DNA of 63,010 bases, filler included, from an uncultured bacterium (GTDB lineage Bacteria; Hinthialibacterota; Hinthialibacteria; Hinthialibacterales; Hinthialibacteraceae), in assembly GCA_964449065.1 (NCBI GenBank). It is 2 parts of 2 records of this genome, joined end to end, with 100 filler letters (N's around TTAATTAATTAA, not from the genome) between each part and the next. Parts side by side here need not be neighbours in the genome. Positions count along the whole stretch, not along the records: positions 1 to 31,583 come from CAYVAZ010000014.1; 1 more part is not named here. One strand, 5' to 3'. The translations under genes and the position numbers were made by a program. Position 1 is the first letter of the stretch. Every line of letters starts with the position of its first letter. The notes under the pieces were generated by a model. The model was not told the DNA's origin. It made no database searches and saw nothing but the letters and a program-made list of their open reading frames with translations. Below are positions 1 through 63,010 of the stretch, one piece after another.

Positions 1-16
1 CACTACAATAAAAGAT

Positions 17-50
17 ACTATATAAAAAATCGGGGGGGGGGGGGTGTCAA
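17..50 (-). promoter_or_regulatory. Possible sigma70 promoter pointing out of the window, with a C13 homopolymer in the spacer
   Basis: Minus strand reads TTGACA (50-45), C13, GATTTTTTA, TATAGT (22-17). The spacer is longer than canonical. Confidence 0.4.
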
Positions 51-255
51 CGGGTTTTTTTAAAAAGTTGCGGAACTAACATGACGCTAACCTCAGTAAC
101 AAAACGTTATACGAATGGATATCTATTCGTGTAATATTTCGTTATAGGACCGAAAATGTTACATATAGAATCTAAGTTCAGAATAATAAGAGTACTGCAT
201 TTGCTTATACAAATGAAATACGAGAGGAAATACCCAAACCCATTCAGCAACCAAC

Positions 256-945
256 CTACTGATCTGAAAAGAGGATAGGATCCAGCGGTCTACTTTCATC
301 TATTTCCAGACCGGATGCAGCATTCTTTCCGGCAGGATCAACCGTGCGATAAGGATTGAGTTCCGCTGGATCGTTCCGGTAGTTTTTTTTGGCCTTGTTC
401 GGGTTGTACTTCCCTTTGGCCAGCCAAAAGTCCGCGTTGAGAAAATCAGAGGCTTTGTAGACGTGCCTCGACATCCCGATTTGGAAGTCGTAGTTGGATT
501 TGATGGAGCCGTTATCTAAGCCGCCGCTGTGGTAAAAGGCCTCGCCGGAATCAGGCATGATGGCGTAGTTCATCTGCATGGGGGTTCGGGACAGAAGTTT
601 GCCCCGGCGCAGCGGTTTGATATTTTTGTCGAAAAAGTTGGACGCGCCGGATGATTCAGCCGGTTCGGGCGATTCCGACATGGTCAGATTTAATTTCGCG
701 CCAATCCCCAGCGGCAAATTCCCCCGCGCGAAGTTGTGGGTCCGATTCTCTACCGGGGGATTGCTTATGGGGCGGTTCTCATATGTTGTACCGGGCGCAT
801 AATACGAATCGATGGTTTGTTGTGCGGTCTCGGTTGTTTTACAGCCGGTCAAGGACGATATAATCAGACCGAGACTTGCAATCGAAATGGTCAATACTTT
901 TTGTGAAATGGAACATTTCCCAGTCCTGCCATGAGTTCTTTCCAT
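256..945 (-). CDS. Hypothetical lipoprotein
   Basis: ORF 256..1017, with ATG at 945 as the likely start. Hydrophobic stretch ends in a lipobox-like SLTG|C; no recognisable domain. Confidence 0.6.
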   Translation of the reverse strand: MERTHGRTGKCSISQKVLTISIASLGLIISSLTGCKTTETAQQTIDSYYAPGTTYENRPISNPPVENRTHNFARGNLPLGIGAKLNLTMSESPEPAESSGASNFFDKNIKPLRRGKLLSRTPMQMNYAIMPDSGEAFYHSGGLDNGSIKSNYDFQIGMSRHVYKASDFLNADFWLAKGKYNPNKAKKNYRNDPAELNPYRTVDPAGKNAASGLEIDESRPLDPILFSDQ

Positions 946-1113
946 CGTGCACCTGCCTGCATGAGTATTCCCAATCCCTCTTTGTATTGCATCATCATAG
1001 CAAGCAATCCGTCCCAAACCTTCAAAACGGTGCTTTGACTTGTCTTTCTGCTTGCTACTATATCATAGCAAATGAATTTGCCACGGTAAATTTTTAGTTC
1101 CAAAGAAAATTGT

Positions 1114-2586
1114 ATGAACTCTTTACATTACCGGTTTGATCCAAACTGCATCCCCCCCGATGTGAAACGGATATGTTCACTGTTCCGTCACGGCGAAATC
1201 TTTGCGGTAGGCGGCGTGATACGCGATTCCATTTTGCGGCATGCGGATGATCAAGGTGTCATCCGCCAATCTGCCGGAAACGATTGGGACTTCGCCACCT
1301 CGTTTCATCCCCGTGAAACCATGAAGATTCTGCGCGACGGCGGCCTCACCGCCATCCCGGTCGGTATCGAACACGGAACGGTAGCCGCTGTGATCGATAA
1401 AAAGCTCTACGAAATCACCACCTACCGGCATGATTTGGAATCCAAAGACGGCCGTCATGCCGTCATCCGGTTCGCGCGTACCCTCAAAGATGATTTAGAG
1501 CGCCGTGACTTTACCATCAACGCGTTCGCTCTCGATATTGAATCGGGCGAAATTACCGATTTGTTTAACGGACTGAAGGATTTGGAAAACAAACGCATCC
1601 AAACAGTTGGAGACCCTCACACCCGGTTTCAAGAAGACCACCTGCGTATGCTGCGGGCGTGCCGCTTTGCTGCCAAACTTGAGGGAACCATTGAGACGGA
1701 AACTTATCAGGCCATTCGAAAACACGCTCATCGAATTCAAAACATTTCCGCCGAACGAATTCGGGATGAGTTGATGAAGATGCTGGCCTATCCCATACCG
1801 TCGCATGGGTTTGTTTTGATGCATCAAACGGGATTATTGATGTATATTCTGCCGGAGCTGGAAGCGGGGTTTGATGTATACCAAAACCGCTTTCATGCGG
1901 ATGATGTTGCCATGCATACCCTGCACACCATCGACGCCTTGAGCCCGAAATACCCCAAATACCGCTGGATGGCGTTGCTGCATGACCTAGGCAAAGTGCC
2001 CTGCAAGATGTACCGCGAACAAAAGGGAGATTACGTATTTTACGGCCATCAATATGCCGGCAAAAAAATGGGGCGCAAGATCATGAAGCGCCTGCGGTTC
2101 TCGAACAAAGACATGGAAGCGGCGAAATCGGTGGTGGAAAATCACATGTACAACCTAAAGCCCGGTCTTTCGGAAGGGGCGATCCGGCGCTTTGTCCGCA
2201 AATTGGGTGAAGAAAACGTAGAGGGATTTTTGCGGATGCGCATGGCAGACCGCCGCGGGAATAAGCTGAACGATGAATCCTACGAAAAGGGAATCTTTCA
2301 TTTTGTCCGCACGCTGCGTAAGATCAAAAAAGCAGATGATGCCCTGACCGTAAAGTCGCTGCATATCAATGGGCACGATTTAATCCAACTTGGCCTGCCG
2401 CCCGGCCCGGTGTTTTCGCGGATTTTGGATTATCTTCTCGACCAAGTGCTGGATGACCCCGGCCTGAACAACCACGAGTGGTTAATGCGGCAGGCGCAGG
2501 CCTTCGCGGATGAATACAAGCAAAGCGGAAAGATTACCGTTCCCGAAAAGGCGCGGCAGCAATCCGATTCTGAAGAAGATGATTAA
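1114..2586 (+). CDS. cca: CCA tRNA nucleotidyltransferase / poly(A) polymerase family with HD domain
   Basis: Motifs VGGVIRD, DWDFAT, DLERRDFTINA, EDHLRMLRACRF, ISAERI and LLHDLGK. Confidence 0.92.
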   Translation: MNSLHYRFDPNCIPPDVKRICSLFRHGEIFAVGGVIRDSILRHADDQGVIRQSAGNDWDFATSFHPRETMKILRDGGLTAIPVGIEHGTVAAVIDKKLYEITTYRHDLESKDGRHAVIRFARTLKDDLERRDFTINAFALDIESGEITDLFNGLKDLENKRIQTVGDPHTRFQEDHLRMLRACRFAAKLEGTIETETYQAIRKHAHRIQNISAERIRDELMKMLAYPIPSHGFVLMHQTGLLMYILPELEAGFDVYQNRFHADDVAMHTLHTIDALSPKYPKYRWMALLHDLGKVPCKMYREQKGDYVFYGHQYAGKKMGRKIMKRLRFSNKDMEAAKSVVENHMYNLKPGLSEGAIRRFVRKLGEENVEGFLRMRMADRRGNKLNDESYEKGIFHFVRTLRKIKKADDALTVKSLHINGHDLIQLGLPPGPVFSRILDYLLDQVLDDPGLNNHEWLMRQAQAFADEYKQSGKITVPEKARQQSDSEEDD

Positions 2587-2643
2587 CCTCTTCAAGTTAC
2601 GTTATCCTATTTTCTCATTTATACTTGAACCATACAAAGTGTG

Positions 2644-2674
2644 TGGGAGGGCGAACCTCCTGCCGAGCCGGAAG
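2644..2674. repeat. REP-like palindromic repeat (second copy at 14808-14838)
   Basis: TGGGAGGGCGAACCTCCTGCCGAGCCGGAAG here versus TGGGAGGGCGAGGCTCCCGCCGAGCCGGAAG at 14808. Confidence 0.7.
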
Positions 2675-2682
2675 CGCTCTGT

Positions 2683-2954
2683 TATACCATTTTCAAATAG
2701 AAAAGTTCACTATGAAAGACGGAATGGAAAAATTTGTTCATAATAGTGCAGACATCTTGCCTGTAAAAGCCTTTGTCTCCCCCAAAGCATTTAATGGAGA
2801 TGTCCGACGCAAGGAGGTCAGAGGGGGTGCGAAGAGAACCATAAACCATAAAGATTCAACCTGTTTTAAAGAAGTTTTTTCCTTGGCAATCAAACGAAGC
2901 AATCTGTTAAGCCGTTTTGATTTTGGTGAACAATCCAAATTGGAAATGGTATTA
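2683..2954. mobile_element. MITE-like element with terminal inverted repeats
   Basis: Ends TATACCATTTTCAA and TTGGAAATGGTATTA, TA-flanked, with an internal palindrome and no convincing ORF. Confidence 0.55.
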
Positions 2955-2982
2955 TATCCATCAAAAAATAGTGGTTAAAATC

Positions 2983-3564
2983 ATGTATGAAACAGTTGAA
3001 CAACGTGTTGACGCGTTCCAGGAAAAGTATGAATCATTGGCCGGGGTTGTACACCGGGCAAGTACGGTGGATGACGTCATCCAAACGATGATGGATATAT
3101 GCGCTGAAAAGAAGACCAAACAAATCGCGACAGCCGATTTACCGGATGAGTGGCTGGCAGCCCTGAAAGAAAAAGCGCAGCAGCAATCCATCACCGTTTA
3201 TGAACCGCCCTATCAACGCAAAGACTTACCCCACCAGATTGACAACTGCGAAGTGGGGATATCCAAAGTGGAACTGGCGGCAGCAGAATCGGGCTGTATC
3301 GTAGAGTTCACCACGCAGGACGCCACGCGGATGGTTTCCACGGCTCCGGATACGCACATTGCGGTTTTGGAAGCCCATAGTATATTGGAAACCCTGCCGG
3401 AAGCCGCGCCCCGGATGCGCATGTTCTTGCAAGAAAATCCAACCTGTGCCAACATCACAACCATTTCCGGGCCAAGCCGGTCCGGCGATATTGAAATGAA
3501 ACTCACTCTGGGGGTTCATGGCCCCATTGCTTCGCATGTCATTATTTATTGTCCAAATGATTAG
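2983..3564 (+). CDS. lutC: Lactate utilization protein C (LUD domain)
   Basis: AAESG and ISGPSRSGDIEMKLTLGVHGP motifs. The ORF track start at 2917 lies inside the MITE, so ATG 2983 is preferred. Confidence 0.88.
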   Translation: MYETVEQRVDAFQEKYESLAGVVHRASTVDDVIQTMMDICAEKKTKQIATADLPDEWLAALKEKAQQQSITVYEPPYQRKDLPHQIDNCEVGISKVELAAAESGCIVEFTTQDATRMVSTAPDTHIAVLEAHSILETLPEAAPRMRMFLQENPTCANITTISGPSRSGDIEMKLTLGVHGPIASHVIIYCPND

Positions 3565-3573
3565 AGGAAAATT

Positions 3574-5721
3574 ATGTCCGAAGACCGCTATCCACGTTTG
3601 TATGAAAAAATCAACCAAGCCTTGGCCGATCAACCCAAACAAGACGCACTTTACACAGCCATGCACGGCAGCCGAGTCAAACGCAAAGTGGCGATTGACA
3701 AACTGCCCACCAAAGACGCCTTTCGCAAGTCCGTGCGGCAATCCAAGTTACGCAGCATCGCCAAAATGGATGAACTGACTGAACAATTTTCGGAAAACTG
3801 CAAAAAACGCGGCGTGAATGTGTTTATCGCCAAAGACGGCCAAGCCGCGATTGAATATACCCTCAACGTAATCAAAAAGCGCAACGCCAAAACCGTTGCC
3901 AAATCCAAATCACTCACCAGCGAAGAAATTCATATTAATCGTCCGATGGAAGAAGCAGGGGTCAAAGTCATCGAAACCGATTTGGGAGAACTGATCATCC
4001 AACTGGTGAACGAAAAACCGTATCACTTGGTCTTTCCATCGGTGCATAAAACCGCGCAGGAAGTGGCGGATATCTTTCAAAAAGAACTCGGCACCGATAT
4101 CCCCAGCGATCCCAAAATTATCATGCAGCACGTGCGCAAATATCTCCGCCCCATCTTTTTGAATTCGGATATCGGGATGACAGGCGCCAACATCGGGATT
4201 GCCGAAACCGGTACCATCGTGATCGAGACGAATGAGGGCAACGCGCGCATGGTTTCGACCATCCCCGATTGCCACATTTGCATCATGGGAATGGAAAAGA
4301 TAGTCGGGACGGTAGAAGAAGCGCTGGAAATGACCATGGCGCATCCCATCAGCGCAATCGGCCAATTGCTGACTACCTATAACACCTTTATGAGCGGGCG
4401 CTCTCCGCTGGGTGAGAACGGCGAACCGCGCGAATCGCATATCATCATCCTCGATAACGGACGCCATGAGATGCGCGAAGACCCCATCATGAGCGACGCG
4501 CTCAACTGCATCCGGTGCGGGGCGTGTATGAATATTTGCCCGACTTACGGCGTGGTGGGCGGGCATACGTTTGGGTATGTGTATCCGGGACCGATTGGGA
4601 TTCCATGGACGGCGTGTGTGCATGGTCTTGAAAACGCGGGCGACTTTGCCCCGTTGTGTATTTCATGCGGTTTGTGCAAGGAAATCTGTCCGGCGGAAAT
4701 CGACATCCCCCACATGATCGCGGAAGTGAAACACCGCGACTTGAAAAACAATCCCCAACCGGCGGTAAACAAATTGCTCATGGGCGCGGATAGCATGTCG
4801 AAACTGGGCAGCATGACCGCGCCCATCTCAAATTGGTTTATGCAGAATAAATATTTTCGCGGGTTAATGGAAACCTTTCAAGGAATCGACCGCGGCCGCC
4901 CACTGCCGAAGTTCAGCCGCTATACGCTCAAGAAATGGTATAACCAACACTACCGCAAAACCGGAAACGAAAAACGCAAGGTAATCTACTTTACCGATTT
5001 GTTCGCGCTCTATCATGAGCCGGAACTTGGGATTGCCGCGGTAAAGGCCATGCAAGCTGCCGGGTGTGACGTGGCGCTGTATACCAAAAAATCGAGCGGC
5101 TACCCACTCATAGGCTATGGGGATTTAACCAAAGCCAAGAAGTTGGCGGATCAAATCTGCCGCGAACTGCACACATGGGTTGCCAGAGGCTATGACATTG
5201 TCGCGACCGAGCCGACCGCCGCGTATTGCCTGAAAAAATCCTACCTGAAACTGTTGGAAGGCCGGGTGGATGCCAATGCGGTATCACGAAATTCGTATGA
5301 GTTATTTGAATACCTGAACATAATTGACCGCGAGGATGATTCGGTTAACTTGCTGGAACAGTTCGCTTCACTTAGCGGGAAGAAATTCGGATTTCATTTA
5401 TCCTGCCACCAGCGTCCAATTTCTGCCGCTGAGCCGACGATGGATTGGCTGCGCCGCTGCGGCGCGGAAGTGGAACGGATCGAAACGGGAACCTGCTGCG
5501 GCATGGGTGGTACCTTCGGCATGAAAGCGGGGCCGCTGGGTGTCGGCCTATCCAAAGCGGTGGGCGCCCCTCTCTTTAAACTCTTTAATGAAGCCCAAAT
5601 CGACGCGGTTGTGACCGAAAGCAGCGTCTGCACCATCCAACTGCTGGATGGAGTGGATTTGCCGGTATATCATCCCCTGCAATTGCTGATGGCGGAACCG
5701 AACCCGTCTTGCGAGACATAG
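3574..5721 (+). CDS. lutB: LutB/LldF iron-sulfur protein fused to C-terminal cysteine-rich CCG domains
   Basis: ETDLGE and NEGNARM; two ferredoxin motifs (CIRCGACMNICP, CISCGLCKEICP); C-terminal HLSCHQ and CCGMGGTFG. Confidence 0.88.
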   Translation: MSEDRYPRLYEKINQALADQPKQDALYTAMHGSRVKRKVAIDKLPTKDAFRKSVRQSKLRSIAKMDELTEQFSENCKKRGVNVFIAKDGQAAIEYTLNVIKKRNAKTVAKSKSLTSEEIHINRPMEEAGVKVIETDLGELIIQLVNEKPYHLVFPSVHKTAQEVADIFQKELGTDIPSDPKIIMQHVRKYLRPIFLNSDIGMTGANIGIAETGTIVIETNEGNARMVSTIPDCHICIMGMEKIVGTVEEALEMTMAHPISAIGQLLTTYNTFMSGRSPLGENGEPRESHIIILDNGRHEMREDPIMSDALNCIRCGACMNICPTYGVVGGHTFGYVYPGPIGIPWTACVHGLENAGDFAPLCISCGLCKEICPAEIDIPHMIAEVKHRDLKNNPQPAVNKLLMGADSMSKLGSMTAPISNWFMQNKYFRGLMETFQGIDRGRPLPKFSRYTLKKWYNQHYRKTGNEKRKVIYFTDLFALYHEPELGIAAVKAMQAAGCDVALYTKKSSGYPLIGYGDLTKAKKLADQICRELHTWVARGYDIVATEPTAAYCLKKSYLKLLEGRVDANAVSRNSYELFEYLNIIDREDDSVNLLEQFASLSGKKFGFHLSCHQRPISAAEPTMDWLRRCGAEVERIETGTCCGMGGTFGMKAGPLGVGLSKAVGAPLFKLFNEAQIDAVVTESSVCTIQLLDGVDLPVYHPLQLLMAEPNPSCET

Positions 5722-6017
5722 CCCGCACCGAACCAACCAAGCTGGATACCCGATCCGTCAGCGCATTGCTGATTGCCCATCATAGGGATGTCATGTTTGG
5801 GGATGTGATGGTAATTCCTACAGATAACGGCGTTTCAGAGTCGAAAAGCCGGGAAGCATCGGCTTCATTCTTGAATCGCAATCGTAGTTAATCTTGTATG
5901 TAATGACAGGCATACTGGATGTGCGCAATGTGCCGGTTGAAGAGACAGATGACCTTCCGCAAGCATAGAAGCCGAAGAAATGAAAGCCATTGAGACGGAA
6001 AAGATTGTAATATGAAC

Positions 6018-6088
6018 TTTACCTTTAGGGTAAATTTGATTGAGTTGACACGGTGCAATACCTCATTTTAATTTACCGCAAGGGTAAA
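6018..6088 (+). promoter_or_regulatory. Sigma70 promoter flanked by two palindromic operators
   Basis: TTTACC-N5-GGTAAA at 6018-6034 and 6072-6088; TTGACA at 6045-6050; TTTAAT at about 6067-6072. Confidence 0.75.
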
Positions 6089-6099
6089 GAGTGTTTTCC

Positions 6100-7302
6100 A
6101 TGCTGATTCAGTTCATAACCAACAAACTGCAAAAACAATATGAAAATGTAAAAGAAGCTGAAAAGGCTTATGGAAAAATCTTGGCTCAGAAATATATTGA
6201 ACGGATCAACATTATTCAGCAAGCACAAAACCAAATCTACCATTCCAATTTAGCCATCCCACCTGGAGAGTTTTTGGAAGAGGTGCTGGAAGTTCTTGGA
6301 ATGAGTAAAGAAGAGTTGGCACGGCGAATTGAGCGTCCCGCGTCGAAACTCAGTTCCATCTACAAGAGCGAAAAAGCCATCACTCCCGATACGGCGCTTC
6401 GTCTTGAAAAGGTGGTCGGTGTGCCCGCGCATATCTGGACAGGATTAGAAGCCGAATACCGCCTTACATTAGCTCGAATGGAAGAAGCACAAGAAGAACG
6501 TTTAAAAGCCGAAACCAATCTGGTTACCAAGTTTTGTTATAGTCAGTTAGCCAATTTAGGTGAAGTTGAAAAGAAAACCAGACCGGTCGATAAAGTTCGT
6601 GAATTACACAAATATTTTGGAACCATGTCGCTCACCACAATTCCAACCCTCCGGCGGTATCAGCCTGCGTACCGGTTGGGAAAAGCGGGAGAACAATCTC
6701 CAGAAGCCTTAGCGGCTTGGATTCGTTTAGGAGAAAGACGCGCGTCTCGAATCGATTGTGTACCGTTCCAAAAAGAACGGTTGGAGACGTGTGTGGTACA
6801 ACTGCGAAATCTTACCTTACACCATCCAAAAAAATCGATTCCTGAACTTGAAAAGCGGTTGGCGGGCTGTGGAGTTGCCTTGGTGGTTTGCCCACATTTT
6901 CCAAAGACAAAGGCTCATGGCGCGACTTTTCAATTACGAGAGGACAAAATGGTGTTAATGATCACCATTCGTGGTAGTTGGGCTGATATTTTTTGGTTTC
7001 GTTTATTTCATGAATTGGGGCATATCCTTTTTCATTCAACAAAAGATGTCATTTTAGAAAATCACAATCACGATCAAAAAGAAGAAGAAGCAGACGAATT
7101 TGCCCGAGAGACTTTGATCCCGAATAAACAATACCTCCGCTTTGTTAAAACGCATCAAATTGACTATGACAATATCCAAGAAATTGCCAATCAAATCAAA
7201 ATCCACCCCGGCATTGTCGTCGGCCGGTTGCAGCATGATGAATACATCAAGCGGCAATGGTTCAATGAACTTCGAGAACGGTATCTGTGGAAAAACGGGT
7301 AG
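6100..7302 (+). CDS. higA: HigA-family HTH antitoxin with ImmA/IrrE-like metallopeptidase domain and an N-terminal HigB toxin remnant
   Basis: AIPPGEFLEE...AITPDTALRLE helix-turn-helix; HELGH zinc motif; EEEADEFA. The first ~44 aa resemble a HigB/killer-protein N-terminus. Confidence 0.85.
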   Translation: MLIQFITNKLQKQYENVKEAEKAYGKILAQKYIERINIIQQAQNQIYHSNLAIPPGEFLEEVLEVLGMSKEELARRIERPASKLSSIYKSEKAITPDTALRLEKVVGVPAHIWTGLEAEYRLTLARMEEAQEERLKAETNLVTKFCYSQLANLGEVEKKTRPVDKVRELHKYFGTMSLTTIPTLRRYQPAYRLGKAGEQSPEALAAWIRLGERRASRIDCVPFQKERLETCVVQLRNLTLHHPKKSIPELEKRLAGCGVALVVCPHFPKTKAHGATFQLREDKMVLMITIRGSWADIFWFRLFHELGHILFHSTKDVILENHNHDQKEEEADEFARETLIPNKQYLRFVKTHQIDYDNIQEIANQIKIHPGIVVGRLQHDEYIKRQWFNELRERYLWKNG

Positions 7303-7441
7303 GCTAACAAATTATCCGCTAAGAAAGGCGCTCTGTTTTTCTTTCGCTGAGGCTTATCGCCGCGCGCAATGAACAATCCTAATTGCGAATGGGATTATAT
7401 GGAGTCAATCATTTTTTTGTAAATGGTTTGCGTAAGATCAC

Positions 7442-8724
7442 TTACTCATCCTCTACAACCGCGGCGTAGTGGGTATCGCTTTGGATGTTGTGGCGGCACA
7501 TGGATTTGTATACCAGCGGTTTGGCGGCAAAGCGCATAAGGGATAGCTTGGTGTTGTACCAGAACGATTCGAAGGAGTGATCCGCCAGATAGGCGGTATC
7601 GGTCGGTTGGACGATAAGGCTGACTTCGATGTTGGGCGCGATGCCGATGGGGATATTTTTCTTCATGCAGGATTCATACACATGCTGAAACACGGGCCGC
7701 ATCTCATCGTAGGTCGGTGAGGGGGCGTGTTCCATCTTTGAGCCTTTCAGCGGGCGAAAGATGCACACTGTCGGGAAGGCGCCGATACTGGTGATGTAAT
7801 CGATGGCTTTGAGTGTGTCTTCCATCGGCTCGATTCCCGCGATGATTTCTCCGGATACGCGGCCTTTGCCCAACTTCTCGCTGGTGTATTCCATGGCGTC
7901 AAAGAATGCTTGCTGGCCGAAGTGTTTTTCTTTGCCGGGCAGGTATTTTTTGAAATACTCTTTGTTAAAAAGTTCGAAGCAGAAGGAAACGTGATCGCAG
8001 CCCATATCAATCAGTTGGTCATACAACGCGTAATCCTTCGCGGGCAGGGCTTGCACACCAACCAAAATACCAATCCGCTCTTTCAAGGCTTTTACGAAGG
8101 GCNNNNNNNNNNGGGCAGGCATAGTTCGAGTTCGCGGTAGTTGTGGAAGCCGGTGTTAATATGAACAAAGGTAATGCCGGATTCTTCTTTCGCGGCTCTG
8201 GCGGTTTCAATCACTTCATCCACGGTTTTTTTGGCTTTGTCGGATTCACCGACATTGATACCGGTGGCACAGAAGTGGCAGTTCTCTTGCGGAGTCACAT
8301 TCCAAAAGGCGCATTTTGGGCCGATGTAAATGCCCAAATACGTGCCTTGCAATACACCGATTTCACGCATGCGTGTACCGCTGGATGTGCGCTCAAAATA
8401 CCAGCGCGGTTCGCGGGGGATTTCGATCGGGTAGGTGATGCCGTTGCCTTCATTTAACAGACGATACTCGCCGCTTAGTTTGCTGAGCAGATAGGGGCTG
8501 GTTTCAGTGAAAGGCTCCAGCACCGGAACATTCATCCAGATTTTATGCCGGGCAGGGATGACGATTTCAAGTCCGCTGCCAAGGCCCGCTCGGGTACGGG
8601 AAAAATCGCGCGCGTCGTTTTCCAGATCGCAGGAATTGTGCAGACGCAACCCTTTACAAAACAGGTCAATTTCGAGTTCGGCCGGATTGAGTTTTTTATG
8701 GTTGGTAGAACCGTTAGAATTCAT
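7442..8724 (-). CDS. Radical SAM protein (split in the ORF track by a 10-N gap)
   Basis: CAFWNVTPQENCHFC cluster motif. Removing the Ns and the duplicated GGGC restores an in-frame LCLPFVK joining ORFs 8092..8733 and 7442..8122. Confidence 0.8.
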
Positions 8725-8823
8725 GTGTAACACCAGAAGTTATTGTGATTTAATGATCGGCTTATATTTTATCCGGCTCTGCTCATTGCGCTAGAGTAAA
8801 GCTGTATATCCTATTTAGAATGG

Positions 8824-10854
8824 TTGATGAGTTTTCCGGTTTTGATTGAAGGAATGTTGATGCGCAAAACGATCTTTATGTTATTGATCTTTATCACGGG
8901 GAATGGTTTCATTCCGCAAGCGGAGGAGTGGCGGCCGTTTGGATTGCAGTGGGATAGATCGCCGGTGGATCTGCGTTTTTTGCAGAATGCCCCTGCCGGG
9001 AAGCACGGTTATTTAGGCGTGAAGGGGGAACGCTTTGTGTTTGAAGATGGGACGGTGTTTTATCCGTGGGGGATCACGTTATCCCGGAATGCATGCTTTC
9101 CCAGCCATGAGGATGCCCCGCGTTTGGCGGAACGCGTCGCGCGCATGGGATTGAACATTGTGCGGTTTCATGACATGGATTCTCCTCTGATTGAGCCCAA
9201 TTTGGTGGAATCGTTTTTTCCGGTTAAGTTGAACAAAGCCCTGATGGACCGCTTGGATTATTTTGTGTTTCAGTTGGAAACGCGCGGTGTCTATGTGTCC
9301 TTTTGCGGATTTCATTCATTGCAACTGGATGAACGCAGCGGCATCGACGAATGGAGAGCGCTGGAACCGGGACTGGAATCGTATATTCATTTTGTGCCGC
9401 AATTGCAGGATATCTATGCGGATTATCTGCAAGCGTTTTGGCTGCACCGCAACCGCTACATTCAGGGCAGGCAGTACCGGGATATCCCAAGCGTGTTGTT
9501 CTTTCAGTTGTTTGAGGGGCACTCCATCCGCCCAAAGCAGATGAGTGTTCCAAGATACAATCAGGAACTCTTTTTGTTGTGGACGGACTGGCTGCAAGAA
9601 AGGGGAAAGCCGTTAACCACCGAATTTGATTTTGATGAGCCGACTTCTGAGAATGTACAGTTTTTGTCGGAACTGACTACGTTATCGTACACGAAATGGC
9701 ATACGTTTTTGCGTGGGCTGAATGTAAAAACGCTGATCAGTGGAGATTCTGTTGTAAAGGAACTACGCGATTTACCTCCGCATTGGGGGATGGATTATGT
9801 GGGCGTGAGTGGTGAGTGGAACCAGCCGCTGGGGCGCGATTTGGTCACCACACTGCCGCCGATGTTGATGGTGGATTTAGACGAACGCAGCCATCTGTTT
9901 TCGGAAATGGCGTTTGCCCGTTTGCGAAATAAACCGTTTATCCTTGCGGGATGGTCGGAACCCTTTCCGAACCGGTACCGGGCGGAACTGCCGTTATGGA
10001 CAGCGGCTATGACACGCTGGCAGGGTTGGAACGGAGCGGTGATGGGGACGGCATTTGCGGATGCCGCGTTTAATCAAGACGCGATGACATCTCCGTTTGA
10101 TCAGTGGAACGATCCCGCTGTGATGGGTCTCATGCCCACGGCATCCATACTCTTTCATCAAACGAATATGAAACACGCGAAACATACGAGTACGATGAAG
10201 GTTGATCAGAATGTAATGTTTGATGATGAGCCAAGCAATCTTTATGAAATACGAACCACACGGCTGGTTGAGCACGGGCGTGTTGAAGTGGATCTGAAGA
10301 ACCAAACCGTTGCGACTAAGGTGTTTTCTACCACACAACCCGAATCGATACAGGATGTGGAATATTCGGATGAAGAGCGATTGTATGTAAGGGATCAATC
10401 CCGCAAACTCTTGCTGATTGATACACCCCAAGTGAAGGCCTTTGTGGGTGGGGTAATGAACGCCAAGGATGATGATATTGCCGGTCTGCGCGTCAAAACC
10501 GATGAACCCTTCGCAGCCGTGAGCGCGGCATCGCTCGATAGGAAGGCGATCAAAGACTCGAAAGAGATTTTGATTACGGTGGTGTCTGAAGCAAAAAACA
10601 CGGAAATGGTTACATTAAAAAATGACTATGGATACTCAGTACCGCGCCTGGGCAAGGCTCCGGTTTTGATCAAAGATACGCCGTGTAGACTGTATGTGCA
10701 GAGCAACGCAAACGAAGCGGGTGTGACTGCTATTCACGCGGACGGATCGGAGAAGGCAATGGTACCATTGCAAATTCAGGATGGATGGATATCGTTTTCG
10801 GCTGGCACGCACGGTACAATCTACTACCAGCTGTCTTGCAGTGATTTTAAATAA
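8824..10854 (+). CDS. Secreted glycoside hydrolase (GH5/clan A-like)
   Basis: Signal peptide; PAGKHG; GLNIVRFHDMD; DRLDYFV..L..RGVY; PNRYRAE. The true start may be about 8854-8860. Confidence 0.65.
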   Translation: MMSFPVLIEGMLMRKTIFMLLIFITGNGFIPQAEEWRPFGLQWDRSPVDLRFLQNAPAGKHGYLGVKGERFVFEDGTVFYPWGITLSRNACFPSHEDAPRLAERVARMGLNIVRFHDMDSPLIEPNLVESFFPVKLNKALMDRLDYFVFQLETRGVYVSFCGFHSLQLDERSGIDEWRALEPGLESYIHFVPQLQDIYADYLQAFWLHRNRYIQGRQYRDIPSVLFFQLFEGHSIRPKQMSVPRYNQELFLLWTDWLQERGKPLTTEFDFDEPTSENVQFLSELTTLSYTKWHTFLRGLNVKTLISGDSVVKELRDLPPHWGMDYVGVSGEWNQPLGRDLVTTLPPMLMVDLDERSHLFSEMAFARLRNKPFILAGWSEPFPNRYRAELPLWTAAMTRWQGWNGAVMGTAFADAAFNQDAMTSPFDQWNDPAVMGLMPTASILFHQTNMKHAKHTSTMKVDQNVMFDDEPSNLYEIRTTRLVEHGRVEVDLKNQTVATKVFSTTQPESIQDVEYSDEERLYVRDQSRKLLLIDTPQVKAFVGGVMNAKDDDIAGLRVKTDEPFAAVSAASLDRKAIKDSKEILITVVSEAKNTEMVTLKNDYGYSVPRLGKAPVLIKDTPCRLYVQSNANEAGVTAIHADGSEKAMVPLQIQDGWISFSAGTHGTIYYQLSCSDFK

Positions 10855-10865
10855 GCGTAAAAAAT

Positions 10866-10900
10866 ACCACAAAGACACACAGAACACAGAGAACACAGAG
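10866..10900. repeat. Short-period intergenic tandem repeat (ACACAGA(G)A-type)
   Basis: CCACAAAGACACACAGAACACAGAGAACACAGAG. Confidence 0.55.
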
Positions 10901-10935
10901 ATTAATTTCATGAAAAAACATAGTGGAGATGCCCG

Positions 10936-11874
10936 ATGACGCAAAAGTATACTTGTCTGGTGACCGGAGGGGCGGGGTTTATCGGCTCGCATATTGTGGA
11001 TTTGCTGGTAGAAGAAGGACACCGGGTTGTGGTGCTGGATAACTTGAGTTCCGGAAAGCATGCCAATCTGCCGGATGAAGTTCCGGTGTATGAGATGGAT
11101 ATTAATGATGATTTGAATGCGCTGTTTGAGAAAGAAAAGCCGGAAATTGTGTTTCACCACGCCGCGCAAATCAGTGTTTCGGTTTCGGTTAAAGAGCCGG
11201 TGAAAGATACCAAAGACAACGTGCTGGGGATTGTGCATTTGTTGGAAGCCTGCCGCAAGCATGGCGTAAAAAAGGTAATGTACGCTTCATCCGGCGCAGC
11301 GTATGGTGAACCGAAGCAATTGCCGCTGCGGGAAAGCGACCCGCCCGCGCCGTTGTCTCCATACGGCATCAGCAAATACACCGGCGAGCCCTATCTGTAT
11401 TATTACCGGCATCAATACGGTATTGAATATGCCGCGCTGCGCTACGCGAATGTGTACGGTCCCCGCCAAGACCCGCACGGTGAGGCGGGTGTAGTGGCAA
11501 TTTTCTCACAACGCTTGTTGCGAAATGAACCGGTAACCATCTTTGGCGACGGTGGGCAAACGCGCGATTTTGTCTACGTAAAAGATGTAGCGCGTGCCAA
11601 CCTGGCGGCGCTTCATGCCGGTTTAATCAATCACGAATCCCCCGTGTTCAATGTCAGCACCCAAAAGCAAACCACGGTGAATGAACTGTATGCGCAGATG
11701 AAGGCTGCATCCGGCTCACCGTTGGAACCCAATTACGGTTCAAAACGCGAAGGGGATGTATTGCACGCCTGCCTTGCCAATGAAAAAATCAAAGAAGCGT
11801 TTGGATGGGAACCGCAAACCACACTGGCACAAGGCGTGCAGGAAACCATCGATTATTTTAGGATGAATTCATAA
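10936..11874 (+). CDS. NAD-dependent epimerase/dehydratase (UDP-glucose 4-epimerase-like)
   Basis: TGGAGFIGSH, YGISK, LRYANVYGPRQ and GDGGQTRDFVYV; stop overlaps the galK start. Confidence 0.9.
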   Translation: MTQKYTCLVTGGAGFIGSHIVDLLVEEGHRVVVLDNLSSGKHANLPDEVPVYEMDINDDLNALFEKEKPEIVFHHAAQISVSVSVKEPVKDTKDNVLGIVHLLEACRKHGVKKVMYASSGAAYGEPKQLPLRESDPPAPLSPYGISKYTGEPYLYYYRHQYGIEYAALRYANVYGPRQDPHGEAGVVAIFSQRLLRNEPVTIFGDGGQTRDFVYVKDVARANLAALHAGLINHESPVFNVSTQKQTTVNELYAQMKAASGSPLEPNYGSKREGDVLHACLANEKIKEAFGWEPQTTLAQGVQETIDYFRMNS

Positions 11875-13046
11875 TGGCAACACAAAGCAACGAAGCAAAA
11901 TACGCGGATTTATACAAAGCGCAGTTCGGCACCTTTGCCAAAACGGTAGTGTGCGCTCCCGGCCGTGTGGAAATTTTAGGAAACCACACCGACTACAACG
12001 ACGGCTATGTGTTAACCGCTGCCATCGACAAACACATCTACATGGCGGGCGAAGATACCGATTCGGATCAAGTGAGGCTGTATACCCAAACGTTAGACGA
12101 TGAATGCACGTTTGATATTTTCGATGTCCAAAAGGATGACCATCATCCCTGGGCGAATTATGTGAAGGGGGTACTGCATGAGCTGCTAGAAGCGGGCATT
12201 ACCCTGTCCGGTTTTCAAGCGGTCATTGGCGGGGATTTGCCGGTCGGCGGTGGAGTAAGCAGCTCGGCCGCGCTGGAATCCGCGACCGCGATGCTGATGC
12301 AGTCGCTGTTTTATTACGAACTCTCCAAACCGGAAATCGCGACGCTGTGCCGGCGGGCGGAAAACCAATTTGTTGGGATGCCCTGCGGTGTGCTGGATCA
12401 AATGTCATCCATCCTTGGCAAGCAAGACGCGATGCTTTTTATTGACTGTCGCAGTTTGGAATACAAACAGCTGGAACTGCCGCCGCCCGCTCCGGATATA
12501 GTGATCTGCAACACCAATGTTAAGCACAATTTGGTGGAAAGCCAGTATAAAACCCGCCGGGAGCAATGCTTTGCCGCCGCGGAAAAACTTTCCGGGTTCA
12601 TGCAGCGGGATATCCTTTTTTTGCGGGATATCAGCGCGGAAGAATTGATGCCTCACTTAAGTGAATTGCCGGAAGAGGAAAGCCTGCGCGCCTGGCATGT
12701 GGTCTCGGAAAACGAGCGGGTGTGCCAAGGCCGTGACGCGATTGAGAAAGAGGATGCCAAAGCGTTGGGGCTGTTGATGTTTCAATCGCATGAGAGTTCG
12801 AAGACGCTGTTTCAAAACAGCTGCTATGAACTGGATGTGCTGATTGAAGAAGCCCGCGCCATTGAAGGCTGCCTCGGCGCGAAACTGTCAGGCGGGGGAT
12901 TCGGCGGGTGCACCGTCAATCTGGTCGAGCCGGATTACACCGCAACCTTCTGCAAAGAGATCGAAGCGCGCTATTTGGATCAAACCCAAAAGCCCTGCTC
13001 GGTGATGATGTGCCACATCGCGGATGGGGCGGGGGTGTTGTTTTGA
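11874..13046 (+). CDS. galK: Galactokinase
   Basis: APGRVEILGNHTDYN, PVGGGVSSSAA, CGVLDQ and GAKLSGGGFGGC GHMP motifs. Confidence 0.93.
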   Translation: MATQSNEAKYADLYKAQFGTFAKTVVCAPGRVEILGNHTDYNDGYVLTAAIDKHIYMAGEDTDSDQVRLYTQTLDDECTFDIFDVQKDDHHPWANYVKGVLHELLEAGITLSGFQAVIGGDLPVGGGVSSSAALESATAMLMQSLFYYELSKPEIATLCRRAENQFVGMPCGVLDQMSSILGKQDAMLFIDCRSLEYKQLELPPPAPDIVICNTNVKHNLVESQYKTRREQCFAAAEKLSGFMQRDILFLRDISAEELMPHLSELPEEESLRAWHVVSENERVCQGRDAIEKEDAKALGLLMFQSHESSKTLFQNSCYELDVLIEEARAIEGCLGAKLSGGGFGGCTVNLVEPDYTATFCKEIEARYLDQTQKPCSVMMCHIADGAGVLF

Positions 13047-13057
13047 ACGATTACTAC

Positions 13058-13268
13058 TGTCTGAATCAGGATGGCCAGGATGAAAAGACCGATTTTCAGG
13101 ATTTTGTTTTAGTTATACGGATTCAAATAAATTCTGTGTGATTCTTCCATAAAAGGGGAGCACCGGCTTCCATCTGGTGCGTGATAAAATAATTTGTAAT
13201 CAGAACGTATTTTTGGCAACCACTATATCCTGTTCATCCTATTTATCCTTAGAATCCTGATTCTGACA
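13058..13268. repeat. Inverted-repeat-bounded element with CAGGAT/ATCCTG periodic arms
   Basis: TGTCTGAATCAGGAT near 13058 and ATCCTGATTCTGACA ending at 13268 (one mismatch). Confidence 0.55.
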
Positions 13269-13292
13269 ATGAAAAACCATATCTCTCCAAAT

Positions 13293-13376
13293 TATACCTA
13301 TGCAATTTGAGATTGCTGCATATTGAATACTTAATATCTTTCTTTCGCTGGGCTTACGCCGCGCTTATCAGTCATT
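13293..13376. repeat. Dispersed ~84-bp repeat, copy 1
   Basis: TATACnnATGCAATTTGA...CTTTCGCTGGGCTTACGCCGCGCTTATCAGTCATT; other copies at 42444-42527 and 51241-51325. Confidence 0.8.
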
Positions 13377-13675
13377 CACAAGCGTTAGCGCAGTGTTATA
13401 CCCCCTTGCATAAGGGGGTGGAGCCGTAGGCTCCGGGGGATTTTGCGTTGTTGAAAGCGTGCTTCGATCCCCCCTACCCCCCCTTAATAAGGGGGGATAA
13501 CAACGACAGTCTCTTCGTTGCGTAACATGAGTTATAGTATAGATCATAAAACGATATATGGATGTTCTAACAGATGAACCGAAAGTATTAACCATTTGAC
13601 CCACCCTATATTTCTAGCATTCTCATCTTACAATTTCATCACCTTTTTGAACAATGATTTTTTAGGAGCGGCATC

Positions 13676-14566
13676 ATGGCAGAGGCGGTAACGAAGATTG
13701 AGATTCCCGGGGTGGAAGTAGCATCCAGCGGGAAGGTGCGGGATATTTTTGATTTGGATGATAAATTGCTGCTGGTGGCGACCGACCGCATCAGCGCGTT
13801 CGACTGTATTCTGCCGCGGGGGATTCCGGATAAAGGCAAACTGCTGACTATGATATCGAAATACTGGTTTGAGACGCTGGAAGAAGCCGAACCGCATCAC
13901 ATCATTTCGTTTGATGTCGAAGAATTCCCGGAGCCGTTTAACCAGCACGCCAGCCTGCTTGGCGGGCGTTCCATGCTGGTGCACAAGACCGAGACCATCC
14001 CGGTAGAGTGCGTGGTGCGCGGCTATCTGGCGGGTTCGGTGGTGAAAGAGTATGAACAAAAGCAAACCGCCTGCAATGTGCTGCTCGATAAAGGGTTGAA
14101 AATATCCGACAAACTGCGCCAGCCGATTTACACACCCGCCCGTAAGAACAAAGAAGGACATGACGAAAATATTTCGTATGAAGATACCGTTCAAATCGTC
14201 GGCGGGTGGGAAAGCGACGAACTGCGCAACCGCAGCCTTGAAATCTACAAAGAAGCGGCCGTGATTGCGGATGAGCGCGGGTTAATCCTGGCCGATACCA
14301 AGTTCGAGTTTGGCTTTTTGGATGATGAGGTTGTGCTGATTGATGAACTGCTGACGATGGATTCATCGCGCTTTTGGTCGAAAGAAGATTATACGCCCGG
14401 TGTTCCGCAAGACCCGTTTGATAAGCAGTTCGTGCGTGATTATCTCAACAGCCTGGATTGGGACAAGACTCCACCCGCGCCTGACCTGCCCGATGAGATT
14501 ATCGGGAAGACGCTGGAACGCTACATCAAAGCGTATGAGATGATTACGGGTGAGACGTGGCGGTAG
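13676..14566 (+). CDS. purC: SAICAR synthetase
   Basis: SGKVRDIF, ATDRISAFD, ECVVRGYL, LADTKFEFG, DSSRFW and FDKQFVRD. Confidence 0.96.
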   Translation: MAEAVTKIEIPGVEVASSGKVRDIFDLDDKLLLVATDRISAFDCILPRGIPDKGKLLTMISKYWFETLEEAEPHHIISFDVEEFPEPFNQHASLLGGRSMLVHKTETIPVECVVRGYLAGSVVKEYEQKQTACNVLLDKGLKISDKLRQPIYTPARKNKEGHDENISYEDTVQIVGGWESDELRNRSLEIYKEAAVIADERGLILADTKFEFGFLDDEVVLIDELLTMDSSRFWSKEDYTPGVPQDPFDKQFVRDYLNSLDWDKTPPAPDLPDEIIGKTLERYIKAYEMITGETWR

Positions 14567-15069
14567 AATGAACCGCGAATGAACGTGAATTCACGCGAAA
14601 AAGGTATGATTCCTTGCACACACTTTGCACACTCCGCGCTCTTGGTGTCTCTGCGGTTTTATTTTGCTTCTCAACTTTTTGCATCCACTCTCTTGTAGTC
14701 CGTCAATCAAAAAATGGCGGCTGGCTATCCGTTGTTCCCCCCCCTTGTTAAGGGGGGCTAGGGGGGATTCAGAATCAACTCAGTCCACCACTCGTGAAGC
14801 GCAACCCTGGGAGGGCGAGGCTCCCGCCGAGCCGGAAGTGCGCTTCATCCCAATCCGAACGTATTGTTGGCAACACCGCTATAAATAACGAAAACGCCCC
14901 AAATGGGCACTCTGACATAACACAGGGCAACACACTGATAATAGTTATGGGTAATGATTAGCTTGTTAAGGGGGGGATCGATACCCGTCAATAAAACGTT
15001 GACACTGTACTAGGTCAGTTTGGCTGGTTTACTATACAATCTTTGCATCATGATCGATTGGTATAGAGA

Positions 15070-17145
15070 ATGAACGAACGGAATATCCCTACAACCATAA
15101 TCAGCTCGGTAGTGCTGCTGTGGCTGGCGTTTTGCTGTGTGACGTTTTTGGTATTGCATTGGCCGATGTGGTATGTGGTGTTTCAGTATTTGCCTGCCGC
15201 TTTGGGTAAATTGAATCTGCGCTTTCCGGACATGTTTTGGGTGGATGTAATTTGCGCGATTGCCATGCTGGCGGTGAATGGCATTGTGGGGATGCTGTTT
15301 TTACGGCTGTTTATCCGCATGCCTGCCTTGTTAGAGATAGCCGCGAATGTGTTTATGGGGATTGGAATATCTCATTTCTTGTTGATGTTCCCCGCGATTT
15401 TTTTCTTGCTGAGTCCATTTTCGATTGGTATATGTTATGCCGTCATTATCGGTTTGCTGCTAGGTGCCAGGTATATGTGGGGATGGGCGGAAGTACGATT
15501 TGAAACCGGTGCGGACGATCAAGAATCACTTCTGCATAAAACGCTGTTTTATAGCGCGTTTGCGGTTGTGGGGATTATTACTCTGCTGACTTTTTATCAC
15601 GCGGTGCTGTTTCCGGTGAACTATTGGGATTCGCTGATTTATTACATCCATTATGGAAAGATGACATATGAAGAAGGCGGGTTCCCCATTTTGTATTGCC
15701 TGCAAGTGGGATTGGGTTTAGGGGCAAACTATCCCCATTTGTTTAACCTGAACCAGGCGGTAACGGCTACGGTGTTTTTTCATTGGTCGGATCTGTATGG
15801 GCAGTTGCTGTGTCCGGTTGCCGGGCTGGGCGCGTGCATTGTCATCTATTATCTTTGCCGGCATTTGTTTGCCGGCCGCTTGACCGCCATGCTTGCGGTG
15901 CTGGTGTTTCGTACGATACCGTATGTGAATTCATACATAATCTGGGCGTCGGATTACGCGCTGGTCATTATGTACACCTGCCTACTGATGTTGTTTCTGC
16001 GCATGTTTTTGCTGAATCCGAGTTACCGCATGTTGATGCCGCTGTTGTGCACGACCGCAATTTTCCCCAATATCAACTATTTGGGGTGGATCGTCTGGCC
16101 GGTGGCGGGTATGGCGGTGTTGATCCATTACAAAGAATTTTTGGTAAGGCCGCAGCGGTTGGGTATCACGCTTTTGATCTTTTTGCTATGGCTGCTTCCC
16201 GCGTCGGTGTGGTATGCGCGCAACTATATGGTGACAGGAAACCCGGTGTACGCGTTTTTTCCGGAAATTTTGGGCGGTGAGAATATTAACCTGGATGTGC
16301 TGCGTTCCAGCGAGCAGGAATGGAAGTACCACGGTTGGGGGGCGGCGCATCTGCCTGGTGAGACTGTTTGGTACCGTCTGCTCAACACACCGGTTGCGTT
16401 ATTGCAGATGTGGCATTTCGCCCCGGTTGTATTGGGGATCATGCTGCCCTCGCTGCTGCTGGGATGGCGGCGGTATTGGCAGTATTTTCTTTTGGTTGGG
16501 GTGTTGATTGGGTTGTATGGTTTTTATGAATACTTCATATCGGGATTTTATTGGTATCACATCATCGCGGTGTTCCCGATGCTGGCGGTATTTACCGCGC
16601 GCTTTTTGGATCAGGTTAAGGCGACGTTTTTGTATCCGGCTTTTGCGGTGGTACTGCTGATTGCGGGTATCGCGCCGGGGATTTCAGTTACAGTGATGGG
16701 GCCGAAACATACCACTCCAACGCTGGAGCACTTTGCGCATCCCGGATTATCGCCCAAGCAGTTTTACCGCTATTGCTATCCGCAATATGCGTCTTCGTGG
16801 GAATATTTGAACGAACACGCGGAAGAAGGTGCTGCCATCCTCACGCACGATAACCGCTATCACGTGTTTCGGGATGATCTAAGCGTGATTCATTTGGATG
16901 ACTGCGATCTGACGCCGTATTATGACCGGCCCTATGAAGAAGTTCATCAAGTGTTATGGGAACGGGGGATTCGGTATTACCTGTTCATCCAGGATGAGTT
17001 GAGCCATCCCATCACACAGCGCTTGGGGCATCAGCCGTATTTGGACGATGAGCGGTATTACAATCTACTGCATCAAACCCGAAGCGGTGGGGATGTAGCG
17101 GCGGCGGTGTATAAGTTGGTGAAACCGGGGGAGGGTAATGTATAA
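15070..17145 (+). CDS. Multi-pass membrane glycosyltransferase (GT-C, ArnT/PMT-like)
   Basis: Many TM helices; WDSLIYY; ANYP; WYARNYMVTGNPVY; soluble C-terminal domain. Confidence 0.7.
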   Translation: MNERNIPTTIISSVVLLWLAFCCVTFLVLHWPMWYVVFQYLPAALGKLNLRFPDMFWVDVICAIAMLAVNGIVGMLFLRLFIRMPALLEIAANVFMGIGISHFLLMFPAIFFLLSPFSIGICYAVIIGLLLGARYMWGWAEVRFETGADDQESLLHKTLFYSAFAVVGIITLLTFYHAVLFPVNYWDSLIYYIHYGKMTYEEGGFPILYCLQVGLGLGANYPHLFNLNQAVTATVFFHWSDLYGQLLCPVAGLGACIVIYYLCRHLFAGRLTAMLAVLVFRTIPYVNSYIIWASDYALVIMYTCLLMLFLRMFLLNPSYRMLMPLLCTTAIFPNINYLGWIVWPVAGMAVLIHYKEFLVRPQRLGITLLIFLLWLLPASVWYARNYMVTGNPVYAFFPEILGGENINLDVLRSSEQEWKYHGWGAAHLPGETVWYRLLNTPVALLQMWHFAPVVLGIMLPSLLLGWRRYWQYFLLVGVLIGLYGFYEYFISGFYWYHIIAVFPMLAVFTARFLDQVKATFLYPAFAVVLLIAGIAPGISVTVMGPKHTTPTLEHFAHPGLSPKQFYRYCYPQYASSWEYLNEHAEEGAAILTHDNRYHVFRDDLSVIHLDDCDLTPYYDRPYEEVHQVLWERGIRYYLFIQDELSHPITQRLGHQPYLDDERYYNLLHQTRSGGDVAAAVYKLVKPGEGNV

Positions 17146-17270
17146 TTGCGATTGCCCAATGTGCTCTCCGAATCATCATCCCACGGCAGCTCAAACGGGA
17201 TCATCTCGGCGGACTGCAAGGGATTTGATGCGAAGATAGCGATTAGGATTAAGAGATGGATACGGTACAT
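17073..17270 (-). pseudogene. 5' fragment of a secreted glycoside-hydrolase-like gene
   Basis: AGGAG SD, ATG at 17270, signal peptide and IPFELPWDD, then the frame runs antisense into the 3' end of the GT-C gene. Confidence 0.5.
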
Positions 17271-17357
17271 GATGCGGGCTCCTGAATGATGAAGGTTCAA
17301 TGATAAGTTTTGAAATATAGTAAACCAGGAAGGTGGGTTTCGGCTATTCAATTAAAA

Positions 17358-17981
17358 TTATGTTTCAATGCCAACAATAACTAATGGCACAGCAGGTACA
17401 CCACGGCCTTGTCTTATCACATTGTATAATTCACCTTCATAATAAGGTACACCTGAACTCATTTGAGATTGCAATGTTTTCATGGGTAATATTTCTATAC
17501 CAACATCAATTTGATCACCGACATAAAACGCAAGATGTTTAACAAATAAATCATACGCAACGAAAGAATATTTACCTAATTGAACTTCGATTGCTACTCT
17601 ATCTTTAACAAAGTCTGTTTGATTATAACTAAAAATAGGTATGTCACCACTTTCTTCTATATGCTTCCTTTGCTTCTTTGCGGACATTGTCATTGTCTTT
17701 CGTATAAGTTTTTCATTCTTAGTCACCCAATAACGAACGCGACTTTCATTCCATTGTTTTATTTCTAGATTCTTTTTAAATTCCTTATTAATTTCAATAG
17801 GACAATAGAGCAGTTTGCCTTTCATGGTTTTTTCTTTAGACACTTTTGTTTTACATTTATCAGCATTAATCGTTTCAACAACATATTGCACTTCTTCCCA
17901 AAGTTTTGGTTTGTGTACAATTAAATATTCTAAACCATTAAGATGTGAATATGTTTCAACGATTTTCAACTTTGTCTTCAT
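17358..17981 (-). CDS. Type II restriction endonuclease, BglII/BstYI family
   Basis: QTDFVKDRVAIEVQLGK (D...E-x-Q catalytic pattern); DVGIEILP; AT-rich; overlaps the methyltransferase. Confidence 0.88.
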   Translation of the reverse strand: MKTKLKIVETYSHLNGLEYLIVHKPKLWEEVQYVVETINADKCKTKVSKEKTMKGKLLYCPIEINKEFKKNLEIKQWNESRVRYWVTKNEKLIRKTMTMSAKKQRKHIEESGDIPIFSYNQTDFVKDRVAIEVQLGKYSFVAYDLFVKHLAFYVGDQIDVGIEILPMKTLQSQMSSGVPYYEGELYNVIRQGRGVPAVPLVIVGIET

Positions 17982-18918
17982 TTTCCTCAAAAATAGTCAT
18001 TTGTAAAATACCATTATTTCTATTTTCATTCCAGAGAGTATGAATAAGATTATTGCCATTCAAGTAAGGATCGTATTTAGGTTGATCCATTGGCCGTACT
18101 TTTAATGTCCCTTCAATTGCCCTTTTTATCCTATTTTTAGCAATTTCAACGTATTCATTTTTAATTTCTGAACCTACACCTTTTCGATTATTTCGAATTG
18201 CCGCAATTATAGATGAACCGACTCCTAAGAAGGGATCAAAAACCCAATCATTTTCATTTGTCATAGATAGTACAAGTCGTTCAACTAGTTCTATTGGAAA
18301 TTGACAGGGATGATTTGTTTTTTCAACATGATTACTTTTTACATTCGGAATATCCCACACATCGCCAGGATTTTTACCTAGTGGATTGCATGAATATTGT
18401 CCTGCTTTTGGCCCTTTGAAATATTTTTTACCCGGATATTTTTGAGGGACTCTGACTGCATCTAAATTAAATACATAATCTTTTGTATTTCTAGTAAACC
18501 ACATTATCGTTTCGTATCTTCCAGAAAAGCGTATTGAACAGTGGAGGCCGTGTTCAAAATGCCATATAATTCTATTTCTCAATACGAGTGATAATTTATG
18601 AAATATAGGATACAAAAAAGTATCAATCGGAATAATTGATCCTTTATCAACATAATTTCCTACTTGCCAGCATATACTACCATTAGGTGTTAGTACTCTT
18701 TCACACTCACGAATCACTTCTTCTTGTTGTTTCAAGTATAAATCAAGTTTAAGTTTTTTCTCATATTCTTTCCCTATATTATAAGGAGGAGAAGTTACTA
18801 CTAGTTGTATACTTTGATCTGGTATATCTTTGAGACATTCTATACAATCGCCACGATATAACACTATCCTGTCCGATTGATTGAATGTATTCGATATTCT
18901 TGATTTTTTTGTATTCAT
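17956..18918 (-). CDS. Site-specific DNA methyltransferase (N4/N6 family, beta-class motif order)
   Basis: VTSPPY precedes DPFLGVGS; HPCQFP; AT-rich. Confidence 0.92.
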   Translation of the reverse strand: MNTKKSRISNTFNQSDRIVLYRGDCIECLKDIPDQSIQLVVTSPPYNIGKEYEKKLKLDLYLKQQEEVIRECERVLTPNGSICWQVGNYVDKGSIIPIDTFLYPIFHKLSLVLRNRIIWHFEHGLHCSIRFSGRYETIMWFTRNTKDYVFNLDAVRVPQKYPGKKYFKGPKAGQYSCNPLGKNPGDVWDIPNVKSNHVEKTNHPCQFPIELVERLVLSMTNENDWVFDPFLGVGSSIIAAIRNNRKGVGSEIKNEYVEIAKNRIKRAIEGTLKVRPMDQPKYDPYLNGNNLIHTLWNENRNNGILQMTIFEENEDKVENR

Positions 18919-19293
18919 TGTTTTTCGCTCGAGTTGGGAGTTTCTTTCATTTATAATAATTATTCAGATGTTCAACACAAGTAGAAAAAACAATTTAAAA
19001 TAAAATGTGTGTTATATTCAATTCCGTAAGAGGGCAGGCGTTTGAAGAGAGATTTCCTCACCCAAGCCTGGTGGGGGGTAGGGGCAATGCCATAAAGTGA
19101 AGACATGTTCTCCTCACCCAGCCTTGAAACCCTGGGATTTAGGCTTAATGGGGTTGCGGAAGAGTGGATCAGACATTGTAAGAAAGTACCCTAACCCCAT
19201 CCTATTCTTTCCCCATTTTATTGGGGAAAGAATAGGAAAATCAAACGGTTTTTTACTTCATACCGCTGACATGTTACCTATACGAAACATCCG

Positions 19294-20331
19294 TTACCTC
19301 ACATTCATCAGTTGTTTAAGAATCAGCAAATCCATCCCCTCGTAATCGCGTTTTTTGCGCAGGGCGTCCAATTTATTGCGGTCGATGGAGCGGGAGACCT
19401 TTAGCAGCAGGTTGAACATCTCGCGGCTGTTGGAGAGGTGTTTGGTGTCATCGTTTTGTTTGGTGGTGCGCATGGCTTTGACATCCAAGCCGACAAACTC
19501 GCTGTTTTTGCCGAAATCGTTCTGATCCAACACATCGACCTGATTAAACGCGCGGCGCAGGTTGACCGAACCGAACGAGCGGTCTTGATCGTATTTCAGT
19601 CCGTTTTGGTCGTTCAGGTGCACGCTCCACAATTTGCCGTGTGCTAGGGCGTAGGCCATATCATCGGATGGATCAAGCCCCGCCAAAATTGAGTGCGCCG
19701 ATTCAATCAATGCCCCCACCCGACTAGGATCGTTGGTCTTATAGCACAAACCAATCATGTGACCGACCGTAGGGCAATAGGCTTGATCCATCGGCTCGTT
19801 GGGTTTCATTTCGCCGAGGATTTTGACATTCGGGTCATGGTCAAGCTGGGCGTTCAGCCACTCAATCATATAGCCCACACACGCCACCGGGTCTTTTGCT
19901 TCGCGGATGTAGGTTCCTTCACGCGCCGGCCACCACACGGTGAGGTTGGTGCCCATCAGGTTGCCGATATCAATGCTGCGTTTGGCGCGTTCCAGCGCAT
20001 ACTTGCGTTCGCTGGCGGTGTTGGAGGTCACGCTGCCGTCGATGGTGCGCGGATCTTCCCACAGGCGGGGCGCCACAAACTCGGCAACCAAACCTTCGCC
20101 GTCCAGCATCTTTTTAACTTTATTGACGCCGCGTTTGGTTTGCGTCCAATCCCAATCGGCCGGAACAACATCGTCATCGTGCAGCTGCACGCCGTCGAAG
20201 CCGAGTTTTTTGTACATCTTGATCTTATGCGCGAAGGTGCGCGGTTTGCGTACCACCGGACCAAACGGGTCTGCCCCCTCGTGGATGTTCCACGGCCCGA
20301 ATGAAAAGCGGTATTGATCGTTGCGTGCCAT
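19294..20331 (-). CDS. xylA: Xylose isomerase family TIM-barrel protein
   Basis: FSFGPWN..GADPFG, HDDD, WPAREG, EMKPNEP, ESAH and HLNDQNGLKYDQD. Confidence 0.8.
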   Translation of the reverse strand: MARNDQYRFSFGPWNIHEGADPFGPVVRKPRTFAHKIKMYKKLGFDGVQLHDDDVVPADWDWTQTKRGVNKVKKMLDGEGLVAEFVAPRLWEDPRTIDGSVTSNTASERKYALERAKRSIDIGNLMGTNLTVWWPAREGTYIREAKDPVACVGYMIEWLNAQLDHDPNVKILGEMKPNEPMDQAYCPTVGHMIGLCYKTNDPSRVGALIESAHSILAGLDPSDDMAYALAHGKLWSVHLNDQNGLKYDQDRSFGSVNLRRAFNQVDVLDQNDFGKNSEFVGLDVKAMRTTKQNDDTKHLSNSREMFNLLLKVSRSIDRNKLDALRKKRDYEGMDLLILKQLMNVR

Positions 20332-20489
20332 TATTTCGTTCTCCCCAATCGCGGATGATTTAAAAAGTGCCGCCATTATTGCATAGAAACGGATGTAAGA
20401 AAACAGTTAGAAGCTGCTTGCAGAATTTTTGCAAAACAGAGACAGACGGTATACTGAAACCAAACCAAACTTCATTAAGGGAGACGAAC

Positions 20490-21059
20490 ATGTCGCGAAT
20501 CGTATCGAAACCGGAAACCAAATACCCTTGGTATGTCCATCTATTGTTTTGGCTGCAGCGCCGCAATTACGGTCGGGTGCTGGAACCCAGCAAACTTTGG
20601 GGCCTTTCCCCCCGCGTGTTTCTGGGGGTGGCTTTGCTGTATGGCGCTCTGAACCGGAAGGCTTCTCCCATTGATCCGCAATTGCGGGCGTTGATTACGG
20701 TGCGGGTATCGCAAATCAACTGGTGCCGCTTTTGTGTGGATATTAATTCCGCCACGGTGCTCAAACGCGGCGGCACGGAAGATAAACTGAACGATCTGGA
20801 ACATTTTCGCGACAGCCCGCATTTTACAGAAGTTGAAAAAGCCGTGTTGGATTATGCCGAAGCGATGACCATCACCGACCGTGAAGTGACGGATGAAATG
20901 GTCAACGGATTGAAAGCCTATTACGATGACGCGGCCATATCCGAACTAACCGGATTGATTGCCTTTCAAAACCTGTCCAGCAAATACAACTCCGCCTTGG
21001 ATGTACAGCCGCAGGGCTTTTGCAAGATACCATCGATGGAGTTGAAGAAGGGGGAGTAG
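20490..21059 (+). CDS. AhpD/carboxymuconolactone decarboxylase family protein
   Basis: VRVSQINWCRFCVD CxxC motif; GGGAG SD upstream of ATG 20490. Confidence 0.85.
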   Translation: MSRIVSKPETKYPWYVHLLFWLQRRNYGRVLEPSKLWGLSPRVFLGVALLYGALNRKASPIDPQLRALITVRVSQINWCRFCVDINSATVLKRGGTEDKLNDLEHFRDSPHFTEVEKAVLDYAEAMTITDREVTDEMVNGLKAYYDDAAISELTGLIAFQNLSSKYNSALDVQPQGFCKIPSMELKKGE

Positions 21060-21167
21060 ACACTTCTACATCCGAAATCATCTGACAGCAGCAGCCGATT
21101 CAGCTACTATTTAAGGAGATAGAACACGCTTTTTATTCTGGAACTTCAAGTTAAACGGAGTGGATTC

Positions 21168-22145
21168 ATGCGAAAAAAGAGGGTGTTGCTAGAGTTGGGA
21201 ATTGTTTCTTTTGTATTGATGTTATTGCTGTGGATTTTTGTGCCCAAGTTTTTGGGTTCACAGCGGATTGACCTGATGAGAGAATTCCCTGACCCAACTG
21301 TTAGAAGCATAGTGGCGCATAAATTTGGAGTGGATGAGAATTCATCCATTTCAATCAGACAAGCACAAGAATTCACTGGAACATTGGATATTGTAAACCA
21401 TCCGAATGACTTAACCGGTTTGCACCATTTCCCAAACTTGGAATGGATCAATATCAGTTCCGACAATCTGATGGAAATTAATTTATCGAAATTGCCCAAT
21501 TTGGAGCATTTGCGTTTCAGTGGGGCAAATCTTGTACGATTAGTGACAAAACATAACTCAAAACTGAAAGAGGTTTCTATAAATAGCAGTCATTTTGAAA
21601 TCCCGGCGCAAATTCCTGAATTTGATTTTTCTCAAAATCCAAATCTTGTAAAACTCACAATTATCAATTTTTACTTAGAAGAAATTGATCTTTCCACTTT
21701 ATCTAACCTTTATCATTTGGATTTATCCAACTCATACCATTATTATGGAAAAACCGGAAAATCCATCAAACGGGGATTAACCAAACTGGATCTTAGCAAA
21801 AACCCGAAATTGAAGCATTTGCGAATCAATTCTAATAAACTAAAACATCTTGACCTTTCACATACCCCGCTTTTACGTGAAGTGAACTGCGGAATGAATG
21901 AATTGGAATCGATTAAATTATCAAATTCTAAAAAATTACGCTCTTTGTATTGTTTTTTTAATCATCTGACAACCCTGAACTTTTCTGCATGTAAAGAAAT
22001 AAATAAAATTCTTTGCAACGATAATCAATTGGAAACCATTGTGTTTGGCAACAACAAATATTTAAGTGAATTGGTTTGCACCAACAACCAAATCAAAGAA
22101 CTCGATCAAAATATTTTGAAAGGGTTAACCCTTTTCAAACGGTAG
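21168..22145 (+). CDS. Membrane-anchored leucine-rich repeat protein
   Basis: N-terminal TM helix; FPD cap; repeated LxxLDLSxNxxLxxL; AT-rich. Confidence 0.85.
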   Translation: MRKKRVLLELGIVSFVLMLLLWIFVPKFLGSQRIDLMREFPDPTVRSIVAHKFGVDENSSISIRQAQEFTGTLDIVNHPNDLTGLHHFPNLEWINISSDNLMEINLSKLPNLEHLRFSGANLVRLVTKHNSKLKEVSINSSHFEIPAQIPEFDFSQNPNLVKLTIINFYLEEIDLSTLSNLYHLDLSNSYHYYGKTGKSIKRGLTKLDLSKNPKLKHLRINSNKLKHLDLSHTPLLREVNCGMNELESIKLSNSKKLRSLYCFFNHLTTLNFSACKEINKILCNDNQLETIVFGNNKYLSELVCTNNQIKELDQNILKGLTLFKR

Positions 22146-22384
22146 GAACCCCACAGAAAGGTTTTAATCTTCCAGAATAACAATTGTGAAGTCATAAGAT
22201 AGATTGAAGAAAAAATGGATTTTCCAAGAAGATATTTTGAAGAAATCATCGCCGATATTATAGAGATGAGTTATGGTGACAATTCCCTGCAATTTTACAC
22301 TTTATCATAGGCGAGTGGTGAGTTGCGCTTCGCTTTGATCCCATCAATTTCTACAAGTCATTTCCCTTATTGGATTTTACTTCT

Positions 22385-22524
22385 TATACTAGGTTGCAAA
22401 AAGATAGTTAGTAATTCCATCTTTGATTTTGTAGGGGCAACCCCCAGTGGTTACCCCACAGCAGGGCATCCCCTACAATCGTACGGCAATTTATATATAA
22501 CATGTTTACTACAACTTGGTATTA
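22385..22524. mobile_element. MITE-like element carrying a GTAG-type REP pair
   Basis: Ends TATACTAGGTTGCAA and TACAACTTGGTATTA; internal GTAGGGGCAACCCC...CCCCTAC. Confidence 0.6.
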
Positions 22525-22570
22525 TATCAGAACAATTCCACACGCTTTCCACAAATTCCCGCAATTGTTC

Positions 22571-22685
22571 TCAAGTCGGAAATTTAACTACCGATACTTT
22601 GAACCAGACATTCGCATATGGCCTTGAGGATCAAGGCGGCGGATGTTGGAAAAAAGTTTTAAGATCGATTTTTATGTGCCGATAA
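22571..22685 (+). promoter_or_regulatory. Tandem sigma28 (FliA)-type promoters
   Basis: TCAAG-N14-ACCGATAC (22571-22597) and TTAAG-N14-GCCGATAA (22659-22685), upstream of flagellin 1. Confidence 0.75.
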
Positions 22686-22877
22686 AATGTATCGGCTGTG
22701 GTATTAGACCACAGGGTTCAGGGGTGGAACAGCCGTTAGGCTCAGGATGAGCCGCCCGGAGTCGAGGATACCGGAACGACGGCAAAACATCTCAATGCAG
22801 GTACAGGGAAGGATGACCCGGTACCGCAAACAACCTGACAGGATGTCGGGCTGCAACGTATCACGGAGGATACAACC
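22621..22877 (+). promoter_or_regulatory. Flagellin leader with multiple CsrA-type GGA hairpins
   Basis: GCCTTG-AGGAT-CAAGGC, GGCTC-AGGAT-GAGCC and CCTGAC-AGGAT-GTCGGG; ACGGAGGA at the SD. Confidence 0.75.
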
Positions 22878-25430
22878 ATGAGCATCACACGCATTAATAA
22901 CAATGTCTCTGCCATTCGAGCGGGGATCAATCTCAACCGGACCAGCCGGGATCTCACCAAAAATATCGAGAAACTCTCTTCGGGGCTGCGGATTAACCGG
23001 GCCGGCGATGACGCGGCAGGGTTAACCGTCCGCGAACGGCTGCGTACGCAAATCCGGGGGACCAACCAAGCGATTCAAAACGCGCAAAACGGAATCAGCA
23101 TGGTCAATACCTCGGAAGCGGCGCTGGACGCCTTGGTTTCCAGCCTGCAGCGGATTCGCGAACTCGCCATCGCCGCCGGGAACACCGGAAGCAACGACCC
23201 GGAATCCATCTTGGCGATTCAAGAAGAGGTTTTTCAACAGGTCGATGAGGTCAACCGCATCGCGACAACCGCGCGGTTCAGTACCCGTCTTCTCTTCACC
23301 GGTGACAACGCGGTTAACTCCGATATCCGCGCGGGACAAGACGAGGTGGGCGTTCGCATCAGCAACGACCCCAACGCCAGTTCCATGAGTTCCGGTACCT
23401 CCATTCTAAATGTCATCCAAACCCAAAAAGGCCAAGAAAACCTTTTACCCTTTAAAAATGAAAACGGACAAGCCGTCTTCGCGACTGGTATTGCCGATTC
23501 CACCGATATATCCGTTTCCACCGATCAGTTCATCCGCAGCGGCAACTCCGTAACCGCTGGCGATCCACTTGCAGCATTAACATTCGGTGGCGTATCCATC
23601 AGTCAAAACAACATCATCACCTTTCAAGGTGTATTATCCGATGGGAAAACACCCTTTGCCGGCGCATTGAGTGTGACAAACGCGGGCGGGGCGCAATCCA
23701 TGCAGGCGCTGCTCAGCACCATTCAAACCGCGATTGACAATGCGGAAACCACACTGTTTGGCGGGGTCGCTGCCGATATACCGGGTGACTTTATTCAAAC
23801 TCATGTCAGTTTGGGAGCGCCAGGCGGGACGGTTTCGGTTGGATCCGGCCGGATCAAATTTTTTGGCGCATCCGCCGAGGGTACCACCAATACCACATTA
23901 GCAGACGCAACCGATGGGCCGTCTCAGTTTAACATACAGTTCAACGTGATCGACAACGCGGGGAACTTGAAACACAGTACCGAATCCACTCGTGATTTTG
24001 TAAACGGGGTCATGGTTGGCGGTCAAATCGGGAATATTGCGCAAGGGATCACTGGATCCACGTTTGATAGCGGAAACTTTAACATCGAAGTAACCGATGT
24101 TGTACCGCCCAGCCGCAGAACCACCGAAACGACTGTTCCGTTTCTGGATCGAAACGGCAGTATTTTTGATGCCACTTCTTCCCTGGCAAGCAGAGGATCC
24201 ATCAACGGGACGACGATCAATGGAAACTATACGTTAAGTGATAAAGGGATCAACTTTGCCGCCGGAGATAAGGTTCAAATTGATGGAACCAACGCGGACG
24301 GGTCTACCTTTTCAGCAGTGTTTACACTGCAGAACAGCGGTGACACCGATACAAACTTGGGAGACTTCCAGTTTGCCACGTTATCCGGCCTGATTGCGGA
24401 ACTGAACTTTCGGGACCGCACGGTTGGCAGCCGGAACCCGAACGAACCTCAGTTCTTCACGGATTCGAAGGTGCAATTAACCGGAGAAGGAACCCTGCGG
24501 CTGATAGACGATGAAGCCAAAACCTCATCCTCTTCTCTCTTTATGAAGGTCATTGACAATGATACAACCCGAACCGTATCTGACCGGGCGGAACTGATTG
24601 TGGATGGAACGGAAGAACAAGCCAGTATTTCAATCAACGGCGGGCCGCGGCAGCGGGTTACGGTAGGCGATCAAGTTACTCTGTTTGGTCCGAAACCCAC
24701 CGTGTTCGGCGAAAGCACACCGCAAATTTCGTTTCGCGTGGGAGCAGGCTTCCGGGAAAATTTAGCGGATTCCATCTTTACTAACGGATCGGATACAGCC
24801 GAGATCGTGGCGCAGGAATTTGTCGGTTCTCTCAACGGGGGCACAGAGGTAACGTTTCAAAACGGGGATCAAAATGTCTTTTTTGAAAGCGGTTCGGCCT
24901 TTGGTGTGGCGGAAACACTGCGAATGGATTTTGACGCGGTCTTGGATATCACCGGCCCGCCGAATGATGGTTCTTCCAACACAGGGCGCGCCATATTGAT
25001 TTCAACCGTCAACAATGCCATCAACTTCCAAATCGGACCGTTTGCAGGGCAAAACCTGCTGATGAATATACCCGACATGCGCGGGGATAACCTCGGATTC
25101 GGGCGGGGCAGCGGACGCACCATCTCGACCATCAACGTCACTTCGGTTGAAGGTGTGAATGAGGCATTGGCCATCATCGACCGCGCCCTGGACCAGGTGA
25201 GCCGTACCCGGTCGCAGCTGGGCGCGATTACCAACCGGATGGAGACCACGATCGACAGTCTGTCGGTGGCGTCCGAGAACCTGACATCGTCGGAATCCTT
25301 GCTGAGCGATGTGGATATCGCCAAAGAAACATCGGAATTCACATCGAATCAGATCATCTTCCAAGCGGGAACTTCGGTTCTATCGCAGGCGAACCTGCTG
25401 CCGCAGGGACTGTTATCGCTACTTGGATAA
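22878..25430 (+). CDS. fliC: Flagellin 1 (850 aa, large variable region)
   Basis: RINNNVSA...KLSSGLRINRAGDDAAG N-terminus; RSQLGAITNR...SVLSQAN..PQGLLSLLG C-terminus. Confidence 0.96.
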   Translation: MSITRINNNVSAIRAGINLNRTSRDLTKNIEKLSSGLRINRAGDDAAGLTVRERLRTQIRGTNQAIQNAQNGISMVNTSEAALDALVSSLQRIRELAIAAGNTGSNDPESILAIQEEVFQQVDEVNRIATTARFSTRLLFTGDNAVNSDIRAGQDEVGVRISNDPNASSMSSGTSILNVIQTQKGQENLLPFKNENGQAVFATGIADSTDISVSTDQFIRSGNSVTAGDPLAALTFGGVSISQNNIITFQGVLSDGKTPFAGALSVTNAGGAQSMQALLSTIQTAIDNAETTLFGGVAADIPGDFIQTHVSLGAPGGTVSVGSGRIKFFGASAEGTTNTTLADATDGPSQFNIQFNVIDNAGNLKHSTESTRDFVNGVMVGGQIGNIAQGITGSTFDSGNFNIEVTDVVPPSRRTTETTVPFLDRNGSIFDATSSLASRGSINGTTINGNYTLSDKGINFAAGDKVQIDGTNADGSTFSAVFTLQNSGDTDTNLGDFQFATLSGLIAELNFRDRTVGSRNPNEPQFFTDSKVQLTGEGTLRLIDDEAKTSSSSLFMKVIDNDTTRTVSDRAELIVDGTEEQASISINGGPRQRVTVGDQVTLFGPKPTVFGESTPQISFRVGAGFRENLADSIFTNGSDTAEIVAQEFVGSLNGGTEVTFQNGDQNVFFESGSAFGVAETLRMDFDAVLDITGPPNDGSSNTGRAILISTVNNAINFQIGPFAGQNLLMNIPDMRGDNLGFGRGSGRTISTINVTSVEGVNEALAIIDRALDQVSRTRSQLGAITNRMETTIDSLSVASENLTSSESLLSDVDIAKETSEFTSNQIIFQAGTSVLSQANLLPQGLLSLLG

Positions 25431-25479
25431 TAAGCACAAATTAGAGGTTACCTGAATTGCTGTTCATCTAATGATAAAC

Positions 25480-25513
25480 GGGGTGGGATGACACCAGCTC
25501 TGCCTCCCACCCC
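25480..25513 (+). terminator. GC-rich hairpin after flagellin 1 (no U-tract)
   Basis: GGGGTGGGA...TCCCACCCC, 9-bp stem. Confidence 0.5.
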
Positions 25514-25613
25514 AACTGAACAACCGAAGCAGTTGAAGTGATATAACAGATATTTAGAACTGTATATCGATTTAAGGCAGGTGTAGAACCGTACGCAAAA
25601 ACATGATCACAAA

Positions 25614-25629
25614 CGGCACGGGTTGTGCA
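25614..25629 (+). promoter_or_regulatory. Putative sigma54 (-24/-12) promoter
   Basis: CGGCACG-GGTT-GTGCA, with GG-N10-GC spacing and two mismatches to TGGCACG-N4-TTGCW. An imperfect palindrome lies upstream at about 25540-25568. Confidence 0.5.
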
Positions 25630-25997
25630 GCGTCCGCAAGGAAATGAAAAGGACGCAATGCATGGAATGCCAGGAATGCTTGAGGACAATCAAAATCCCC
25701 AGGAAGGGAAAGAAAGATAAGGATTGAACGGGCAACGCTAAAACGGGTATGAAAATCCAGGTACGGAGATTGATAAAAATACATTTGGAAAAAACCGAAC
25801 GGATGGACGCACCGGCTGGAAGTCGATGCTCCCTAACGATGAACCGAAATGTTGAGCAGTTGTCAAACGTCTGTTGGATTTGAAAGGACGGGGCTGCTGC
25901 CGGGCCGGAAGTACCGTTCGATTTCATCAGAACATAGTTTTGGTAATCATTATAGATATTTGAATGAACACAGCAAAACCGAAAGGAGGTCTGGACT

Positions 25998-26096
25998 ATG
26001 AAGTTAAAAGAACTCCACCACGTTGTAGAACATTTTAGCAAGAAGATGTTTCGCAAAATGCGGCGCCGAGTGGGATCTACATTGGCATTTGCCTAG
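25998..26096 (+). CDS. Candidate 32-aa basic small protein MKLKELHHVVEHFSKKMFRKMRRRVGSTLAFA
   Basis: AAAGGAGGT SD 7 nt before ATG 25998; TAG at 26094-26096. Confidence 0.4.
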   Translation: MKLKELHHVVEHFSKKMFRKMRRRVGSTLAFA

Positions 26097-27102
26097 CTCG
26101 AGTGAAAGCAATCATGGCAAAGGCACGGTAAGCCACCGGCTGAGTATCAATGCGGATAGACGGATCAATGCGGGAGGTGCGACCCTGGATTGATCCGGAA
26201 TATACAAGGAGTAATTCGATGGTGCGAATCGAACGTGGTCTCATAGAATCCATCCGGCAGAACGTTGTTCTTCCTCCTTCTCCCGGACGGTTTTGGACGC
26301 TCCTTAGCTTATCCAACCCGGTACTTGGCCATTGCGGAACTTTATAGAGATGGGAGGGTTTTCGGTGAGAATTGTGATCAATCATTCAACCGGTACAACA
26401 ACAAGGAATCAAATTATGCGCAATATTCCTTCACCGGAAGCCCTCCTCTCATTCCTGCTGAAAGCGAAAGAATCGCTGGATCAGAACCATGGCTGTACCC
26501 CTGAATATGACGGGATCGAGGCGTTTTGTATCCGTGCGTATCGAAAACATATAGTTGAACAGTACCGGTTTCATTAAGGGAATACTAAGGATGGATAGGT
26601 TTGTTCCGCCTCCATCAGCCGGAACGATTTTTGGAATGCATACAGACATGTGAGGTCGATCAACAAGATTTGCGTTGCTGGATCAACCGGTGCGTAAATC
26701 TCAAAAACGCGAATGCAAAGGTTTGTTTTCATATAAACACTATGAGTCAAACACAATGGAGGTTTAACGTCATACAACCAACATAGCCTGCCCGCACTGG
26801 AACGGTGCATCAGGTTGACCCCCTGAAGTAAGGCAGGAGAGACTCCACGAGAGTTTGGTCTGGTGACCCTAGACACAAGTTTTATCTGGTAACAGTGGCT
26901 GCTTACGTGTTGCTTACAGCACCCAATCTGTAGCGGCACGCGCAGACATGAACATAAATACGTAAGACATACCACTCGCGCCGGTATAGCGAAGAGTGTG
27001 CCGGGGTGCTTCACTCGACATCCCGGCATACGCACTCTTCGTGACAGCACCCAAGCACATGCTGGCGAAAGTGAATGTCTCCGTAAAACGCAGGATTTAA
27101 TA

Positions 27103-27138
27103 ACCGGCACGGAAGCCGGTAACCCATTACACGGAGGT
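27103..27138 (+). promoter_or_regulatory. CsrA-type hairpin plus a GGA site overlapping the SD of flagellin 2
   Basis: ACCGGC-ACGGAA-GCCGGT followed by ACGGAGGT. Confidence 0.75.
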
Positions 27139-27143
27139 TTGCC

Positions 27144-29675
27144 ATGAGTATCACCAGAATCAACAACAATGTGGCGGCTCTCAATGCGAATAAGAATTTG
27201 GATCGAACAGGGCGTTCGCTTCAAAAGAACATTGAGAGACTGTCGTCCGGTTTGCGAATTAACCGGGCAGGAGACGACGCGGCGGGGATGACCATTGCCA
27301 CGCGGCTGCGTTCTCAAGTACGTGGATTGGACCGTGCGATCATGAACGCTCAGGACGGGGTCAACTTGATCACCGTAGCCGAGGGCGCCATGGATGAAAT
27401 GACACGGCGGTTGGACCGGATGCGTGTGCTTGCCGTACAAGCCGCGAACACCGGGGTCAACGACTTTGCCGCACGCCAAGCCATTCAGGATGAAGTATTT
27501 CAAAGTATCGACGAGATCACTCGAATCGCCGAGACGACCCAGTTCAGCAAGAACCGATTGCTGAATGGAGATTTCAAAGTTGACTCGCAAATTAAACCGG
27601 GTCAAGACGGAATCCAAAACTTTGGGATCAATATTGATCAAGGTCCCAGTTCGAGCACGTTGGAAAACGGACAAAGTTTTCTGAACATTGTCAAAACCAA
27701 GGAAGGCTTTCAACAGCTGATCCCTGGTTTGGATGCCAACGGGCAATCGCGCACCATGCATTTGGGTGTAAACGACGCATCCGACATTGCGGTTTCGCTG
27801 GGCTTCTTTAGCGATGGCGCCTTGTTCGGAGGTACCGGAACCACCGGTGCGGACACGCTGGGTGGGGAATTTTTTAACGGTGTGTCGATTGCGGCCCAAG
27901 GCGGGAACTTCGATGTCTTTTCATTTGACGGTGTGCTGGCTGATGGTGTCACCAAGTTTAACGGAACGCTCAGCCTCACGGGCGGCTCGACGATGACGGA
28001 CCTTTTATCCGCGGTCAATGCGGCTATTGACAACGCGGAGTTTAATCTCTTCGGCGTCTCTTCGTCCGCCAGTGTTCCCACCTCTTTCCAAACGAACGTG
28101 TCCATCGGAGCCGGTTCCAATGGCGGACGGCTGCTGCTCTTCGGGTCTGCCGAAACCGTAAACTTATCCAGCATTGATATACGCTTGCTGCGCGGCAACA
28201 CCCTTGTCACCCAAGCCCAAGGGGTTACCCGCTCCGGTGAAATCGGCACGAACTCCGCTCTCAATGGTGTCGGGCAGATCGGCAATTCGACTACCGCCAT
28301 AACCGGCTCGACCTTTGGAGCAGGCGAGTTTGCCATCCAAGTGGAAGATGTGCAGGGGCCGCAAAACCGGACGTTAAAAAGCACCATTCCTTTGTTTAAT
28401 CAAAACGGCTCCGTGCTGGACCGCACCGCTTCTCTCACCAGCGGGGTACGAGGTCTGAATTTAAACGGGACGTTTGTCGGCGGCATTTATACCGGCGGTA
28501 CTTCGATATCCGGCGGGGATACCGTGACGTTACGCGGTGTGGAAGCCGATGGGACTACGTTTGAATCGACATTCACGTTTTCAAACGCAGCTTCCACAGA
28601 TACCGTACTGAACGATTTTCAATTTGCCTCCATTAGCGGATTGATCAGCGAATTAAACTTTCGCACGCGGGATTATACAGTGAACACGGAAGATGGAAAC
28701 AAATCCCGGTTTGAATCGGCATTGTTTACGCTAGCTGCGGATGGACGGCTACAATTAATTGATGATTTAGCCCGCGATAATTCTCAATTGAATTTTACCC
28801 TTACCTTTAATGACAGCACGTCTTCGGCAACGCCTGCCTTCACCATTGCCGATAAAGGAGAACTGCTGAAAGAAGGGTTTGCCGAATCCGCCACGTTCCG
28901 GTTGGGTGGCGGTCCAGCCGTGCGGGCAGTCGCCGGAGAGCAAATCACTCTGTTTGGGGAAGAAGAGACAATCCCCGGTGTGGTTCAACAAAAAGTCACG
29001 CTGCGGGTTGGAACCAATCTGGTCGCGGGGACGGATTTCATTGCTGTTGAAAACGATGAATTTGTCGGACGTTTGAACGGAGGGCCGGAGGTTACCTTCC
29101 AAAACGGGGCCCAGGATGTGGTGTTTATCGACGATGGCAGTTTTCAATCCGGTGTGGCCCGAACCCTTCAAGTCGATTTTGACGATGTGCTGGATATTAC
29201 CCGTGACCCGAACAACTTCCCGGATGCAGGAACCACGGTTGTGATCTCTACCGTCAACCGGTCGATGAACTTCCAGATCGGTGCATTTGCCGGTCAAAAC
29301 TTTCGCACCAGTATAGGCGATTTAACTTCGCGAAACTTAGGGTTCGGAGCGGGGAGCGGCCGAACCGTCGAAAACATCGATGTGCGCTCGGTAGAAGGCG
29401 CCAACGAAGCACTGCGTATCATCGACGAAGCGTTAGAGCAAATCAACCGGACGCGGTCGCTCTTGGGTGCCGCCACCAACCGCTTGGAAGGAACAATATC
29501 CAACTTAACCGTATCGTCCGAAAACTTGTTGGCATCGGAATCCCGCTTGCGGGATGCGGATATAGCGAGAGAGTCAACCGAATTCTCGAAGAATCAGATT
29601 CTCTTGCAGGCTTCGACATCGGTCTTGGCTCAGGCCAACCTCATCCAGCAAAACTTCCTGTCACTTCTGGGATAA
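27144..29675 (+). CDS. fliC: Flagellin 2 (843 aa, large variable region)
   Basis: Conserved flagellin N-terminus (LSSGLRINRAGDDAAG) and C-terminus (ASESRLRDADIA...VLAQAN). Confidence 0.96.
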   Translation: MSITRINNNVAALNANKNLDRTGRSLQKNIERLSSGLRINRAGDDAAGMTIATRLRSQVRGLDRAIMNAQDGVNLITVAEGAMDEMTRRLDRMRVLAVQAANTGVNDFAARQAIQDEVFQSIDEITRIAETTQFSKNRLLNGDFKVDSQIKPGQDGIQNFGINIDQGPSSSTLENGQSFLNIVKTKEGFQQLIPGLDANGQSRTMHLGVNDASDIAVSLGFFSDGALFGGTGTTGADTLGGEFFNGVSIAAQGGNFDVFSFDGVLADGVTKFNGTLSLTGGSTMTDLLSAVNAAIDNAEFNLFGVSSSASVPTSFQTNVSIGAGSNGGRLLLFGSAETVNLSSIDIRLLRGNTLVTQAQGVTRSGEIGTNSALNGVGQIGNSTTAITGSTFGAGEFAIQVEDVQGPQNRTLKSTIPLFNQNGSVLDRTASLTSGVRGLNLNGTFVGGIYTGGTSISGGDTVTLRGVEADGTTFESTFTFSNAASTDTVLNDFQFASISGLISELNFRTRDYTVNTEDGNKSRFESALFTLAADGRLQLIDDLARDNSQLNFTLTFNDSTSSATPAFTIADKGELLKEGFAESATFRLGGGPAVRAVAGEQITLFGEEETIPGVVQQKVTLRVGTNLVAGTDFIAVENDEFVGRLNGGPEVTFQNGAQDVVFIDDGSFQSGVARTLQVDFDDVLDITRDPNNFPDAGTTVVISTVNRSMNFQIGAFAGQNFRTSIGDLTSRNLGFGAGSGRTVENIDVRSVEGANEALRIIDEALEQINRTRSLLGAATNRLEGTISNLTVSSENLLASESRLRDADIARESTEFSKNQILLQASTSVLAQANLIQQNFLSLLG

Positions 29676-29697
29676 AGTGAGGTTCAGTAGTATGAGG

Positions 29698-29735
29698 TTC
29701 AGGGGAGGGAGCGCCGCCCTCCCCTGAATGCTTTT
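29698..29735 (+). terminator. Probable intrinsic terminator
   Basis: TTCAGGGGAGGG/CCCTCCCCTGAA 12-bp stem followed by TGCTTTT. Confidence 0.65.
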
Positions 29736-29922
29736 CTAAGTGAAGTATAATTTTCAGAATTTCAACAAATACGATATAATGCTTGCTTAAAATATCATCA
29801 GTTTGATACAAGGTGGAATTCTCAAGTAGAGACCTCAACCCCACCCTAACCTCCCCAGTCTTTGGGGGGGAGTTCTCATCAAACAACGAAAAATAGAACC
29901 GCAACTCTATGAGGTGAATTGA

Positions 29923-31164
29923 ATGTCTTCCACACAATGTCCGGTCTGCAAAAGTGATAACCATCACCAATTTTGGTATTGGGAAAAAGAAGACAAACTC
30001 ATGCGCGATTGGGCGTTGGATACCCAAGTGACGTTTTCCATCTGCCGGGATTGCAGCACCATTTTTCAGAATCCTTTAGTGGAATCCGCCCCGCCGCAAG
30101 ACAGCGGGTTTGGCAGTTGGGGCGATGGCGACATTGTGTATCCCGCCGATGAGCCTTTGATGTGGCTCAAACAATTCACCCCCAACGGAGAAAAACGCGG
30201 CCGGGTGTTGGAAGTGTATCATCAAGAGAAACGCTTTGTGCCTCAATTGCAGCAAGACGGTTGGGATGTTGTGAAATCGGTTTCCGCATCTGACCTGCTT
30301 TCGGATGAATCATCTTTGGAAAGTGTAGAAGAAGAAAAACCGGTTGAAGGGAATTTGTTTGATGTAGTCATTTGTTTTGAGGCATTAAACAAACAATCCG
30401 ACCCGGTTGCTTTGCTGGAAGCCATTTACCCTATGGTTGATGACGAGGGTGGAATTTATCTTGAAGTGGATAACCCCAGTGTTATGCCGCGCCATAACAA
30501 AATCTGTTTATCGAGCGCGGAACCGGTGCATTTTCCGTTTCATGCGTTGATTTTCGCGCTGCACAAAGTGGGATTTATGAACAGCGCGGCGGAAATGTGC
30601 GGAAAAATACGCTGTTTTGGCAAGAAAATACCGCCCAATCCGGATACCGCACCCAGCCAGGTCATGCCCGAGCGGTTGTGGGAACATACGCTTTACCGCT
30701 TTCAGCGCAACTATTATTGGGCAAAAGTTACGAAATATCTGCAAGATTATATCACGCGGCTTCCGGGAGAAACAAATTTAGCGGATACAGCCCGGTCGGA
30801 GCTTCATCAAGACCAAAATATGCTGCAGATTGTAAGAGACGTATGCGGCGGGTCGCTATTATTGGCGCAAGAAGTGAATGAATTGCAAAACAGTCTGCCG
30901 CAAGACTGGTACCGCACCATGCAGCGGATTTTTGATATCTTTAAAAATGATCTAGCGTTATACGATCTGTTTCAGGTCAACCCAATTCCGGATTTGGGAT
31001 TGTTTGAAGGTGTGGAGCGTTTTCATTACAAAGAAAAAATGATCTATATGACGAATGAGGATTATTTTCAGAAATATTTTAGCGAAGAGGAAGCCAAAGA
31101 ACTCTGTGAAGGCATCATCCGCTCCGGCCACACGGTCTGCGGGCATTTGAGCTCATTTCTGTGA
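29923..31164 (+). CDS. Methyltransferase-fold hypothetical protein with N-terminal Cys pairs
   Basis: CPVC...CRDC; RVLEV; FDVVICFEALNK..DP..LL; GGIYLEV. The glycine-rich SAM loop is absent. Confidence 0.55.
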   Translation: MSSTQCPVCKSDNHHQFWYWEKEDKLMRDWALDTQVTFSICRDCSTIFQNPLVESAPPQDSGFGSWGDGDIVYPADEPLMWLKQFTPNGEKRGRVLEVYHQEKRFVPQLQQDGWDVVKSVSASDLLSDESSLESVEEEKPVEGNLFDVVICFEALNKQSDPVALLEAIYPMVDDEGGIYLEVDNPSVMPRHNKICLSSAEPVHFPFHALIFALHKVGFMNSAAEMCGKIRCFGKKIPPNPDTAPSQVMPERLWEHTLYRFQRNYYWAKVTKYLQDYITRLPGETNLADTARSELHQDQNMLQIVRDVCGGSLLLAQEVNELQNSLPQDWYRTMQRIFDIFKNDLALYDLFQVNPIPDLGLFEGVERFHYKEKMIYMTNEDYFQKYFSEEEAKELCEGIIRSGHTVCGHLSSFL

Positions 31165-31581
31165 GTGATCTGGAATTTCATTGATCGCACTTTTGGTATA
31201 GTAGAATTCTTTCAAATCATGATTAAACAATTCATAGGCATAGATTGCTTCACCCTGAAAATGGGTTCTTGTAGTTAAGATTCTATTAACAAAACCATCT
31301 AAGTTTAATGTGTGCATCGGACCGTTTCCAATAATGACATCCGCTTTTTTATCTTGTGTGCTGGATTTGATTTCATTTATTTGTTCCAAAAACATTTGGT
31401 CATTTGGCGTGTAACACATAGGGAATACTCCATCAATCCTTCCTTCATCGATCCACGTTTTCCAGTCTTGACCTAAATTCCGTTCCGCTGAATCTATGTT
31501 TGGAAATACCGCTGCGGAAATATAAATATTATTCTTGATATCTCTTGCATAACCGGAAAGCGTTTGAAGCAGTTGTGTGAC
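31153..31581 (-). CDS. Glycosyl hydrolase-like 10 (YddW-type) protein, 3' part only (cut by the gap)
   Basis: Manual translation gives ISAAVFP...LGQDWKTWIDEGRIDGVFPMCY, and the frame is open to the N-run. Confidence 0.75.
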   Translation of the reverse strand, partial: VTQLLQTLSGYARDIKNNIYISAAVFPNIDSAERNLGQDWKTWIDEGRIDGVFPMCYTPNDQMFLEQINEIKSSTQDKKADVIIGNGPMHTLNLDGFVNRILTTRTHFQGEAIYAYELFNHDLKEFYYTKSAINEIPDHSQK

Positions 31582-31583
31582 AC

Positions 31584-31683
31584 NNNNNNNNNNNNNNNNN
31601 NNNNNNNNNNNNNNNNNNNNNNNNNNNTTAATTAATTAANNNNNNNNNNNNNNNNNNNNNNNNNNNNNNNNNNNNNNNNNNNN
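31584..31683. other. Artificial contig linker
   Basis: N-runs flanking TTAATTAATTAA (stops in all six frames). Confidence 0.97.
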
Positions 31684-31740
31684 TAGGCCACTAGACGATG
31701 GGGACTATTTTACTTTTTTTACACTTTTTACTTTTGTATA

Positions 31741-31786
31741 GTTAACTCAATTTGCATAGTTAACTCAATTTGCATAGTTAACTCAA
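31741..31786. repeat. 18-bp tandem repeat, about 2.5 copies
   Basis: GTTAACTCAATTTGCATA twice, then GTTAACTCAA. Confidence 0.85.
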
Positions 31787-32061
31787 CATGTTAGAAACGG
31801 CATATTCAATCTGTCGCCGCGTTCACTCGTTCGTGATTTTCAAGTGCCTTCCAATAGTTCATCCAAACACAAGGCGATATTGTATTAACTTTCTTTGATT
31901 TGGCAACCTCATTATAGAACTATTTCCAAATTATCCATACAAGATCAAATTCCAAGCGATTCTGCTGGAGAAAACACGCTTTTTTTTATACGATCAAATA
32001 GATTTCTTCACGCAAGTTATTGATTGAATCAAACCGTGCTTTCAGTTCGGTGGGGATATCT

Positions 32062-32363
32062 TATACCAAGTTGCAATTTGGATTTCTGAGAAAGCGGCAT
32101 TCGCAAGCGGGACGCCTGCACTACAACCAGCCTAAGAATCGTTTTAGTGTAGGCATCTTGCCTGAACATGGTTTGAGTATTTTTACCCGGTGTTCCTATT
32201 TGCAATTGGTATTATACCAAGTTGCAGGGAAAATGTTATTGATACATTGCCTTAATATTGTAGAGGCTGCCTCCCGTGGCTGCGCTGCTATGAGGTAACC
32301 ACGGGGTGTTACCCCTACAAAATAGCAGATGGAATCACTCACTTTCTTTTTGCAACTTGATAT
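32062..32363. mobile_element. Two head-to-tail MITE-like elements with REP-like cargo
   Basis: TATACCAAGTTGCA...TGCAATTGGTAT, then TATACCAAGTTGCA...TGCAACTTGATA; internal GTAG/CTAC hairpins. Confidence 0.65.
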
Positions 32364-32837
32364 CATTCAAACACAAGGTCTATCGTCATCTCCGTTTGGG
32401 CTACTCTTTGTACACCAATCATCTTGAGTCACTGATGCCCTCGAGTTATTTGAACCGCGAATACACGCGAATCAACGCCAAAAATGACTTTGCCGATGCC
32501 GGTCCATAGGATTTCAATGACTATATTGTCAATCATGGACGCGAATAAGCCCGGACCGTTTCTATCTCATGAAATAGGGGCTGATAGAAATGAGCAAGTT
32601 TACCAGTATGGCTAAGAGATCGACACACCAGCTGGAAGCAGATGCTCCCCACCACTTTTAGAACTTTTTCACCATTAAAAGATCTGTACGGAGAGTAGAG
32701 GCTTGGGAGGGAAAAACTCTCTTCAAACGGCTGACCTATTATACTTATTCTATTAAGGATAGGTAAGAACTTGACGAGCACATCAGCACGGAAGGTTTAT
32801 TAAGAGGAAGTCCATCTCCAGAAAAGATTCACTCATT

Positions 32838-33260
32838 TCATTCCCGTTTTAGTAAATAGACGGCTAATTCCAGCAAGGCGTCGTTTGGGGTTTTGAATAT
32901 GTAGGGGTTTTCGGCGGAGGGGTGCTGGACTTTCCAGACTTCGCGGGCTTCTTCGACTCCGGGAATAAGCGTGGGAAAGAAGCCGGTCGTGTCAAAGATG
33001 ATTTGCAGCAGCATTTCGATGGTGGGGATGATGACGCAGTTATCGTCTTCCTGCCAGTTTTGGATGTAGGCAATGTTGGTCTCATGGATGGGCAGCGGTA
33101 TGAGTTCGTCCACGACAGCGAGTTGTCCGCTGCGAACGGCCACCACACGGAACGACTGCCCTTGAAAGACTACTTCGCAGCCGGGTTCGATGGGTATAAT
33201 GATGTTTAAAAAAACACAGCGTTTTTTGAGCATTACGCATAAGTCAATGTTTTCCAGCAT
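32838..33260 (-). CDS. Hypothetical protein
   Basis: 140-aa ORF with a GGAG SD, downstream of the MEMO-AMMECR1 gene. Confidence 0.65.
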   Translation of the reverse strand: MLENIDLCVMLKKRCVFLNIIIPIEPGCEVVFQGQSFRVVAVRSGQLAVVDELIPLPIHETNIAYIQNWQEDDNCVIIPTIEMLLQIIFDTTGFFPTLIPGVEEAREVWKVQHPSAENPYIFKTPNDALLELAVYLLKRE

Positions 33261-33343
33261 AAAAAACTCCGAGTATTGAGTATTCGGTATTCGATTTCGT
33301 ATGGTAGGTTACGATTTTTCACCGAGAACGGAAGTTGTAAATC

Positions 33344-34810
33344 TTAAACCATATATCCTTTAAAAGGTGGGGTGGTGAATTCCGTATCACTGAAGACTTC
33401 GGCTTCGTAGACGTAGATATCGGTTGCGGTATCTTTCCAGGCATCAGGCATGAGATCGGCTTTGGTGCAGGTGTGCTGTAAAAACGTAAGCGCATCCCAG
33501 TCGCGTTCGGATGCCACCTGCGGTAAGAGCGTGCCGCTTTGCGTGCCTTTTATGATTTTGATGCCGTGTTTGCCGATGAGAATGTCTTCCGGCCCATTTA
33601 TTTTGCTTTCCGGTGATAAAACGGAAATCGAAATGGATGTATCCGGCAGCTCCGAAAGTGTTATGGGAGTAAAACGGCTGTCTCCTGTAGCGGAATCGGC
33701 TGCGAGTTGCGCGGCTAGATCTTTTAAGAGGCATCCTGCCGCGTCAAAACGCCCTAGGCACCCCCGCAGTTCGCCTTTGTGTTTGAGAGTGATAAACAAT
33801 CCATTTTCTTGCAGCAGCATGGCCGAATCTGTACGGGGTGTATAACTCTCATTTTTCAGTCTTGCCTTGATGCTCTCCCGTGCAATTGTCAGCAGTTCTT
33901 TTTTCTCGGCATCCGTTAGGGATTCATCCGTCTCTGCGGGATAATAAAGAGCGGCGGAACCGTAGCCTACCACCCGGTCTTTTTCACCAAAAGCGCTATC
34001 GCCGCTGTTTTGATAGCGCAATACTTTGGCTTGCGAGATGCCCAGTTCTGTTGCTGTTTCCAAAACACAGAGCGCCGGCGCGCTGCCGCACATAACGCAG
34101 TGCAAGTTGGGCACCCGTTCGTTTTCCAGGTGTTGAATGGAATCCATAAAGAGCTTTGGATTCACGGTTTCCAACGCGGCAAGCGCTGCCTGATCCAGAC
34201 GGACGGCCTCTTCATACGTGGGAAAGTGGCTCAGATCGGAGGAGAGGCAGATCAAGATATTTTTCCGCGGGAATAATCCAAGAGTATCCGCAATGCCCTT
34301 GCCTATGCGGCGGCAAACATCCGGCTGAAGATGTGAGGTTAAGATCGAAGCCGTCTTCGCAAGCGGAAAAACAGTTTGGACAAAGGGCAGATTGACTTCA
34401 ATGGAATGCTCGCCTTGGTAGGGGAACATATCGGTATAGAACGGCTCGCCAATTTGGAGAAAGGCGGAAGTCAGTTCTTCATCGGTTTCGATTTCACCGA
34501 GAGGAGTTTGCATCGCCCTGCCGCTGAAAACGCACGCGCCTTGCACGCCTTTGTGGGAGAGGGCAATGAATAAGACTGTATCCACATTTTGATTGGAAAT
34601 ATGTTTGAAAGAATAGCCCGCGACCGGTGCGGAAAACACATACCCGGCGTGAGGCACAAGGACGGCAAAGACTCTGCTTTGGGCCGGATCACACGCTGCC
34701 GTTTGGATTGCTTGCCGTACTTCGTCTTGCAGTTGAGTGGGGTTGGCGGGATAAAACCGTCCGGCGGCGCTGGGGTTTAAAACCGAAGAAAACCGGTGTT
34801 GAACCTGCAT
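33344..34810 (-). CDS. AmmeMemoRadiSam protein B (MEMO1) and protein A (AMMECR1) fusion
   Basis: AGRFYP, PHAGYVFS, EHSIEV, SSDLSHF and VVGYG, followed by LRGCLG, ISVLS and LLPQV. Confidence 0.92.
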   Translation of the reverse strand: MQVQHRFSSVLNPSAAGRFYPANPTQLQDEVRQAIQTAACDPAQSRVFAVLVPHAGYVFSAPVAGYSFKHISNQNVDTVLFIALSHKGVQGACVFSGRAMQTPLGEIETDEELTSAFLQIGEPFYTDMFPYQGEHSIEVNLPFVQTVFPLAKTASILTSHLQPDVCRRIGKGIADTLGLFPRKNILICLSSDLSHFPTYEEAVRLDQAALAALETVNPKLFMDSIQHLENERVPNLHCVMCGSAPALCVLETATELGISQAKVLRYQNSGDSAFGEKDRVVGYGSAALYYPAETDESLTDAEKKELLTIARESIKARLKNESYTPRTDSAMLLQENGLFITLKHKGELRGCLGRFDAAGCLLKDLAAQLAADSATGDSRFTPITLSELPDTSISISVLSPESKINGPEDILIGKHGIKIIKGTQSGTLLPQVASERDWDALTFLQHTCTKADLMPDAWKDTATDIYVYEAEVFSDTEFTTPPFKGYMV

Positions 34811-35043
34811 GATGGATTGTGCCTACTTCCTTTAAATATCGATCCAAACTGTTTAATGGATCATACAACCAATTGCAAAAGGAAAAACGGGACGGATTCG
34901 TTGGGTAAAAATGGCGTTACTTTTCGTGGTGTTTTGCGTTTATTCCTTTGCGGTTTCATTGCACTGGTTATCATTTTACACTACGAATACAATTTTCGTA
35001 TAGAACATTCCAGGTTTAATTTGAAACGAGAGGTTGAAGGGAC

Positions 35044-36009
35044 ATGAAGCAAGCATTTCGGTCCGGTCTTTTTTTATGTTATTTCGTTGGCTTGGTTGCA
35101 GCAGTTAGTGTACACCATGCCCAGTCAAATACAGCGGCTGAGGTGATCGCTGCGTACACCAAAAATGCCCGCGAAGTGCATGAATGGAAGATGAATGCGC
35201 TATTTGAAATTCAAATGTTGTATACCCAATCGGTGGACGAGGAAGAAAAAATTGAGTATGAAAACGTGTTCGCTCTGCCGGTGGAAGACAATATGTACGT
35301 GGAGCATGATCAATTGTTTTGTAAAACCTATGCCCGAATGGAATGGAAAGTGGAGCTAACCCCCACCGCCATGAAAGGCCATCAAACCATTGAAACCGCT
35401 CAAGCACGATTCACCGCATCGAATCCTTACCTCAATGAAGAAGACACCGAAGAATTGAAAGCGATGAAACCGCTGCCGGATCTACGATTTCAATTTCAAA
35501 CCCCTGCTGTAGGCGAAAACGCCGAAGCAACATTTCTACACATCGTATTGCCGCCTTCCCTGCATCAATGGCATCATCCGTATTCCATATGGTATCCGCT
35601 GCCGGAGCATATCGGTCTTCCGGAAGATACCTCAAAGATTGTAATGACACAGGGAGATGATCTGTTGTATGCCTTGATGTACACTCCCACAAAACTGGAT
35701 GAGAAGTTAATGGATTATCTGGTTCATGCCACGCAAGATTCCGGGTTAAACGAGAGCGAATTGGTCTGCACGCTTTTGATTGATCCCATATCGTTCACCT
35801 GCAAGTCGTTCGACATCAAGCTTCATGAAGACCGAAAACACAGTTTGTTTTCGATCAGCAGTTTTTCTGAAGCGATGGCGGGTACAAAAACACCGATTCC
35901 AACAAGATCATTGATGATGACCGCTGTTAAAAACCAAACAGAAGACGGCGTAAAATGGACGATGGAATACTCACGCCGGTTTGAGTTGAAGAGTTTTGTT
36001 AGAGAATAA
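35044..36009 (+). CDS. Hypothetical exported protein
   Basis: 321-aa ORF with an N-terminal signal-like segment. Confidence 0.7.
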   Translation: MKQAFRSGLFLCYFVGLVAAVSVHHAQSNTAAEVIAAYTKNAREVHEWKMNALFEIQMLYTQSVDEEEKIEYENVFALPVEDNMYVEHDQLFCKTYARMEWKVELTPTAMKGHQTIETAQARFTASNPYLNEEDTEELKAMKPLPDLRFQFQTPAVGENAEATFLHIVLPPSLHQWHHPYSIWYPLPEHIGLPEDTSKIVMTQGDDLLYALMYTPTKLDEKLMDYLVHATQDSGLNESELVCTLLIDPISFTCKSFDIKLHEDRKHSLFSISSFSEAMAGTKTPIPTRSLMMTAVKNQTEDGVKWTMEYSRRFELKSFVRE

Positions 36010-36014
36010 CCGTT

Positions 36015-37361
36015 TCAGCGCATGGATATTTTTTTCCAATGGCCGGAGGCAAAGCGGTTTACGGTTAAGACGCATTGAATGATCGGCGCTACGCCCCAAA
36101 TCAGCCATGCCCCTTGTAAATCCCATTCCAAGGGATGGGTTAACAGCAGGGCAAAAGGCATCATGAATAACCATTGGGCGATTACCGTATAGCGCATGGA
36201 GGGTTTGGTATCGCCGGCACCCGCCAAGGCACCACTGGCCGCGATGGAAAGACAATTGGCGAATTGTTCAACCGCAATCCATTGCAAAGTAATTTTTCCC
36301 AATTCAATCACTCTGGGATCATCACTAAACAAAGCGATTAAGGTGTACGGAAACAAGAACAGAATGAGGCTTTGCAGCAAAAAAGTGATTCCCACAAAGA
36401 CGATGGTGGTCCAACCGTACGACTCGGCTTCCGCTAAGTTGTTTTTGCCGATGGCCTGTCCCACCAAGGCGGAAGAAGCAACCTGAAACGCCAGAGCCGG
36501 CATGATGGCAAACAAGCGGAGTTGAAACCCTGCCGTTGCCGCCGCGACCGCGTGCGTACCATACGAAGTGGAAGCAATGATGGCAAAAAAGACGATGCGC
36601 GCCCCGTTGCGGGCAAACCCGGATAAGCCGGTCGGGATGCCGACTGCCATCATTTTATAGATAATATCTAGATGGATATCTTTTTCGAAATGGATACGTA
36701 CATCGCGTTTTTTGCGGGTTAAGATGAATAGGGCGATCGCCGCACCGACTAAGCGGGCGGAGATCGTGCCGTAAGCGATTCCCTGTACTCCCAGTTCGGG
36801 AAAGGGACCAATGCCGAAGATGAGAATGTAATCGAAACCGGTGTTGAGAGTATTGACCAAAAGAGCAATTTTAAGCGGTGTTTTTGAATCTCCCACCGCC
36901 CGAAAAATGGCGGTGGTAGAAAAATTGAAGAGAAGAAAAATCACTCCGGCCATGAGCGTTTCCAGGTAGGCGGAGGATTGGATTAACACCTCTTCCCGCG
37001 CGCCGATGAGAAACAAGCATGGTTTCGCGACCCATACCCCAATCACCCCGAACAATATGCCCCCAAAGACCGATAAGACTATAGCATGAAAGGCGACCGA
37101 AGACGCTTTCGAAAAATCTTGAGCGCCGAAATGTTGGGAAATGAGCGTGATGGTGCCTGTGGTGATGGCAAGGGTTCCGATCATGAGAACCAAAAAAAGT
37201 TGGCGGGCAAATCCGATGGAGGCGACCGCTTCCGAACCGATGAAGCCGGCAAAATAGATATCGACAGCGCCGACCATGATCTCTAAAAACGAGTATAAAA
37301 CCGTGGGCAGCGCTAACGTTAAAATTAAGCGGAGAGCGTTCCATGACAGGTGAGGGTACAT
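36015..37361 (-). CDS. MATE family efflux transporter
   Basis: About 12 TM helices; LALP; ISQHFGA; FRAVGDSKTP; LVGQAIG; GAGDTK. Confidence 0.92.
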   Translation of the reverse strand: MYPHLSWNALRLILTLALPTVLYSFLEIMVGAVDIYFAGFIGSEAVASIGFARQLFLVLMIGTLAITTGTITLISQHFGAQDFSKASSVAFHAIVLSVFGGILFGVIGVWVAKPCLFLIGAREEVLIQSSAYLETLMAGVIFLLFNFSTTAIFRAVGDSKTPLKIALLVNTLNTGFDYILIFGIGPFPELGVQGIAYGTISARLVGAAIALFILTRKKRDVRIHFEKDIHLDIIYKMMAVGIPTGLSGFARNGARIVFFAIIASTSYGTHAVAAATAGFQLRLFAIMPALAFQVASSALVGQAIGKNNLAEAESYGWTTIVFVGITFLLQSLILFLFPYTLIALFSDDPRVIELGKITLQWIAVEQFANCLSIAASGALAGAGDTKPSMRYTVIAQWLFMMPFALLLTHPLEWDLQGAWLIWGVAPIIQCVLTVNRFASGHWKKISMR

Positions 37362-37448
37362 AGGGAAATGGTACAGCCACCGTTTGCTTGCAACAATGTT
37401 TAGGGCATGATATTCTTATTTTTACTATTGTTAACAGGGGATGAAATT

Positions 37449-38765
37449 ATGGAAATACGGCTGGCTTACGGAAAAACCGGATTGAATGTATCGATTCCGG
37501 ATGAACATATTGAACGGATTGTACACATGAATCCAGTTGCACCGGTAACCGATGTAGACGGTGTGATTCGGCATTCGCTGGAATCACCAATTGACAGCGC
37601 TCCACTGCATGAGATTGCCAAGAACCGGGAATCGGCGGTGGTTGTCATCTCCGATATTACCCGCCCGGTGCCCAATCAAATCTTGCTGCCTCCCATTTTG
37701 GATACCATAGAACGCGCAGGTGTGCCGCGGGAAAAGATTACCATTTTGATCGCCACCGGCATTCACCGTCCCAATCTGGGGGATGAGTTGGTGCAGTTGG
37801 TGGGTAAAGAAATCGCGAATACCTACAACATCGTCAATCACTACGCGGAAGATGACAGCACGAACGAATATGTATGCAGCATCACCGGCGATATTCCGGT
37901 GTATGTGGATCAGACCTATTTGCAGGCGGATTTGAAGATTTTGACCGGCCTGGTGGAACTGCATTTGATGGCCGGATTTTCCGGCGGGCGAAAATCGATT
38001 TTGCCGGGAATATGTTCTTTGAACACCATGAAGCACATGCACGGCTACCGTATGATTCAGAAAGATGATGTTTGCAACGGCAAATTGGAAGGCAACCCGT
38101 TTCATGAAGGCGCGGTGCAGGCAGCGCGCCAAGTGGGCGTGGATTTTATCTGCAATGTTACCCTGGATGAGGAACGTAACATCACCGGCGTGTTCAGCGG
38201 TGATTTGGAAGCGGCGCATGAATTGGCTTGTAAAACCGTCCAAAGTTACGCGGAAGTGGTCCTAGACAATCCGGTGGATATTGTGGTCACCTGCGGCGGC
38301 GGGTATCCGCTAGACAAAACGTTGTATCAGGCGATAAAAGGCCAAGTGGCTGCGCTGGAAATCATAAAACCCGGCGGAACGATTATTCTAGCCGCGGAAA
38401 ACGGCGAGGGCGGCGGCAGCGCCGAGTTTGTCGATCTTTTACGCCGCTTGAAAGACCCAATGCAGTTTTATGACCTCACCATGGGGCCGAATTATATCGC
38501 CAAAGACCAATGGATGATTCAGGAAATGGTGAACGGATTGCATCACTGCGAGATGCTTTACTATACCGAAGGCATAAGCGACGAAGATTTGCGCGATTTT
38601 CTAGTGACCCCCATTCCGTCGGTTGAAGCCGGCATCGATCAAGCGCTCAAACGGCATGGCAAAGACGCCCGCATATTGGTCATACCGGAAGGGCCCTATG
38701 TGTTCCCGAAACTGCATGAGCGCGTGCAGAAACTCTATTCTTGGCAATCCGCCGGTGTGGTATAG
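37449..38765 (+). CDS. larA: Nickel-pincer-dependent lactate racemase family protein
   Basis: SDITRPVP, IATGIHR, AGFSGGRKSILPG and GGYPLDKTLYQ. Confidence 0.9.
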   Translation: MEIRLAYGKTGLNVSIPDEHIERIVHMNPVAPVTDVDGVIRHSLESPIDSAPLHEIAKNRESAVVVISDITRPVPNQILLPPILDTIERAGVPREKITILIATGIHRPNLGDELVQLVGKEIANTYNIVNHYAEDDSTNEYVCSITGDIPVYVDQTYLQADLKILTGLVELHLMAGFSGGRKSILPGICSLNTMKHMHGYRMIQKDDVCNGKLEGNPFHEGAVQAARQVGVDFICNVTLDEERNITGVFSGDLEAAHELACKTVQSYAEVVLDNPVDIVVTCGGGYPLDKTLYQAIKGQVAALEIIKPGGTIILAAENGEGGGSAEFVDLLRRLKDPMQFYDLTMGPNYIAKDQWMIQEMVNGLHHCEMLYYTEGISDEDLRDFLVTPIPSVEAGIDQALKRHGKDARILVIPEGPYVFPKLHERVQKLYSWQSAGVV

Positions 38766-38771
38766 CAGGCG

Positions 38772-41700
38772 GTGTTATTCCAAATGGGGGACATATACCG
38801 TTGGTTGCTTCTATCTATCTTTCTGTTCATCAGTCTTGGAGAACACCCCAGTGTATTTGGCAGTGAGGCAGGATGGTCTATATTTGATACTTCCAATGGA
38901 GAGTGGGAACGGATTACCGAAAACGGCTCGCTAGAGATAAGCGAACAGTCTGCTGTGTTTCAGGTTCCAGCCAACCACGAATCCCAATGGAAGATTGTTA
39001 CGGAACCGGTTTGGATCTACCGCTTTCAAGAACTGCGCGTTACCTACCGCGCAGAGCATATCAAATCTCATGACAAAGCGTTGCTGACCTTTGATGCGGG
39101 GATCATCCCTGCCCTGCCCGCTTTTGATGAGCCGATTCAAAAGTGGGATACAGGCAACCGCTTTAACGTAAACGCCTCACGATTCATCGCGGATGGGAAC
39201 ATACACGAACTTGTCATCCCTGTTTATGAACGCTTGCAAAAGAATCAAGTCGATGAAATATGGGTGCAACTGCAAAGTACGGACCAAGAAGCGAATTTGG
39301 AGATTTTAGAATTCGTCTTTACCGACCCTTCTCATCAATCCAATACTGTTACGATTCAATACGACGAAGATACAGGAAAATCAAGACCGAAAGATTTGCA
39401 CTATCATTCGATTCCGGTATTGCAGGCAAAAGGCACTCAGTACCATCCGGTTCATGCCGCGGGTTCCGGTGAAATTCAAGTCGATGGTGTTCCGTTTTCG
39501 CTGCCGGAGAACCGCATTGTACCCTCTACCCCCTTTGCAAAACGTGGAGTACTTACAGTCCCGGTCAATCGGGCCTGTGCTGAGTTGTATCTTTTGCTGA
39601 ATGCCAATATAGCCGGGAGCGATTATTCGTTCCGGTTTGTGGAACGGAAAACGGTTCGGGAGCCGGAACGTTTACTTGTTGAAAAGGTGTATGAAGACGG
39701 CAGTGTGGAGCGTTCGTTTCCATATCATATTAAACGGGATGCGTATGAAGTGCACTCCGGCTTTTCTGCTTATGCGGTACCTGCAAACCCGCAAAAGGTT
39801 ATGAACAAAGTGCGGATTTATGAATGGATGTCTTATGGAAACGTCTTTCTGGCAGGAGTGACATCTTCTTCGCGTTCTGTTTTTCCGCTTGACGAACAAT
39901 CCTTGCCATGGATTCAGTCGCGTCCCGAATGGGTGGCGGATAGCATTACCCCTTCGGTCACGGTAGAGGAGAACAAAACGTTTCGGTTTGAGAACAAACA
40001 TTACCGGATGGAATTGCAAGCGGATGACGGCTTGCGGCTGACTCATCTATCCCATCAAAAAACCAAAAAGAATCTCATCACAACACCCTCTCCATTATTC
40101 GCTTTTATGTCGGGTACATTTCCAGTATCGAACAAGGCTATTCGGGTGTTAGAGTATGAGGCAAAGGAAAAGCAAATCGCCTTTACGCTTTCAGGCGGGA
40201 ATGAGTTTCCATTGCTCATTACATTGACGCTGCGAATCAATCAAACAGATACCGTGCTGATGAACCTTCGGTTTCAACATACCGGATCAACACCGGTTTC
40301 GGTAAAGGCGCGGTTTCCGCTGATTGAAAACATACAGATCGGGGAAGATACAGAAGATGACTATTACTTTTTTCCGCGCAAACGTACGGCTTGGGGCAAC
40401 CGGCCGGTACGGTTGAGCGGGAGTTATTCCGGAGCGTTTCCACTGCAATGGATGGACGTGTACTCACAAAGCCGGCATTACGGTGTGGCAATCCACACCA
40501 TAGATCCGCGACTCAATTTAAAACGCTATTTGCTGATGAAGGATGATTCTTCGACACGCATGGCGGTGGAGTATGGCGATTTTCAGGCGCTTCAATTACA
40601 GCCCGGAGAAGAATTCTTGTGCGCAACAGCCGCGATTCAGATTCATGACGGCGATTGGCATGAGGCGTTGAAGCGGTATCAGAAACAGACGGTACCGATC
40701 GAGACGGAAAGAAAACATGAGGATAGCAATCTGGATGATGTGTTTTTGGTTTACCGGGATTATCCGGTTGGCGGAACCGGAATGGTTTTCGATCTGAACC
40801 GGAATGCCTATACCTTTTCAAAGTTAATGGATGCGGCTGTGGAATCGTTTGGGGGTGTGGATTTGATTGATCTGTCCGGCTGGCAATACTCAAAAGAGCG
40901 GGGTCGGGTTGGGGCGTATGAGGATTGGGATATCGGCACGCCGGGAGATCTGCGGCGAAATATTGCGCAGGCGCAAGAACAAGGCACTAAGACGGGGTTA
41001 TACTTGTCAGGCTATTTGCTGGATGAGCGGAGCGGGATTGAGCCGGAGACACTGCGGGATTGGCACATTAAAGAAGAAGACAATACTCCAAAAACACGCG
41101 GTGAACATGAGTTGTATATGAATCCGTTTCATCCTGAATGGCAGAAGTATTTGAGCGAGACGGCAATGCGGGTGCTGGATTTCAGCGGAGCGCAGGCGGT
41201 GTATTTGGATCAGATCGGATTTGCGGATAACGCAAAGGCGGACTATTCCGGACGCTTTGCGTTTCCGTTTGCGCATCCATTGTTGGGTGAGCATATGCTG
41301 CTGGCGGAAACGCGGGATATTTTCGGCTGGCTGGAACGTCCGGCGGCCATGTATGCGGAACAGGTTCCGGTGGATTTAACCGCCCCGCTCTTGGATGGCG
41401 CTTGCAGTCTTGGAATGACGGGGGAGAGAGAGTATCCAAGCCCTACACGCTTGAATGCGTTTCGGTTTGCGTATCCTTCATTTAAGATTTTCGAGAAAAT
41501 TCAAACCGGGGTGTATCCGAATGCCGCGGATTCCAATCTGGTGAAACTGAGTTTCTTTCATGGACATGGTTTCTGGTTGAAGGGAAAACCGAAATCATGG
41601 TTCAGCAAAGAATGCCGGGATGTGATTCGAGCGGTTCATGGTATCTTTCATAAACATAAAGATGTTTTTACATCCAATCATTTTGAGCCGATGATCCCAA

Positions 41701-41936
41701 CCCTGCAATACGGTTTGTTTGCCAACCGCTTTGAATCCACAAACAAAACCTTGATCACAATATACAATGCAACTTCTCACACAATCGATGGCACGCTGCT
41801 GGCCTGCTCTTCTAAAACAGGCCATGCCGTTGATGAGTGGGGAGTGGATGGATTTTCCTTTCAGCATGAGGGTGAACAAATCGTGATCAGCGGCGTCATT
41901 CATCCGCACGGAATCGGGTGTTTCGCAATTGAATGA
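38772..41936 (+). CDS. Large secreted glycoside-hydrolase-like protein
   Basis: 1054 aa; signal-like N-terminus; HDGDWH; C-terminal TIM-barrel-like region with AVYLDQIG. Confidence 0.55.
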   Translation: MLFQMGDIYRWLLLSIFLFISLGEHPSVFGSEAGWSIFDTSNGEWERITENGSLEISEQSAVFQVPANHESQWKIVTEPVWIYRFQELRVTYRAEHIKSHDKALLTFDAGIIPALPAFDEPIQKWDTGNRFNVNASRFIADGNIHELVIPVYERLQKNQVDEIWVQLQSTDQEANLEILEFVFTDPSHQSNTVTIQYDEDTGKSRPKDLHYHSIPVLQAKGTQYHPVHAAGSGEIQVDGVPFSLPENRIVPSTPFAKRGVLTVPVNRACAELYLLLNANIAGSDYSFRFVERKTVREPERLLVEKVYEDGSVERSFPYHIKRDAYEVHSGFSAYAVPANPQKVMNKVRIYEWMSYGNVFLAGVTSSSRSVFPLDEQSLPWIQSRPEWVADSITPSVTVEENKTFRFENKHYRMELQADDGLRLTHLSHQKTKKNLITTPSPLFAFMSGTFPVSNKAIRVLEYEAKEKQIAFTLSGGNEFPLLITLTLRINQTDTVLMNLRFQHTGSTPVSVKARFPLIENIQIGEDTEDDYYFFPRKRTAWGNRPVRLSGSYSGAFPLQWMDVYSQSRHYGVAIHTIDPRLNLKRYLLMKDDSSTRMAVEYGDFQALQLQPGEEFLCATAAIQIHDGDWHEALKRYQKQTVPIETERKHEDSNLDDVFLVYRDYPVGGTGMVFDLNRNAYTFSKLMDAAVESFGGVDLIDLSGWQYSKERGRVGAYEDWDIGTPGDLRRNIAQAQEQGTKTGLYLSGYLLDERSGIEPETLRDWHIKEEDNTPKTRGEHELYMNPFHPEWQKYLSETAMRVLDFSGAQAVYLDQIGFADNAKADYSGRFAFPFAHPLLGEHMLLAETRDIFGWLERPAAMYAEQVPVDLTAPLLDGACSLGMTGEREYPSPTRLNAFRFAYPSFKIFEKIQTGVYPNAADSNLVKLSFFHGHGFWLKGKPKSWFSKECRDVIRAVHGIFHKHKDVFTSNHFEPMIPTLQYGLFANRFESTNKTLITIYNATSHTIDGTLLACSSKTGHAVDEWGVDGFSFQHEGEQIVISGVIHPHGIGCFAIE

Positions 41937-42027
41937 ATTCGGAAATGATACAGGTTCAATTTTTTTGTCTTGGATGGATGCGAAGTCCATCCCAAGACCG
42001 GGATGAGGAACAAATTCTCTCATGATT

Positions 42028-42432
42028 TTATGGTCTTCTGTTTTTGCGTTCGCCGTATTTGGCGCCGCAGGCGTTGCACCGGTATTTGCCGATGCTGGAG
42101 GTTTGCGGCGGAGTAATCATTAAGCGGTTGAGCGTACGGGAACTCTTCCAGCAAGATGGGCAGAACAGCGTGTCGTCATTCACATTGGTGTAGCATTCCT
42201 CCGGCGGCCCGTCTGAGCGTATCGTCTCTTCGATTGGAACGGCAGTATCTTTTTTCTCTCCCAAGCGTTTCAGCAATTCTTCATTGCGTTCGATCAATTT
42301 ATCAATTTCACTGATTAATGCTTCATACTCATTGCCCAGTTGCGTTAAGTCATCCATCAATTGCGTGTATCCGGATGATTTCACCAAGTCTTTGGCTTCA
42401 TTGATTACGCGTTTGATTTCGTTCTTGTCCAT
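42028..42432 (-). CDS. Hypothetical coiled-coil protein with C-terminal zinc ribbon
   Basis: Heptad-like N-terminus; CPSC...CNAC. Confidence 0.7.
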   Translation of the reverse strand: MDKNEIKRVINEAKDLVKSSGYTQLMDDLTQLGNEYEALISEIDKLIERNEELLKRLGEKKDTAVPIEETIRSDGPPEECYTNVNDDTLFCPSCWKSSRTLNRLMITPPQTSSIGKYRCNACGAKYGERKNRRP

Positions 42433-42443
42433 GATGAACTTCT

Positions 42444-42527
42444 TATACTAATGCAATTTGAGATTGTTGTATGTTGCTAATTAAACATCTTTCTTTTGCT
42501 GGGCTTACGTCACGCTTACCAGTCATT
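42444..42527. repeat. Dispersed ~84-bp repeat, copy 2
   Basis: Aligns by eye with 13293-13376. Confidence 0.75.
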
Positions 42528-42628
42528 AGAGTAATTCAGGTTTGAGTAGATAAAAAGAGAACGTCTTTGATGCCCCTCTACCCCAATGTCATTGACTTAA
42601 TCAAGTTCCTGGCGGTTTTTGTAATAAA

Positions 42629-42736
42629 TTAGAGCGTTTTAGGTTTGCGTAGACGTTGTGTAGGGGCACATTGCAATGTGCCCCTACGGCAAGTGCAATA
42701 CCAACTCTCTGTCTCTCCAATCCTGTAACGCTCTAA
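42629..42736. mobile_element. MITE-like element with an internal REP palindrome
   Basis: TTAGAGCGTT...AACGCTCTAA ends; GTAGGGGCACATTGCAATGTGCCCCTAC inside. Confidence 0.65.
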
Positions 42737-42755
42737 TCCTTGAAAATGGTACGAT

Positions 42756-44462
42756 TTATGTTTCGGTTTCTCCGTTCCGGTTTTGAGGTTCCACATGAAA
42801 CTGTTCCGGAGTCACTGCCTCTTGCGGATGAGTACGTGCCCAGTAATCGGTAAAGGTCTCACCGTTTTGGCGATTGTTGACAAAGTCTTCCAAATAGTTT
42901 TTAACCGTTGCCGGAATATCCTCAAACGCCAGCATTTTGTTGTGCAATTCCGCCAAGCGGTTGCCGCGGTGTGAGCCGCCTACATAAAACGCGTATTTTC
43001 CGGGCGATTTGCCGACAAACGCGAAGTCAGCGTTGTACGGGCGCGCGCAGCCGTTGGGGCAGCCGGTCATGCGGAAGAGGATGGGTTCGTTTTCAATATG
43101 GAGTTCACGCATGACTTCTTCAATACCATCTAACGCATCTTGAAATACCCGTTCGCTTTCCGCCAATCCCAACCCGCAGGTGGGCAATGAAACACAGGCC
43201 ATGCCCAACCGGCGTACTTCGGTAAGGGATTCAGGAGTTGGAATATTGTGATCTTTAAGAATCTTGTTGATTTGTTCTTTTTGGTCTGTTTCAACATCTT
43301 CAAAGACAATGTTGCAGTTCGCGGTTAACCGCATGGGGAACTGAAATTCCCGCGCAATGGTTTGAAAGGCGGATTTGTAGTTTCCTTCCGCGGAGTCTTT
43401 GATCCGGCCTTCCGGCACCCATTGGCATAAAAACCACTTGCCGTCCTCTTGTTTGTGCCAGCCGTATTGGTCGGAAACGGTTTCCCACTTTACGTTTTTT
43501 ACTTTGGTTAATTTGACGGGTTTATCCAAACGTTTTTTCATCTCGCGCTTAAACCAAGAAAGGCCGTGAGAATGGATCACATATTTTAAGCGGGCCTGCT
43601 TGCGGTCATCGCGGTTGCCGTGGTCACGTTGCGTTAAAATAATGGCTTTGACCACGCTCAATACGTCTTCACGCTTGGCATAGCCGATGGGCTGGGCCAA
43701 GGCAGGAAAGGTTTGCGCTTTGTTGTGCGTCATGCCAAATCCGCCGCCCGCGAATATCGAATAGCCTTCGACAACACCTTTCTTGGTGTACGGCACCAAC
43801 GCGATATCGTTGGTAAACACATCGATATCATTGCGCGGCGGCACCGCGATTCCGATCTTGAACTTGCGCGGCATATAAAATTCACCGTAAAGCGTCTCGG
43901 TTTCGTACTCTGGTGTGACTTTTTCGCCGTCCAGCCAGATTTCATTGTACGCATGGGTTTGAGGTAAGGTTGCATCGGAGATCGCTTTGGCTAAAAACGC
44001 AATGTCTTCATATACCGGCTTTTTTATCGGCCAAGGAGTGGCCATCACGTTGCGAACCACATCCCCGCAGGCGCCCAGGGTAGTGATGCCGGAATCGTTA
44101 ATTCTATGAATGCAAGACTTTAGGTTTCCCTTGAGGATGCCGTGCAGTTGAAAATCCTGCCGGGAGGTGATGCGCAGGGTATGGTTCCCGATTTCATCCG
44201 CCACGCGGTCATGCGCAAGATACTGTTCGGCCGAAATCATTCCAGCCGGCACTTTGCTACGGACCATAAACATAAAGGCTTTTTCTTGGTTATTTTTCCG
44301 CCGTTCAATACGCAAATCGCGGTCATCCTGCTGGTAAGTACCATGAAATTTCAGCAATTGGTATTCATTTTCTTCGAAATGAGAAACCTCTTGTTCTAAC
44401 GTTTCGGCAATATCCCCACGTAAATGGCGGCTGGATATTTTGATTTCTTCAACATTTGACAT
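42756..44462 (-). CDS. cysI: Assimilatory sulfite reductase hemoprotein subunit
   Basis: KFHGTYQQDDRD, ACGDVVRNV, PRKFKIG, CVSLPTC and TGCPNGCARP. Confidence 0.92.
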   Translation of the reverse strand: MSNVEEIKISSRHLRGDIAETLEQEVSHFEENEYQLLKFHGTYQQDDRDLRIERRKNNQEKAFMFMVRSKVPAGMISAEQYLAHDRVADEIGNHTLRITSRQDFQLHGILKGNLKSCIHRINDSGITTLGACGDVVRNVMATPWPIKKPVYEDIAFLAKAISDATLPQTHAYNEIWLDGEKVTPEYETETLYGEFYMPRKFKIGIAVPPRNDIDVFTNDIALVPYTKKGVVEGYSIFAGGGFGMTHNKAQTFPALAQPIGYAKREDVLSVVKAIILTQRDHGNRDDRKQARLKYVIHSHGLSWFKREMKKRLDKPVKLTKVKNVKWETVSDQYGWHKQEDGKWFLCQWVPEGRIKDSAEGNYKSAFQTIAREFQFPMRLTANCNIVFEDVETDQKEQINKILKDHNIPTPESLTEVRRLGMACVSLPTCGLGLAESERVFQDALDGIEEVMRELHIENEPILFRMTGCPNGCARPYNADFAFVGKSPGKYAFYVGGSHRGNRLAELHNKMLAFEDIPATVKNYLEDFVNNRQNGETFTDYWARTHPQEAVTPEQFHVEPQNRNGETET

Positions 44463-44881
44463 AGAAAATACTCCTAAATTGTTTCTCGTAAGTTATGGCT
44501 TGGCATGGCGTTTCCGCAAATCATACATGAGAAACAGTCGATACCAGAGTCATAAAACTTTGTTACAATCATTTTGGTCTATCTTTTCTATTATATACCC
44601 TTCCTGTCCGTCTGCACGTGATCTCTTTTCGATAAATAGTAATTTTTTTGATAAAAAACATGATCTTTTGTAAAATAGTTCTTTCCTTAAAAACAATCTT
44701 GCATTAAACTATCTAACAAAGCAGTAAACCAAAGCGTTTTTTGAAATATGCAGGGACCTAAATGAAATGAAATCAATTGATTTTGTTTTATTTGGCACGC
44801 AAAACAATACGTTACAAAATGTTTACGAATTCATAGGATTTGATAAAATATATACATTAAAAATTTTGAAGGAAAAGAAAC

Positions 44882-44944
44882 ATGCAGCGGCTTTTTGGGA
44901 TTTCTTTGATTAAATCCACATGCATACTCCTAGCGAAAGTATGA
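44882..44944 (+). CDS. Candidate 20-aa leader peptide MQRLFGISLIKSTCILLAKV
   Basis: AAGGA SD; Ile/Leu/Val-rich; stop codon 6 nt before the terminator stem. Confidence 0.4.
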   Translation: MQRLFGISLIKSTCILLAKV

Positions 44945-44950
44945 CCATCG

Positions 44951-44985
44951 AACCCCGTCTGAATAGGAGACGGGGTTTTTTATTT
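44951..44985 (+). terminator. Intrinsic terminator upstream of sucA
   Basis: AACCCCGTCT-N7-AGACGGGGTT followed by a T-tract. Confidence 0.85.
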
Positions 44986-45080
44986 GTTGTTTTTAGAATA
45001 GAAAATATAGTAAGTATAGAAAAGAAACGAAGTTATCTTGATTCGGCTTCGAATAGAATATCAAAACAGGGTGTAAACCA

Positions 45081-47876
45081 ATGAGTAAAGAATCATCCGC
45101 AGCGGTAGATTTTATATCCAGAGCCAACTCAGAATACATTGAAACTCTATATGAAAAGTATTTGGAAGATCCACGGTCGCTGGATCAGAGTTGGCATGCA
45201 TTCTTTGCGGGCTTTGATTTGGCGAATGGGCATCACCGAACGACGGCTATCCGTGAGCATGAAGTGGATGTGGATTCAGCGGCACCAACAGCGAAGGGAG
45301 TTTATGCGTTGGTAAACGCCTACCGCCATTTCGGGCATTTTATCGCCAAATTGGATCCACTGGGCAATAACCGTGATACCCACCCGTTTTTAACGTTGTC
45401 TCAATTTGGGTTAACAAACGACGATTTGGATACGTATGTTGGCAACGGTGGATTTGAAGGGCCAACGGACGGCACGCTGCGGGATTTGATCGAAAAATTA
45501 AAAAAAACATACTGCGGCAGCATGGGGATTGAGTACCGCAATATCTCGGATGTCAATCAACGTTCATGGCTGCAAGGCAGTATTGAACCCTACTTAAACG
45601 AACCCAACCTATCGGAAGAAGAAAAACGGCAAACGCTCAAACACCTGATCGCGGCCGATGAGTTGGAGCAATATTTACACAAAAATTATTTAGGACAAAA
45701 GCGGTTTTCGATTGAGGGTGGAGACGCCTTTTTGCCGTTGATGGACACCTTGGTTGAAACCGGAGCCGATTTTGGCGTAGACGACGTGATCATTGGAATG
45801 GCGCACCGAGGCCGGATCAACACCCTGGCCCATATCCTTCATAAGCCCTACGAAATGATTCTGAGCGAATTTGACAGCACGCATTCCGACGATCATGAAG
45901 AAGGCGACGGCGACGTGAAGTATCACAACGGGTATTCGTATGACCATGTGACCAGCAAGGGGAAAAATATCCATTTATCACTTAGTTACAACCCCAGCCA
46001 TTTGGAACTGGTGAATCCAGCCATCGAGGGAATTGTTTGGGCAAAACAGCAATTGCGCAAAGATACCAATAAAACCAAAAACGTGCCGGTACTGGTGCAT
46101 GGAGATGCCGCCTTTACCGGCCAGGGCGTTGTGGCGGAAGTGTTGGCATTTTCCGGATTGGAAGGCTACAGTACCGGCGGAACGATTCATGTAATCATCG
46201 ATAACCAGCTGGGGTTTACCGCCACGCCGGAACAAACCCGCTGCACAACGTACCCGACCGACGCGGCCAAAATGATTCAGGCGCCGGTATTTCACGTCAA
46301 TGGGGATGATCCGGAACAGGTGATTCACGCCGCGAAATTGGCCATGATTTACCGCTGCCGGTTTAAGGCGGATGTCATGATTCATTTGATGTGTTACCGG
46401 CGCTACGGACACAATGAATCCGATGACGCGATGTTTACGCAGCCGTTAATGTACAAACAGATTGAAGAACACACCCGGGTATGCGATCTTTACGCGGGCC
46501 GGCTTCGAGAAGAGACGGTCATTCAAGACGAAGAAGCCGAACAAATGCGGCAGGAGGTTCGGGAGAAATTAGACAAAGCCCGTGAAATCGCGCCGGAGAT
46601 CAAGGCTACGGACCGGATTTCGATGTTCCGCGGCCGCTGGACCGGCCTGTCGCAAGATTCCGAAAGTTGGAATAGCGAAACCGGGATTCCGATGGATTTT
46701 ATTAAGAAAATCGCGGAACGGGCCACCCGAATCCCCGCCAACTTTAATGCCTACAAAAAATTACAGCGGTTGATGAATAACCGCCACAAGATGGCGATGG
46801 GCGAACAAAAGATGGATTGGGGTTGTGCCGAAATGCTGGCGTACGGAAGTTTGTTGTTGGAGGGTGTGCCGATTCGACTGTCCGGACAAGACTGCGAACG
46901 CGGTACGTTCAGTCACCGGCATAGCGTGTGGTATGATATCGAGACCGGAATTGCTTATACCCCCTTGAAGCATCTCAGCAACGATCAAGCGGAATTCACT
47001 GTCATAAATAGTCTATTATCCGAGTTGGCGGCAATGGGGTTTGAGTACGGCGTTGCCATAACCGATCCTCACCGGTTAGTGATTTGGGAAGCGCAGTTCG
47101 GGGATTTTGTCAATGGCGCGCAGGCGATTGTGGATGAATTTATGGTTAGCGCCGAAGCCAAATGGAAGCGAATGAATGGATTGATACTGCAATTGCCGCA
47201 TGGATATGAAGGACAAGGACCGGATCATTCCAGCGCCCGGCTGGAACGCTTTTTGAGTTTGTGCGCGGAAGACAATCTTCAAGTATGTTACCCCACTACA
47301 CCCGCGCAAAACTTCCACATGCTCCGGATGCAGATTCACCGGGATTTCCGCAAACCATTGGTCGTGATGACTCCAAAAAGTTTGTTACGGCATAAACACG
47401 CCACTTCGGATGTGAAGGAATTAACCAAAGGCGGGTTCCAATTTGTATTGGATGACCCCGATGCAAAACCGACCGAAGTCAAACGCGTGTTGTTGTGCAC
47501 CGGTAAGGTGTATTATGACTTATATGAAAAACGCAAAGAGTTGGAGATTGAAGACACGGCTATCGTACGGATTGAACAACTCTATCCATTCCCCAAGAAA
47601 GATATCCTGAATTGCTTAAAACGCTATACCAATATGGGGGAATTGTATTGGGTACAGGAAGAACCGGAAAACATGGGGGCCTACCTGTTTATTGACCGGA
47701 AATTGCGAAACGTTCTGCATCGTATGCCGCCGCTACGCTATGTAGGCCGTCCGGAAGCGGCCAGCCCGGCTACCGGATCGCACCGCCAACATCAATACGA
47801 ACAAAAAATGCTGGTTAATAAAGCCTTTGCGGATACCTATTCTTCCACGAATGAAGAGGAAGAAGAAGAAGAATAA
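45081..47876 (+). CDS. sucA: 2-oxoglutarate dehydrogenase E1
   Basis: KRFSIEG, MAHRGR, GDVKYH, HGDAAF, WEAQFGDF and LPHGYEGQGPDHSSAR. Confidence 0.97.
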   Translation: MSKESSAAVDFISRANSEYIETLYEKYLEDPRSLDQSWHAFFAGFDLANGHHRTTAIREHEVDVDSAAPTAKGVYALVNAYRHFGHFIAKLDPLGNNRDTHPFLTLSQFGLTNDDLDTYVGNGGFEGPTDGTLRDLIEKLKKTYCGSMGIEYRNISDVNQRSWLQGSIEPYLNEPNLSEEEKRQTLKHLIAADELEQYLHKNYLGQKRFSIEGGDAFLPLMDTLVETGADFGVDDVIIGMAHRGRINTLAHILHKPYEMILSEFDSTHSDDHEEGDGDVKYHNGYSYDHVTSKGKNIHLSLSYNPSHLELVNPAIEGIVWAKQQLRKDTNKTKNVPVLVHGDAAFTGQGVVAEVLAFSGLEGYSTGGTIHVIIDNQLGFTATPEQTRCTTYPTDAAKMIQAPVFHVNGDDPEQVIHAAKLAMIYRCRFKADVMIHLMCYRRYGHNESDDAMFTQPLMYKQIEEHTRVCDLYAGRLREETVIQDEEAEQMRQEVREKLDKAREIAPEIKATDRISMFRGRWTGLSQDSESWNSETGIPMDFIKKIAERATRIPANFNAYKKLQRLMNNRHKMAMGEQKMDWGCAEMLAYGSLLLEGVPIRLSGQDCERGTFSHRHSVWYDIETGIAYTPLKHLSNDQAEFTVINSLLSELAAMGFEYGVAITDPHRLVIWEAQFGDFVNGAQAIVDEFMVSAEAKWKRMNGLILQLPHGYEGQGPDHSSARLERFLSLCAEDNLQVCYPTTPAQNFHMLRMQIHRDFRKPLVVMTPKSLLRHKHATSDVKELTKGGFQFVLDDPDAKPTEVKRVLLCTGKVYYDLYEKRKELEIEDTAIVRIEQLYPFPKKDILNCLKRYTNMGELYWVQEEPENMGAYLFIDRKLRNVLHRMPPLRYVGRPEAASPATGSHRQHQYEQKMLVNKAFADTYSSTNEEEEEEE

Positions 47877-48058
47877 ATCAACGTCAAATATCAATGTGTC
47901 CCCTGTTTCTTACAATCACAGGGAGAGTCTACCATCAAACTGAAACATCATAATTTTGAATGGTTACATCGTATTCTATACACACCATGATATAATTTAG
48001 AAATCGCAATTATAAGTTCATATATCATGTTCTTGTTTATCGATAAGGAGCTATTGCT

Positions 48059-49465
48059 ATGGCAGTAAATGTTGAAATTCCTGAAGTGGGCGAATCGGTC
48101 ACAGAAGTGATATTGGTAGAATGGTTAAAATCCGATGGGGATTATGTCCAAAAAGATGAACCTATATGTGTATTGGAGACCGATAAGGCGGATATTGAAT
48201 TGCCCGCGCCCGCTTCCGGCGCGTTGAGCCGAATCAGCAAAGAAGGCGAAACCATTGAAGTTGGCGGAAACGTTGCAACCATAGACGATAACGCCGAAAA
48301 AAGCACGGCAAAGAAATCGGCAGTAAAAGAAGCCCCCAAGCCTGAAGCGAAGCAAGAGCCAAAACAAAAAGAAGAGGGCATGTCTTCCCAGAAACAAGAG
48401 GCATCCGGTCAAACGAAAGCGCCGGAACAACCACGTGAACAGACGCAACTGGAAACGAAAGATAACGGTAAAAAAGCCGCGGTAGCAGAACCGGAACTGA
48501 GTCCGGCGGTTCGTCGTATTGTAGAAGAGTTTGAATTAGACCCGAGTGAAATCAATGGCAGTGGAAAAGACGGACGCCTTACCAAAGAAGATGTGATGCG
48601 CTATGTGAAAGAAGGCGTTTCCGGTCGATCCAAACCGGAGGGAAAAGAAAAGGATTCTGTCAGTAAAGAGAAACCAACTTCCCCAAAACCGGTGGAAAAT
48701 AAGTCCGATGACAAGCCCGTCGCCAGTCCCGAATCTGTTGATGAAGGCGCCATTCAGTTCGATCAAGACGGAACCAAGCGTGTAGCCCTCACAAAAATCC
48801 GAAAGAAAATCGCGGAACGTCTTGTCAAAGCCCAACAAACCGCCGCTTTACTGACAACGTTCAATGAAATTGACATGAAAGCGTTGTTGGATTTGCGCAA
48901 GAAATACAAAGAGTCGTTTGAGAACAAACATGGTGTGGGATTGGGCATGATGTCATTCTTTGCCCGGGCCTGTGTCTATGCCTTGGAAGAATGCCCGCGC
49001 ATGAACGCGTTTTTGGATGACGATGAAATTGTATATCATCAAAACATTAACATGGGGATTGCGGTCAGCACCGACCGGGGGTTGGTTGTACCCGTTGTAC
49101 ATAACACCAATGAAATGTCACTGGCCAAAATTGAATTGGAAATCCGGCGGCTGGCAACGGCGGCACGCGAAGGCAAACTGGGGATTAACGATTTAAGCGG
49201 TGGAACGTTCTCGATCACCAACGGGGGGGTGTTCGGTTCGTTGCTTTCCACACCCATCATTAATATGCCCCAATCGGGTATATTGGGGATGCATACCATT
49301 CAAGAGAGACCGGTGGTAGTGAAGGGGCAAATTGAAATCCGGCCGATGATGTATGTCGCGCTAACGTATGATCATCGAATGATTGACGGTAAAGAAGCGG
49401 TGACGTTTTTGGTACGGGTGAAGCAAATGATTGAAGATCCTGCCCGGCTGTTGTTGGAAGTTTGA
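48059..49465 (+). CDS. sucB: Dihydrolipoamide succinyltransferase E2
   Basis: Lipoyl motif ETDKA; E3-binding SPAVRR...[17 protein letters not shown]. Confidence 0.97.
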
Positions 49466-49515
49466 TCTCGACCTGTAACAAATAGATAATAGATCAGCCG
49501 CTTGAAGAGAAATTC

Positions 49516-49604
49516 CCCTCCCAAAGGTGGGAGGGGTTAAGGGAGGGTTTGAAGCACTGAGCGTTTAACCCCCACCTAGCCTCCCCCATTGCATTGGGGG
49601 AGGA
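49516..49604. repeat. Inverted pair of CCCCTCCC/GGGAGGGG-type palindromic repeats
   Basis: Related copies at about 13400-13498, 14737-14768, 19190-19230 and 29839-29872. Confidence 0.65.
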
Positions 49605-49680
49605 ATGAGAAAATCGATTCGATTTTTTGATTATGCACTTCATATCGCTGACCGGTTACACAAATAGAAAGGCAAAAAAC

Positions 49681-51090
49681 GTGTCTGATACTCAATATGA
49701 TTTGATTGTGATTGGCTCGGGTCCCGGCGGGTATGTCGCGGCCATCCGCGCGGCTCAGTTGGGATTGAAAACCGCATGTGTGGAAAAATGGAGTTCATTG
49801 GGTGGGACCTGTCTGAATGTCGGCTGCATTCCCAGCAAGGCCTTATTGGATTCCAGCGAACTGTATTACGAAGCCAAGCATAAATTTGCAACGCATGGCA
49901 TTCAAGCAAGCGGTATTTCACTTGATTTAGAAACCATGCTGAAACGCAAGGATAAAATCGTGAAACAACTGACCGGCGGCGTCAGCGGTTTATTTAAAGC
50001 CAATAAAGTCGATCAATACATCGGCACCGGATCCATTTTAGAACCGGGTGTCGTTGAAGTAGCGCAAGAAGATGGGAAAAAGCAACTGACCGCCGGCAAC
50101 ATCTTAATCGCAACCGGAAGCGAACCGGTTGAACTGCCGTTTATGAAGTTTGACGGCGATTATATCGTCAGTTCGACGGAAGCGCTGTCATTTGAGCGGG
50201 TGCCGGAAACAATGGCGGTCATCGGCGCGGGAGCGGTTGGATTGGAATTGGGTTCGGTTTGGAGCCGGTTGGGTACGAATGTGACCGTCGTCGAGATGCA
50301 AAAAAGCATTATTCCCGGTATGGATCAAGAGATGACCAAGCGGTTGAAGCGGTCGCTTGAAAAACAAGGATTGAAGTTTGAGATGGAAGCAAGCGCCAAA
50401 GGAGTGGAAATCAAAAATACCCAAGCGCACCTCACCATTAAAACCAATAGCGGTGAGGAGAAAGTGTTTGAATGCGATAAGGTTTTGGTTGCGGTCGGGC
50501 GCCGCCCCTTTACTCAAGGATTGGGACTGGAAAATCTCGGTTTAAAAACCAATGAGCGCGGATTTATTACCGTTAATAACAAATTCGAGACCAGTATACC
50601 GGGGATTTACGCAATCGGGGACGTGGTTCCGGGGTGGATGCTGGCGCACAAAGCCGAAGAAGAAGGCATCGCCGCGGTGGAAATCATGGCGGGCGAACCC
50701 GGCCATGTGAACTATGATGCCATCCCCGGTGTGGTGTACACTCATCCCGAATTGGCGTTTGTCGGCATTACGGAAGAGCAGGCGAAAGAAAAAGGAATCG
50801 ATTATAACGTTGGCAAATTTCCCTTCGCGGCAAACGGCAGGGCGCAGTGTATGGATGAAACCGACGGCCTCGTAAAAATACTTAGCGATGCCAAAACCGA
50901 TAAAATGCTGGGGATGCACATTCTGGCTCCACGGGCCTCGGATATCATTGCGGAAGGGGCGGTGGCGATGGAGTTCCATGCCAGCGCCGAAGATATCGCG
51001 CGGTCCGTACACGCGCACCCCACCTTGCCGGAAGCCATTAAAGAAGCGGCCCTGGCAGTGGATAAGCGGGCACTGCATTATACGAATTGA
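49681..51090 (+). CDS. lpdA: Dihydrolipoamide dehydrogenase E3
   Basis: GSGPGGYVAA, GGTCLNVGCIPSK and HAHPTLPE; GTG start at 49681 preferred. Confidence 0.97.
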   Translation: MSDTQYDLIVIGSGPGGYVAAIRAAQLGLKTACVEKWSSLGGTCLNVGCIPSKALLDSSELYYEAKHKFATHGIQASGISLDLETMLKRKDKIVKQLTGGVSGLFKANKVDQYIGTGSILEPGVVEVAQEDGKKQLTAGNILIATGSEPVELPFMKFDGDYIVSSTEALSFERVPETMAVIGAGAVGLELGSVWSRLGTNVTVVEMQKSIIPGMDQEMTKRLKRSLEKQGLKFEMEASAKGVEIKNTQAHLTIKTNSGEEKVFECDKVLVAVGRRPFTQGLGLENLGLKTNERGFITVNNKFETSIPGIYAIGDVVPGWMLAHKAEEEGIAAVEIMAGEPGHVNYDAIPGVVYTHPELAFVGITEEQAKEKGIDYNVGKFPFAANGRAQCMDETDGLVKILSDAKTDKMLGMHILAPRASDIIAEGAVAMEFHASAEDIARSVHAHPTLPEAIKEAALAVDKRALHYTN

Positions 51091-51240
51091 TTCAGAACAC
51101 GATCATTCCTGTCTACATAGTGATCAAATTCAGGGCGACTAGCAAAATAAATCAGGGGAATGCGTATTTCACAACGCTCCCCTGCTATTCCACTCTGAAA
51201 TGCTCTCATTCATTCTTTCGCTCAGGCTTATCACCAAGCT

Positions 51241-51325
51241 TATACCGATGCAATTTGATATTGGCTGCATATTGAAAACGTAACATCTTCCTTTCGCTGG
51301 GCTTACGCCGCGCTTATCAGTCATT
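51241..51325. repeat. Dispersed ~84-bp repeat, copy 3
   Basis: Close match to 13293-13376. Confidence 0.8.
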
Positions 51326-51417
51326 ATTGATTTGAAGTGGTATTGCACTAAAAAATGTATACGGTATACGTATCGTTTACTCTTGATATTGATAGAATTG
51401 TACTACAATATTTAGAG

Positions 51418-51566
51418 TAATACCAAGTTGCAATAAGAATGTTGGTTCAAATCGAGTGAGTAGAAATGGTCATGGTGGGCTACGCTTCGCTTTGATACCA
51501 CCCTACAGTTTCATTATCCCGTAGGGTTGCGTGAACGATCACTCACTTTTTATCTGCAATTTGGTA
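51418..51566. mobile_element. MITE-like element with REP-like cargo
   Basis: TAATACCAAGTTGCA...TGCAATTTGGTA ends; GGTGGG...CCACCCTAC inside. Confidence 0.6.
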
Positions 51567-51598
51567 GAAGACATTTATTCATCTTGGGGAGAAACACT

Positions 51599-52708
51599 AT
51601 GAAATTTCTAATTGCCCTTTGCGCTATTGCTTTACTTTCATCAAGTTCCTATGCGGATCTGGTGTTAGACAGTTTTGATAACGATCGTTCTCATACCAAC
51701 GGGGAAGGCACCGATACGTGGTGGAATCCGCCGGGCGATCCAACGTTTGTTCCATCGATAGAAACCAATAAAGTATTTGAAGGCAGCGGCGCACTTAAAG
51801 TTGAATGGGAAGACAAAGGGCTTTTTCCCAGTTTTTCCATATCCAATCTGAATCAAAATGGCAATAACGGTGCATTGTTTGATGAAGCCGATGCCGTGCG
51901 TGTCCGTATCGCCGGTGACGGTGGACGCATCATCATGAAACTTTCTGATTCCAACGGTGTCCGGACAGGTGATTTATCTGATGTAACCACATCCGGCAGC
52001 GATGAATATGAAGTCTATGAATTCCCATACTTTGAAACGGTTTTACAGAATTACCCAAATTTTGATCTCACACAAACAGCGGAAATGTCTCTGCTCATTG
52101 ACGCGGGCGAATTGGGTTCATCCGGCACAATCTATATCGACTCCATAGAACTGATATTGGGTTCCGGTGATACGGCAGAGGTTGTAGGCGTCCTTGATAA
52201 CTTTGACAACGATACCTCGATGGAAGACGATCCAAACGAGGCGGATTCTCTTCCATCCAGTTTTTCGAAAATCGCCGAGCGGTTCGCGCCGTATTCATTC
52301 TCCGTAGTGAATGGGCCGGCTGACCCCAACAACGCCGTCTTACAAATTGATTACGATACCAGCCCTTGGAACGTGATCTTCATATCCGAGTTGGATGTAA
52401 CCGATTGGAGTGCCGCGCATAGTGTTTCGATTGATGTTTATGGAACGGTGAATGATTTATTGATGAAATTACAGTTTGATGATTTGACGGAAAGCAATGA
52501 TTTGCCTCCAGTCTTACAAGATCATCAAGGTAACCAATGGGATACGTTAACCTGGACTTTTGACAATGTATCTCAAGACCGTCTTGCGTCGATTCGAAGT
52601 CTCCTGTTTTTTGTGGAAGGGCCGAATGGAGGCGAAGGGACAATCTTTGTCGATAATCTGACCCTGCTTGGTGAATTAACGGGTAACAAAGATTGGGAAA
52701 TCTATTAA
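51599..52708 (+). CDS. Secreted acidic protein with two carbohydrate-binding-like beta-sandwich repeats
   Basis: Signal peptide; two repeats running LDSFDND...GTIYIDSIEL and LDNFDND...GTIFVDNLTL; C-terminus NKDWEIY. Confidence 0.7.
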   Translation: MKFLIALCAIALLSSSSYADLVLDSFDNDRSHTNGEGTDTWWNPPGDPTFVPSIETNKVFEGSGALKVEWEDKGLFPSFSISNLNQNGNNGALFDEADAVRVRIAGDGGRIIMKLSDSNGVRTGDLSDVTTSGSDEYEVYEFPYFETVLQNYPNFDLTQTAEMSLLIDAGELGSSGTIYIDSIELILGSGDTAEVVGVLDNFDNDTSMEDDPNEADSLPSSFSKIAERFAPYSFSVVNGPADPNNAVLQIDYDTSPWNVIFISELDVTDWSAAHSVSIDVYGTVNDLLMKLQFDDLTESNDLPPVLQDHQGNQWDTLTWTFDNVSQDRLASIRSLLFFVEGPNGGEGTIFVDNLTLLGELTGNKDWEIY

Positions 52709-52712
52709 CCGC

Positions 52713-53270
52713 CTACTCTTTATCGTAGCGGTACACATGCAAGTCGGTCGCTGTCGGCTCTAAATTTGGGAACGCAAAAGCATGCACAATCACCCGGCAT
52801 CCGGGTTTGAGGGTATGCCATTTTTCCAGTTCAAAACGGGCCATCGCGCGGGGGCCGATAAAACAAAAGATCACATCGGCATCGCTTAAATCCGCATTCC
52901 AAAAGTTTTGCAAACGCACATCGCCGCTGCCGAACCATTTGGCGGCAAGATACAAATATATGGATATTTCATACCCGATTGTTTTCGCCCCCCGTTTCGC
53001 CGCCTCCCGCATAATGCGGCCATCACCGCATCCGAGATCATACACCAAATCTCCCGGCAGGATATCTGCGAGTTTGATCATACGTTTCAGAGTAGATTTA
53101 TCTGTGGGTAAAAAGGGGGAGCCAGAAAATGTGGTATAGACTGTCGGTAGAGTTAGAACAATTATGGGGATAACGATCCAGGCGGGGTTGATGCCAAAGA
53201 AACTTAGTAGATTGCCGAAAATAATGACCACTAGAATCAGAACGAAATAATCAACCAAAGCGAGGTACAT
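52713..53270 (-). CDS. Membrane-anchored class I SAM methyltransferase
   Basis: Two N-terminal TM helices; PFLPT; YDLGCGDGR; LKPGCRVI. Confidence 0.85.
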   Translation of the reverse strand: MYLALVDYFVLILVVIIFGNLLSFFGINPAWIVIPIIVLTLPTVYTTFSGSPFLPTDKSTLKRMIKLADILPGDLVYDLGCGDGRIMREAAKRGAKTIGYEISIYLYLAAKWFGSGDVRLQNFWNADLSDADVIFCFIGPRAMARFELEKWHTLKPGCRVIVHAFAFPNLEPTATDLHVYRYDKE

Positions 53271-53320
53271 CCTTTCTTGGATATCCCTGAAACTTATACA
53301 GAGAATTTACAGAATTCAAG

Positions 53321-53350
53321 TTGACGAAGCCTATCATTTCACTATAAAAT
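53321..53350 (+). promoter_or_regulatory. Possible sigma70 promoter for pilC
   Basis: TTGACG followed 18 nt later by TAAAAT. Confidence 0.45.
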
Positions 53351-53411
53351 ACTTTCATACACGTTATTATGTAAGATGATCTCTGGATAGTACGCCGGAT
53401 GGAGGCGAAGA

Positions 53412-54665
53412 ATGGCGAATTTCACGTACAAAGCCTTGGATAAAGGCGGCAAAGAAATTAAAGGAAGCATTGAAGCGACAGGCGAAGAGGCGGTTGTTGA
53501 GCGCCTGCGCAGTATGGGATATTACGTTACTCATGTCAATCAGTCAAAGAGAGGTGTTGGACAGGTTGACTTAAACGATCTGCCGATTGTACGGATAATC
53601 GGAAAGGTGATTACCCGCGGTAAAGTCGGGCTGAAGCCGATGGCCGCGTTTTCGCGGCAGATGGCTACGCTAATCGGTGCGGGTTTGCCTTTGTTACGCA
53701 GTTTGCAAATCCTTCAAGAACAAGTGGAAGACCGCAATTTAAAAGACGCGATACAAGATATTACCAGCTCGGTTGAAGACGGTTCAACCTTTTCCGAAGC
53801 GCTTGCGAAACACCCCAGAATATTTGACCGGCTTTATGTCAATATGATAAAGGCCGGTGAGATTGGCGGTGCTCTCGAACAGGTTTTGGACCGACTCGCG
53901 ATGTTCCAAGAAAAAAGCGCGGCGCTTCGGTCAAAGATCAAAGGAGCACTGCTTTATCCGATTGCGGTTATCTCTATCGCGATTGTCGTTGTCTGTGTCA
54001 TTATGATTTATGTGGTGCCGAAGTTCGAACAGATGTTTACCGAGCTTTCCGGTGGTGAAGACGGATTGCCCTGGCTGACGCAAATGTTGGTTGACGCCAG
54101 TAACGGATTGGTAACCTATTGGTGGATGCCGATTTTAACGATCATTGGTATCGTCGCGCTTTATTCCTTAATCAATAGTACAATGTATGGGAAATATACG
54201 ATTGACCGAATCAAACTAAGGCTCCCCATATTCGGATCAATTATCGCCAAAGGATCCATAGCCCGGTTTGCCAGAACGTTTGGGACGTTGTTGGATACCG
54301 GGGTTCCGATTTTGCAGACGTTGGTGATTGTTAAAGATACATCCGGGAACGAGGTTGTCGCCCGTGCAATGGTGGATATCCATGCTTCGATTCGCGACGG
54401 GGATACCGTTTCCGAACCGATGAAAAAGTTCCCCATCTTTCCCAGTCTTGTGGTACACATGATCGCGGTCGGTGAAGAAACCGGAGCGTTGGATAAGATG
54501 CTGCTAAAAGTCGCGGAGTCGTATGAACGCGAAGTGGATGATGCGGTTGAAGGTCTGGCAAAGTTGATCGAGCCGCTGATCATCGTTCTTCTTGGGGGAA
54601 TTATCGGAACGATCGTTGTCGCGTTGTATCTCCCAATCTTTGACGTTGTTAATAAGATTAAATAA
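53412..54665 (+). CDS. pilC: Type IV pilus / T2SS inner-membrane platform protein (PilC/GspF)
   Basis: FSRQMATLIGAGLPL, AGEIGGAL, VGEETGALD and IEPLII...LYLPIF. Confidence 0.93.
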   Translation: MANFTYKALDKGGKEIKGSIEATGEEAVVERLRSMGYYVTHVNQSKRGVGQVDLNDLPIVRIIGKVITRGKVGLKPMAAFSRQMATLIGAGLPLLRSLQILQEQVEDRNLKDAIQDITSSVEDGSTFSEALAKHPRIFDRLYVNMIKAGEIGGALEQVLDRLAMFQEKSAALRSKIKGALLYPIAVISIAIVVVCVIMIYVVPKFEQMFTELSGGEDGLPWLTQMLVDASNGLVTYWWMPILTIIGIVALYSLINSTMYGKYTIDRIKLRLPIFGSIIAKGSIARFARTFGTLLDTGVPILQTLVIVKDTSGNEVVARAMVDIHASIRDGDTVSEPMKKFPIFPSLVVHMIAVGEETGALDKMLLKVAESYEREVDDAVEGLAKLIEPLIIVLLGGIIGTIVVALYLPIFDVVNKIK

Positions 54666-54686
54666 ACCGATTGCAAAGAAGCATAC

Positions 54687-54723
54687 AAAACGCCCTTGAT
54701 TAAAATCAAGGGCGTTTTTTTTC
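54687..54723 (+). terminator. Intrinsic terminator
   Basis: AAAACGCCCTTGATT/AATCAAGGGCGTTTT stem followed by a T-tract. Confidence 0.85.
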
Positions 54724-54793
54724 TTGTTCAATATTATCTATAGAAAATCAATAGAAAATCTGGTAGAGTAAGTTGATTGCAAGAGGAATCATT

Positions 54794-55399
54794 ATGAGAA
54801 ACAAAGCATACAGTTATGGTTTTACTTTAATTGAGTTGCTGATCGTTGTTGCCATCATTGGGATATTAGCCGCTATTGCGGTTCCCAACTTCATCAATGC
54901 GCAGGTACGTGCGAAAGTCGCTCGAGTGGAGGCCGACCATAAATCCCTAGGCACAGCCATTGAGATGTACTTTTTAGATAACAATGCCTACATGCCTTAC
55001 GGCTTTTGGGGAGGCCATACCAGTCCGCTTTATTTTAACGCGCTTAGTACCCCGGTTCCCTACCTATCCAGTGCCGAATCGGTAGATGACCCGTTTCAAG
55101 TGGATGTCGATCAAGACGGCCAACCGGGGTTTCGATACGGGTATTTTGATCCCACTCTGGAAAATGGCCCTCGGCAAAAATTCTTTCGCCCTGGTGCCAT
55201 GCGGAATTGGAACGGAATCGAAATGCCCGGCAACTTCAAATGGTGGATCATCTCGCGCGGCCCCGATCAAATTATGGACGGTGACAGCGGCGGTGTCGCG
55301 CAAGGCCTTGTGACGGAAGCAGGCGCCAATATTTTTTTAGTGTATGAATCCAGCAATGGTACAATCAGCCGGGGAGACATTCACCGCTTTGGACCGTAA
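54794..55399 (+). CDS. Type IV pilin / pseudopilin-like protein 1
   Basis: G|FTLIELLIVVAIIGILAAIAVPNF N-methylation motif. Confidence 0.9.
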   Translation: MRNKAYSYGFTLIELLIVVAIIGILAAIAVPNFINAQVRAKVARVEADHKSLGTAIEMYFLDNNAYMPYGFWGGHTSPLYFNALSTPVPYLSSAESVDDPFQVDVDQDGQPGFRYGYFDPTLENGPRQKFFRPGAMRNWNGIEMPGNFKWWIISRGPDQIMDGDSGGVAQGLVTEAGANIFLVYESSNGTISRGDIHRFGP

Positions 55400-55416
55400 A
55401 TCTTTGGGAGGAAAGT

Positions 55417-56067
55417 ATGTTGAACTGTAAAGCCGGTTTTACCTTAATTGAGTTGTTAATCGTCGTTGCAATTATTGGTATTCTTGCCGCCATTGCCGTC
55501 CCCAACTTCTTGAACGCGCAAGTCCGCGCGAAAGTCGCCCGTTCACAGGCCGATATGAAATCTCTTGCGACTGCCATCGAATCATTCCGGTTGGATCAAG
55601 GGGCCTTGCTGGTTGATTTTTGGGATGAAGGGCATCCCGATACCATTGCCAGGCTTCAGGATTGGGGCTTTTGTTCTCCGGATAATTTGGATGATGCGGT
55701 TCGAAATCAAAAGTGTATTCTCGGCAATCTTACCAGCCCGGTTTCCTATATGTCATCCATCCCCAACGATCCCTTTTTTGGTAAAATCAGCGCCACAAGC
55801 GACCGGCTGCGAGAGGCTCTTGACGGGACGTATTTTTATGCGGATAACGAAGCGGTGAATCCCTCCGATGACCACAATATCGGAGCGCTCAAACCTGGCA
55901 ATGCACTTCGCTTAGGCCTTGAACCGCTGCGGGAAAATCAATGGGTCTTATTGGGCGCGGGTCCTGACACAAGTTTGGAAGAACTTAACAATGAAGTGGG
56001 TAGAGGGCAGCCTTATGATATCAGCAATGGATTAAACAGTGCCGGCGATATCACCATGCGGGGGTAA
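55417..56067 (+). CDS. Type IV pilin / pseudopilin-like protein 2
   Basis: G|FTLIELL motif; GGAGG SD. Confidence 0.9.
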   Translation: MLNCKAGFTLIELLIVVAIIGILAAIAVPNFLNAQVRAKVARSQADMKSLATAIESFRLDQGALLVDFWDEGHPDTIARLQDWGFCSPDNLDDAVRNQKCILGNLTSPVSYMSSIPNDPFFGKISATSDRLREALDGTYFYADNEAVNPSDDHNIGALKPGNALRLGLEPLRENQWVLLGAGPDTSLEELNNEVGRGQPYDISNGLNSAGDITMRG

Positions 56068-56070
56068 GTT

Positions 56071-56685
56071 ATGGGTTATAAAGCGTTTACTCTCATCGAA
56101 CTGCTGATTGTAGTCGCCATCATCGGTATTTTGGCAGCGATAGCCGTGCCTAACTTTCTAAATGCAAGAACCAAAGCGTTGGTAACGCGGTCTATCTCTG
56201 AAATCAAAGCGTTGTCTTCATCGATGGAAATGTACCGGATCGACAACAACTTTATTCCGTTTCGCCCGCCGGGTTGGCCCTGCGGCAATTGCGATGCCGA
56301 GCAGTTAAAAAGCACTTTCAACCCTGCTCCACTCACTTCACCGATTGCGTATATGAGTACGATTCCATACGATCCGTTTGTGACGGTGCCGGAAGTAAAG
56401 ACCAATGCGAACCGGGGCGACGGTTTGGATGCCGGTTGGTATCTGTATGTAGGAGTTCGCCCGGAAGGTGCTGTGAGTAATCCACACGGCAGCTGGCGGG
56501 TTTGGGGATTCGGGCCGGATCAATCCCGGCAAGCCATTCCGGTTCGGCCTTATGATTCCACAAATGGCTTGATTTCAAAAGGCGATATCATTGCCAGCGA
56601 AAAGCAGGGGTATGTAAACGAAGATATCGGCCACCTGTTTGGTATCTCATATACGCAAGAGATTGAAACCATTACCGCCAATTGA
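56071..56685 (+). CDS. Type IV pilin / pseudopilin-like protein 3
   Basis: A|FTLIELL motif. Confidence 0.9.
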   Translation: MGYKAFTLIELLIVVAIIGILAAIAVPNFLNARTKALVTRSISEIKALSSSMEMYRIDNNFIPFRPPGWPCGNCDAEQLKSTFNPAPLTSPIAYMSTIPYDPFVTVPEVKTNANRGDGLDAGWYLYVGVRPEGAVSNPHGSWRVWGFGPDQSRQAIPVRPYDSTNGLISKGDIIASEKQGYVNEDIGHLFGISYTQEIETITAN

Positions 56686-56806
56686 TACCGTAATAAACAT
56701 ATTCTTTATCTCAGGAATGATTGCATTATTCGAATTCACCAATGGATAAATCGCTTTATTTTTTTATTTGTTTGTATAATGTAGAAAACAGAATGGAGTT
56801 GTGGTA

Positions 56807-57091
56807 ATGAAAGTGGATTTAAAAGAAGAATCAAAAGATATCATTCAAAAAATAATTGATTCCGGTCAATTTTATTCGCCTGAAGATGTTATAGATGCAG
56901 CGTTGCGGTTATTGATAATCGATGGCGATAATGATGCCGAAATCGGCCCGAGGTTACTCAAGGAACTGATAGAGTCTTCCGATTCTTTAATACGTGGAGA
57001 AGGCACTGAATATGACAACAAATCTCTGATGGATTTAGCCGGTCAAGTTACAGAAGAAGGTAGAAAAAGGAAAAATATTGTTGTTTCATAA
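56807..57091 (+). CDS. ParD-like antitoxin
   Basis: IDSGQFYSPEDVIDAALRLL signature; directly upstream of the ParE-like gene. Confidence 0.75.
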   Translation: MKVDLKEESKDIIQKIIDSGQFYSPEDVIDAALRLLIIDGDNDAEIGPRLLKELIESSDSLIRGEGTEYDNKSLMDLAGQVTEEGRKRKNIVVS

Positions 57092-57097
57092 TTCGTT

Positions 57098-57400
57098 ATG
57101 AAAAATTTAAAAGTACATTTCTCTCCAGAAGCAAGAGATGATTTAGACCGGATATGGGATTATGTTTCAGAGTTTAGTGTTTCTTCAGCAGATAAAGCAA
57201 TAAACAATCTCATACATATAATATCATTAATTGCAGATTATCCTTTTATGGGTATTCACAAAGATCACAAACTCCCAGGGCTTAGAAGTTTTCCATATCG
57301 CAAATATATCATCTATTACACTGTATCCGAAATTCATATTAACATATTACGGATTATCCATAGCGCTTTAGATCCCGATAATCGTTATACTTTCGAGTAA
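57098..57400 (+). CDS. RelE/ParE family toxin
   Basis: FSPEARDDLDRIWDY, YPFMG, GLRSF, YIIYY and ILRIIH. Confidence 0.88.
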   Translation: MKNLKVHFSPEARDDLDRIWDYVSEFSVSSADKAINNLIHIISLIADYPFMGIHKDHKLPGLRSFPYRKYIIYYTVSEIHINILRIIHSALDPDNRYTFE

Positions 57401-57403
57401 CCT

Positions 57404-58444
57404 TTACTGCGTGGTCCAATTTAAGCCTAAATCCTTCATCATCTGCCAGTCGGCTTCGGGTTCGCGGCCCGCGGTGGTGAGATAATTGCCCACCATCATG
57501 CTATCGGCACCGGCAAAGAAGATCATGCTTTGCAGGTCGCGCAGGTTGGTTTCCCTGCCCCCGCAGATTTTGAGTTCAACCTTTGGTAAGATAAAGCGGT
57601 AGAGTGCAATGATCATCAAGCACTCCATCGGTTCGAGCGGAACGATGTTTTGCAATGGAGTGCCGTCTATCCGGTGCAAGAAATTCAGCGGAACCGTTTC
57701 CACTTCCAATTCACGCAACGTAAACGCCATGTCGATGCGGTCATCCACCGTTTCCCCCATCCCGAATATCCCACCGGAGCATAATTTGATGCCGCTGTTG
57801 CGGATATTCTTTAATGTCTGGACGCGGTCAGCAAAAGTGTGCGTGGTGCAAATCTCAGGATATTTGCGGCTGGATGTCTCTAAGTTGTGGTTGATCTGGG
57901 TTACGCCGCATTCGCGAAAGTAATCGACTACTTCTTGATCCAAGATACCGAACGAACCGTGAACTTCGATATCCACTTCACGCTTGATGGCTTTTACCAT
58001 CTCACCCACAGCCAACATTTCTTTCTCTTTTTTAACGCCATATCCGCTGATAACGATTCCAAACGATTCCGCGCCATCGGCTTTGGCCTGCTTTGCGACT
58101 TTAACAACCTCTTCCGGGGCCATGAAATCGTAGGTTGGCGCCTGGGTTTTGAAGTGCGCGGATTGCGCGCAGAAGGTGCAGTCTTCGCTGCAATTGCCGG
58201 ATTTCGCGTTTACGATAGAACACATACTGATGGTGTCGCTGCGAAAATGTTTGCGGATTTTCCCCGCATAGTGAAACATCTGCATTGCATCGGATTGCGG
58301 AATTGAGGCAATGACAGCGGCTTCGTATCTTGTCACACCGATTTCATCTTCAAGAATCCTGTTTGTAACCGTATTCAAAAATTCATTCAAATTGAATGGT
58401 TTATTGTTGGATCGATTTTCCAACACTTCTATCTGAGCTTGCAT
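57404..58444 (-). CDS. bioB: Biotin synthase
   Basis: CSIVNAKSGNCSEDCTFCAQS, NHNLETS, CSGGIFGMGE and GNYLTT. Confidence 0.95.
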   Translation of the reverse strand: MQAQIEVLENRSNNKPFNLNEFLNTVTNRILEDEIGVTRYEAAVIASIPQSDAMQMFHYAGKIRKHFRSDTISMCSIVNAKSGNCSEDCTFCAQSAHFKTQAPTYDFMAPEEVVKVAKQAKADGAESFGIVISGYGVKKEKEMLAVGEMVKAIKREVDIEVHGSFGILDQEVVDYFRECGVTQINHNLETSSRKYPEICTTHTFADRVQTLKNIRNSGIKLCSGGIFGMGETVDDRIDMAFTLRELEVETVPLNFLHRIDGTPLQNIVPLEPMECLMIIALYRFILPKVELKICGGRETNLRDLQSMIFFAGADSMMVGNYLTTAGREPEADWQMMKDLGLNWTTQ

Positions 58445-58469
58445 AGATTTCTCATCTCTTTCTGATTGA

Positions 58470-59909
58470 CTATAGTTTTATATTGCCGTCGGGGTATTGC
58501 TTATCCGGATTCATCCCCGGTTCCCCGATCAACCAGGGATCTTTTGTCCGGCGCCGGAAGTCCATCGTCTGTTGCTTCAGTTCGGTTAAAACGTTCCGGT
58601 ACCGCGGGTTATTTGCTAAATTATGAATTTCATTGGGGTCCTGTTCAAGGTCGTATAGTTCTTCTTCATCGCGGTACAGATAATTCTCTACCGTTCGGGC
58701 TCCAAAATAGGATTCTTCATTCTTCAAGATATATTGCCAGGTTTTGGAGGCATACAAATCACTGGCAAAGGGAAAGATCATTTCATGCGCCAAATTGTTG
58801 ATGTATTTATATTTCTTGGTGCGTGTCCCCCGCGAAGGGTAATACATGGTGATTTCATGAAAGGTGTGGGAAAAGTTGATTTCATCCCAACCATTCGGGT
58901 TTTGTTCGTTCAACACCGGCAAAAACGATCGGCCGTGCAAGTCATATTCCGGTGGTTTCGCGCCGGTCCAGTCTAAGATCGTCGGAACCAAATCGGTATA
59001 ATTCGTCATTGCATGGGTTACTCCACCCGGTTTTTCTAGAGTCGGCGACATGACGATCATTGGCAAATTGATTCCCGGATCATACAAGCAGGATTTTGCG
59101 CCCGGAAACGCCATGCCGTTATCGCTTATGTAAATAATGAGGGTGTCATTGAGCCTGCCGTCTTTTTCTAACGCATCCAGCAAAAAACCGATGCCTTGAT
59201 CCATCCGGTGGATGGAAGAATAGTATTTGGCTAACTCATCTCTTGTGGCTGGGGTATCCGGCAGAAAATCAGGAACGATCACTTCTTCTGGAGAGTAGGT
59301 TTTATTCTCAACACCAGGAAACACTTTATCTTCGCCAAATCCTTTTCCAGCACGATGCGGATCAGAATATCCGACCGTTAAGAAAAACGGATTCCCTTTC
59401 GTTTGCGCGAAAAAGTCGGCGGCTTTATCACTCATCTGTTTGACATGGCGGGAGTTTTTTGTATCCACATAATCCAGCTTAAAATGGGAAGGAGTATTTA
59501 CATGAAATTTGCCGATCAATCCGGTTTTGTAACCGCTTTCGTGAAGCAATGTGTGCACGGGTTTAACCCATTCATGCAGCGAAAAATGATTGTAACTATG
59601 GGCATGGCCAAACTGTCCATTGGCATGGTTATATAATCCGGTAAAAATAACCGAACGGCTGGCGCTGCAACTGGGTGTCGTGCAGAAATTATTGGTAAAG
59701 CGTACTCCTTTTTCCGCCATCCGGTCTATAGATGGCGTATCGATAATTTTGTTGCCATACGCGCCACTCTCAAAGCTATGATCATCAGAGATGATAAGCA
59801 GTACATTCCGCTGTGCTTTGTGGTTGGAGGAATGTATAGCGGGAGTTTGGAATGCGGCTGCTGCAACTGAAGCGGCTAAAAATGATCTGCGTTTTAATGA
59901 CATATTCAT
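58470..59909 (-). CDS. Tat-exported sulfatase (N-sulfoglucosamine sulfohydrolase-like)
   Basis: KRRSFL twin-arginine signal; SDDH; CSASR formylglycine motif; GKFH; SDNG; ELYDL..DP.E. Confidence 0.9.
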   Translation of the reverse strand: MNMSLKRRSFLAASVAAAAFQTPAIHSSNHKAQRNVLLIISDDHSFESGAYGNKIIDTPSIDRMAEKGVRFTNNFCTTPSCSASRSVIFTGLYNHANGQFGHAHSYNHFSLHEWVKPVHTLLHESGYKTGLIGKFHVNTPSHFKLDYVDTKNSRHVKQMSDKAADFFAQTKGNPFFLTVGYSDPHRAGKGFGEDKVFPGVENKTYSPEEVIVPDFLPDTPATRDELAKYYSSIHRMDQGIGFLLDALEKDGRLNDTLIIYISDNGMAFPGAKSCLYDPGINLPMIVMSPTLEKPGGVTHAMTNYTDLVPTILDWTGAKPPEYDLHGRSFLPVLNEQNPNGWDEINFSHTFHEITMYYPSRGTRTKKYKYINNLAHEMIFPFASDLYASKTWQYILKNEESYFGARTVENYLYRDEEELYDLEQDPNEIHNLANNPRYRNVLTELKQQTMDFRRRTKDPWLIGEPGMNPDKQYPDGNIKL

Positions 59910-60199
59910 TCCCCTTTATCAATGGCCGGACAATCGTACCGTCGAATATCCCTCCAGAAGCGTGGACGTAAAGATCAGCCGTTTTTTTGCATGTCTCGTT
60001 CCGCTACTGTTATACCGGCTTGCCGGCTGCTTTTTCTTTGATACATCACAACGCTTTCTCAACCCCGCTGATGAAATGATTCCACACCGGACCGATGTCA
60101 ACCATTCTCTACGTTCCAGGTATTGCATGATACTCTCGGTATACTCTCACCATTACATGCCGTTTCTAATCTTACCAGAAAATTGGAAATCGGGCTAGC

Positions 60200-61954
60200 T
60201 TATTCGAATCGAACAGAAACACCACCCACGATCGAATTCCCTACAACGATCTCATCCGCCTCTTTTAAATCCTCTACCAAAATAGATTTTTCAACCGCTT
60301 TATTTTCAATCCTAAAATGCTTGCGCCAAACGCCATTTAGTAAACCATCGGATATAGGCGGCGTGTACCATTGGTCATTTATTTTGACGAAGATATTGGT
60401 GATACTGCCTTCCGTAATATGGCCTTTCTCGTTTTGAAAAATCACTTCAAAGAAACCATCGGCTAAAGCGGTTTCTCTTTCTTCACTGTAAAGAGCACGG
60501 TTAGTGGTTTTGTGAAAATAAAAGGGATCGTTGGAGTCGATGGTTTGAGCGGATAGTTTTATTACCGGATGTTCTGGCACGTTCGTAATGTCTCTGTAAG
60601 AGAATGTGAATTCGCCGTATGGATTCAACCGCATACGGACTGCGCACGGTGAAGACCGCTCCTGTATATATTGATCAATTTCGCTCTCAATTCGTTCACG
60701 ATGAAATGGATAATGAAAATAGTCCGCGGATTCTTCCAGACGATTCAGATGATCATCCAAATATAAAAGGGTATTGTCCTTTTGCAGCAGCATGGTTTCA
60801 ATCAATTCAAACGGCATTGAATTGGAAGTTAAAAAACGTGTTTTGGTTTTCACTTCCGCATATTCGGATTTCGGTTTTGAATCCCATACAATTCCACTAC
60901 CCACACCGCATACAAATTGATTTTTGGTCTGTATGAGAGTTCGTATTGCCACGTTAAAGATAAAATCGCCGCCCGGTTTAATGATTCCGATGGCACCGCA
61001 ATACACACCACGAGGCGCGTTCTCTAATTCTCGAATAATTTCCATCGTCCGGTGTTTGGGGGCTCCAGTAATCGATGCCGCAGGGAACGCTGCTTGCAAG
61101 ATTTCATGCAATGCTGAGTTTGATTTTAGTTTCCCTTCGACTGTACTGGTCATTTGTAAGACGGTACGAAAGGGTTGAATGCAAAATTGTTCCGGGACTT
61201 GAATGCTGCCAAATTCACATATCATCCCCAAATCGTTGCGGACCATATCAACGATCATTATATTTTCGGCTTGGTCTTTTTCACTCCGCCTTAATCGCTG
61301 TTGGAACCTTAAATCCTCATCAGGAAAACGCCCCCGCTTGCGCGTGCCTTTCATTGGTGAGGATCGAATGCGGCTGCCGTTCTTCGATAAAAACAATTCT
61401 GGTGATAGAGATAACACCGACCATGATTCGGTTTCGATCAAGGCCGCATAGGGAACCGGTTGGGATTGGTATAAGGAATGAAAAATCCGATCGGAGCCGG
61501 CATGAATTATTGGATAAACGGGCAGTGTGTAGTTAAGCTGATAGGTATTGCCGGAAGCAATGTGATCTTTGATTATATCAAACTTATTTTGGTATTCTTC
61601 AAATGTTTGACTGTAATTGATATTGTTGGCAATTGGATGAGCGGATTCAATCGGATTCAGTTGAAATTCATCCAATGAGTTTGAATCAATTAAAGCAAAC
61701 CAAATCAGCGGTATGGTATCTTCAAGACCTTCTTTAACCGGCAAGCCAAAAGCGGCTGCTGCTTCATAACTCAAAAAGCCGATAGCGTACTTCCCTTTTC
61801 GCGATTCAAGATCCAGTTCTTTGAGTATTGGAATTACTTTATGGGATTGGTTTGATGTTAGGATTCGCTCAACGGCATTGCTCTTTAATGCTAGGAATGG
61901 ATTCTCCATCCAACCTTTGCCGAGAAGTTGTAATGTTTTGACGTTATTATTCAT
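60200..61954 (-). CDS. pabB: Aminodeoxychorismate synthase component I fused to a PabC-like class IV aminotransferase domain
   Basis: SPELFL, PMKGTR, AENIMIVDMVRNDL and SITGAPK, followed by HKTTNR, EGSITN and GLLNGVWR. Confidence 0.92.
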   Translation of the reverse strand: MNNNVKTLQLLGKGWMENPFLALKSNAVERILTSNQSHKVIPILKELDLESRKGKYAIGFLSYEAAAAFGLPVKEGLEDTIPLIWFALIDSNSLDEFQLNPIESAHPIANNINYSQTFEEYQNKFDIIKDHIASGNTYQLNYTLPVYPIIHAGSDRIFHSLYQSQPVPYAALIETESWSVLSLSPELFLSKNGSRIRSSPMKGTRKRGRFPDEDLRFQQRLRRSEKDQAENIMIVDMVRNDLGMICEFGSIQVPEQFCIQPFRTVLQMTSTVEGKLKSNSALHEILQAAFPAASITGAPKHRTMEIIRELENAPRGVYCGAIGIIKPGGDFIFNVAIRTLIQTKNQFVCGVGSGIVWDSKPKSEYAEVKTKTRFLTSNSMPFELIETMLLQKDNTLLYLDDHLNRLEESADYFHYPFHRERIESEIDQYIQERSSPCAVRMRLNPYGEFTFSYRDITNVPEHPVIKLSAQTIDSNDPFYFHKTTNRALYSEERETALADGFFEVIFQNEKGHITEGSITNIFVKINDQWYTPPISDGLLNGVWRKHFRIENKAVEKSILVEDLKEADEIVVGNSIVGGVSVRFE

Positions 61955-61966
61955 GAAAATATGAAA

Positions 61967-62746
61967 CTATTGCTGGGGCTTTTGCGCTACCAGCATGGCA
62001 CGTTCGCTTCCTTTGTGGTAGGGTTCGGCGGCAAAATTGCCGAAGACTTGAACGTTTTTAAATCCTGCCTGCGATGCCAGCCACGAAATTTCCCACCCGT
62101 TGAACAGCCAGGGGCGATAGTGATAGGTGCGAACATCTCCTTCATGGTTTTTTACTGTAAATTGGTTGTTCAATCGCCGCCCGTTATTGGAAATCGAACG
62201 TTCTTCTTTTACGCTTAAATCCTTATGCCGGGAAAAGAAAACCTGATTCAATCGCGGAACGATGAAATGCCGGTTCATGACATCTACCATAATTTTCCCG
62301 CCGGGACGCAATACCCGGTAAAACTGCCGCATGATCTGCAAATTTTCTTGTTCCGTTTCGCCATATCCAAAGCTGCTGAACAAACATACTACATGATGAA
62401 ATGAATGGACTTGAAACGGTATCCGCTGCATCAGCCCCCGCACGAATTGAGGATAGATGGCATCATTGTGATCAATCATAAATTCTTTCGAAGCTTTGGC
62501 TAGAAGATAAAGCGATATATCCAATCCGGTCGCTGCCATTCCCCTATTTGAGAGTTCAAACACATGCCTGCCCGCACCGCATGGGGCATCCAACACGCTT
62601 TCTCCCGGAACCCATTCCAAAACGTGTTCACAAAAATTCAATTCTTTGAGCGTCCGGTCTCTCCCGGTCATATCTTCAAAGATATCAAGATAATCCTGAT
62701 GATTGAAGAAGCGGAACCACCAGTCGGATTTGGATTCGTTTTGCAT
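61967..62746 (-). CDS. Class I SAM-dependent methyltransferase
   Basis: VLDAPCGAGRH, FSSFGY and VLRPGG. Confidence 0.9.
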   Translation of the reverse strand: MQNESKSDWWFRFFNHQDYLDIFEDMTGRDRTLKELNFCEHVLEWVPGESVLDAPCGAGRHVFELSNRGMAATGLDISLYLLAKASKEFMIDHNDAIYPQFVRGLMQRIPFQVHSFHHVVCLFSSFGYGETEQENLQIMRQFYRVLRPGGKIMVDVMNRHFIVPRLNQVFFSRHKDLSVKEERSISNNGRRLNNQFTVKNHEGDVRTYHYRPWLFNGWEISWLASQAGFKNVQVFGNFAAEPYHKGSERAMLVAQKPQQ

Positions 62747-62850
62747 GGAATTTATCCCGGGATTTTCAGAGCATTCTAGCCCTTCAAAATTCAGGATAAA
62801 GCGTTGGGTAAATTACACAAGCTAAAATTTTGTTTTAGCGAATTAGCATA

Positions 62851-62878
62851 TTGACTGAATGGCGGAACGGTATAAAAT
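62851..62878 (+). promoter_or_regulatory. Sigma70 promoter of tRNA-Gln
   Basis: TTGACT-N16-TAAAAT, about 20 nt upstream of the tRNA. Confidence 0.6.
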
Positions 62879-62897
62879 CCGTAATCAGTTGATTAAT

Positions 62898-62971
62898 TGG
62901 CCCGTAGACGAATTGGTAAAGTCACCAGATTTTGGATCTGGAGTTTGAAGGTTCGAGTCCTTCCGGGCCAG
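62898..62971 (+). tRNA. tRNA-Gln (TTG), CCA not encoded
   Basis: Acceptor stem TGGCCCG/CGGGCCA; anticodon arm CCAGA-TTTTGGA-TCTGG; T arm GAAGG-TTCGAGT-CCTTC. Confidence 0.95.
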
Positions 62972-63010
62972 GTTTTATTCCCTCTCTCGAACTCCTCTCG
63001 GAAGTTGTGG

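What the first reader, a model, noticed from the sequence alone, without database searches (positions are those of the whole stretch)
25640..27143. Candidate ~1.5-kb highly structured RNA between the two flagellins (top candidate for a new system)
Seen: 1.7 kb without a credible long gene in a gene-dense genome and, unlike other spacers here, free of REP/MITE repeats. Stems tile almost the whole length: CATAGTTT 25933/GGACTATG 25993; GAACATTTT/AAGATGTTT 26028-26051; CGGATCAAT 26161/ATTGATCCG 26189; a 16-bp helix GGAGGGTTTTCGGTGA 26353/TCACCGGAAGCCCTCC 26431 with two G-U pairs; GATGGA 26590/TCCATC 26611; GTTTG..TTCATA 26721/TATGAG.CAAAC 26741; and long hairpins at 26906-26940 and 26990-27041. 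The G-U pairs work only on the + strand, which points to RNA-level structure. I saw no internal terminator or closer sigma28 promoter before flagellin 2. Inference: a giant leader or ncRNA that combines CsrA sequestration, small ORFs and a translational switch to control flagellin 2. I cannot match it to any RNA family I know.
Basis: partly seen in the sequence, partly recalled or inferred. Interest (0 to 1): 0.9.

Follow-up and report, generated by a model that had tools for sequence, protein, structure and literature searches.

The report
Modular RNA leader between two flagellins
The 1.7-kb gap between two giant flagellin genes is not one giant folded RNA but a string of conserved RNA hairpin modules and a tiny protein gene, ending in a docking site of the kind used by the flagellin repressor CsrA, and probably controls production of the second flagellin.

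Summary
The gap (25431-27143) is real: no long gene, no Rfam match, and no sigma-28 promoter, although flagellin 1 has a textbook one. Two claims fail. The gap holds dispersed repeats (25791-25959). As a whole it folds no better than the flanking coding sequence (mean z -1.02 against -0.97).

Comparison with 19 genomes of the same family shows that the long spacer (1.3-2.4 kb) between flagellin 1 and 2 is conserved. About 44% of it consists of sense-strand modules:
- T1: a hairpin after flagellin 1.
- sORF1: a 32-codon gene with a coding signature.
- M: hairpins with GUGCGA loops and an invariant UUCUUCCUCC loop.
- N: a three-way junction.
- P: a leader with a hairpin carrying an invariant UCACUCGAC loop, a GGA-loop hairpin and a GGA over the ribosome-binding site.

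M, N, H5 and P show compensatory changes. fliW and csrA lie side by side in the genome.

Best reading: a long multi-module flagellin-2 leader, or the intercistronic part of a flagellin 1-2 transcript, with CsrA/FliW control at its end and new upstream modules of unknown role. No RNA data exist, so the transcript is inferred.

The parts
22659..22685 (+). Sigma-28-type promoter of flagellin 1 (TTAA-N15-GCCGATAA). It serves as the positive control for the promoter scan and is a possible source of a read-through transcript.
   Evidence: A sigma-28-type motif (at most 2 mismatches in all) lies within 600 nt upstream of flagellin 1 in 15 of 15 genomes; in 14 of them one lies at -218 to -256 from the ATG (G007 only at -341).
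25480..25513 (+). T1: GC-rich hairpin 50 nt after the flagellin-1 stop (GGGGTGGGA / TCCCACCCC, with GCTCTGCC in the loop). It has no U-tail.
   Evidence: Alignment of 15 spacers: the stem changes on both sides (GGGGCGGGGA/TCCCCGCCCC, GGGGTGGAGA/TCTCCACCCC, GGGGCAGGGA/TCCCTGCCCC) and the loop GCTCCGCC is kept. The terminator scan does not call it.
25640..25725 (+). Purine-rich tract with 8 GGA motifs in 85 nt (AAGGA, CAGGA, AUGGA contexts). Possible extra CsrA sites; status open.
   Evidence: 46 GGA against 23 TCC in the whole spacer, with 8-9 GGA per 150 nt here. Composition skew. Not at a conserved place in relatives.
25791..25959 (.). Two dispersed repeat units (about 25791-25847 and 25852-25959), MITE/REP-like, probably inserted. 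Not part of the conserved system.
   Evidence: 40 other matches in the own genome. Alignment with 7 copies. Extra contigs pile up here in runs X1 and X2.
25985..26096 (+). sORF1: GGAGG ribosome-binding site (25985-25989), ATG at 25998, 32 codons, stop at 26094-26096. The peptide MKLKELHHVVEHFSKKMFRKMRRRVGSTLAFA is basic, with a conserved C-terminal L-A-[YF]-x.
   Evidence: Found in 10 of 15 spacers with a ribosome-binding site and the same length. Differences between pairs fall mostly on third codon positions (3/2/11 and 12/7/21) and are synonymous only in this frame (11-14 against 0-1). A profile search of 1.84 billion representatives gives 7 hits: 6 of 31-33 aa (one called as 77 aa) and 1 repetitive 1893-aa protein.
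26158..26305 (+). Module M. P1: 26161-26174 / 26184-26197, loop AGGUGCGAC. P2: 26215-26220 / 26228-26233, loop GGUGCGA. P3: 26242-26262 / 26278-26295, whose loop holds the invariant UUCUUCCUCC (26268-26277).
   Evidence: Model R1: one match per genome in 19 of 20 family genomes, always between flagellin 1 and 2 on the sense strand, and 0 of 15 other genomes of the class. 83.5% of cells are paired against 34-43% with slid partners; 29 of 34 pairs have changes on both sides. Apparent ORFs across it are in different frames in different genomes.
26352..26447 (+). It pairs a GGAGG with a CCCUCC.
   Evidence: A purine block 75-114 nt after the M core (75-81 nt in 11 of the 14 genomes that have one) finds a near-perfect partner downstream, 64-96 nt further on in 9 of the 14. 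At most 7 of 300 shuffles do as well in 11 of those 14. RNAalifold on 9 sequences gives 8 pairs, 6 with changes on both sides. Local z is -2.82.
26759..26880 (+). Module N, a three-way junction. Pa: 26787-26792 / 26832-26837. Pb: hairpin 26794-26808. Pc: 26810-26814 / 26822-26826 with loop GUUGACC (consensus YUGACUC). Conserved flanks ACGU..ACAUAR and CUGGUGA.
   Evidence: Model R2: 20 of 20 family genomes in the same spacer and 0 of 15 outside the family. Weaker N-like matches lie 120-250 nt upstream of other flagellin paralogues. 91.9% of cells paired against 32-50% slid; 14 of 17 pairs changed on both sides. A ~90%-identical relative in run X3 carries T26810C together with A26826G, a compensatory pair in Pc.
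26906..27052 (+). Upstream half of leader P. Hairpin 26914-26921 / 26930-26936 presents ACAGCACCC. P-H0: 26969-26973 / 26983-26987, loop ACUCGCGCC. P-H1: 26996-27008 / 27019-27031, with the invariant loop UCACUCGA(C); in this genome it extends to 26990-27041. Second ACAGCACCC at 27044-27052.
   Evidence: Alignments. P-H1: 87.8% of cells paired against 34-45% slid, and 9 of 13 pairs changed on both sides. Model R3: one copy upstream of flagellin 2 in 19 of 20 family genomes. Also found upstream of a flagellin in a sister family. Folding z is -3.7 and -6.4.
27103..27146 (+). CsrA-type operator. Hairpin P-H2: ACCGGC / GCCGGU (27103-27108 / 27115-27120) with loop ACGGAA (GGA at 27111-27113). Then CACGGAGG (27130-27137), the ribosome-binding site, and the flagellin-2 ATG at 27144.
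   Evidence: In 19 aligned leaders the stem covaries (pair 244-261: UA 8, GC 6; pair 245-260: CG 8, UA 6), while the GGA of the loop and GGAGG are kept in all. The flagellin-1 leaders have the same two-site layout. fliW and csrA are adjacent in the own genome.

Best explanation
The spacer is a composite post-transcriptional control region on the flagellin sense strand, conserved across one family of an uncultivated lineage. In order it holds:
- a hairpin after flagellin 1 (T1);
- a translated 32-codon gene (sORF1);
- a three-hairpin module (M) whose last loop is an invariant pyrimidine stretch resembling the anti-Shine-Dalgarno sequence;
- a long helix (H5) that locks a GGAGG against a CCCUCC;
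- a three-way junction (N);
- a proximal leader (P) with a hairpin of invariant loop, a GGA-loop hairpin and a GGA over the ribosome-binding site.

Most likely all of this from sORF1 onwards, or everything after T1, is carried on the RNA that also encodes flagellin 2. That RNA is either a leader of about 1.15 kb or the intercistronic part of a transcript started at the sigma-28 promoter of flagellin 1 that reads through T1.

Translation of flagellin 2 would be held off by CsrA on the two GGA sites and released when FliW, freed from secreted flagellin, captures CsrA. This is the known partner switch.

The upstream modules would add further inputs: sORF1 translation melting the hairpin at its stop codon, the M loop and H5 competing for GGAGG sequences, and N binding an unknown factor.

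Shown: the modules, their covariation, their strand, their single-copy syntenic distribution, the coding signature of sORF1, and the presence of csrA and fliW.

Inferred: the transcript, CsrA binding, and every role of M, H5, N and sORF1.
For: SYNTENY
- Flagellin 1, a long spacer, then flagellin 2 on one contig in 14 relatives. Spacers are 1275-2387 nt.

MODULES
- M: 19 of 20 family genomes, one copy each. The missing genome has only 679 nt of contig upstream of flagellin 2. Covariation.
- N: 20 of 20. Covariation. A compensatory pair in a ~90% relative from another study.
- H5: 11 of 14 genomes with a purine block beat their shuffles; 6 of 8 pairs are compensatory.
- P-H1 and P-H2 covary while their loops are invariant.
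- U-G and G-U pairs are frequent in all modules (for example UG 5 of 19 at two M pairs; UG 6 of 20 in N). This fits the + strand only.

sORF1
- Coding signature and lineage-restricted homologues.

CsrA/FliW
- CsrA (93.2 bits) and FliW (137.2 bits) are encoded side by side.
- The partner switch and GGA-hairpin recognition are described in PMC4894983, PMC6529632 and PMC13443453. I saw abstracts in search listings only.

PROMOTER
- No sigma-28 motif at a conserved place in any of 15 spacers at the threshold that finds one upstream of flagellin 1 in 15 of 15.
- T1 lacks a U-tail, whereas the similar hairpin after flagellin 2 has one.
Against: - No RNA data: no listed run holding the stretch is RNA, so neither the transcript nor its ends are known. 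A promoter of another type inside the spacer cannot be excluded. I could only scan for sigma-28, sigma-54 and sigma-70 consensus.
- More than half of the spacer is unconserved. Module spacing varies by hundreds of bases, which also fits separately made small RNAs.
- M and N do not fold better than shuffles in this genome (z +0.32 and -0.46).
- The anti-Shine-Dalgarno idea is weak here. The M loop matches the flagellin-2 start region over 9 nt in 7 of 15 genomes but only 5 nt in this one, and 3-35% of other spacer windows pair as well. Both partners are invariant, so covariation cannot test it.
- The alignments for M and N were fitted to the models, which inflates pair counts somewhat.
- sORF1 was not found by my filter in 5 of 15 spacers.
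Confidence: 0.6

Rival explanations
1. M with H5 (about 26158-26447), perhaps together with sORF1, is a separate small or dual-function RNA made from its own promoter or cut out of the flagellin-1 3' region. It acts in trans: its pyrimidine loop pairs with GGAGG ribosome-binding sites of flagellin or other mRNAs. Only N and P are the flagellin-2 leader.
For: - The M loop UUCUUCCUCC is invariant in all 19 copies.
- Its consensus UUCCUCCGU is the exact complement of ACGGAGGAA at the flagellin-2 start in 7 of 15 genomes.
- Model positions 97-117 of R1 weakly match the antisense of start regions of flagellin paralogues, E 0.2-0.9.
- The M-to-N distance varies by hundreds of bases.
- N-like elements occur upstream of paralogues without M, and P occurs in a sister family without M or N. 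The modules therefore have separable histories.
- UTR-derived flagellar small RNAs are known (PMC10578931, PMC11187230; abstracts in a listing).
Against: - No promoter or terminator was found around M.
- H5 has no U-tail.
- Complementarity in this genome is 5 nt, no better than 30% of control windows.
- M is strictly tied to one position next to flagellin 2. That fits a cis role as well.
Confidence: 0.22
2. One reading: one giant (~1.5 kb) highly structured non-coding RNA or leader, folded over almost its whole length, comparable to the large ornate bacterial RNAs.
For: - Five covarying modules lie on one strand in a fixed order over about 1.15 kb.
- The 3' half folds better than shuffles on the + strand only: z -5.98 against -2.41.
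- A ~90% relative keeps most of 25968-27292 at an identity like that of the coding flanks.
Against: - Only about 44% of the spacer is conserved. The rest differs in length and sequence among relatives.
- It includes dispersed repeats.
- It holds a translated small gene.
- Mean local folding z equals that of coding sequence.
- No long-range pairs between modules were found.
- No Rfam large-RNA family matches.
Confidence: 0.08
3. The conserved blocks act at the DNA level (operator or enhancer sites for a regulator of flagellin 2, or recombination sites) or are remnants of a decayed gene, and the RNA structures are incidental.
For: - The promoter of flagellin 2 is unknown, so some conserved blocks could be promoter or operator DNA. 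Candidates are the twice-repeated ACAGCACCC at 26918-26926 and 27044-27052.
- Long stop-free frames cover M in several relatives.
Against: - Stems change on both sides while loops stay fixed. G-U pairs are common, which DNA palindromes do not need.
- The frames over M shift between genomes and the flanking 'protein' is unconserved.
- tblastn of the flagellins against the spacer gives a best E of 1.2.
- No Pfam match.
Confidence: 0.05

Closest known systems
CsrA-FliW-flagellin partner switch on the flagellin mRNA leader (Bacillus subtilis hag; Campylobacter jejuni flaA 5' UTR)
   Same: - A GGA in a hairpin loop about 20 nt upstream of a second GGA that overlaps the ribosome-binding site.
- fliW and csrA are adjacent in the genome.
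- The same two-site layout stands in front of both flagellin genes.
   Different: - Here the operator is only the last ~45 nt of a conserved region of more than 1 kb, with a small gene and four further structured modules.
- No sigma-28 promoter stands in front of flagellin 2.
- CsrA binding is not shown.
UTR-derived flagellar small RNAs (E. coli FliX from the fliC 3' UTR, MotR, UhpU, FlgO; C. jejuni CJnc230/CJnc170)
   Same: Regulatory RNA encoded next to or downstream of a flagellin gene within the flagellar regulon. This is one possible origin for M/H5 (papers seen as abstracts in the listing).
   Different: No sequence or structure likeness (Rfam negative). No evidence here of a discrete processed RNA. 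The modules are family-restricted.
Small RNAs with C/U-rich anti-Shine-Dalgarno loops (for example staphylococcal RNAIII and RsaE, alphaproteobacterial 'cuckoo' RNAs; recalled, not looked up)
   Same: An invariant pyrimidine loop (UUCUUCCUCC), complementary to GGAGG ribosome-binding sites, presented on a conserved stem.
   Different: A single such loop. Complementarity to the flagellin-2 start is only 5 nt in this genome and statistically unremarkable. Action in trans is not shown.
Large ornate non-coding RNAs (OLE, GOLLD, ROOL, HEARO; families that I recall as being in Rfam; no call listed the library's families)
   Same: A long non-coding stretch with several conserved helices, found only in uncultivated or unusual lineages.
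   Different: No match to any of 4227 Rfam models. Conservation is in separate modules split by variable sequence and a translated small gene. It sits in a fixed cis position in front of a gene.
Phage lambda N peptide with boxB hairpins (arginine-rich peptide bound to a repeated hairpin loop; recalled)
   Same: A small Arg/Lys-rich peptide gene lies directly upstream of two to three hairpins that share one conserved purine-rich loop (GUGCGA).
   Different: Pure analogy: no homology, no binding test, no antitermination evidence.

Membership tests
CsrA-repressed flagellin leader (hag/flaA type) | GGA motif in the loop of a hairpin shortly upstream of the ribosome-binding site | tested here: met
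   ACCGGC-ACGGAA-GCCGGU at 27103-27120. GGA is kept in 19 of 19 aligned leaders while the stem covaries.
CsrA-repressed flagellin leader (hag/flaA type) | Second GGA overlapping the Shine-Dalgarno sequence | tested here: met
   CACGGAGG at 27130-27137. GGAGG is invariant in 19 of 19.
CsrA-repressed flagellin leader (hag/flaA type) | Genome encodes CsrA and its antagonist FliW | tested here: met
   PF02599 at 93.2 bits and PF02623 at 137.2 bits, adjacent on contig C11 at 21670-22374.
CsrA-repressed flagellin leader (hag/flaA type) | CsrA binds the leader and represses translation; FliW relieves it | not testable with these tools
   Needs binding and reporter assays.
Any Rfam family (including c-di-GMP riboswitches, flg-Rhizobiales, CsrB/Rsm, OLE/GOLLD/ROOL) | Covariance-model score at or above the family's gathering score | tested here: not met
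   Best match in the spacer is 17.9 bits against a gathering score of 90 (mir-610, chance). Nothing but a tRNA in 5 relatives' loci.
CsrB/RsmZ-type CsrA sponge RNA | Many GGA motifs, mostly in hairpin loops, on a discrete conserved transcript with its own promoter and terminator | tested here: inconclusive
   8 GGA in 85 nt at 25640-25725, and 46 GGA against 23 TCC in the spacer. The tract is not at a conserved place in relatives. No promoter or terminator was found. No transcript data.
Intrinsic (Rho-independent) terminator, for T1 | GC-rich hairpin followed directly by a U-tract | tested here: not met
   The hairpin is present and covaries, but AACUGAAC follows it and the scan does not call it. 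The similar hairpin after flagellin 2 (29697-29729) is called, with a U-rich tail.
Sigma-28 (FliA) class-3 promoter in front of flagellin 2 | TAAA-N14-16-GCCGATAA at a conserved place upstream | tested here: not met
   Allowing at most 2 mismatches in the -10 element and 1 in the -35 (up to 3 in all), 9 of 15 spacers have no hit, none of the hits in the other 6 lies at a conserved place, and the one in this genome overlaps the covarying GGA hairpin. The control, upstream of flagellin 1 at most 2 mismatches in all, is found in 15 of 15.
Protein-coding small ORF (sORF1) | Conserved frame, ribosome-binding site, and substitutions biased to synonymous, third-position changes | tested here: met
   10 of 15 spacers. 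Synonymous/nonsynonymous codon differences are 11/4 and 14/13 in frame, against 0-1 synonymous in the other frames. Homologues of 31-33 aa have been called in public data.
Single large structured non-coding RNA | Contiguous conservation and structure over most of the length, with long-range pairs | tested here: not met
   759 of 1713 nt lie in modules. Unconserved variable linkers. Mean folding z equals that of coding sequence.

The most novel reading that the evidence does not exclude
The region from sORF1 to flagellin 2 is one RNA 'control hub' built around a peptide-RNA pair. In this reading the Arg/Lys-rich 32-aa product of sORF1 binds the repeated GUGCGA hairpin loops of M that follow its own stop codon, as lambda N binds boxB. 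That binding decides whether the invariant pyrimidine loop or the 3' arm of H5 captures the GGAGG. This in turn sets read-through or translation into flagellin 2, while the three-way junction N, shared with other flagellin leaders, senses a further ligand or protein. It would be a flagellar feedback device with no described counterpart, layered on top of CsrA/FliW.
Probability: 0.1. Interest if true: 0.85.

Novelty: new variant of a known kind. Interest (0 to 1): 0.6.

Why it matters
Flagellin is among the most costly proteins a bacterium makes, and the CsrA-FliW switch is the only widely conserved translational control known for it. In this uncultivated lineage, which has giant (about 850-aa) flagellins in several copies, the second flagellin gene sits behind more than a kilobase of conserved RNA modules and a conserved micro-protein gene, and none of them is in any family library.

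The work gives four new covarying RNA motifs (M, H5, N, P-H1) and a new small-protein family. Each has exact coordinates and a search model, and each is tied to a gene of known function, so they can be tested directly with reporter fusions, binding assays and metatranscriptomes.

It also shows that long spacers between flagellin genes, seen repeatedly in this scan, can hold layered regulators rather than junk or simple CsrA decoys.

Tried and rejected
- RNA evidence: the look-up of sequencing runs listed no RNA holder. All laid runs are DNA contigs. The ~90% relative in run X3 has no contig over 25570-25865 or 26532-26605, and nothing can be concluded from these holes.
- More relatives: the metagenome scan with flagellin 2 returned only one family member, identical over N to a genome already held. 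The genome-contig scan added none with M or N. The phylum as held has the same 35 genomes as the class.
- Sigma-54 consensus: no conserved hit in 15 spacers. The sigma-70 scan is no better than shuffles: 10 found against 7.9 expected.
- A decayed flagellin or other gene: rejected.
- 'sORF2', a frame that starts with a ribosome-binding site just before M and reads through it in several relatives: rejected as a conserved protein. The frame shifts in G000, G006 and G007, and the sequence outside M is unconserved.
- The 70-81-aa frame inside and after H5 (26332/26366-26577): no Pfam match and no match in relatives' spacers.
- A long inverted repeat between T1 and sORF1, seen in some relatives (ATCGNCGNTTCAAG ... 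CGTTGAATCGNCGAT): only its 5' half is recognisable here (about 25563-25577). It may be split by the repeat insertion. Not pursued.
- M loop as a specific anti-Shine-Dalgarno for flagellin 2: suggestive in relatives, not significant here.
- Function of sORF1: NCBIfam gave 0 families. The protein atlas gave only unnamed clusters, with scores at most 0.92.
- Earlier notes of this scan on this genome: none.
- Literature: a search for Omnitrophota plus flagellin found 8 papers (5 listed), none on such an RNA by title or abstract. I did not read any paper beyond its listing.
- Not tried: complex prediction and structure prediction. No protein-protein claim is made.
Full report
WHAT IS THERE

The window's first 31583 bases are one contig of a 5.2-Mb, 87%-complete metagenome-assembled genome. 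Two flagellin genes of 850 and 843 codons lie head to tail on the + strand: 22878-25430 and 27144-29675. The 1713 bases between them (25431-27143) hold no long gene. The longest sense ORF has 81 codons. None of 10 ORFs tested reaches a Pfam cut-off. tblastn of both flagellins against the spacer gives nothing better than E 1.2.

Rfam has no match, either here (best in the spacer 17.9 bits against a gathering score of 90) or in five relatives' loci. The closest named record found with flagellin 2 is titled as a Candidatus Omnitrophota MAG. The phylum as held in the genome collection has only 35 species, so I leave the phylum name open.

CHECKING THE OBSERVATION

Two of its general statements fail.
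- The spacer is not free of dispersed repeats. Positions 361-417 and 422-529 of the spacer (window about 25791-25959) match 40 other places in the genome. The longer unit aligns with seven other copies as a ~100-nt element.
- The spacer as a whole is not unusually structured. With 150-nt windows and 60 dinucleotide shuffles each, the 31 spacer windows have mean z -1.02 on the + strand, against -0.97 for 25 windows of flanking flagellin coding sequence. Five windows reach z <= -2 in each set. Only 26900-27099 stands out (z -3.7 and -6.4).
- For whole halves (20 shuffles), the 3' half folds better on the + strand (z -5.98 against -2.41) and the 5' half does not (z -1.36 against -2.21).

- No terminator-like site lies on the + strand of the spacer.
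- No sigma-28 promoter lies before flagellin 2. The only near-match overlaps a covarying hairpin.
- The test can see such promoters. Flagellin 1 has TTAA-N15-GCCGATAA at 22659-22685, and a sigma-28 motif lies within 600 nt upstream of the flagellin-1 orthologue in 15 of 15 genomes. None of the 15 spacers has one at a conserved place. A sigma-54 consensus is not conserved either.

RELATIVES

All 20 genomes of the family have close homologues of flagellin 2. In 14 relatives flagellin 1 and flagellin 2 lie on one contig in the same order and orientation, separated by 1275-2387 nt. The long spacer is therefore itself conserved.

By blastn, only the last ~170-290 nt before the flagellin-2 start, plus one stretch after flagellin 1, are alike between this genome and the relatives. 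Comparisons among the relatives exposed further blocks, which structure-aware models then found in this genome too.

MODULE M (26158-26305)

- Two hairpins have covarying stems and the loop GGUGCGA. P2 is 26215-26233.
- A long bulged helix, P3, follows. Its loop holds the invariant UUCUUCCUCC at 26268-26277.
- A covariance model built on 14 sequences (R1) finds exactly one match per genome in 19 of 20 family genomes. Each lies between flagellin 1 and 2 on the sense strand, and five of these genomes were not used to build the model.
- The one genome without a match has only 679 nt of contig upstream of flagellin 2.
- None of 15 other genomes of the class has it.
- On the 19 aligned copies, 83.5% of pair cells are standard pairs, against 34-43% when partners are slid. 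29 of 34 pairs change on both sides, and no shuffle of 500 reaches the observed values. That alignment was fitted to the model, which favours it somewhat.
- Stop-free frames cross M in several relatives. The invariant nucleotides are read in different frames in G000, G006 and G007, and the flanking 'protein' is not conserved. The constraint is therefore on the nucleic acid.

HELIX H5 (26352-26368 WITH 26431-26447)

- In relatives, a purine block that in 11 of 14 genomes lies 75-81 nt after the M core finds a near-perfect partner downstream, 64-96 nt further on in 9 of the 14, with different sequences: for example GGUUCCUGA/UCAGGAACC and GGCCCUUGAA/UUUCAGGGGCC.
- In 11 of 14 genomes with such a block, at most 7 of 300 shuffled 18-mers pair as well. 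Three genomes fail and one has no block.
- RNAalifold on a plain MAFFT alignment of nine sequences recovers 8 pairs, 6 with changes on both sides.

MODULE N (26759-26880)

- It is a three-way junction: Pa CCUGCC/GGCAGG, a variable hairpin Pb, and Pc with loop YUGACUC, with conserved flanks.
- Model R2 finds it in the spacer of 20 of 20 family genomes and in none of 15 outside the family.
- Weaker N-like matches lie 120-250 nt upstream of other flagellin paralogues in at least six genomes.
- 91.9% of cells are paired against 32-50% slid, and 14 of 17 pairs change on both sides.
- Contigs of a ~90%-identical relative from a different study (run X3) show T26810C together with A26826G. This turns a U-A pair of Pc into C-G.

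LEADER P (26906-27143)

- A hairpin presents ACAGCACCC. The motif is repeated at 27044-27052.
- P-H0 has the loop ACUCGCGCC.
Its 13-bp stem covaries (87.8% paired against 34-45% slid; 9 of 13 pairs with double changes) around an invariant loop UCACUCGA. Model R3 finds one copy upstream of flagellin 2 in 19 of 20 family genomes. A sister-family genome has P-H1, the GGA hairpin and the same ribosome-binding site in front of a flagellin, without M or N.
- The last 45 nt are ACCGGC-ACGGAA-GCCGGU, then CACGGAGG, then ATG. This gives one GGA in a covarying hairpin loop and one over the Shine-Dalgarno sequence, both kept in 19 of 19 leaders.
- Flagellin-1 leaders have the same layout.
- The genome encodes FliW and CsrA side by side.
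- This is the architecture of the CsrA-FliW-flagellin switch (PMC4894983, PMC6529632, PMC13443453; abstracts in the listing only).

A SMALL GENE (sORF1, 25998-26096)

- It has 32 codons and GGAGG eight bases upstream of the start.
- It is present with the same length, a ribosome-binding site and a C-terminal L-A-[YF]-x in 10 of 15 spacers. My filter found none in G004, G016, G019, G006 or G007. By eye, G016 has a variant ending differently.
- Differences between pairs of genomes fall on third codon positions (3/2/11 and 12/7/21). They are synonymous in this frame only: 11-14 synonymous codon changes against 0-1 in the other frames.
- A profile search of 1.84 billion representative proteins finds 7 hits. 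Six are real, of 31-33 aa (one called as 77 aa), and one of them is about three quarters identical to this peptide by eye. The seventh is a repetitive 1893-aa protein.
- NCBIfam and the protein atlas give no name.
- In all 10 genomes the predicted fold puts a hairpin at or across the stop codon. In 4 of 10 that hairpin has a GUGCGA-type loop.

OTHER PIECES

- T1 (25480-25513) is a GC-rich hairpin 50 nt after the flagellin-1 stop. Its stem covaries and its loop GCUCCGCC is conserved in 15 spacers. It has no U-tail. The similar hairpin after flagellin 2 (29697-29729) has one.
- A purine tract at 25640-25725 holds 8 GGA in 85 nt. Its place is not conserved.
- The modules together cover 759 of 1713 nt.

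STRAND

G-U and U-G pairs are frequent in all modules, and the 16-bp helix has two. They would be mismatches on the other strand, so the structures belong to the flagellin sense strand.

HOW IT MOST LIKELY WORKS

Shown:
- an ordered set of sense-strand RNA structures and a translated micro-gene, conserved for as long as this family has existed, single-copy and fixed in front of flagellin 2;
- a CsrA-type two-site operator at the end;
- csrA and fliW in the genome;
- no recognisable promoter in the spacer.

Inferred:
- The modules ride on the flagellin-2 mRNA, either as a leader starting upstream of sORF1 or as the intercistronic part of a sigma-28 transcript that reads through the tail-less T1.
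- CsrA holds flagellin-2 translation off until FliW is freed.
- The upstream modules add inputs. Possible inputs are ribosomes finishing sORF1 opening the adjacent hairpin, the pyrimidine loop of M and the 3' arm of H5 competing for GGAGG sequences, and N (shared with other flagellin leaders) binding an unknown partner.

I put 0.6 on this overall reading. That the modules are real RNA elements I hold at about 0.9, and the CsrA operator at about 0.75.

The main rival (0.22) is that M/H5 is made or processed as a separate small RNA acting on ribosome-binding sites. The loop consensus UUCCUCCGU is the exact complement of the flagellin-2 start region in 7 of 15 genomes. In this genome, however, the match is 5 nt and no better than 30% of control windows. 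The weak antisense hits of R1 on paralogue start sites have E 0.2-0.9.

COMPARISON AND NOVELTY

The 3' end is a member-like instance of the known CsrA-regulated flagellin leader. Three sequence and genomic criteria are met; binding is untestable here. Everything upstream (M, H5, N, P-H1, sORF1) matches no library. It is restricted to one family, or for P-H1 to one order. It is new as a set of motifs.

As a kind of thing, a cis-regulatory leader with structured modules and a leader ORF, it is a new variant of a known kind rather than a new category.

Earlier notes of this scan describe GGA-rich or CsrA-type spacers between flagellins in other phyla. They are unchecked leads and were not tested here, but they suggest that elaborate inter-flagellin RNAs recur.

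LIMITS

- No RNA data.
- Only 20 family genomes, none of the same genus in the collection.
- Pair counts for M and N come from model-fitted alignments.
- The table of differences in the close relative was truncated (106 rows not shown). Conservation of M and P in that relative is known only as overall identity: 33 differences in 348 nt and 37 in 574 nt.
- No paper was read beyond its listing.

Noticed in passing
window 29697-29729 and 25480-25513: The hairpin after flagellin 2 and the one after flagellin 1 are the same kind of element (GGGGnGGG .. GCnCCGCC .. CCCnCCCC). Only the flagellin-2 copy is followed by a U-rich tail. A third look-alike half-site lies in the flagellin-1 leader at 22715-22735.
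   Followed up: partly
window 25640-25725: Purine-rich tract with 8 GGA motifs in 85 nt on the sense strand, several in small hairpins such as GCAU-GGA-AUGC. Possible CsrA decoy. Not positionally conserved in relatives and not covered by the close relative's contigs.
   Followed up: partly
window 25791-25959; copies such as G000:C153:11326-11421 and C150:1995-2090: Two dispersed repeat families with dozens of copies in the genome. The ~100-nt one has a conserved GGGAGGGCGAGGCUCCCGCCGAGCCGGAAGUACCGUUCGAUU core. It seems to have been inserted between the flagellin-1 hairpin and the small gene, which lengthens this genome's spacer.
   Followed up: partly
L033 1170-1288, L044 1205-1320, L035 4253-4371, L037 4274-4383 (relatives); L038 1254-1376 (own contig C95, weak): Weaker copies of the three-way-junction module N lie 120-250 nt upstream of other flagellin paralogues. 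N therefore looks like a general flagellin-leader element of this family.
   Followed up: partly
L194 4020-4220 (sister-family genome G021): A flagellin gene there is preceded by the UCACUCGG-loop hairpin, a GGCACGGAUGCC hairpin and UUCACGGAGG, but not by M or N. The proximal leader is therefore older than the upstream modules.
   Followed up: partly
relatives: fla2-fla3 spacers, for example G008:C30:43867-46121 and G006:C101:14143-16378: A third flagellin gene follows flagellin 2 after another spacer of ~2.2 kb in several relatives. These spacers were fetched but not analysed beyond the N-like hits.
   Followed up: no
window 22146-22877: The 730-nt region upstream of flagellin 1 holds the sigma-28 promoter about 190 nt before the ATG. 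Its leader has its own GGA hairpin (GACAGGAUGUC) and AUCACGGAGGAUAC. Many relatives have a second sigma-28-like motif 70-130 nt further upstream.
   Followed up: partly
window 31584-63010: Only the first 31583 bases of the window lie on the contig that holds the finding. The rest is N or another contig, so nothing beyond that point is linked to this locus.
   Followed up: no
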